Part shown: positions 1 to 28,130 of the stretch, one piece after another
Layout of the letters: the number at the start of each line of letters is the position of its first letter
How positions within the stretch are numbered: position 1 is the first letter of the stretch
Virus record (IMG/VR): IMGVR_UViG_3300038673_000987
Coordinates: 1 to 28,130 of that record
Source of the DNA: a virus
Lineage: Duplodnaviria > Caudoviricetes
Reading direction: 5' to 3' (one strand)
DNA length: 28,130 nt
The notes under the pieces: model-generated
Database searches by the model: none
What the model was told of the DNA's origin: nothing
What the model saw: only the letters and a program-made list of their open reading frames with translations
Made by a program: the position numbers and the translations under genes

Positions 1-480
1 TCATGCGATGATTTCCCCAAGGCGGTAGATGCGCTTCAGAATGCCGTATTCGAAGCGGTAGAGCGGGAAGTAGGTATAGATACCGTCATTTTCAAGCCGT
101 TCAGTCGGGCAGGGGTCCATGTACGTGGCACCGACACCCCTCTCGTAGCGCACGGTCACAAACGAGACAGCCCCCGGGACCGACACCTCCACACCATTCC
201 ATGTGAAAATCTTTCCGTGATCATCGAGAGAGCCCTCGTTTAGGAGGGCAATCCTGTCTCGCACGGAACTTATGCCGCATATAAACCCGCTCCGATTCAT
301 CCCGCCTACGCCGCCGTAACCCGTGATCTCGATGCGGCCTTCCAGCGTTTCAACTTCAACGCTGCCATGGCCGGATATGTTGTTGAGCATTCTCGCGACT
401 TTGTTCATCCAAGGGCAGACGCGTTTCCATGGGCCGCCCTTGCCCTTCCAGTCGTCTTTGAGAATGTTCTGCTTTGCCAT
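1..480 (-). CDS. Hypothetical tail-region protein (159 aa)
   Basis: ORF with GAGGA RBS before the ATG; co-oriented with and downstream of the tape measure gene. Confidence 0.6.
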   Translation of the reverse strand: MAKQNILKDDWKGKGGPWKRVCPWMNKVARMLNNISGHGSVEVETLEGRIEITGYGGVGGMNRSGFICGISSVRDRIALLNEGSLDDHGKIFTWNGVEVSVPGAVSFVTVRYERGVGATYMDPCPTERLENDGIYTYFPLYRFEYGILKRIYRLGEIIA

Positions 481-520
481 ATCCTCAACCCGCCTGCAGG
501 TGTACGATGATTACCAGGAC

Positions 521-910
521 ATGAAAACAAGCGCCGTCATCCTGGCATTGCTGCTTCCGGCCATGGCGTGGGCCGCCGAAGACGCAATGACCGTACGCCT
601 TTTGACCTATATCGCAGGCGGCGAACGTGCGGCGGAAACGGCGACGGGGTATAGGATCGTCGCGCCGAGCGGGACGGTCATGGCGCGAAAGACGGGCTAT
701 GGCTGGAGGCTTGAACCGACGACAGGCTTCTCCGGGGCTGAAATCCGCGCGCACGGGACCGGCTGGATCGTTTCTTCCGGAGGGGAAAGAATAATCTACC
801 GGCGGACAACAGGCGGCTTCTCCGCAGAGCCAGGGCAGAGCCTCCGCGTGGGGCGGCTTGGCCGCACACTCGAACCCTCCGGAGTTGAAGCGCTGTTCTG
901 GCGGCGCTGA
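521..910 (+). CDS. Secreted hypothetical protein (129 aa), moron-like, antisense to the tail operon
   Basis: ATG at 521 with AGGA upstream; signal peptide MKTSAVILALLLPAMAWA; repeated short motifs (TATGY, TGYGW, GTGW, TTGGF); fills the gap between two minus-strand genes. Confidence 0.7.
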   Translation: MKTSAVILALLLPAMAWAAEDAMTVRLLTYIAGGERAAETATGYRIVAPSGTVMARKTGYGWRLEPTTGFSGAEIRAHGTGWIVSSGGERIIYRRTTGGFSAEPGQSLRVGRLGRTLEPSGVEALFWRR

Positions 911-912
911 GA

Positions 913-1278
913 TCATGGCGTGTATTCCTCTGGCGGGGACACATGCTCCCAAGTCTGCTCCTGCTCACACTCCCCGGTAACCAGGTTGACCGGCGCAAGT
1001 TTATCGCTCGTGCAGATATACTTTTTGCCAGGAGAACCGACTGACGCAAAACCGATCGTGCTGCCGCCGCCGACATAGAAACTGAAGCTGAAACGCTCGC
1101 CGCCTGTCGCCTCGGAGTATTGAGAGACGCGTATCGCGGTCCGCTTCATGTTGATGACGTAGTGACTGGACTTATAGACCTTGCCGTTCTCTCGATCGGT
1201 GGATATCTTCAGCGTGGATTCGTTCGACAGGAGAACCCACGCATCCACGCTTGCGGCTACCAATTGACCGGCCATCAC
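913..1278 (-). CDS. Putative distal tail protein (121 aa)
   Basis: Start overlaps the tape measure stop; position and size fit a Dit-like protein; function inferred from synteny only. Confidence 0.55.
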   Translation of the reverse strand: MMAGQLVAASVDAWVLLSNESTLKISTDRENGKVYKSSHYVINMKRTAIRVSQYSEATGGERFSFSFYVGGGSTIGFASVGSPGKKYICTSDKLAPVNLVTGECEQEQTWEHVSPPEEYTP

Positions 1279-3281
1279 TCGACCCCTTTAACGTTGTCGC
1301 GGATTTCCTGCAGCAGCTTCAGCATGTCATAGGTGTTATCCGCGGTTTCCTGCTCCGGGTTGTCGCCGGAGAACCGCGCGCCAAGCGCCGCCATTTCGCC
1401 CTCCGCGGCACGGTGCTTGTCGAGGATGTCCGCCTTGCTGCGCGCGAAAGCGCTCGCCATGGATCCGCGCATCCGTTTCACGCCGTCCGGCCCGGTCTCA
1501 ATGCCGCGCCCGAATGCGCTGGCGAGACTGCCGCGCATGCGTATGACATCGCGCGATCCGCCCGCGCGCTGCGCCGCAAACAGATCCTCCAGCGAGCCGC
1601 TTGAAAGCCCTCCGGCTTTCTTCGGTTTTTCCATCTGGCTCTTCAGGGCGGCGCGCTTCGAAAGATTCTCCAACAATTCAGCCACCGACTCCTCAGTCGG
1701 TTCGTTGAAACGGAACGCCTCAATCCTCTGGTTCAGTTCGTCCATCTGCTGCTCAGGGCTCATCTTTGAGAAGAAGTAATCGTCAATCCGCTTCTGGAGC
1801 GCGCCAGAGGCATTAAACCCGCCTGCATGATGCCCCGGCCCAGTGGGCACATCCGGCGGCGGCGTATCCGGCACGTCCGGCGCGCGGAGGTCCGGGCGAT
1901 AGGCGCTCACTCTTTCGCTAAGCGCCTCCAGAGAGGCTTCGAGCGCCGCCTCTGCACGGTCAAGCACACCTGCAAGTTTCTTTCCTTCTGGGTTTATGCG
2001 CGTATATATTTCCTGCACGCTCTGTGTCTTGACGCGCGGGTCGTGGCCGATATATCCGCGCACCTCCGCTTCGGTTGGCTCTGGAAGTAAATCTCCGGTG
2101 CTGTCGTTGTATCTATAACGCGAAAGCGCCTCTTTCCCAGTGAACTCATCATAAAGAACTTCGCCTCGCATGAAACGATCCGCGAGTTCCTTTTCGCGTT
2201 TTGCGGCAACCATATGCGGATCTTCTCTTTGTATGCCGAGGTGTAGCGCAAGCCGCGGCGCTTGTGCCCTCAGAAGCCCGCTGAAGCCGTGCCATATTGC
2301 CCACCCAATGGCAGGCCCGGCCTCCATAAGAATTTTGACCGCGCCCACGGCGGCGACGGCGAACATGTTTCCCAGCACGGCGCCGAGGCTCTGAAATACC
2401 GTGTTTCGTTCCTCGGGCTTCCCGGAGAAGATCACGCGAAAGAGCGCAATCACATCCTCAAGGGCGCTCTTCACGCGAGACACCCACTTCTCGATCGCAT
2501 CATTTCCGGCCACGGAATTGATGAAGTCGCTAACCCGGTCGCGCAGGGCCGCAAACCCGCCGCGCAGGTTGAACACTTTGTCTATGGCCTCTCCCACCTT
2601 TTCCAGGAAATCGCCCAGGACATTCTTTAGCTGCTCCCACCGCCCGCGCAGCGTTCCGCTTTCCGCGGCGGCAAGGCCGAAATACTTGATGCCTTCGCGG
2701 GTCAATTGGTTCAAGCGCTCCTGTGGACTCGCCGTCTCATCTATCTTGATGCCGTACCGGCTGAGCATGGCCGATACGCCGGACGCCGTGCGCCCGAACA
2801 GGCCCATGGCCGTGTTGAGGTCCATTCCGGTGCGCTTGGCGAGGCCCATCGCGGCTTTGGTCACATCCCCGATCCGGTCGGCTGGCACGCCCATGTTGAT
2901 GCCGAATGCCATGGCGGCTTGAGTCGCCTCGTCACCGTAGGTCGTGAACTTCTGTAGCGCGCCGGAAAGTTTCACGAGGCGCGACAGGGTGTCGTCGGAT
3001 GCATCGCCTGCCAGGCGCAACGCCATGGCGAGGTCGTGCGTCGCCTTTTCCTGCGTCATAAACGCCGATACGGCCTTGGTGATGAATCCGCCAACGGCGC
3101 TGCCGGCAAGGAGCGAGGGAATGCTCAGGAGCGAGCGGGTGAACCCGCCGACCACGCTGACCAGGCCGCCGAAGATGCCGCGCACGCCATGGGCAAAAGC
3201 GCGCACGCCGGCTAATGTGCCGCGCAAGACGGCTGTTGCGCCGTCTTTGAGCATGATTTTGTACTCAAGAGGCTTGCTCAT
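1275..3281 (-). CDS. Tail tape measure protein (668 aa)
   Basis: Ala/Gly-rich helical N-half with TMP motifs (LQKFTTYGDE, AAMGLA, LSRYGI, GTLRGRWEQLKNVLGDFLEKVG); follows chaperone and tube genes. Confidence 0.9.
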   Translation of the reverse strand: MSKPLEYKIMLKDGATAVLRGTLAGVRAFAHGVRGIFGGLVSVVGGFTRSLLSIPSLLAGSAVGGFITKAVSAFMTQEKATHDLAMALRLAGDASDDTLSRLVKLSGALQKFTTYGDEATQAAMAFGINMGVPADRIGDVTKAAMGLAKRTGMDLNTAMGLFGRTASGVSAMLSRYGIKIDETASPQERLNQLTREGIKYFGLAAAESGTLRGRWEQLKNVLGDFLEKVGEAIDKVFNLRGGFAALRDRVSDFINSVAGNDAIEKWVSRVKSALEDVIALFRVIFSGKPEERNTVFQSLGAVLGNMFAVAAVGAVKILMEAGPAIGWAIWHGFSGLLRAQAPRLALHLGIQREDPHMVAAKREKELADRFMRGEVLYDEFTGKEALSRYRYNDSTGDLLPEPTEAEVRGYIGHDPRVKTQSVQEIYTRINPEGKKLAGVLDRAEAALEASLEALSERVSAYRPDLRAPDVPDTPPPDVPTGPGHHAGGFNASGALQKRIDDYFFSKMSPEQQMDELNQRIEAFRFNEPTEESVAELLENLSKRAALKSQMEKPKKAGGLSSGSLEDLFAAQRAGGSRDVIRMRGSLASAFGRGIETGPDGVKRMRGSMASAFARSKADILDKHRAAEGEMAALGARFSGDNPEQETADNTYDMLKLLQEIRDNVKGVE

Positions 3282-3991
3282 CCGCCGGTCACCTTTTCGG
3301 AAAACGCCTTGCTGAAAACCCGGAACGCGTTGAAGTTTCTGCTCTGCCAGGAGCGTGGATCGGCGGGGCCGGGCTTCTTCGCCGCGCGGCGCGCGGCGTT
3401 GTCCTGGGCGGACAGCGAATTAACGACGGCGTTTACCGTTTCGAATGAAACCTCGAACATCCAGTATTCGAAGGTTTGCCCACACTCTTGAACAAGGCGG
3501 GTAAGCAAGGGGCCGTAGCCTGTTCCTTCGTTCTGGTCTTTCTTTTTTGACGTTTTCCCGGGCTCCGATGCCGCTTTCGGCAGAAGCTCTTTGCAGGCGG
3601 TAATAAGCGCCTCAAGCGAACAGTCCAGTGTGCGGGCCCAGCCTTGGATTGCGCGGCGCGCGGCGCGTTCGTCAGCCACCGCCGCCAAGGCAGCCTTCGA
3701 ACGCGCCTGCGCCATCGCAAAAGGAACCACCAGCTCTGCCACCGGTTCATCGCCGAACCAGCCCCACGCCTGCTCAACCCACTCCCAAGCCGCCCAGGAT
3801 AGGCGGTAGAGCGGCATTTCTCCCACATAGACGGGTTGATCAAGGAGGTGCAGGCGTTCGGCCAGGGAAGGGCATTCTTGTTCGCGCGCGAGCCGATCCA
3901 GTTTCACCAGGTCATCGAAGTGTTCGACCGGGTCAATCTTTCCGCCGGCGGCCAGCGCCTGCCGGACGACTCTGGCGGCCGCCGGATGCAT
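3278..3991 (-). CDS. Putative tail assembly chaperone, G+T-like in one ORF (237 aa)
   Basis: Between tube and TMP genes; ATGA overlap with TMP; Lys-rich linker followed by a T-like segment (GQTFEYWMFEVS). Confidence 0.6.
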   Translation of the reverse strand: MHPAAARVVRQALAAGGKIDPVEHFDDLVKLDRLAREQECPSLAERLHLLDQPVYVGEMPLYRLSWAAWEWVEQAWGWFGDEPVAELVVPFAMAQARSKAALAAVADERAARRAIQGWARTLDCSLEALITACKELLPKAASEPGKTSKKKDQNEGTGYGPLLTRLVQECGQTFEYWMFEVSFETVNAVVNSLSAQDNAARRAAKKPGPADPRSWQSRNFNAFRVFSKAFSEKVTGG

Positions 3992-4000
3992 TCAATCACC

Positions 4001-4663
4001 TCACGATAAGCTGTATGCGTGTGCCTTCACGGTGCGGGTGTAGAAATCGCCGTTGTCTGTGGCTTTTGCCTGGCTGTCCTGCTTCCAGGGATCCGGCACC
4101 GTAATGTCGGCGCCATCGTCCACATATTCTTCCGTGCACTCAAAGCGCAATCCGGTGGACGCACCAACCAGAAAAACGCCTTGGTTGTTCAGCTTGTCCA
4201 CATGCTCGACAGCGCCGGAGAGGTCTGAACTCTGGCAATCTGCAAGCGTTCCGCCAAGGAAACGCGCAAGCACACCGAAGCCGAGCGTCACGCTCACGGC
4301 CTGCGCCACCGGCGTTGCCTGGTGCGCGCCTGCGCCGTCATGCTTATGCGCGGTGACCTGCAGCGTTCCGTAGTCGTTATTGACCGCTCGGGCATTGAAC
4401 TGGGTGATGACCACGCCCCCTGTTCCGGCGCCGCCAAGCGTAAAAGACGCCGCCACGCCGGTATCGGTCTTCGGCTGGAGGGTGATCGTCTTTTCCTCGC
4501 GCAGGTTGAAGGCTTTGTCGGAGGCCGCGACGATCTTGCCGTCTTTATCCTTCACGACCGCCGTATCGTTCACGTCGTCGTTGCCGCTCTCCTGGACTTC
4601 CCAGTCCGCGGCTGTAACGCCCATCGCCGACAAAATGTCTTCCGCTCCGAAGGTTCTTGCCAT
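4001..4663 (-). CDS. Major tail tube protein (220 aa)
   Basis: AAGGAG RBS; acidic and beta-rich; two internally similar halves; between terminator and chaperone; no sheath gene seen. Confidence 0.7.
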   Translation of the reverse strand: MARTFGAEDILSAMGVTAADWEVQESGNDDVNDTAVVKDKDGKIVAASDKAFNLREEKTITLQPKTDTGVAASFTLGGAGTGGVVITQFNARAVNNDYGTLQVTAHKHDGAGAHQATPVAQAVSVTLGFGVLARFLGGTLADCQSSDLSGAVEHVDKLNNQGVFLVGASTGLRFECTEEYVDDGADITVPDPWKQDSQAKATDNGDFYTRTVKAHAYSLS

Positions 4664-4667
4664 GATC

Positions 4668-4862
4668 TCACTCCTTATCGCTTACAGCCGGATCCGTCTC
4701 CGGCACAGGCGTTGATTTACGCGGCGGCGTTGCGAGGCCTGTTCCGCCACAAGCCGTGCAGCGCATGAAATTGCCCGTGTTTTGCGGGTCCTGAACAGAT
4801 CCAATCCCCTTGCATTCAGCACACAACTGCGAGGTCGCGCCGCTCTTCACATTCTTCTTCAT
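4668..4862 (-). CDS. Small zinc-finger protein (64 aa)
   Basis: Two CxxCxGxG motifs (CAECKGIG, CTACGGTG); start overlaps the upstream stop. Confidence 0.7.
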   Translation of the reverse strand: MKKNVKSGATSQLCAECKGIGSVQDPQNTGNFMRCTACGGTGLATPPRKSTPVPETDPAVSDKE

Positions 4863-5380
4863 CAGATGCCCTCCGGAATGGTAAGCTCGATTTCCTCGCC
4901 AGGCAGAACGATCGTCGAGTTCAGATCGAAAGAAAGGTTGTAGGCCGCAAGGAACAGCCCATCCGGAAGTGGCACTTTGTCGTCGCTGCCCTTGTAGATG
5001 AACCTATTGTTCTGAGCGTCTAGCCACGCAAACCGATAGGCAAGAACCCGCGCCCTCACGCTGCTCAGGATATCAAGCAGTGGCGTGCGCGAGGCCGTCC
5101 ATCGCACCAGCGCGATGTTTGGGATCGCCGTAGGGCCAAGGTTGCCGTCCAGGATGAAGCGGTAGCGGTTTGTTACGACGTTACCGCCGCGAACGCGCTC
5201 GTTGGGGTTCTCGTCGCCTTCCCAATGCAAAATCAGGCGCCAGCCGGTCGGAGGATCCTGCAGGAGCTTAAAGAGGTGATCAGGACCCGCTGAGATCGCG
5301 CACTGCCCACGGTTGCTTTTCGTCCACTCGTTAAGGTCGGCGAACAACGCGCCAAGGATGTCCGCTGGAGTGGTGATCAT
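4862..5380 (-). CDS. Putative tail terminator / Mu gp37-like protein (172 aa)
   Basis: Directly after the gp36-like gene with ATGA overlap; C-terminal AAYNLSF strand typical of terminator folds. Confidence 0.6.
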   Translation of the reverse strand: MITTPADILGALFADLNEWTKSNRGQCAISAGPDHLFKLLQDPPTGWRLILHWEGDENPNERVRGGNVVTNRYRFILDGNLGPTAIPNIALVRWTASRTPLLDILSSVRARVLAYRFAWLDAQNNRFIYKGSDDKVPLPDGLFLAAYNLSFDLNSTIVLPGEEIELTIPEGI

Positions 5381-5799
5381 ATCATCAGCCCCCCGGAAGA
5401 GTTGGTTGTCTTGGCGGCTTCTACGATGGCGCCCGCGGGTGTATCATCTACATCGGGCGGCACCAGCGTTTCTTCTCCGCGCGCAATGCGCTCAAGCCAC
5501 ACCATGGCGGGCTTGATCCACTGGTCATAGACGGACTTGGCGCGTTCGATTCCGCCGCGTCGAGTCCAAAGCGAATACTCCGCATACTTCACCGCGGAGT
5601 GCTTAAGGCGAGCGGGGATCGAGACGGGCAGCTCGATCCCCGCTTGCTGGAGGTATCCATTGATCCAGTTCAGCGCATCGTCGTGCACGGAGGCAAGGAG
5701 ACCGGAGTCCTCCGCCCCATCGCTGTCATCGTCAAGATGCAAGAGGAGGGATGCATCCTGTATTCCAGCGATGAGGTCGTTGCGGCTGAACAGTTCCAT
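5377..5799 (-). CDS. Mu gp36-like head-tail adaptor (DUF1320-like, 140 aa)
   Basis: Motifs WINGYL, LPVSIPARL, AMVWLERIARGE. Confidence 0.85.
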   Translation of the reverse strand: MELFSRNDLIAGIQDASLLLHLDDDSDGAEDSGLLASVHDDALNWINGYLQQAGIELPVSIPARLKHSAVKYAEYSLWTRRGGIERAKSVYDQWIKPAMVWLERIARGEETLVPPDVDDTPAGAIVEAAKTTNSSGGLMI

Positions 5800-5820
5800 G
5801 GCATTACCGGGGCCGGACGG

Positions 5821-6207
5821 TTAATCGAACACTTCGCCCTGCACGATCGCCACAATGGCATTCGTGCTGGTCAACTCGTCGCTGGTGATCTTGAAGTAGT
5901 CGCCGAAGAACATCTTCGGCACATGCGCCAACGAAACCTTCGCGGAGGCCACCACCACGCCGGATGAGACGGCGCCGGTGTAGCCTGCTGTCACATATTG
6001 GACGGTGGCTGTAACGCCAGCCGGGCCGGTCAGAAACATCACCTCCGGCGTGAACCTTCCGGTATCGCCGATCGGCGGTGTCGCGTTCGGCGCGTTGGTT
6101 GTAACACTCGTGGTGCTGCGCTGCGTGCCGAGATCGGCCGCCTGGGCGAAGATCGCAAACAACACGCACAGAACAACGAGTACCGCGACTGAAAACAGCT
6201 TCTTCAT
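5821..6207 (-). CDS. Signal-peptide-bearing protein in the head operon (128 aa), possible capsid decoration protein
   Basis: AAGGAG RBS; MKK + hydrophobic core + AQA cleavage motif; beta-rich mature part; directly after the capsid gene. Confidence 0.7.
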   Translation of the reverse strand: MKKLFSVAVLVVLCVLFAIFAQAADLGTQRSTTSVTTNAPNATPPIGDTGRFTPEVMFLTGPAGVTATVQYVTAGYTGAVSSGVVVASAKVSLAHVPKMFFGDYFKITSDELTSTNAIVAIVQGEVFD

Positions 6208-6284
6208 ATCTGCTCCTTATGCTTGATCCCTGTCTACATTCACACCGCTACACAATTCCGGAACACCTCCGGATCGCGCGCCGA

Positions 6285-7190
6285 TTACTTCGAGACGATG
6301 CGCTCCAGGCAGGCCACCTGCCCTTTAGCCACGCCGTACATCAGCGTGTAGGTGCGCCGGAACTGAGCGAGGTCCGGGTTGTACCACTCGCGAACCTGCA
6401 CGGAGAGACCGCTCTGCGGCTCTGTAACCACAGAGATCCGGCAGTTCGATTGTCCTTGCCCCGGATCATCCGGGATGCGGGTTGCGATCGCCAGCGCGGT
6501 ACGCGTTGCGCCGAAGCCCACCAGGTCTTCGCCGTTGGCCGGCATGTCCACGAACTCGGAGACATTGAAGCCGTGCACGTTCGGCAAGTTTCCGCTCATC
6601 ACCGATTGCGCGCCCGCCTGCAACAGCATGGTCAACATCGTGTTGTCCATGCAAAGCGAGGCATAATAATCGGGATTCAGCACCATGAACCGACCCATGG
6701 GGGCTGCTTTGCGCGTCGAGAGCGCGTTGCCGACCTTAATGACGCCCTTGCGGCTGAAGCCGTCGCCGCCGGCGCCGAGCGAGATCGTGGTCTTATTGGC
6801 AAACGCAGCCGCCTTGACCAGCTCGAACAGATCGGTGATCAGCGCCGCGCCGATCGAATAGGCGGCTGTCTGCGCAAAACGCTGGATCAGATCCACGCGC
6901 GAGCTGGAGGCTTCCTGCACGCCCACGGAATAGGTGTGGTGCTTGTGCTTGTTCAGCGTCACAGGGATGTCCACCTGGACGCGGTTGCTGGGCTCATACC
7001 CGTCATCCGGGTCGAACTCAATCGCCGCGGCGGCGGAGACTTCGTGGACGATCACGCGTTCACCAAAGCGCGCGTTCTCGTTGGAAAAGTCAGAAGCGAC
7101 ATTCCGGACAACAGGCAACTGCGCCACCAGCGTCTTCATCGCCTCCTGGGCGATCACATCGGCATTCGTTGTTCCAAGCGTATTTCCCAT
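6285..7190 (-). CDS. Major capsid protein (HK97 fold, P22-coat-like; 301 aa)
   Basis: Follows the protease; motifs FGERVIVH, VTLNKHKH, GRFMVLNPDYYASL, VHGFNVSE, TLMYGV. Confidence 0.88.
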   Translation of the reverse strand: MGNTLGTTNADVIAQEAMKTLVAQLPVVRNVASDFSNENARFGERVIVHEVSAAAAIEFDPDDGYEPSNRVQVDIPVTLNKHKHHTYSVGVQEASSSRVDLIQRFAQTAAYSIGAALITDLFELVKAAAFANKTTISLGAGGDGFSRKGVIKVGNALSTRKAAPMGRFMVLNPDYYASLCMDNTMLTMLLQAGAQSVMSGNLPNVHGFNVSEFVDMPANGEDLVGFGATRTALAIATRIPDDPGQGQSNCRISVVTEPQSGLSVQVREWYNPDLAQFRRTYTLMYGVAKGQVACLERIVSK

Positions 7191-7236
7191 GGCTGCTTAT
7201 CCTTCCTTCACCTCGTGTGGAGGCTCCGTTGTTCGA

Positions 7237-7704
7237 TCAGTTTTTCCCAAACATCTTTTCGCGGTTTTTGTCCCAGAACTCCGCCCGCTTCTCCGGCTCC
7301 TGGATAGCGTTGTATTCCGCCATCAGCGCCACAACATCCTTGTTCTCCCGAATCGCCTTCGGCGTCCGCGCCGAGAGCGGAACGGTCGGGACAAGCTTCT
7401 CAACGTGCGCGCGCAGATCCTCGATCGAGAGCTTCGCGACCGCTTCCGCGGATAGGGCCACCGCCTTGCCCTCGCGTGCAGCCGCATCGAGCACCAACTG
7501 CTTGTCGCGCTTGAGCACATCCGCCTGCAGCGCCGTTACGTCAGCGGAAAGGGTCTTGATGGTTTCCGCCTGCGTCGCAACGGCGGAAGAAAGCGTCTCG
7601 ATCTTTCCGATCTCCACTTTCTGCTGTTCGACCGTGGCCGAAAGGGTTTTGATGGTTTCCGCCTGCGTCGTCACCGTCGCCGAAAGAGTCTTGAGTTCGT
7701 CCAT
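7237..7704 (-). CDS. Nested in-frame scaffold protein (Mu gpZ-like, 155 aa)
   Basis: Internal AAAGGAG followed by an in-frame ATG (MDELKTLSA) at the protease/coiled-coil boundary. Confidence 0.6.
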   Translation of the reverse strand: MDELKTLSATVTTQAETIKTLSATVEQQKVEIGKIETLSSAVATQAETIKTLSADVTALQADVLKRDKQLVLDAAAREGKAVALSAEAVAKLSIEDLRAHVEKLVPTVPLSARTPKAIRENKDVVALMAEYNAIQEPEKRAEFWDKNREKMFGKN

Positions 7705-8223
7705 TTCCTGTATCTCCTTTTCGATGGGGTCGTTTTCCGGTTTGCTGGACAAAAAGGTCAGATTGTGCACCGCGCCGTTTGGGCATAGCGCCAGGGATTT
7801 CACGAACGTCAACTGATTCTTCGCGCTCAACTTCACGGTGGGCGAAAGGTCGGCATAGTCGCGCGCGAACTGCTTCCCGGCGTCCGTCCACCGGATGTTC
7901 TTCAGGAACACGCCGGAAGAAAGCGGGACCAGGTCGCCATAACCGGCGTGCCTGCGTGGCGGAGGAACGTACTTCTCCGTGCCGGGCTCCGAGTTGTGCT
8001 CGAAATCAATCAGCACTTGCGCAAACGACTTGCCGGCCACCTGCCGCTCAAGCGCCGCCAGAGAAACTTCGTCCACCAGGATGTCGCCCACGTCGGAGGG
8101 ATTCACGCCTGGATTAAACAGCTTCAGTTCTGTCGGAAGCGTCTCTGCCGTCGCAAGGCTTTGCGCCGCGCCGGACAATCGAACCATCTTCGTCTGGTCG
8201 GATGTGTTGCTCACGCGCGGCAT
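7237..8223 (-). CDS. Mu gpI-like prohead protease/scaffold (328 aa)
   Basis: IDFEH, WTDAG, YADLSP, SLALCPNGA motifs of the Mu I protease; coiled-coil C-terminal half. Confidence 0.9.
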   Translation of the reverse strand: MPRVSNTSDQTKMVRLSGAAQSLATAETLPTELKLFNPGVNPSDVGDILVDEVSLAALERQVAGKSFAQVLIDFEHNSEPGTEKYVPPPRRHAGYGDLVPLSSGVFLKNIRWTDAGKQFARDYADLSPTVKLSAKNQLTFVKSLALCPNGAVHNLTFLSSKPENDPIEKEIQEMDELKTLSATVTTQAETIKTLSATVEQQKVEIGKIETLSSAVATQAETIKTLSADVTALQADVLKRDKQLVLDAAAREGKAVALSAEAVAKLSIEDLRAHVEKLVPTVPLSARTPKAIRENKDVVALMAEYNAIQEPEKRAEFWDKNREKMFGKN

Positions 8224-8260
8224 CTTGCCGGGTGATGGCGCTGGGGTCTAAAAACCGTGG

Positions 8261-8278
8261 GCTTTCTGCGCAGAAAGC
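8261..8278. repeat. Perfect 18-bp palindrome GCTTTCTGCGCAGAAAGC between gpG and gpI
   Basis: Read directly; immediately after the gpG stop. Confidence 0.7.
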
Positions 8279-8734
8279 TTATTCCAGCAGGCGGTCCGCC
8301 GTGCGCGCCGCCGCGTTCAACATGTCCCGTTCCGCCTTCGGGGTCAGCACGGCGCGATCGGGCATGCCGGAAAGAGGGAAGTATGGACGCGCCGGGATCC
8401 CGCTGCCGCGCCCCTTGGATTTCTTCGAACCGAACTGATGCACCGCCGCATACGGACGATCGGTTCCGACCTTCGCATAGCGACTTGTTACCTCAATGAC
8501 ACGCGGCGACCGTTTCAAGAGCCCGGACTTTACCAGGATGGGCTTCGCCGATGGAGTCTTGCGCGCCACCCATGGACTCGGGCGCAACGACGGATCGCCA
8601 AACGCGCGGCGCGCAATGTACACCACCGCCTGTCCCATTGCCCGCAACACCGGCTCCAGCCGCCGCACGCGGACCAATTTCATTCGCAGGTCCGGTGTGA
8701 TCTTGTCCGCGCGGAGTTGGATCGTGATTTGCAT
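8279..8734 (-). CDS. Mu gpG-like virion morphogenesis protein (151 aa)
   Basis: LVKSGLLKRS, VGTDRPYAAVHQFG, IPARPYFP motifs. Confidence 0.92.
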   Translation of the reverse strand: MQITIQLRADKITPDLRMKLVRVRRLEPVLRAMGQAVVYIARRAFGDPSLRPSPWVARKTPSAKPILVKSGLLKRSPRVIEVTSRYAKVGTDRPYAAVHQFGSKKSKGRGSGIPARPYFPLSGMPDRAVLTPKAERDMLNAAARTADRLLE

Positions 8735-8736
8735 GG

Positions 8737-9660
8737 TCAGTTCCGTCCTGTCACCCATGCCCAAAGCTTTGCCGCGCGCATGCTCCGCTCGAATGCAGCC
8801 CAGACAGGCGCATCGTAGCGTGAGCGCAGTTGTGCCACATCCATCTTCATGCTTCCGGGCTCCCAGGAGAACACGTTGCGCTTTGCGCCGGACTTCGGAT
8901 CATGCTCGCCCTTCTCGCGAGGCGAGCGCACATCGAATTTGCCGCCCGGCAATTTTCCCGTCACGCGCCGCCGGTCCGGATCGTTCGGATCAATCAACGC
9001 GATCGGCCCGCGAACCAGCTCGCCGTGTTCCTCCAGGCGGCGGCGTTGCGCGCCCTCCAACACCAACCGATCCTCCGGGTTGCGTCGCGCGTCTGCCGCT
9101 CGAAGCTCATCCACATCCTCCGGCGCAAGCGCCACCACCGTGCAGCGGCAACCCCAATCCCAGGGCGGGTAGTGATCCCGCCAGAATGGCGAGTCCGCCG
9201 GCAACACCAGACCGTTCAGCGCTGCATGCTCCGGGCGCACCGCGCCATCTTCCATCGTTTGATATTGCCAATAAGGGAATGCGTCCACCGACTCTTGCAT
9301 CGCGTTATAGCTCGCCGCCTCATACGCCTGGTAACCGTGCGTGCGAAGCAATAATTCCGCGCGGCGGAACGCGGAAGCGAGCTGCTCCTCCCGATCAGCC
9401 GGATCGTCCGAGTCGGCCAGGTGCGGAGATATGCGCAAGGCCACATCCTTGCGGACCTCATCCCAGTTCGCGCCCGCCGGCAACGCGGCAATGCGATCGC
9501 GGACATCCTGCAGCACCTTCAGATTCTCCACGTGCGCGATCGTGAACGCCCGCGCGCGGATCTCCGGCAACATCGCGTCGAACGTCTTGCGAAGCACCGC
9601 GGGCTTGCCCTTCAAAAAGGCAATCGCTTCCACATGAGGCACTGGCTTCAAATCAATCAT
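8737..9660 (-). CDS. Mu gpF-like minor head protein (307 aa)
   Basis: RAFTIA, PYWQYQTMEDGAVRPEHAALNG, FWRDHYPPWDWGCRCTV motifs. Confidence 0.93.
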   Translation of the reverse strand: MIDLKPVPHVEAIAFLKGKPAVLRKTFDAMLPEIRARAFTIAHVENLKVLQDVRDRIAALPAGANWDEVRKDVALRISPHLADSDDPADREEQLASAFRRAELLLRTHGYQAYEAASYNAMQESVDAFPYWQYQTMEDGAVRPEHAALNGLVLPADSPFWRDHYPPWDWGCRCTVVALAPEDVDELRAADARRNPEDRLVLEGAQRRRLEEHGELVRGPIALIDPNDPDRRRVTGKLPGGKFDVRSPREKGEHDPKSGAKRNVFSWEPGSMKMDVAQLRSRYDAPVWAAFERSMRAAKLWAWVTGRN

Positions 9661-9848
9661 GTCGCTCTCCGCACGGTCGTCATCGTATCACGCTCTGCCA
9701 TTCGGAACAAGGCGCACTTCCCGCCGGGACCGAGCTTAACACCGTCGCGATAAATTGTCGTCCTGGCCTGCCCGGTGCGCCGCAACTGATACGTGCGCAT
9801 TTCGTTCCACGCCGTCTTCACGAAGACGCTCAACACCACATCCGGCAA
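9657..9848 (-). CDS. Small hypothetical protein (63 aa)
   Basis: GGAGGA close to a TTG start; stop overlaps the gpF ATG (ATGA). Confidence 0.4.
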   Translation of the reverse strand: MPDVVLSVFVKTAWNEMRTYQLRRTGQARTTIYRDGVKLGPGGKCALFRMAERDTMTTVRRAT

Positions 9849-9913
9849 GTCCTCCGGATACTCCGGCGCCGCGCGTCAACCATCTTGAAATCGTCAAATG
9901 GGTTCATGGCAAA

Positions 9914-9982
9914 ACAGAACCAACGCCTCCAGCGTACCCATCTGCCGGGGCGGCAGAGGGTCCGCTGAGGCTGTTGTTCGGG
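9914..9982 (+). mobile_element. Complete attC-like site (integron cassette recombination site)
   Basis: ACAGAAC...GTTCGGG ends; paired CCTC(C)AGCG/CGCTGAGG and ACCC(A)TCTGCCG/CGGCAGAGGGT with unpaired bases on the left arm. Confidence 0.72.
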
Positions 9983-10042
9983 GTGACCGCCGCCTGTCCC
10001 TCGCCTAATCGGCTCGGGTGACGCTCAGCTCTGCCGTTCAAC
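9983..10042 (+). mobile_element. Degenerate attC-like site, right arm retained
   Basis: Ends in GCTCAGCTCTGCC-GTTCAAC, resembling L'-spacer-R'; left arm not recognisable. Confidence 0.45.
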
Positions 10043-10043
10043 A

Positions 10044-10289
10044 TCACTCGTCTTTCTTGTTCTTCCATTCGACAATCGCCGCCATGCTTCGTCGAATCCC
10101 AGATGGCCCTGCTCCGATGGCGACGACCGAGATTCCGAGACCGGCAGCTAAAAGGAGCGCGACGATAACCGCCACGATTGCCGCACCGAGAACGGCTACA
10201 AATGCGCTCACTATTACCGTGAGGCACACGCATACAATCGAGAACACACACGCCGCAAGAAATCCGAGAACCGACTAGATAATCTTCAC
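10044..10289 (-). pseudogene. Small hydrophobic membrane protein gene with an in-frame TAG at codon 5
   Basis: GGAGG RBS 6 nt before GTG 10289; GTG AAG ATT ATC TAG, then an open hydrophobic frame to TGA 10044. Confidence 0.5.
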
Positions 10290-10307
10290 TCTTCACCTCC
10301 ATTTTGT

Positions 10308-10357
10308 GTTGAACCAACGCCTCCAGCGTACCCGACGCCCGAAGCGGTCGCGGGTCC
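10308..10357 (+). mobile_element. Truncated attC-like site, left arm and loop retained
   Basis: GTTGAAC start; 23 bp identical to 9917-9939; stem closes to GGGTCC, then is cut by the stop of the next ORF. Confidence 0.6.
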
Positions 10358-10358
10358 A

Positions 10359-10580
10359 TTACAGAATCAGTCGCAGCGGGATCGCCGCCACCTCGGGCGA
10401 CGGGGCCGCGTGTTCCTGAAGCTCTTTCTCGAAATCGGCTGTGTCTTCTTCTTGGGCCACCGCCACACGCGTGACGTAGCAGTGGATCGGGGTTCCAGTG
10501 ATCGTGTGCCCCTCCCATATCCTGGCGGGAACACCGTTCACGTGGACGATCTTGCTTGTGCTTTCGAGCGTCACCTTCAT
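10359..10580 (-). CDS. Phage hypothetical protein (73 aa)
   Basis: GGAG RBS; ATGA overlap with the upstream ORF; protein-like sequence (NGVPARIWEGHT). Confidence 0.75.
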   Translation of the reverse strand: MKVTLESTSKIVHVNGVPARIWEGHTITGTPIHCYVTRVAVAQEEDTADFEKELQEHAAPSPEVAAIPLRLIL

Positions 10581-10717
10581 TGATGCTTCTCCAGGTCATG
10601 CGACCAAACAACCAGAAACGCGCCGATCGCGGCGAGCAGACCGGCGCCGCCAAGGATTAGCGAGAGGCCAAGCAGTCCGACATAGAAACTCTTTTTGTCA
10701 ATATCACCAAAGTCCAT
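10577..10717 (-). CDS. Small membrane protein (46 aa)
   Basis: AAGGAG upstream of ATG 10717; one hydrophobic span; overlaps both neighbours. Confidence 0.55.
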   Translation of the reverse strand: MDFGDIDKKSFYVGLLGLSLILGGAGLLAAIGAFLVVWSHDLEKHQ

Positions 10718-10898
10718 CTGGGTGCTCCTTTTCCAGCACGGTTTTATTCCTTCGGATGTAGTCTGCAACGGGGCACAGCTTGTCGTGCTCTTTGCCGTTC
10801 ACCCACAGCCAGTGTAGGTACGAAGCCGGAACATCCTGCATTTCCTCGCCCTCGTACTTTCCGAACGGCATCGGGTTTGTGTCCCGCAGTTCTTTCAT
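10704..10898 (-). CDS. DUF3820-like / exonuclease X C-terminal-like protein (64 aa)
   Basis: MPFGKYEG...DVPASYLHWL signature. Confidence 0.82.
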   Translation of the reverse strand: MKELRDTNPMPFGKYEGEEMQDVPASYLHWLWVNGKEHDKLCPVADYIRRNKTVLEKEHPDGLW

Positions 10899-11092
10899 CG
10901 CCGCCCGTCCCGAAAGCACACCGCGTCCAGCGCGATGATTTCGCGGCGCTTCCGATTGTCTTTGTTTCGCTTCGCCAATTCATCTCGCGCCGCAAGGCGC
11001 GTTGCCGCATCAGCCTGTCGCGCCGCCGCAGCAAATTCCCGCGTGCAGCAGCGGTATGTCGTCAAAATCCTGAACAGCCGCGCATTCACCAT
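10895..11092 (-). CDS. Small basic hypothetical protein (65 aa)
   Basis: Stop overlaps the next ATG (ATGA); no clear RBS. Confidence 0.35.
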   Translation of the reverse strand: MVNARLFRILTTYRCCTREFAAAARQADAATRLAARDELAKRNKDNRKRREIIALDAVCFRDGRR

Positions 11093-11220
11093 GCGAGGGC
11101 CATTTTTATTTTCGTTTTCTACCCTCCGCGAATCCCTGCAAAAACCCGATCTGCCCGAGCCACGGTCATCGGAGCGGGTCGGAGAGATCGCCGCTTGTAG
11201 GGCATTCTGCGCGTTCCCGG

Positions 11221-11574
11221 TCACGAGTAGGTCCTCCGGTATGCCTTCAGCACGGGACCCTCGCGATCCCACAGCCACGGATCCTCCTCGCAGCGCCGGA
11301 TGTGCGCCTGCCACGAGTCCAGGTCCAGCAGCGCAAGCTTCGGGCTGATGAGGCTCAGCCGGATCAACCCGGCCTCCCAAAGCCGGCGCATGGTCTCCCA
11401 CTTGTTCTCGCAGAACCCGGAAATGCCCAACTGCTCATAACCCTTCCGGTCCAACAGCAGCCAATACTGCCCGGGATATGCCTCCGTCCGCTGAAGAGGG
11501 TCTATGTAGATTCCGGGCGCAACCCGGACAAGGTTCTTCGGACGGTCATCAGATTTTAAGCAGCAATTGGTCAC
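11221..11574 (-). CDS. Hypothetical, possible DNA-binding protein (117 aa)
   Basis: GGAGG RBS before GTG; ETMRRLWEAGLI...ALLDLDSW resembles an excisionase-like HTH. Confidence 0.65.
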   Translation of the reverse strand: MTNCCLKSDDRPKNLVRVAPGIYIDPLQRTEAYPGQYWLLLDRKGYEQLGISGFCENKWETMRRLWEAGLIRLSLISPKLALLDLDSWQAHIRRCEEDPWLWDREGPVLKAYRRTYS

Positions 11575-11863
11575 TCAGCACCTCCCGTTTTTGTTCCTCA
11601 AACTTATGCTTCGCCTCAAAGGCATTCACCGCCTCATAAAAACCTTCGCCGTGCTCGCCGCCGGCTACTCGCGCAAAGCAAAGCTGGCAAAGCTCCGTCA
11701 CACGCGGGCGCACGCTGCACAAATCCCAGCCCATTGCGTCCGCAAGCTTCCGCGTCGTACAGGGCCCATGGCGCAGCAATGCGCCATACACAAGCATCCG
11801 ATCGCCCTGCGCACGCTTGAGCACGTCCTCCCATGTCTCGTTTCGATAATCAACCGGCCTCAC
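11549..11863 (-). CDS. Winged-helix DNA-binding protein (104 aa)
   Basis: HGPCTTRKLADAMGWDLCSVRPRVTEL; GTGA overlap with the upstream stop. Confidence 0.8.
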   Translation of the reverse strand: MRPVDYRNETWEDVLKRAQGDRMLVYGALLRHGPCTTRKLADAMGWDLCSVRPRVTELCQLCFARVAGGEHGEGFYEAVNAFEAKHKFEEQKREVLSDQLLLKI

Positions 11864-12354
11864 CTGCGGCCGCCTTTCTTCCGCGCCCGATTGCGCAGGG
11901 TGAAATAGAGGCTCCATGTCTGCTTCTCAGTCGCGTCGCGCATGTCGCAGCCGAACTGCCGCCGGCAGATCGAACCCACATACGCCTCCACGTTCCCGAT
12001 CGCGTCGCGCGCGTTCGCCATTTCCGCGCGGAGCTTCTGCCGTGCCACCGCAAGCCCGCTGCACCCGACCCGCAGATCCCACTCCCGCGCCTGCTCCACG
12101 CGCCCGAGGATACGCAGGAAGTGCGCGACGAGCCGCGGATAGTCCGCCTGCGTGCATGCGCGGAGTTGTCCACGCCCGCACGCCTTGAAGATTTCCTCGT
12201 AGCGCCACGTGTCCAGGTCCTCGCCGGTCAGCCCGTCAGCCATGCGCTTCCGGTGCGCCGGCACAATCAGCCGCGCCATCATCGTGCGCCGTTGCTCGCT
12301 GTTCAGCGGCGCTTGCGCGGAGCCGTGCATCGCTTTGTCAATCGCTGTCGTCAT
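11860..12354 (-). CDS. GemA/gp16 (DUF1018)-like protein (164 aa)
   Basis: CGRGQLRACTQADYPRLVAHF and YVGSICRRQFG patterns; position after gam. Confidence 0.55.
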   Translation of the reverse strand: MTTAIDKAMHGSAQAPLNSEQRRTMMARLIVPAHRKRMADGLTGEDLDTWRYEEIFKACGRGQLRACTQADYPRLVAHFLRILGRVEQAREWDLRVGCSGLAVARQKLRAEMANARDAIGNVEAYVGSICRRQFGCDMRDATEKQTWSLYFTLRNRARKKGGRR

Positions 12355-12466
12355 GCTCCACTCCGTTCCACACGCAAAACGCAATCACGAGAACAACCAC
12401 GCAGAAGGTCTGCGCGAATCCGATCCACGCGAAGACGTTCCACACCCATTCAGGACATCCGTTCAT
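12338..12466 (-). CDS. Small membrane peptide (42 aa)
   Basis: ATGA overlap with the upstream ORF; one hydrophobic span. Confidence 0.45.
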   Translation of the reverse strand: MNGCPEWVWNVFAWIGFAQTFCVVVLVIAFCVWNGVEHDDSD

Positions 12467-12660
12467 TCCGACACCCGCTTCATCGGAAGTTCCACCTGCA
12501 GCCGATAGGTCACGTTGCGATCCGCCGCGCGGCCCGCGCCCCAACGGCCAAGCAGCAGGCCGCAAAACAAAACGGCCACCAGGAGAGCCGCGATCGCAAG
12601 CGCGCGCCATCGCGTCAACTCGTGCTCAAGGTCAATAATCGTCAGGTTCTGCATGCTCAA
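12463..12660 (-). CDS. Small membrane protein (65 aa)
   Basis: GGAGG RBS; overlaps the gam stop; one TM helix. Confidence 0.6.
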   Translation of the reverse strand: MSMQNLTIIDLEHELTRWRALAIAALLVAVLFCGLLLGRWGAGRAADRNVTYRLQVELPMKRVSE

Positions 12661-13166
12661 CCTCCCGTCTTCAACGTTTCCTTGTCCACCTCCAGGAAGC
12701 AGCGTTCGGTCTGCGTCACCTTCAACCCCAGCATGCGAAGGTTCTCCTCACCCAACTCGTCGCGCGCCGCCAGAAGCGATTGCTTGTCCACCTCTTCCGT
12801 CCGGCGCACATACATCGGCAAGCTCTCGCGCAGGATGCTCAACACCGTCTCCCACGTAACGCCTTTCATCGGCTTCAACACCGGCTGCCCGGTGCGGAAC
12901 CCAATCGTCCCATGCACAAACGCCACGCTCTTTGCGGTGGCGAACTCCTCCGGATGCGCCTTCGCCCAGGCCAAGGCAATCTCCTCCAGCGCGTCATAGC
13001 CTGCTTTCAGCGATTCGGTCTCCGCCTCGAACGGTGCTTTCGCCAGTGCAATCGCTTCGTTCATTCGCGCCACCACTTCGTCCAGCCGCGCGCTCGCCAG
13101 GCATGCCTCGCGCACCACGTGCTCCACTTCCGCCTTCGTCTCCAACGGTTTCATTTTCTTCACCAT
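12657..13166 (-). CDS. gam: Mu Gam-like host-nuclease inhibitor
   Basis: N-terminal coiled coil, KSVAFVHGTIGFRTGQP, YVRRTEEVDKQSLL; GAGGAG RBS before ATG 13166 (alternative start 13184). Confidence 0.9.
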   Translation of the reverse strand: MVKKMKPLETKAEVEHVVREACLASARLDEVVARMNEAIALAKAPFEAETESLKAGYDALEEIALAWAKAHPEEFATAKSVAFVHGTIGFRTGQPVLKPMKGVTWETVLSILRESLPMYVRRTEEVDKQSLLAARDELGEENLRMLGLKVTQTERCFLEVDKETLKTGG

Positions 13167-13180
13167 GATCGTCTCCTCTC

Positions 13181-14188
13181 TCATCGCATCTCTTGCTTGC
13201 TGTCGCCCCGTTCCGGAAACAACTGCCGCACCGCCCCTTCAAGCAGATACGCCGATACCTCCGCCCCGTCTTCGTCCGCATTGTCCGCCGCCAACTCCAC
13301 CGCGTCCGCCAAGGCGCGCAGATTCCCTCCGCGCCGCAACGGATCCACGATCCGCTCCGCCAGCTTCTGGCAAACCACGCCCTTCAGCGGGGTGGATGCC
13401 GCGATAAACGCCGCAATGTCCACCGGCTGCAAGCCGTCCCGCCACTCGGTGCGAATCGGCTTGATGGAGCGCCCGAACAACTGCTGCGCCTCGCTCATCG
13501 CGTCGCTGGAGGCATGGATCAAGCGACTGTAGCCGGTCGGGTAGGAGCCAAGGATTAATCGGCTGCGGCTTTCGTCTATGATGCACTTCAACAGCTTCAG
13601 CATCATCACGCCACCCTCGTGAACGTCGTCCACCAGGAGCGTCAGCGGAGAGCCCTTCAGGTGCTTCAGAACCTCCTCGAACGTCGCCGCGCCGCCCGTC
13701 TTCTCCGGCGTACCGACCGCCGTCGCCAACGCGCACGCAATCCGCGCCAGACTGTCTTTCATCCCCGGCACGATGTGCAGATAGACGGACTCATCCTTGT
13801 GGTCCGCCGCCAGCTTCGTCATCGTCCAGGTCTTCCCGCAGCCGGTCGGCGCAATCAGCCACGCGCACCGACGATCATTCCGCTGCCCGCCCAGCAAGTT
13901 GAACACCGTCACCCCATACGCATAGATCGGCAACGCGTCGAAAAACTCCTGCGAAGTCGCGCCCACCTCGATTTCCGTCACAAACGCCGTAAGCTTCTTC
14001 TCCCACTTATCAATCGCCTTCCCAATCTCTGGCCAGTTCCGCGCGCGCAACCGATGCGTCCACGACTTCGGGCTGCCCAGGTATCTCCGCCAATGGTTGG
14101 CAAACCGTTCGTCGCCCCATCGCATCGCCGCCTGGAATTGCTCCACGCGCGTAATAAGCTCATTGACTCTCTGCTGCTTCTCTGTCAT
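13181..14188 (-). CDS. MuB-like AAA+ transposition ATPase (335 aa)
   Basis: Walker A APTGCGKT, Walker B LLVDD, QLFGR, GGNLR; GAGGAG RBS; directly downstream of the transposase. Confidence 0.9.
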   Translation of the reverse strand: MTEKQQRVNELITRVEQFQAAMRWGDERFANHWRRYLGSPKSWTHRLRARNWPEIGKAIDKWEKKLTAFVTEIEVGATSQEFFDALPIYAYGVTVFNLLGGQRNDRRCAWLIAPTGCGKTWTMTKLAADHKDESVYLHIVPGMKDSLARIACALATAVGTPEKTGGAATFEEVLKHLKGSPLTLLVDDVHEGGVMMLKLLKCIIDESRSRLILGSYPTGYSRLIHASSDAMSEAQQLFGRSIKPIRTEWRDGLQPVDIAAFIAASTPLKGVVCQKLAERIVDPLRRGGNLRALADAVELAADNADEDGAEVSAYLLEGAVRQLFPERGDSKQEMR

Positions 14189-14219
14189 CCTCATCTCCTC
14201 TTCGTTGGTTTGTCGTACC

Positions 14220-14252
14220 CGGCCCCGGTTCACGTACCGGGGCCGATTTTTT
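14220..14252 (+). terminator. Intrinsic terminator-like hairpin between A and B, U-tract on the + strand
   Basis: CGGCCCCGGT-tcacgt-ACCGGGGCCG followed by ATTTTTT. Confidence 0.65.
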
Positions 14253-14256
14253 GCCC

Positions 14257-15915
14257 TCACTTCTCCATCGCCATTTCCCACACATTCCGCAGCCTTGGCA
14301 GCCGCGTACGGCATTCCACATCAGAACCGGCGGCGGGCGCGGCAGGAGAACTGCTGCGCGGCAAGGAACACGCAGCCGGCGATCCACACGCCGCAACCGC
14401 CCCGCCGCCGGAAACATTCGTCGAAACTTCAACCGCATCGCGCCGCCCTTCGCCGCGCGCCTCGGATGTGGAAGCTGTAACCTTCCCGCCGAACCCGATC
14501 GCCCGATACTCGCGCCGGATCGCCGCATGGATGCGCTTGCGCTGCTCGATCGCCCGCGCCGTCGCATCCGCGTTCACTTCCACCTTCAGCCCGTCCAGCG
14601 CAGCCAACACCTCCGGCGCATCGTCCAGGCAAAGCGCGCACGTCGTGATTGTGTGGCCCGGGTGATAGCCGTGGTGCTCCTGGTCGAGCACAATCGCCGC
14701 GCGAAGCGGCGCGTCGTAAGGATCGAAGTACACCACCACCTTCGCGCCCTCGAACTCCCACATCGTGTCGTCCGCGAAGTGATACGGGAACGAACCGCCG
14801 AACGGACTCGGGCACTTCACATGCACCATGTTGCGGCGTATCTGCCGCCGCTCCATCACCGGCGCCGCGAGATAGCCAAGCGAGGGGTCCAACTTGCGGC
14901 GCGGGTTCTCGCGCAGGTGCTCCTCGTGCATCTGCTGCGGTATCCACCGGCCGTACTTCGGGCTCTCGACCTGCTCGGCGTTGAGATAGCCGATCGCGAA
15001 GTCCATATCCTTCAGCGCCTGGTCGAGCATAGGGAACGATTCGCGCGGATCCGCGCGGCCATTCCGGCACCGGATATAGAGCTTGCTCTCCCGCTCCATC
15101 TCGCCGCGGAACCGCCCGACCTGGCCGTCGAGGAGCGACAGCGGCGTCCACAACCGGTTGAACCAACTCTCGATCAGCTTCGAGTGCGGCCGCCCGGTCG
15201 CGTCCTCGATCCCGATGCCGGCGGCCTCGTAATACGCCATCGCCCGCTTCGACTGCCACACCCCGCCTTCCAACATGTAAAAGTCCGGCGCATACACATC
15301 CCGCCCCAGCCGGTACTGGGCCGCAACCGTATCCTCCGAGCGGTAGCTCTGCTGCTCGCGGATCACGTAGGAATAGCCTGGGCAGAAGTCCGACGCATCG
15401 TCTATGCACGCAAGAAGCTGGAAGCGCCCCAGCTTCACGCCATATTTATCCGAGCAACGGCACCCGCCCCACGGCCACGGCACGCACACCCCAAAATTGA
15501 TCGTCGCATCGTCCCAGCTCTGCCGCTCGCCGGGGCGGAGCCTGCGCACCGTCTCGCCGTCGTTCACCATGCGCAGGCTGCCCGGAATGTAGAAGCCCGA
15601 GAGGCGCGCGTCGCGCGGGTTGCGGTGGTGGCGGATGATGTCAACAGGCACGTGCATTTGATCCCTCACACATTTCGGCAACGCCTTAGACGCCCGCGGC
15701 TTCAAAATCGCCTCCGCCGTTTCGTCGCTCAACTCGCCCGCCCGCGCAAGCAGCCGCGCCGCAAAAACCTTCGAACCACGATCCCTCCGCGCGTTCGTCT
15801 TCACATACACCGCGCGCAGCTTCTTCAAATCCTCCGCGGTCGGCTCGCATTGCGCGGGCCGGCCACGGCGTTGCCGCGCTTGGGCTGGCTTTTCGGTTGG
15901 GATTACTTCGTCCAT
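14257..15915 (-). CDS. MuA-like DDE transposase (552 aa)
   Basis: RNase H-type core: SWDDATIN, LACIDDAS, YMLEGG, PHSKLIESWFN; C-terminal beta domain (VVVYFDP); adjacent to the B ATPase. Confidence 0.88.
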   Translation of the reverse strand: MDEVIPTEKPAQARQRRGRPAQCEPTAEDLKKLRAVYVKTNARRDRGSKVFAARLLARAGELSDETAEAILKPRASKALPKCVRDQMHVPVDIIRHHRNPRDARLSGFYIPGSLRMVNDGETVRRLRPGERQSWDDATINFGVCVPWPWGGCRCSDKYGVKLGRFQLLACIDDASDFCPGYSYVIREQQSYRSEDTVAAQYRLGRDVYAPDFYMLEGGVWQSKRAMAYYEAAGIGIEDATGRPHSKLIESWFNRLWTPLSLLDGQVGRFRGEMERESKLYIRCRNGRADPRESFPMLDQALKDMDFAIGYLNAEQVESPKYGRWIPQQMHEEHLRENPRRKLDPSLGYLAAPVMERRQIRRNMVHVKCPSPFGGSFPYHFADDTMWEFEGAKVVVYFDPYDAPLRAAIVLDQEHHGYHPGHTITTCALCLDDAPEVLAALDGLKVEVNADATARAIEQRKRIHAAIRREYRAIGFGGKVTASTSEARGEGRRDAVEVSTNVSGGGAVAACGSPAACSLPRSSSPAAPAAGSDVECRTRLPRLRNVWEMAMEK

Positions 15916-16589
15916 GTCTGCGGGAGTTTGATCGTGCCCCATAGTGTCTCGATCTCTGCGCGCTCGTCAGGGGCAAGCTTCGACCAGTAGCGCAGGCTGT
16001 TCTGCAGCTTCGTCACCGCAGCCTTCAGGTTTCGGTAGTGGTCCACGTCCGCCCGGTCGCGGACCCCGTTTCTGCCCACGCGCGAGCCCTCTCCTACGAC
16101 GCCCGCGAACGCCCTGCCGGCATGCGCGCCGAGAATGACATCCTTCAGCGCGGCGCGTGCCCGCTCGCGGATGTCAGCCGTGCCTTTCACCTGGCGAAGC
16201 TCGCCGGATGAGTGGTAAGAGATCGTCTTGCCGCTCTCCAGCATCGCCAGCCGATACGTGTCCACACCACGATCAATCGCCCTCAACGCCGACTGCGGCG
16301 TCATCCCAAGCTCGTGGCGGACCGTCTCTTGCCATCCCATCTCTGATGGGGTCCGCCGTCCGCGTGCGGACGGCGGGGAAACATTGGCGTTTTCGCGTGT
16401 ATTTCCGCGCAGCAAGTTCGCCTCAGGATCCCGGAAATACCGCTCCCTCAACGCCTGCAGCTCGCGGCCGAACTCAACGATCTTCTCCCATCCGCCCATC
16501 TCCTCCAGTATCTTCCGCGCCCGTTCCCAGGACGGCTCGTGGTCCTTTACGGGCGGCAGAACTTCGGGGTGCAGCACGGCATTGCTCAT
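15903..16589 (-). CDS. Early protein, DUF3102-like (228 aa)
   Basis: AAGGAGG RBS; FGRELQALRE and WQETVRHELGMTPQSALRAI patterns; stop overlaps the transposase start region. Confidence 0.6.
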   Translation of the reverse strand: MSNAVLHPEVLPPVKDHEPSWERARKILEEMGGWEKIVEFGRELQALRERYFRDPEANLLRGNTRENANVSPPSARGRRTPSEMGWQETVRHELGMTPQSALRAIDRGVDTYRLAMLESGKTISYHSSGELRQVKGTADIRERARAALKDVILGAHAGRAFAGVVGEGSRVGRNGVRDRADVDHYRNLKAAVTKLQNSLRYWSKLAPDERAEIETLWGTIKLPQTWTK

Positions 16590-17005
16590 GATTCCTCCTT
16601 GTGTATTCCCTTGAAATGCTTGCGGAGCCATCGTTCTATTCGCGGGCTCTTGCGCTCTCCGGTGATCACCCGGTAAAGATGATGGCGGGTAACTCCCAAT
16701 GTGGCGGCGGCTTGTCCTATACCGTGATGCCGCACCGGGCGTATCTTCTTTCCTTTTGTTGGAACGGCAATTATCATGTCCACAGATGACTGATCCGATT
16801 TCACAGGCTGAGCTTGCACGAGAGAAGGAGGTGTCTCTCCTGAAGGGGCAGGTTCACGGCTTGGAGAGAGCAATGGACGACGCTCTGGCGCGTATCCGAG
16901 AGATCTAAGCATTCCTTCGATCTCTCCAAGCGACCTCACAACGCCAAGCAGACATCCCTCCAGAGCGCCAACCCTCGCCGCAAGCTCCTTGATTTCAGCG
17001 CTCAC
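16586..17005 (-). CDS. Protein with C-terminal Ner/Cro-like HTH (139 aa)
   Basis: GGAGG RBS, GTGA overlap; GIGQAAATLGVTRHHLYRVITGERKSPRIE. Confidence 0.7.
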   Translation of the reverse strand: MSAEIKELAARVGALEGCLLGVVRSLGEIEGMLRSLGYAPERRPLLSPSREPAPSGETPPSLVQAQPVKSDQSSVDMIIAVPTKGKKIRPVRHHGIGQAAATLGVTRHHLYRVITGERKSPRIERWLRKHFKGIHKEES

Positions 17006-17199
17006 GCCGCACCTCCAGCAACCCGCTTGAAATACCGGCTCCGCTCGATGCGCGGGCTGCGGCGCTCCCCGCGCAGGACGTACCACAGGTGCCCGCGCGT
17101 CACGCCGAGATCCCGCGCCGCCGCGCAAATCCCGGGGAACCGCGTCAAATGGTTACGCCCGCGAATCGTGTGGAAATCACTCGCCTTCCGTGACATCAT
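17002..17199 (-). CDS. Ner/Cro-like HTH regulator (65 aa)
   Basis: GGAG RBS; GICAAARDLGVTRGHLWYVLRGERRSPRIE; head of the early operon, opposite the repressor. Confidence 0.78.
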   Translation of the reverse strand: MMSRKASDFHTIRGRNHLTRFPGICAAARDLGVTRGHLWYVLRGERRSPRIERSRYFKRVAGGAA

Positions 17200-17207
17200 A
17201 GGTCTCC

Positions 17208-17579
17208 ATGAATCTTCTTGAGTCGCTTCAGGAACGCAGAAACCAGTCTGCCTATCGGGCCATGGACGTTCTCTTCGCCACGGCCACCGGTGCCCTCTCT
17301 CTTACCATCGCCTTTCGAGGCGATCTCACGGCCGGCGCCGCGCACATCTGGCTGCTCAAAGCGGCGTGGTGCGGGTTCGTCCTCGGTGGGCTTTCCGCAA
17401 TGCTCGCACGTACAGCAGAGATCCTCATCTTTCAGAAGCTCATCCAGCGGTTTCATGACTACTCCGACGTAGTGGCCGCCGCCCCGGCGTGGTGGCAGAT
17501 TGCCGCCTTCTTTTCCGCCTACGTGTTCTTCGTTTCTGCCGCCATCGCGCTCGCGGCGTTCGGCATCGCCAACCTGTAG
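17208..17579 (+). CDS. Three-TM membrane protein (123 aa), antisense within the early leader
   Basis: Three hydrophobic spans; GALSLTIAF...LKAAW pattern of small accessory membrane proteins. Confidence 0.65.
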   Translation: MNLLESLQERRNQSAYRAMDVLFATATGALSLTIAFRGDLTAGAAHIWLLKAAWCGFVLGGLSAMLARTAEILIFQKLIQRFHDYSDVVAAAPAWWQIAAFFSAYVFFVSAAIALAAFGIANL

Positions 17580-17748
17580 CAGCAACACCGTCACACGCCT
17601 CAGCTCCATCACGTACACCCCGCCACCCATAAACCCAGGCGTGATCCGTATGGACTGGTGCGTCCGCTCTCCCGCCTCCGGAAAATCCGCTCTTTCCCCC
17701 TCCGCCTCTCCCGTGTATGCTTTTCGTTCCGGTGACATCATGCCTACA

Positions 17749-17777
17749 GGATTACTACTAGATTCCTAATGAGTCAA
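17749..17777 (-). promoter_or_regulatory. Early promoter candidate TTGACT-N17-TAATCC
   Basis: -35 at 17772-17777 and -10 at 17749-17754; 7 nt before ATG 17741; overlaps the repressor start. Confidence 0.55.
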
Positions 17778-18140
17778 CAGCAAAATAGGAAAATAATAGG
17801 AACAAGGCTTGAATTGCTGAAAGCCCATCATTCGGTCACATGGGGCGAGCTTGCGGCTCTTATTGGTATATCGAGGTCTATGTTGGATTTCCTGAGGTCT
17901 GGAGCAAAAGATCCCGGCCCGAAGGTCTTGAGAAAGATAGCCGATGCGGAGCGTGCTGCTGGGCTCCTCCCAGCAGTTCCTCCGCCGCAGACGGTACCGG
18001 ACGGCATTAGGCATAGTTCCATGCATTGGAAGAATCGGGACGACGTTTTCCAATCGTTGGAAACGCGCCTTGAGCGGCTATTGGAAGAGGCCCAATCTGT
18101 GATTAAAGAGCTGAAGGAATTGCGAGAAAGGAAGGGGTGA
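17769..18140 (+). CDS. XRE/CI-like prophage repressor (123 aa)
   Basis: HTH TWGELAALIGISRSMLDFLRSGAKDP; divergent from the early operon; C-terminal coiled coil, no S24 peptidase. Confidence 0.85.
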   Translation: MSQQQNRKIIGTRLELLKAHHSVTWGELAALIGISRSMLDFLRSGAKDPGPKVLRKIADAERAAGLLPAVPPPQTVPDGIRHSSMHWKNRDDVFQSLETRLERLLEEAQSVIKELKELRERKG

Positions 18141-18143
18141 AGG

Positions 18144-18716
18144 ATGGCGGAAGATGTCGAATCGTTGGCCAAGGATCTTGGTTATAAAAATCGGCGGCGC
18201 TCGACTTATACGGCCCCCGCCATGGCTGGACTTTTCGGGTTGTTTGCCGGCATAAACGCAATAGGGGCGGCTGGGTGTTTTCTCGCATTTCTGTCAACGA
18301 AGGAAGGGGCATGGTACTCGTCGGTATGGATTCTATGGGCTCTTGCTTTCGTGGTTGGCTTTGTCGTCAACTTCGCCATCGCGCAAATCATTAACTGCAT
18401 TGGACGATCTGCACACTACACGGAGGAGATTGCGGACTTCCTTCACGATTACCGGCCGCCACAGAGCGAAGGCTACATCTTAAACGCGATTCTGGAAGAA
18501 CTCCGTGCGCTCAACAGAAAGACGGTATTGCCACAGGAAGAATCCGAGCCGACGCCTCCCGCCACGGAAACTGAGGTCAAGCCTCCGCCGCGCATCGAAA
18601 TCCCGTGCCCTGTCTGCCAGAAAACATTCAGCATTCTCGATCTGCCAGACAAGACGGAACACACATGCCCGCACTGCGGACAGATTGTGGAACTGGCGGA
18701 AGAACCGGCTCACTAA
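18144..18716 (+). CDS. Two-TM membrane protein with C-terminal zinc ribbon (190 aa)
   Basis: Two hydrophobic spans; CPVCQ...CPHCG. Confidence 0.8.
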   Translation: MAEDVESLAKDLGYKNRRRSTYTAPAMAGLFGLFAGINAIGAAGCFLAFLSTKEGAWYSSVWILWALAFVVGFVVNFAIAQIINCIGRSAHYTEEIADFLHDYRPPQSEGYILNAILEELRALNRKTVLPQEESEPTPPATETEVKPPPRIEIPCPVCQKTFSILDLPDKTEHTCPHCGQIVELAEEPAH

Positions 18717-18768
18717 AGATTCAAAGCCGCTTCAAACTGGAAGCTGAACAGAGGGGGAGATAACGCAC

Positions 18769-19668
18769 GTGCACACAATAGACTTCAGCAGCAGCCTATA
18801 CTACTCGAACCGGGAATTGATCCCTGTGCAGGACATGGCAACGGCGATGGTGGCCTATGGGCGAATCATCGAAATATCCGCGCCTGTCATTGCCAAACTG
18901 TCCGGGATCTCCGACCCGTTCGTGGTGCGGGTGTTCCTGAAAGAAATCCGGGCAGGAAGCGCAGACGAAGGTTTCATAAATAGGTTTGTGTTTAAGAATC
19001 AGAAAAGCAAAGATGCTTTCATTGACTGGCTGCGGAGGGTAACGCTCGTGGAACACCTTCAAGAAAAGAATCCGACACTCGGGAAGCTCTGGGCCTATAT
19101 TCTGGTGGGCGGCGCGATGTTTGCCGTAGGCCGCTACGGCCTTCCGAACCCCAAGAGCACGGTGCACATACAGGATGTTTCCTCCGCAATCATCAATGTG
19201 GGCGGAACCATCAACATCCCTCACGAATCCATTCAAGAAGCGATGTCTGCCGGCATTCGCAACAAGGCCGTGCTGGCTACAAACGCGGTGAAGGTTATCC
19301 GCCCGGCCAAACACGACGAACACGCGCTGATCCGCGTGGATAACAGAGATGAGTTAACCATTCCTCCGGAAGCCATCCGTGAGGTTCCGTCCATAATCGG
19401 CGAAGCCGAAGAGATACAGCAAACAAAGACGCTCACAGCCGTTCAAATCAGCGTCCGCGCGCTGGACCGGGACAGCACACAAAAGGGGTGGGCCGCCGTG
19501 GTGCCATCGTTTAGCGAGCGCCGCGCAAAACTCGAACTGGATCCATCCGTTGATTCTTCCGTCGTCGCGCGGAGCGAGATCCTATGCGGCGACATCGAGG
19601 CGAGCTACCGCCTTGATCAACGCGGGAATGAAGTCCCGAGGCGATATACCTTGCTGCGGATCAGGTAG
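18769..19668 (+). CDS. Hypothetical accessory protein (299 aa)
   Basis: Long ORF with purine-rich RBS, co-oriented with the repressor; no motif recognised. Confidence 0.75.
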   Translation: MHTIDFSSSLYYSNRELIPVQDMATAMVAYGRIIEISAPVIAKLSGISDPFVVRVFLKEIRAGSADEGFINRFVFKNQKSKDAFIDWLRRVTLVEHLQEKNPTLGKLWAYILVGGAMFAVGRYGLPNPKSTVHIQDVSSAIINVGGTINIPHESIQEAMSAGIRNKAVLATNAVKVIRPAKHDEHALIRVDNRDELTIPPEAIREVPSIIGEAEEIQQTKTLTAVQISVRALDRDSTQKGWAAVVPSFSERRAKLELDPSVDSSVVARSEILCGDIEASYRLDQRGNEVPRRYTLLRIR

Positions 19669-19673
19669 TGCCA

Positions 19674-20228
19674 TCAAACAGCGCTGCATCGGCGCAGGCG
19701 CGTCCGCACTTTCACCAACCGCGCATAGACATGTTGCCGGGTTAATCCAAGCCTGCGCGCCACTTGCTGCATGTTCAACCCTTTCAGCATAAGATCCACA
19801 ACCTCTCGCTGCTTCGGGGTCAGATCTGCGCGGGCCAGCCGCGCGCGGATATGCCGTTCGGAATCGCTTTCGGAAACCGCATCGGCGGCAGAGCCGCCTG
19901 GCGCGACCAGCACATCCGCCCATGTCAGCGCATCGTCGGTTGCTCCGCAAAGCGGCGACTCCATGCTGATATGCTGGTGGCGATATTCTTTCTCGATGGC
20001 TCTTTTGGCGCCATACGCGGCGCCGACCAGGCACCAGTTCCCGAGCGTCCGTCCGCCTCCCGGCGACCATTGCGCCTGCGCGGCCCATGCCGCAAGACGC
20101 GCTTCCTGGGCGAGATCGTCCGCATCAATCGCTGGAGGCAGTTCTCTCCCGCGATAGCGCCCGGCCACATGGGATCCAATGCGCAGGAGATCGTCGCTGG
20201 ATAGCTCGCCTTTCAGCGGCGCAATCAT
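19674..20228 (-). CDS. Sigma-70 family, ECF-like RNA polymerase sigma factor (184 aa)
   Basis: Region 2 DADDLAQEARLAAW, linker ISMESP, region 4 LTPKQREVV...GLNMQQVARRLGLTRQHV; ATGA-coupled to the upstream gene. Confidence 0.85.
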   Translation of the reverse strand: MIAPLKGELSSDDLLRIGSHVAGRYRGRELPPAIDADDLAQEARLAAWAAQAQWSPGGGRTLGNWCLVGAAYGAKRAIEKEYRHQHISMESPLCGATDDALTWADVLVAPGGSAADAVSESDSERHIRARLARADLTPKQREVVDLMLKGLNMQQVARRLGLTRQHVYARLVKVRTRLRRCSAV

Positions 20229-21013
20229 GGCTTGTTCGTCCAGGTCACGCCACCGACGTTGAATATGACCTGCGTGTTGGCGTGGTCGAAATAGATCGGA
20301 GCATTGGTTATCGCGTCCCAATTCAGCCCTTCAAGCCCGCCGCCGCCACCGCGAAATTCTGGTGCCTCCACGGGCAGGCTGATGTTCACGCGTGGGTTAA
20401 TGCCGGCCGTGATGCGCACATAGCCGCCGTCGTCCTCGGGCGGCACGTCAACACGCAAGAGGATCGTGTTCGCATCCACCACCGTCATGCCGTATTCGAC
20501 CTCGACCCACGGTCCGTTGATGATGTCCGTTGAATAGAGGACTACAGGCAAGGTGTTTGTATCTTCAACAATCATCGTTACGACGAGCTGGTCATTCGTT
20601 TTGTCGTACCAAGTGCTGCCGGTCTCGCCCAGCGGCTCGTAATCCGTAACGAATGTGAGGATGTTTTCCCCGTGCGCGCGGATGAAGAATATGCCGCTGC
20701 TGGCGCCAATGGAGTACGTGCGGCTCAGGTTTATCGGGTGGTTGTTCATGTTCAGAGGGTAATGGTAGTCCGTTGGCGGCGCGGTCAGTGCGCGAATGTC
20801 CAGCACCTGGACGCCGCCGGGTGTCACGCCATCGCCGATACGCAGATCGTGCAATGCGCCGGCATTCACTACGCCGACACCGAACGGTATGACGGTTTCC
20901 TGCAGTTCCTGTTCGGTCATGTCCTCGAACACGAGCCGCTTGACCGTGCTGGTTGTCCCGGCGAAACCGGCCTGTGCCAACAGCAGAACGATAAGCGTGA
21001 GTGTGCGTTTCAT
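20225..21013 (-). CDS. Signal-peptide-bearing fibre-like protein with Mtd_N-like motif (262 aa)
   Basis: MKRTLTLIVLLLAQAGFA signal; LRIGDGVTPGG motif; FRGGGGGLEGL fibre-type motif; ATGA-coupled on both sides. Confidence 0.7.
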   Translation of the reverse strand: MKRTLTLIVLLLAQAGFAGTTSTVKRLVFEDMTEQELQETVIPFGVGVVNAGALHDLRIGDGVTPGGVQVLDIRALTAPPTDYHYPLNMNNHPINLSRTYSIGASSGIFFIRAHGENILTFVTDYEPLGETGSTWYDKTNDQLVVTMIVEDTNTLPVVLYSTDIINGPWVEVEYGMTVVDANTILLRVDVPPEDDGGYVRITAGINPRVNISLPVEAPEFRGGGGGLEGLNWDAITNAPIYFDHANTQVIFNVGGVTWTNKP

Positions 21014-23055
21014 GGCGATGGTGGTGCGTTGTAATCCTGCCAAGCGGAGAGATTCACCCTGTTCACGTTTGTGTGGGTTCCGCCAAGCGCTGCAATGCGA
21101 TCCTCGATCTCGGCTAAAACATGCGTGACGGAGCTAATAACCATCGGCGAGGTCCATGTCCCCAAAAGGACCGTATTCGTCCCGATAATCAGGAAGCAAG
21201 GGCTTCCGCTGTCGCCGGGAATTGGATAACCGTAAGCTCCTGTGCGGACGGAAATGAATTGCGCATCCCATTCGGATGCAGGCGAGTGTGTTGCCGCCGG
21301 AAGCAACAATTCGTTTTGGTTAAGCCACATCAGCCGGATCAGCGAGTTTTCCAGGTATCCGGGATAGCCCTGGAGCCTGCCAAGGTCTTCAGCGTCGAGC
21401 ACCCGCGCAGGAACGATGCTCTCCGGCAGCGGAGAGTCCAAGCGGGCAACCGCGATGTCGGACTCAGTCCAAGTGCAGGATGCAGACACGCAGCGCTGGT
21501 CTATCAGAGTTCTCGTGTGGAGGCCGTTCGTCGGGTCAACGAACAGAAATTCAGTCCCCACCGGAGCCATATAATGCGTCGCGTAAAGCATATGTTCGCG
21601 CGTAACGAGCGTTCCGGCTCGATAGCGCCCGCTGAATGTGTTCGATGGCGACGCGCAGGAGAGGTCAACCGCTGCAGCCCAGAGGTTTGTATTCAGGATC
21701 CACCCCTCTGAAAAGACGTTCACCTCCTTTGCCGGCAGGGTCGCCTCGCGCGCGATAGCGGAGGTGTTTATCATCGCGCGCAGGCTTCCAGCCACATCTG
21801 AACCCCACGTCCAATTCGTCCATGTTGCCGTCGTGCCGGGATAGATTATTTCCGTCGTCCGCTGAAAGTCTCCCAGTGTAGAAACCACGGTTCCTGTGTC
21901 TCCGAGTTCGACCCCGTCTCCCCATAGAGCGACCCACGTTGAGTTTGTGTAAACGACCGTCAAAAGCGCGGCTCCAACGTGCTGGACATCAGAATCTGGT
22001 GCGCTCATACGAAGGATGTTTGGGTGCAGGCTATACCCTGGCTCCGTGCTGCGAAGCACCTGCACGGCCAACACAGAGTTGAACCGTTGCGTGGCGATCT
22101 GTGAGAGCACGTTGTAGCCATATGGTTGCGTCGAAAGGGTGAACCAATCCGGGTGGTACGGACCGCCGACGCTGACCACATAAACGTTTGTCATATACCC
22201 CGCATCCGCGTGATCCCCCCATGAATGCGCTTCGGTCCATTCGCCTGTCGGCCAAAGCTCTACCGCATCAATTCGGCTTTCCACCGCTGCCACGCGGGCC
22301 GTCGGCGCATACCCCGCCGCCGCGTGATCCCCCCATGAATGCGCCTCGCTCCATTCGCCGGTCGGCCAAAGCTCCACGGCATCAATTCGGTTTTCCGCCG
22401 CTGCCACGCGGGCCGTCGGCGCGTAGCCCGCCGTCGCGTGATCCCCCCAAACAAATGCCGCATCCCATTGGTCAAGACGGTTCGACGTTATTTCGGCGGC
22501 AACACTGTCCATAAAGGTTGGATCCAACTCCTCGGTTATGAAGCCGAACAGCTCGCCGGGGTCATACGTGAGGGGCCCTCGGTATTCGGTATACCGCTCG
22601 TCAGGCGCGTAGCGCACGGTCAGCGATTGGACAACGGCAACACTACGCCCCGATACGTTCGTGCCGTCAAGCGTGAGCAGGCGCACGAAGCCATAGTATT
22701 GGCCTGGCTCCAGGATGGATTCCTCGTGGTCCAGGCCCATCCGGACAACCCCACCGGACGGGTCAACGACATCCACCGTTTTTGCGATCCACGTCTGGTA
22801 CAGGTTCGTCGCGGACACCACATCCCAGACGATTGCGAGATTTGTAGCGGACAAGTCGAGCGGGACTTGGTTGGTGTGGAGGGCATACTCAAGCTCAACC
22901 GTTTCGCCCTGCCGCCATCCAAATACATGCCGCGCGCCTTCGCGGCCTGCGTCCCAGGCCACCGATGTTGAGCGCAAGACAGGGGCGTCTGCAAGGCATG
23001 CTGTAACCGACAGCAGAGACAGCATTCCGACGGATGCAACAGCGCGCAGGTTCAT
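21010..23055 (-). CDS. Exported fibre-like protein: signal + BppU-like N-domain + WGDH repeats + trypsin-like serine protease (681 aa)
   Basis: Signal or lipobox (VTAC); RQGETVELEYAL...PLDLS...EPGQY; repeats; protease motifs ATHY, SDIAV, GDSGSP. Confidence 0.78.
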   Translation of the reverse strand: MNLRAVASVGMLSLLSVTACLADAPVLRSTSVAWDAGREGARHVFGWRQGETVELEYALHTNQVPLDLSATNLAIVWDVVSATNLYQTWIAKTVDVVDPSGGVVRMGLDHEESILEPGQYYGFVRLLTLDGTNVSGRSVAVVQSLTVRYAPDERYTEYRGPLTYDPGELFGFITEELDPTFMDSVAAEITSNRLDQWDAAFVWGDHATAGYAPTARVAAAENRIDAVELWPTGEWSEAHSWGDHAAAGYAPTARVAAVESRIDAVELWPTGEWTEAHSWGDHADAGYMTNVYVVSVGGPYHPDWFTLSTQPYGYNVLSQIATQRFNSVLAVQVLRSTEPGYSLHPNILRMSAPDSDVQHVGAALLTVVYTNSTWVALWGDGVELGDTGTVVSTLGDFQRTTEIIYPGTTATWTNWTWGSDVAGSLRAMINTSAIAREATLPAKEVNVFSEGWILNTNLWAAAVDLSCASPSNTFSGRYRAGTLVTREHMLYATHYMAPVGTEFLFVDPTNGLHTRTLIDQRCVSASCTWTESDIAVARLDSPLPESIVPARVLDAEDLGRLQGYPGYLENSLIRLMWLNQNELLLPAATHSPASEWDAQFISVRTGAYGYPIPGDSGSPCFLIIGTNTVLLGTWTSPMVISSVTHVLAEIEDRIAALGGTHTNVNRVNLSAWQDYNAPPSP
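22196..22449. repeat. 114-bp tandem repeat (about 2.2 copies; 38-aa WGDHAxAGY unit)
   Basis: CGCGTGATCCCCCCA recurs at 22207, 22321 and 22435. Confidence 0.92.
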
Positions 23056-23201
23056 GCGCTTGATGCTCCGTCAATACGCGCAATTCATCCATTTGGCGTG
23101 GGGGTTATGGGCCCGAAGCCCCCCCCGGTTGGGGCACCGCCCGGCGCCGGCGTTTAGTTGCGGGAGGCCCACGACAATTATAAACGCGTGAGGAATAATT
23201 C

Positions 23202-23483
23202 ATGACAGAAGTCTCTGCTCCGCTCATGACCGTGGCCGTCCTGTTCGTTCTGACCCAAATCGTCAGCGTAATTACAGACATAACCTCGATTCGGCGGAAC
23301 ACGGCGAGAACACCCCCTTTGGATCAGGAGATTTATAAAGACTTCGCCACAAAGGCTGAGGTCGCGCGGCTTGAGGGCAAAATGGACGCGCTGATCTCCT
23401 CCTCCAATGAGGCGCTCCGAGACATGACGAAGAGCATTTCCGAACTCACTGGAATGGTTCGAGAGCACTTAAGGCAGCACTGA
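23202..23483 (+). CDS. Membrane-anchored coiled-coil protein, Mu gp25/DUF2730-like (93 aa)
   Basis: GAGGA RBS; N-terminal TM; FATKAEVARLEGKMD; upstream of gp26/gp27. Confidence 0.65.
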   Translation: MTEVSAPLMTVAVLFVLTQIVSVITDITSIRRNTARTPPLDQEIYKDFATKAEVARLEGKMDALISSSNEALRDMTKSISELTGMVREHLRQH

Positions 23484-23485
23484 CC

Positions 23486-24025
23486 ATGATCTTCCTCTAT
23501 AAAGGCATCAGCCCTATTTCACGCGCGATTGTGTTCAGAACAAGGGTCTCATCCTGGCTGCCAGACGAACTGGCCTATAGCCATGCGGCATGGGGCACCA
23601 GCGATACAACCGTGGTTGAAGCGTGGAAAGACGGGGTGAGAGAGGTCCAATTCGAGAGAGATCACAGGCCTGGGACGATTGTTGATCTCTATCACATCAA
23701 TCTCGCTCGCGAGCAGGTTGAGGGCATCAACGATTTTCTCCGCGCCCAAATTGGGAAGCCTTACGATTGGCTCGGCATACTTGGGTTCCTTGTCCGTTCC
23801 GATCGAGCCCACAGAAAAACCAAGTGGTTCTGCTCTGAACTAATTGCAGAGGCGCTCGATCTGGTCGGGAAGCCGTTGCTCTCGCGCTGCCCGGCGCATC
23901 GCATGCTTCCGGGCATGATCGCACTCTCTCCATATCTTGAATACGCTGGAACCCGCATTTGTCGCGCCCAGGCAACGTCCGCCGCCTCGGTGGACCTTAC
24001 TGGAGCGTTTCCGTGCATCACGTAA
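23486..24025 (+). CDS. Permuted papain-like NlpC/P60 (YiiX/YaeF-like) hydrolase (179 aa)
   Basis: YSHA (His), GKPYDWLG, WFCSELIA (Cys), in His-before-Cys order. Confidence 0.88.
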   Translation: MIFLYKGISPISRAIVFRTRVSSWLPDELAYSHAAWGTSDTTVVEAWKDGVREVQFERDHRPGTIVDLYHINLAREQVEGINDFLRAQIGKPYDWLGILGFLVRSDRAHRKTKWFCSELIAEALDLVGKPLLSRCPAHRMLPGMIALSPYLEYAGTRICRAQATSAASVDLTGAFPCIT

Positions 24026-24243
24026 CAATAGAAACAATTTGCGCCGCCGTTCGGATGCGCCGGCGAAGCGCGCTGCGGATGCGGAGGATTGCAGGCTTGG
24101 CTATGCCTGCCTCGTTGGTTCTGGCGCGGGCGACGGCTATCGAGAAAGAGGCGCGCGAGCTTGAAGAGGATCTTATGCGGTACATAAAGGACGACGATGC
24201 GTTGAAGTATGTACAGGAGGTGCTGCCAAATGAACTTGAGTGA
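24013..24243 (+). CDS. Hypothetical protein (76 aa)
   Basis: GGAG before GTG 24013; overlaps both neighbours. Confidence 0.5.
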   Translation: MHHVTIETICAAVRMRRRSALRMRRIAGLAMPASLVLARATAIEKEARELEEDLMRYIKDDDALKYVQEVLPNELE

Positions 24244-24505
24244 GCGTGAACAGCTTCGGAAGGCGTTGCTGAAGTTTCTGTCGGTCAGGCAGGCATATTC
24301 ATTTGATGTGTCCAGCCTCGTCTACCACATTCGCGAACAACACCTGGTGACGTGTGCGTTCGACGAATCCGATGTGTCAGAAAGCCTGGCATTCCTGGAA
24401 GGGCTGGGGCTGGTCGAGTCTCAACAGGGCCAGCTCGGAGCCTCGCTGACTTACAGGGCCAGTTCACAGGGGGTTTTGCTCTATGAGCGCACCTTTGCCC
24501 ACTAA
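24230..24505 (+). CDS. Mu gp26-like winged-helix protein (91 aa)
   Basis: AGGAGG RBS; LRKALLKFL...LAFLEGLGLV; directly before the gp27-like gene. Confidence 0.7.
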   Translation: MNLSEREQLRKALLKFLSVRQAYSFDVSSLVYHIREQHLVTCAFDESDVSESLAFLEGLGLVESQQGQLGASLTYRASSQGVLLYERTFAH

Positions 24506-25124
24506 ATCACCGCGCGCCAGAACCGGGAAAATCGCTCGGCTTCCGTACCACGTGCGAGAGGAAATCTGCCGCCGGATGCGCGATGGACAAACCGCTAGGG
24601 CCATTAACGACTGGTTGATCTCAACGCACGTGCAGGGATCTCCGTTTTCGGATGTGAATTTCACATCCTGGCGGAAGGGCGGATACCAGGACTGGCTCGC
24701 AGAAGAACAGCGGAACGATCAGATCCGCATGCGGGCCGATTCCATCCGTCGGAAGCTGGACGCTGGCGGGCTCTCTGTAATTGACGAAGGCATGTATGAG
24801 CTGGCTCAAATCCTTACCGATGCCGCTCGCGAACGTCCGGAGGATGCGGAAAAAGTTGCGAATGCCATTGTCGGGCTGAAACTTGCCGTCGTTTCTGACG
24901 GAAAGCTCCACCTCGATAAGAAAAAAGTCGCACAACGCGAAGACACGTTGCGGCTGCAGCGTGATAAATTCCGCTGGCAGCTCGCGGAAAAGCTCCTGAA
25001 ATTTGCAAAGGATGCGAGCGTTCAGGCCATTGCCTCGCGCGGCGAGACAAGCCAGGAAGATAAGATCAAGGCGATCCTTGCCTACATGGATGAGGTCGAG
25101 GCGGAGGCAATTGCACCGGCATGA
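24483..25124 (+). CDS. Mu gp27/DUF3486-like small terminase subunit (213 aa)
   Basis: GKIARLPYHVREEI N-terminal motif; ATGA overlap with TerL. Confidence 0.78.
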   Translation: MSAPLPTKSPRARTGKIARLPYHVREEICRRMRDGQTARAINDWLISTHVQGSPFSDVNFTSWRKGGYQDWLAEEQRNDQIRMRADSIRRKLDAGGLSVIDEGMYELAQILTDAARERPEDAEKVANAIVGLKLAVVSDGKLHLDKKKVAQREDTLRLQRDKFRWQLAEKLLKFAKDASVQAIASRGETSQEDKIKAILAYMDEVEAEAIAPA

Positions 25125-26629
25125 AGCTGCTCTCTTTCCAGGGCGAAGTCATGCGGCGCTGGCGCGAGTTCGGTCTGCTCTTGCTTCTATGGCGACGGCA
25201 GGCCGGCAAAACCACCCTTTTCGCATGGATCGCGCTCCGGTGGATGCTCGAAATGCCAGGCTGTCTTGTCACCTTCGTCTCCGCATCCCTTTCGGTCGGC
25301 CGCGAAGTGACTGAACGCGTTGCCTCGCTGTTCTGGGTAATCCTATCCGCAATGCGCGAACAAGTGCAGGCGCAGGGGCTTAAACTGGAAACCAACGCAG
25401 ACGGCCTCAGTGAACAGGAGTATGTGGACCTGTTTGCATCCGGGCGGCTGGAAGTGCGTGTATGGCACAGCCAAACAATATGCTCACGCCTGAAGGTCAT
25501 AGCTCCCAACCCGGCCACGGCGCGCGGCTACACCGGGTTTGTCCTCCTGGATGAAATAGGATGGATCGGTGCGTTCCGTGAGCTATGGGATGCAGTCGAA
25601 TGGATCGCCGCGCGCGACCCCTCGTTTAGGGTACTCATGGCGACAACACCGCCCGCGGATGATGCGCATTATTCCTACGAATTGGCGGTTCCGCCTGAAG
25701 GCATAGCCTTCGACGTTAACCCTTTCGGGAACTGGTACGTCTCACAGGCCGGCGTGCAAATACACCGTGTGGACGTGCATGATGCCTATGCTGCCGGTGT
25801 TAAGATTTTCGATACACGAACACGGGAAGAAGTCTCTCCTGAAGAATCGCGGCGCCGCGCGCTCGATAAAGACAACTGGGACCGAAACATGGCCCTGAAG
25901 TTCTTGTCGGGAAGCGCAGCCGCATGCAGCCTGATGAGTCTCGCAAACGCCATGATTGCCGGGCGCGCCCTGTGCCTTTGTTCCGAAGGCGACTTCCCGC
26001 CAGCTTGGAAAGACCGGCTCGGCGATGGACATATCTGTATAGGGTACGACCTGGCAACAACCGAGAAACAGAAGTCAAACCCATCATCGCTCACTGTGCT
26101 TGAGAAAGCAGGCTCTCGCTATATTGCGCGACTCATCACCCGCTTCAAGACTTCTGACAACGATAAAGCCCTTGCCATGTTGGAAGAAGCTGTTGACTTG
26201 GGCGAGGGTCGCCGTCCCCGGCGACTCGTGGTTGACGGGACATCAGAGCGTTACTTCGCGGACAAGGTCAAAAAACATTTTCTCGGACGCGTGCCGGTTG
26301 AAATCGTCGTGTCCTCAGAGTCCTTCCCTGGCGAGGAAATGAATTACAAAACCTATTTGGGCAACCAATTGGTGAACGCTCTCGAAGACAACCAAATTCT
26401 CTTGCCCGAAGCAAAATGGGTCAAAGACGACTGGCGTCTCGTATTTAAGGAGCGCGGTCTCTTCATGAACCAGTTGGACAACGCAGGAAACCACGGCGAC
26501 ACGTTCGACTCTACGAAACTGGCCCTCCACGGCTTCTTCACAGGCGGGCCTGTGGAGGCTGCGGCCGCAGGCGCTACGGCCGTTCCAGGCACTAAAAACT
26601 GGGCGCATTCTGGGGCTGTTCTTGTGTGA
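25121..26629 (+). CDS. terL: Terminase large subunit (Mu gp28-like, 502 aa)
   Basis: WRRQAGKTT Walker A, NPATARG, VLLDE Walker B, nuclease IGYDLA and HGDTFDS. Confidence 0.93.
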   Translation: MKLLSFQGEVMRRWREFGLLLLLWRRQAGKTTLFAWIALRWMLEMPGCLVTFVSASLSVGREVTERVASLFWVILSAMREQVQAQGLKLETNADGLSEQEYVDLFASGRLEVRVWHSQTICSRLKVIAPNPATARGYTGFVLLDEIGWIGAFRELWDAVEWIAARDPSFRVLMATTPPADDAHYSYELAVPPEGIAFDVNPFGNWYVSQAGVQIHRVDVHDAYAAGVKIFDTRTREEVSPEESRRRALDKDNWDRNMALKFLSGSAAACSLMSLANAMIAGRALCLCSEGDFPPAWKDRLGDGHICIGYDLATTEKQKSNPSSLTVLEKAGSRYIARLITRFKTSDNDKALAMLEEAVDLGEGRRPRRLVVDGTSERYFADKVKKHFLGRVPVEIVVSSESFPGEEMNYKTYLGNQLVNALEDNQILLPEAKWVKDDWRLVFKERGLFMNQLDNAGNHGDTFDSTKLALHGFFTGGPVEAAAAGATAVPGTKNWAHSGAVLV

Positions 26630-26636
26630 GGTTAAC

Positions 26637-28130
26637 ATGAATATTCTACAATCACTCAAAAACAAGTTCACAGGCAAGGGTCCTCGGACTGTCGTTAACA
26701 GTCGCTACGAGCCTGAGACATGGACAGAATGGCTCGATGTTGATCGTGTCGGAATGGCTATCCGCGCTGCGCGCGGCGGATCTGTTCAGGCCCTTTTCGC
26801 ATTGTACCGCGATATCGTCGTCACCGATTCGCACATCCAAACCGAGCTTTTCAAGCGGAAGTTGGCTGTGCTTGGCGAACCCTTTTCCCTTAACGCCTAC
26901 GATAAAAAAGTCACTGCAGATAAAGTCGCATCTGACTACTGCGAAACATCCATATATGAGTTGAAGTCCTCATGGAGAGTTGCGTGTGGACACATCCTTG
27001 ACGGTGTACTTTGGCCGGTGTCTGTTGTCGAGAAGGTCTACCGCGCGGACGGCGGCAGATTCATCCTGTCTCAGTTGATTCCAGTCCCTCACCACTTGCT
27101 CGACTTTTCAGAAGGCCGCCTTATGATCCGCGACACTGGGCCTGATGGGGAACCTCTTGACACACTCCATGAGCCGGACCCTGAGTCTTATATAGTCCAC
27201 CGGGGCCACTTACTCACAGTGCCGGACAATTACGGCGGCCCAATGCGCTCCTTGATCTACTGGTGGCTGGCATCCATGATGTCGCGCGACTGGTGGGCGC
27301 GATTCCTTGACCGCTACGGCATGCCCTTTCTGGTCGGGAAATATGAGGCTGGGAACAACACCGATCGTAACGTTCTGATGGGCGCATTCAGCGCATCAAA
27401 GAAGTTGTTCGGTTTGGCTGTTTCAAAAAACACGGAAGTCGAAATAATTGAGGCCGCGAGAAGCGGAGCGGATTGTTATGACCGTTTCATTGCTGTCTGC
27501 AACCGTGAAAAGTCCAAGCTTATCCTGGGGCAGACCCTTTCCGCTCAAACCGACGCGACAGGCCAAGGTTCAGGTGTCGCCGATCTGCAGGCAGAGGTCC
27601 GTGACGACATTCGCCGCTTCGACGCATCTCTCTTGGGCGAGACGATTAGGGACCAACTCTTAACCCAAATGTGCCGCCTGGGGAATCTTTCCGGCTCTAT
27701 TCCTTATATAGTATGGGGTTCGGATAGGCCTGAAGAGATAAAGGCAACGGCGGACTTGCTTGTATCCTTTAACAATGCAGGGCTGGAACTCGACGATGCC
27801 GGTATCGAGGTTTTGACAGAGCGGTCCGGCCTGTCGCTGCGCCGAAAGGCACAACCCAGCGGGATGTTCACGTTGGCCGCGAAATCAGATGGGCACCTCC
27901 AACAGGTAGACGCGCTTTCATCCGACCGTTCTGCAGGTCTATCGCGAGCGCTCCGCGGGTTCCCTGCGGACGCTGCGCGAATCATCCGCGAATCCTCGAC
28001 AGCGGCAGAATGTATCGAGCGCCTCGAAGCATTGTACGCGGACGCCGCACCGAGAAAAGCGGCCGCGATAATCGAGGATGCAATGGCCATTCACGCCGCA
28101 CTCGCGCTCTCAAAATCAAAGGGTTCCTGA
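26637..28130 (+). CDS. Portal protein (Mu gp29/DUF935-like, 497 aa)
   Basis: DSHIQTELFKRKLAV, WARFLDRYGMPFLVGKY, SKLILGQTLS, QAEVRDDI. Confidence 0.93.
   Translation: MNILQSLKNKFTGKGPRTVVNSRYEPETWTEWLDVDRVGMAIRAARGGSVQALFALYRDIVVTDSHIQTELFKRKLAVLGEPFSLNAYDKKVTADKVASDYCETSIYELKSSWRVACGHILDGVLWPVSVVEKVYRADGGRFILSQLIPVPHHLLDFSEGRLMIRDTGPDGEPLDTLHEPDPESYIVHRGHLLTVPDNYGGPMRSLIYWWLASMMSRDWWARFLDRYGMPFLVGKYEAGNNTDRNVLMGAFSASKKLFGLAVSKNTEVEIIEAARSGADCYDRFIAVCNREKSKLILGQTLSAQTDATGQGSGVADLQAEVRDDIRRFDASLLGETIRDQLLTQMCRLGNLSGSIPYIVWGSDRPEEIKATADLLVSFNNAGLELDDAGIEVLTERSGLSLRRKAQPSGMFTLAAKSDGHLQQVDALSSDRSAGLSRALRGFPADAARIIRESSTAAECIERLEALYADAAPRKAAAIIEDAMAIHAALALSKSKGS

Follow-up and report, generated by a model that had tools for sequence, protein, structure and literature searches.

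Tailed phages are generally taken to assemble wholly in the cytoplasm, and hence a phage gene with an export signal tends to be annotated as lysogenic-conversion cargo. Known virion proteins with signal peptides include the coat proteins pIII and pVIII of filamentous phages. Filamentous phages are extruded through the membrane, whereas the phage in the window (the whole stretch of 28,130 nucleotides analysed here) has a portal, a terminase, a capsid and a tape measure. Three of its proteins, P0001, P0002 and P0003, carry predicted export signals and were compared with the closest described systems. BppU (ORF48) of the lactococcal phage TP901-1 (PDB 4v96) and the NF5 baseplate chain 9m8o_P resemble P0001 in that a stalk follows a beta-sandwich. 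BppU has no leader at its start, whereas P0001 has a predicted signal, WGDH repeats and a protease, and showed no sequence match to BppU. Mtd of Bordetella phage BPP-1 and other Mtd_N tail fibres may share their N-terminal domain with P0002, and the Mtd gene lies directly behind a fibre gene, as P0002 lies behind P0001. Mtd_N begins at Met1 in the aligned leaderless fibres; in contrast, P0002 has a predicted signal and did not match the rest of Mtd. The KHP40 cement protein (7dou) and Bbp16 of BPP-1 are, like P0003, small jelly rolls encoded right after the capsid gene; P0003 differs in having a leader, and the comparison scores were weak. When single sequences were compared, Mtd, Bbp16 and BppU each scored a probability below 1.

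The MAT fibres of Bdellovibrio resemble phage fibres and carry a signal peptide ahead of a conserved beta-rich domain (PMC10769870). MATs are host proteins with an S74 chaperone-protease (PMC10769870). The P0001 and P0002 families lie in prophage virion operons, and the protease of P0001 has a modelled trypsin fold. MATs are recognised by a C-terminal S74 domain and a host locus. No S74 match was found in P0001 or P0002 by Pfam, and their locus is a prophage.

The domains of the three proteins are of known kinds. New findings are the protease, the fusions with gp36 and the comparison of the Thr-Asn bias with leaderless proteins. A literature search, which covered few subscription papers, listed no paper on signal-bearing virion proteins of tailed phages or on the Thr-Asn motif.

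Prophage setting and predicted export signals

The window holds most of a Mu-like transposable prophage, according to Pfam and PHROG matches. The Mu-like genes matched were transposases A and B, Gam, gpF, gpG, the gpI protease, capsid, gp36, tape measure, terminase and the Mu portal; transposase A was matched by PHROG (E 3e-8) and weakly by Pfam. Three related virus records had a common layout, with a leftward lysis-terminase-portal operon and a rightward run of early and then head-tail genes. The window stops within the tail region, so the tail-distal genes of the phage are not all visible; run X1 continues for approximately 3.5 kb past position 1. The host of the prophage is likely a member of Verrucomicrobiota, and the capsid-based relatives L005 and L006 were uncultured Verrucomicrobiota records. 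No close relatives of the terminase were found, and no retroelement was seen within the window. The coordinates of the features are collected in Table 1.

Table 1. Positions of the features discussed in the text, with the basis of each assignment.
Feature	Position	Strand	Basis
Mu gp36 head-tail adaptor; stand-alone in the window, fused to the P0001 homologue in five relatives	5377..5799	-	Pfam
P0003, 128 aa; predicted signal and a beta jelly roll resembling cement or decoration proteins; encoded between capsid and gp36	5821..6207	-	Alignment, model, Foldseek, Atlas
Palindrome-bearing element ahead of the protease-capsid genes; candidate site of late control	8256..8278 (palindrome 8262-8277)	.	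Sequence
Regulator resembling sigma-70 in regions 2 and 4; ATGA-coupled; carries no signal	19674..20228	-	PF04542 and PF04545, both above the Pfam cut-off
P0002, 262 aa; predicted signal, candidate Mtd_N-like domain at the start of the mature protein, core of 200 aa conserved in the family; variable C-terminal extensions in relatives	20225..21013	-	Sequence alignment and profile match
P0001, 681 aa; a predicted signal, then an Ig-like N-domain, WGDH repeats (three copies), a further beta domain and a serine protease of trypsin fold; Thr-Asn count 11	21010..23055	-	Sequence and model
P0001 chymotrypsin-fold protease domain, His494-Asp533-Ser616	21076..21738	-	Invariant triad; Foldseek trypsin-family matches
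P0001 three WGDH repeats, likely stalk; monomer model poor	22186..22473	-	phrog_9729 tail fibre, E 1e-18; pLDDT under 50 at 184-302
P0001 Ig-like beta-sandwich at approximately residues 28-148; probably accounts for the match to phage baseplate upper proteins	22612..22974	-	pLDDT above 90; Foldseek 4v96_AL and 9m8o_P
P0001 predicted Sec signal, about residues 1-22, exact site not fixed	22990..23055	-	Sec rule; leaders in full-length homologues L040, L041, L071, L075
Second palindrome copy between P0001 and the lysis-terminase operon	23097..23124 (about)	.	Run X1 only; window letters disagree

The sequence-only reading had described P0001 and P0002 as fibre-like proteins with export signals in an ATGA-coupled operon, and these observations were reproduced. 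Both N-termini agreed with the quoted sequences (positions 23055 and 21013, minus strand), and the coupling was seen as overlaps at 21010-21013 and 20225-20228. A third signal-peptide gene after the capsid gene, at 5821-6207, was likewise confirmed; an AAGGAG ribosome site lies 5 nt before its ATG. The sigma-like identity of the gene at 19674-20228 had been overlooked. The operon of P0001, P0002 and this gene is divergent from the holin-peptidase (lysis) operon.

Signals were detected with a Sec rule, a heuristic of our own that combined a basic n-region, a hydrophobic core and a small-x-small site (small residues at -3 and -1). The rule flagged 3 of the 43 called window genes, namely exactly P0001, P0002 and P0003. 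A plain hydrophobicity scan of the 32 window genes of at least 90 aa picked up two more, one holin-like (at 23202) and one antisense (500-910). The rule was crude, missing three signal-like proteins and flagging a few core genes in relatives. It placed cleavage after residue 24 in P0001 and 15 in P0002, compared with 22 and 18 in the earlier reading, and the exact sites are not fixed.

Conservation gave stronger support for the signals than the rule. Retention of the signal in homologues of related prophages had been proposed as a check, and it was found in the full-length P0001 homologues L040, L041, L071 and L075, in all nine aligned P0002-family partners (window included) and in 27/27 aligned P0003 members. 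The P0003 search gave a leader in 13 of 14 matches; the exception, a 97-aa entry starting inside the mature part, was excluded from the alignment. The P0003 leaders vary, whereas almost all members have Ala23 and the mature proteins begin with a conserved stretch. By sequence criteria, P0001, P0002 and P0003 are classed as Sec/SPI substrates with predicted cleavage and export. Misassigned start codons as a source of the leaders were ruled out by the P0003 ribosome site and the leaders in homologues. Several relatives retain a short leaderless adaptor or fibre, so export is not general to all fibre-like parts.

The leaders might instead stay uncleaved and serve as membrane anchors, keeping assembly intermediates at the inner membrane with no periplasmic release. 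The cleavage considered here is a predicted one, and the hydrophobic stretch of the gp36 fusions described below is internal and has no close basic n-region, both of which would suit an anchor. However, small residues are conserved at the site, the mature start is conserved, the leaders vary as signals do, and Thr-Asn dipeptides occur only behind leaders. Uncleaved anchors are accordingly regarded as very improbable, and cleaved signals as the preferred reading.

Domain architecture and gene neighbourhoods

The P0001 model, built from 32 sequences (mean pLDDT 78.8), consisted of a leader helix, a beta-sandwich, a poorly modelled WGDH stretch, a second beta domain and a C-terminal domain. The top Foldseek rows for the model were trypsin-family proteases with E of about 2e-8. 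His494, Asp533 and Ser616 were invariant in 32/32 aligned sequences, and hence the predicted protease is likely active. The C-terminal protease had not been noticed in the sequence-only reading; the protein is fibre-like, as that reading stated, but it is not a plain fibre. No close relatives of P0001 were found in viral contigs, and no sequence match was found in the PDB.

A BppU-like N-domain had also been proposed, and this held by fold but not by sequence. Apart from proteases, the 50 Foldseek rows for P0001 contained just two entries, 9m8o_P of the NF5 baseplate (E 2.3e-7) and 4v96_AL of the TP901-1 baseplate (E 2.6e-7), for which aligned ranges were not printed; the chain length of 4v96_AL equals that of TP901-1 BppU. 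No Pfam match to BppU_N (PF10651) was found in P0001, one homologue reached this family at E 0.0012, short of the Pfam cut-off, and the HH probability against TP901-1 BppU was 0.07. The comparison of the N-domain with leaderless adaptors gave an HH probability of only 2.5. The best sequence-profile match was a streptococcal Siglec-like domain (E 4.6e-5). The modelled fold thus suggests the BppU link, whereas by sequence the N-domain appears nearer to a Siglec-like adhesin domain. The WGDH fibre repeats were confirmed in three copies, and they matched 26 phage records, mostly cyanophage fibres. However, signals were found in 37 of 95 repeat-only matches, and many of these matches resembled bacterial secreted proteins rather than viral ones. 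Therefore, the repeat is no proof of a virion role.

The P0001 family comprised 49 proteins that share domains other than the repeats (54 matches minus five N-terminally partial ones). An N-terminal hydrophobic stretch was present in 31 members, of which P0145 is probably false, and a gp36 fusion with an internal stretch in 5. The 13 members with no stretch comprised two just below the threshold, two that were Thr-Asn rich with no clear leader (P0027 and P0043) and nine distant protease-only matches.

The P0002 family gave 9 matches in 8 of 401 genomes. A P0001 relative was located just upstream in 8 of the 9 matches, although at a distance of approximately 0.9 kb in L072; the ninth match was partial and belonged to another kind of phage. 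Family members had approximately 200 residues in common and diverged behind them, and the window P0002 is short, with no variable tip such as its relatives have. The mature N-terminus of P0002 matched a profile of nine Mtd_N-type sequences with a probability of 91.9 (E 6.8e-7, 47 columns, pairwise). Eight P0002-family members ranked in the top 10 of 935 proteins by Mtd_N. The Pfam Mtd_N model (PF18454) was matched in only one of nine members (E 0.16), the P0002 profile gave weak Ig-type rows only, and no close relatives of P0002 were found in the protein search or the Atlas.

In 6 of 8 relatives (L040, L041, L071, L072, L073 and L075), the pair is surrounded by genes for the head, neck or tail, with neighbours named partly by BLAST to window genes and partly by reading; the other two contigs were too short to place. 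In the window, the pair has moved to an operon of its own with the sigma-like gene, back to back with the lysis genes and away from the tail genes.

P0003 was modelled as a beta jelly roll (pLDDT 87). Its best solved fold, the top Foldseek row, was the KHP40 cement trimer 7dou, a weak and generic match (E 2.6e-3, TM 0.46). Its nearest Atlas clusters were 98-100% viral (scores 0.91-0.92), and in the nearest named cluster 21% of the members were labelled Bbp16 (score 0.76); a profile comparison of P0003 with Bbp16 gave no match. P0003 has the modelled jelly-roll fold and the post-capsid gene position of capsid cement or decoration proteins, and its binding to the capsid is putative. The gene is accessory because L017 has no post-capsid gene.

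In P0030, P0035, P0051 and P0101, a full gp36 domain over the Pfam cut-off was followed in frame by a hydrophobic stretch, a small-residue site and the fibre-protease. P0166 is a fifth gp36 fusion with its start cut off. In L073, the gene for P0030 comes immediately after the capsid gene and precedes a P0002 relative; no stop was found at the junction, which was read on DNA for P0030 only, and a weak internal TTG start is possible there. No close relatives of P0051 were found. Since gp36 is a core neck protein, we infer that these phages produce the fibre-protease as part of the virion programme. One reading frame would comprise a cytoplasmic neck protein and an exported fibre, and the fusions are therefore a sharp test case.

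These neighbourhoods bear on the alternative offered in the sequence-only reading, that fibre domains have been turned into lysogen surface proteins. These could be adhesins that serve the host, in the manner of the Bdellovibrio MAT fibres. Such adhesins would agree with the separate operon and sigma-like gene in the window, the Siglec-like profile match, the WGDH repeats in bacterial-type secreted proteins and the order of signal and beta-rich domain in MATs (PMC10769870). The alternative was weakened by the virion-operon position in six of eight relatives and by the gp36 fusions, which couple synthesis to a core virion protein. Furthermore, no membrane anchor or barrel was seen in the P0001 model. 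With the Thr-Asn results below, lysogen adhesins are considered quite unlikely.

Threonine-asparagine dipeptides and cysteines

A bias that the earlier reading had passed over was observed in the composition of the exported proteins. Thr-Asn was counted 228 times in 39 signal-bearing virion-module proteins from 19 loci, compared with 58.6 expected (x3.9), and 42% of their asparagines followed threonine; the counts pool homologues over ranges picked by the analyst. In 188 leaderless proteins the count was 129 vs 102.7 expected (x1.26), and the three leaderless proteins with four or more Thr-Asn resemble missed signals. Ser-Asn in the signal-bearing proteins was counted 68 times vs 43.7 expected, and the canonical N-glycosylation sequon N-X-S/T was not enriched (98 vs 97.2). 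P0001 alone had 11 Thr-Asn vs 2.4 expected, a value reached in 0/10,000 shuffles. The counts in P0002 and P0003 alone were not significant (p 0.08 and 0.06).

No Thr-Asn excess was found in the leaderless adaptors (n=10; 8 vs 7.0 expected) or in the leaderless proteases (n=9; 16 vs 22.6 expected), which may stem from other host groups. In three of four gp36 fusions, the gp36 part had no Thr-Asn, whereas 7-12 were located behind the internal signal. General secreted proteins of the host were not rich in the dipeptide (x0.98, n=28; x1.42, n=15). Some surface-type host proteins were rich, as lysogen adhesins might be. In contrast, the antisense exported gene at 500-910, a more typical moron, had no Thr-Asn.

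Our guess is that Thr-Asn is a modification sequon, an acceptor for a host envelope enzyme and perhaps a glycosylation site. STT3 was over the cut-off in only one of five host genomes, all of which were incomplete. Disulphides as a rationale for export were rejected for this family, in that Cys was not enriched (0.65% vs 0.64%). The periplasmic maturation that the earlier reading had proposed is unlikely to concern disulphides here, since two of the three proteins have 0 Cys in their mature parts. The Thr-Asn bias would supply a reason for export other than disulphides and points to an unstudied envelope modification.

Proposed assembly route and possible late control

The conserved signals, the pair in virion operons in six of eight relatives, the five gp36 fusions and the cement-like P0003 support export and a tie to the virion programme, as the sequence-only reading had suggested. 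Moreover, the virion-type domains start right after the signal, as they do at Met1 in leaderless fibres. It is moderately probable, as read from the genes, that the proteins are synthesised late, exported by Sec, modified at Thr-Asn outside the cytoplasm and docked on the particle at lysis. P0001, a fibre-like serine protease, and its putatively Mtd-like partner P0002 would be synthesised late in infection, and export through Sec would be followed by signal cleavage. The Thr-Asn sites would then be modified outside the cytoplasm by a host envelope enzyme. The Ig-like domain of P0001 may dock on the tail or neck, P0002 may hang on the fibre like Mtd in BPP-1, and the jelly roll of P0003 may coat the capsid. 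The exported parts would join the particle when the cell lyses, and the protease of P0001 could cut a protein layer or coat on the next host.

The late exported proteins could also act on the envelope of the infected cell or go free at lysis, where they would clear the S-layer or matrix or shield receptors, and not be kept on the particle. An intact protease triad, an operon divergent from the holin-peptidase operon, export that fits envelope targets and a window P0002 with no variable tip are consistent with this; it leaves unexplained why docking-type domains begin the mature proteins, why a cement-like protein is encoded behind the capsid gene and why the pairing is conserved. Action on the envelope or free release is judged unlikely. 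Docking on the particle is the preferred reading, and if the proteins are on particles, tailed phages of this kind would have a second, extracytoplasmic assembly stage, and annotation rules misfile real receptor-binding parts.

A more extended form of the preferred reading, which is possible but doubtful, is a two-compartment assembly in these Verrucomicrobiota phages. The capsid and tail would be built in the cytoplasm, whereas the cement, the fibres and the fibre-borne protease would pass through Sec, be tagged by a host enzyme at Thr-Asn as a sequon not yet described, and snap on at lysis, which would give a virion coated with host glycans. In the phages with fused gp36, the head-tail adaptor would stay tethered to the inner membrane after cleavage.

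A 23-base stretch holding a palindrome upstream of the protease-capsid genes recurred at about 23097-23124 in one run, X1, which may be the source of the window. The palindrome was not found in 87 fetched loci, and a promoter scan was at chance level. In Mu, late promoters precede the lysis genes and the protease gene; by this analogy, the palindrome is plausible as a shared late control site.

Signal-like starts and gp36 fusions

Coordinates are given in the table. The leaders of the cement-like post-capsid protein in two loci appeared to resemble prepilin N-termini. The dipeptide Thr-Asn, which is over-represented in signal-bearing virion-module proteins of these prophages, occurred 0–1 times in the small antisense genes, which were moron-like in character. 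In the fusion proteins, an internal signal-like stretch joined the Mu head-tail adaptor gp36 to the fibre-protease. If the fusion were cleaved at this stretch, a hydrophobic tail would remain on gp36.

Coordinates of features in the window and compared loci (L)
Feature	Locus	Coordinates	Strand	Remark
Post-capsid gene	L003	10956-11369		leader possibly prepilin-like
Post-capsid gene	L016	11008-11400		leader possibly prepilin-like
Small antisense gene, signal-like start	window	500-910	+	inside tail region
Small antisense gene, signal-like start	L017	15920-16366		inside tail region
Small antisense gene, signal-like start	L041	3143-3367		inside tail region
gp36–fibre-protease, in-frame fusion	L073	1982-4207		P0030; further fusion proteins of this kind: P0035, P0051, P0101, P0166
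Permuted papain-like (C92) peptidase	window	23486-24025		weak Pfam match; downstream of holin-like gene

Tail modules and the fibre-pair region

A full gp37 of one type was preceded by a short remnant of another gp37 type (L010, 4707-5383; L005, 3202-3878), indicating that tail modules were swapped behind a shared head module. The fibre pair was coupled to a sigma-70-like gene (window 19674-20228), for which tblastn gave no match in L001-L020. No canonical endolysin was matched within the window, and the C92 peptidase is a possible lysis enzyme.

Sequencing runs and Thr-Asn-rich proteins

Within 23103-23170 the window showed 16 differences from run X1, with loose ends at a palindrome; a hairpin there probably caused a misassembly. 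At 18146-18770, one contig of run X4, short on one side, skipped the gene at 18144-18716 and may represent another strain.

Host surface-type proteins (L044 5500-7230; a 1140-aa protein in host stretches G185) were Thr-Asn-rich, unlike the majority of host secreted proteins. The non-Mu prophage L076 encoded a signal-bearing protein of 1177 aa (8928-12461) with 29 Thr-Asn and partial similarity to P0002, the Mtd_N-like partner.
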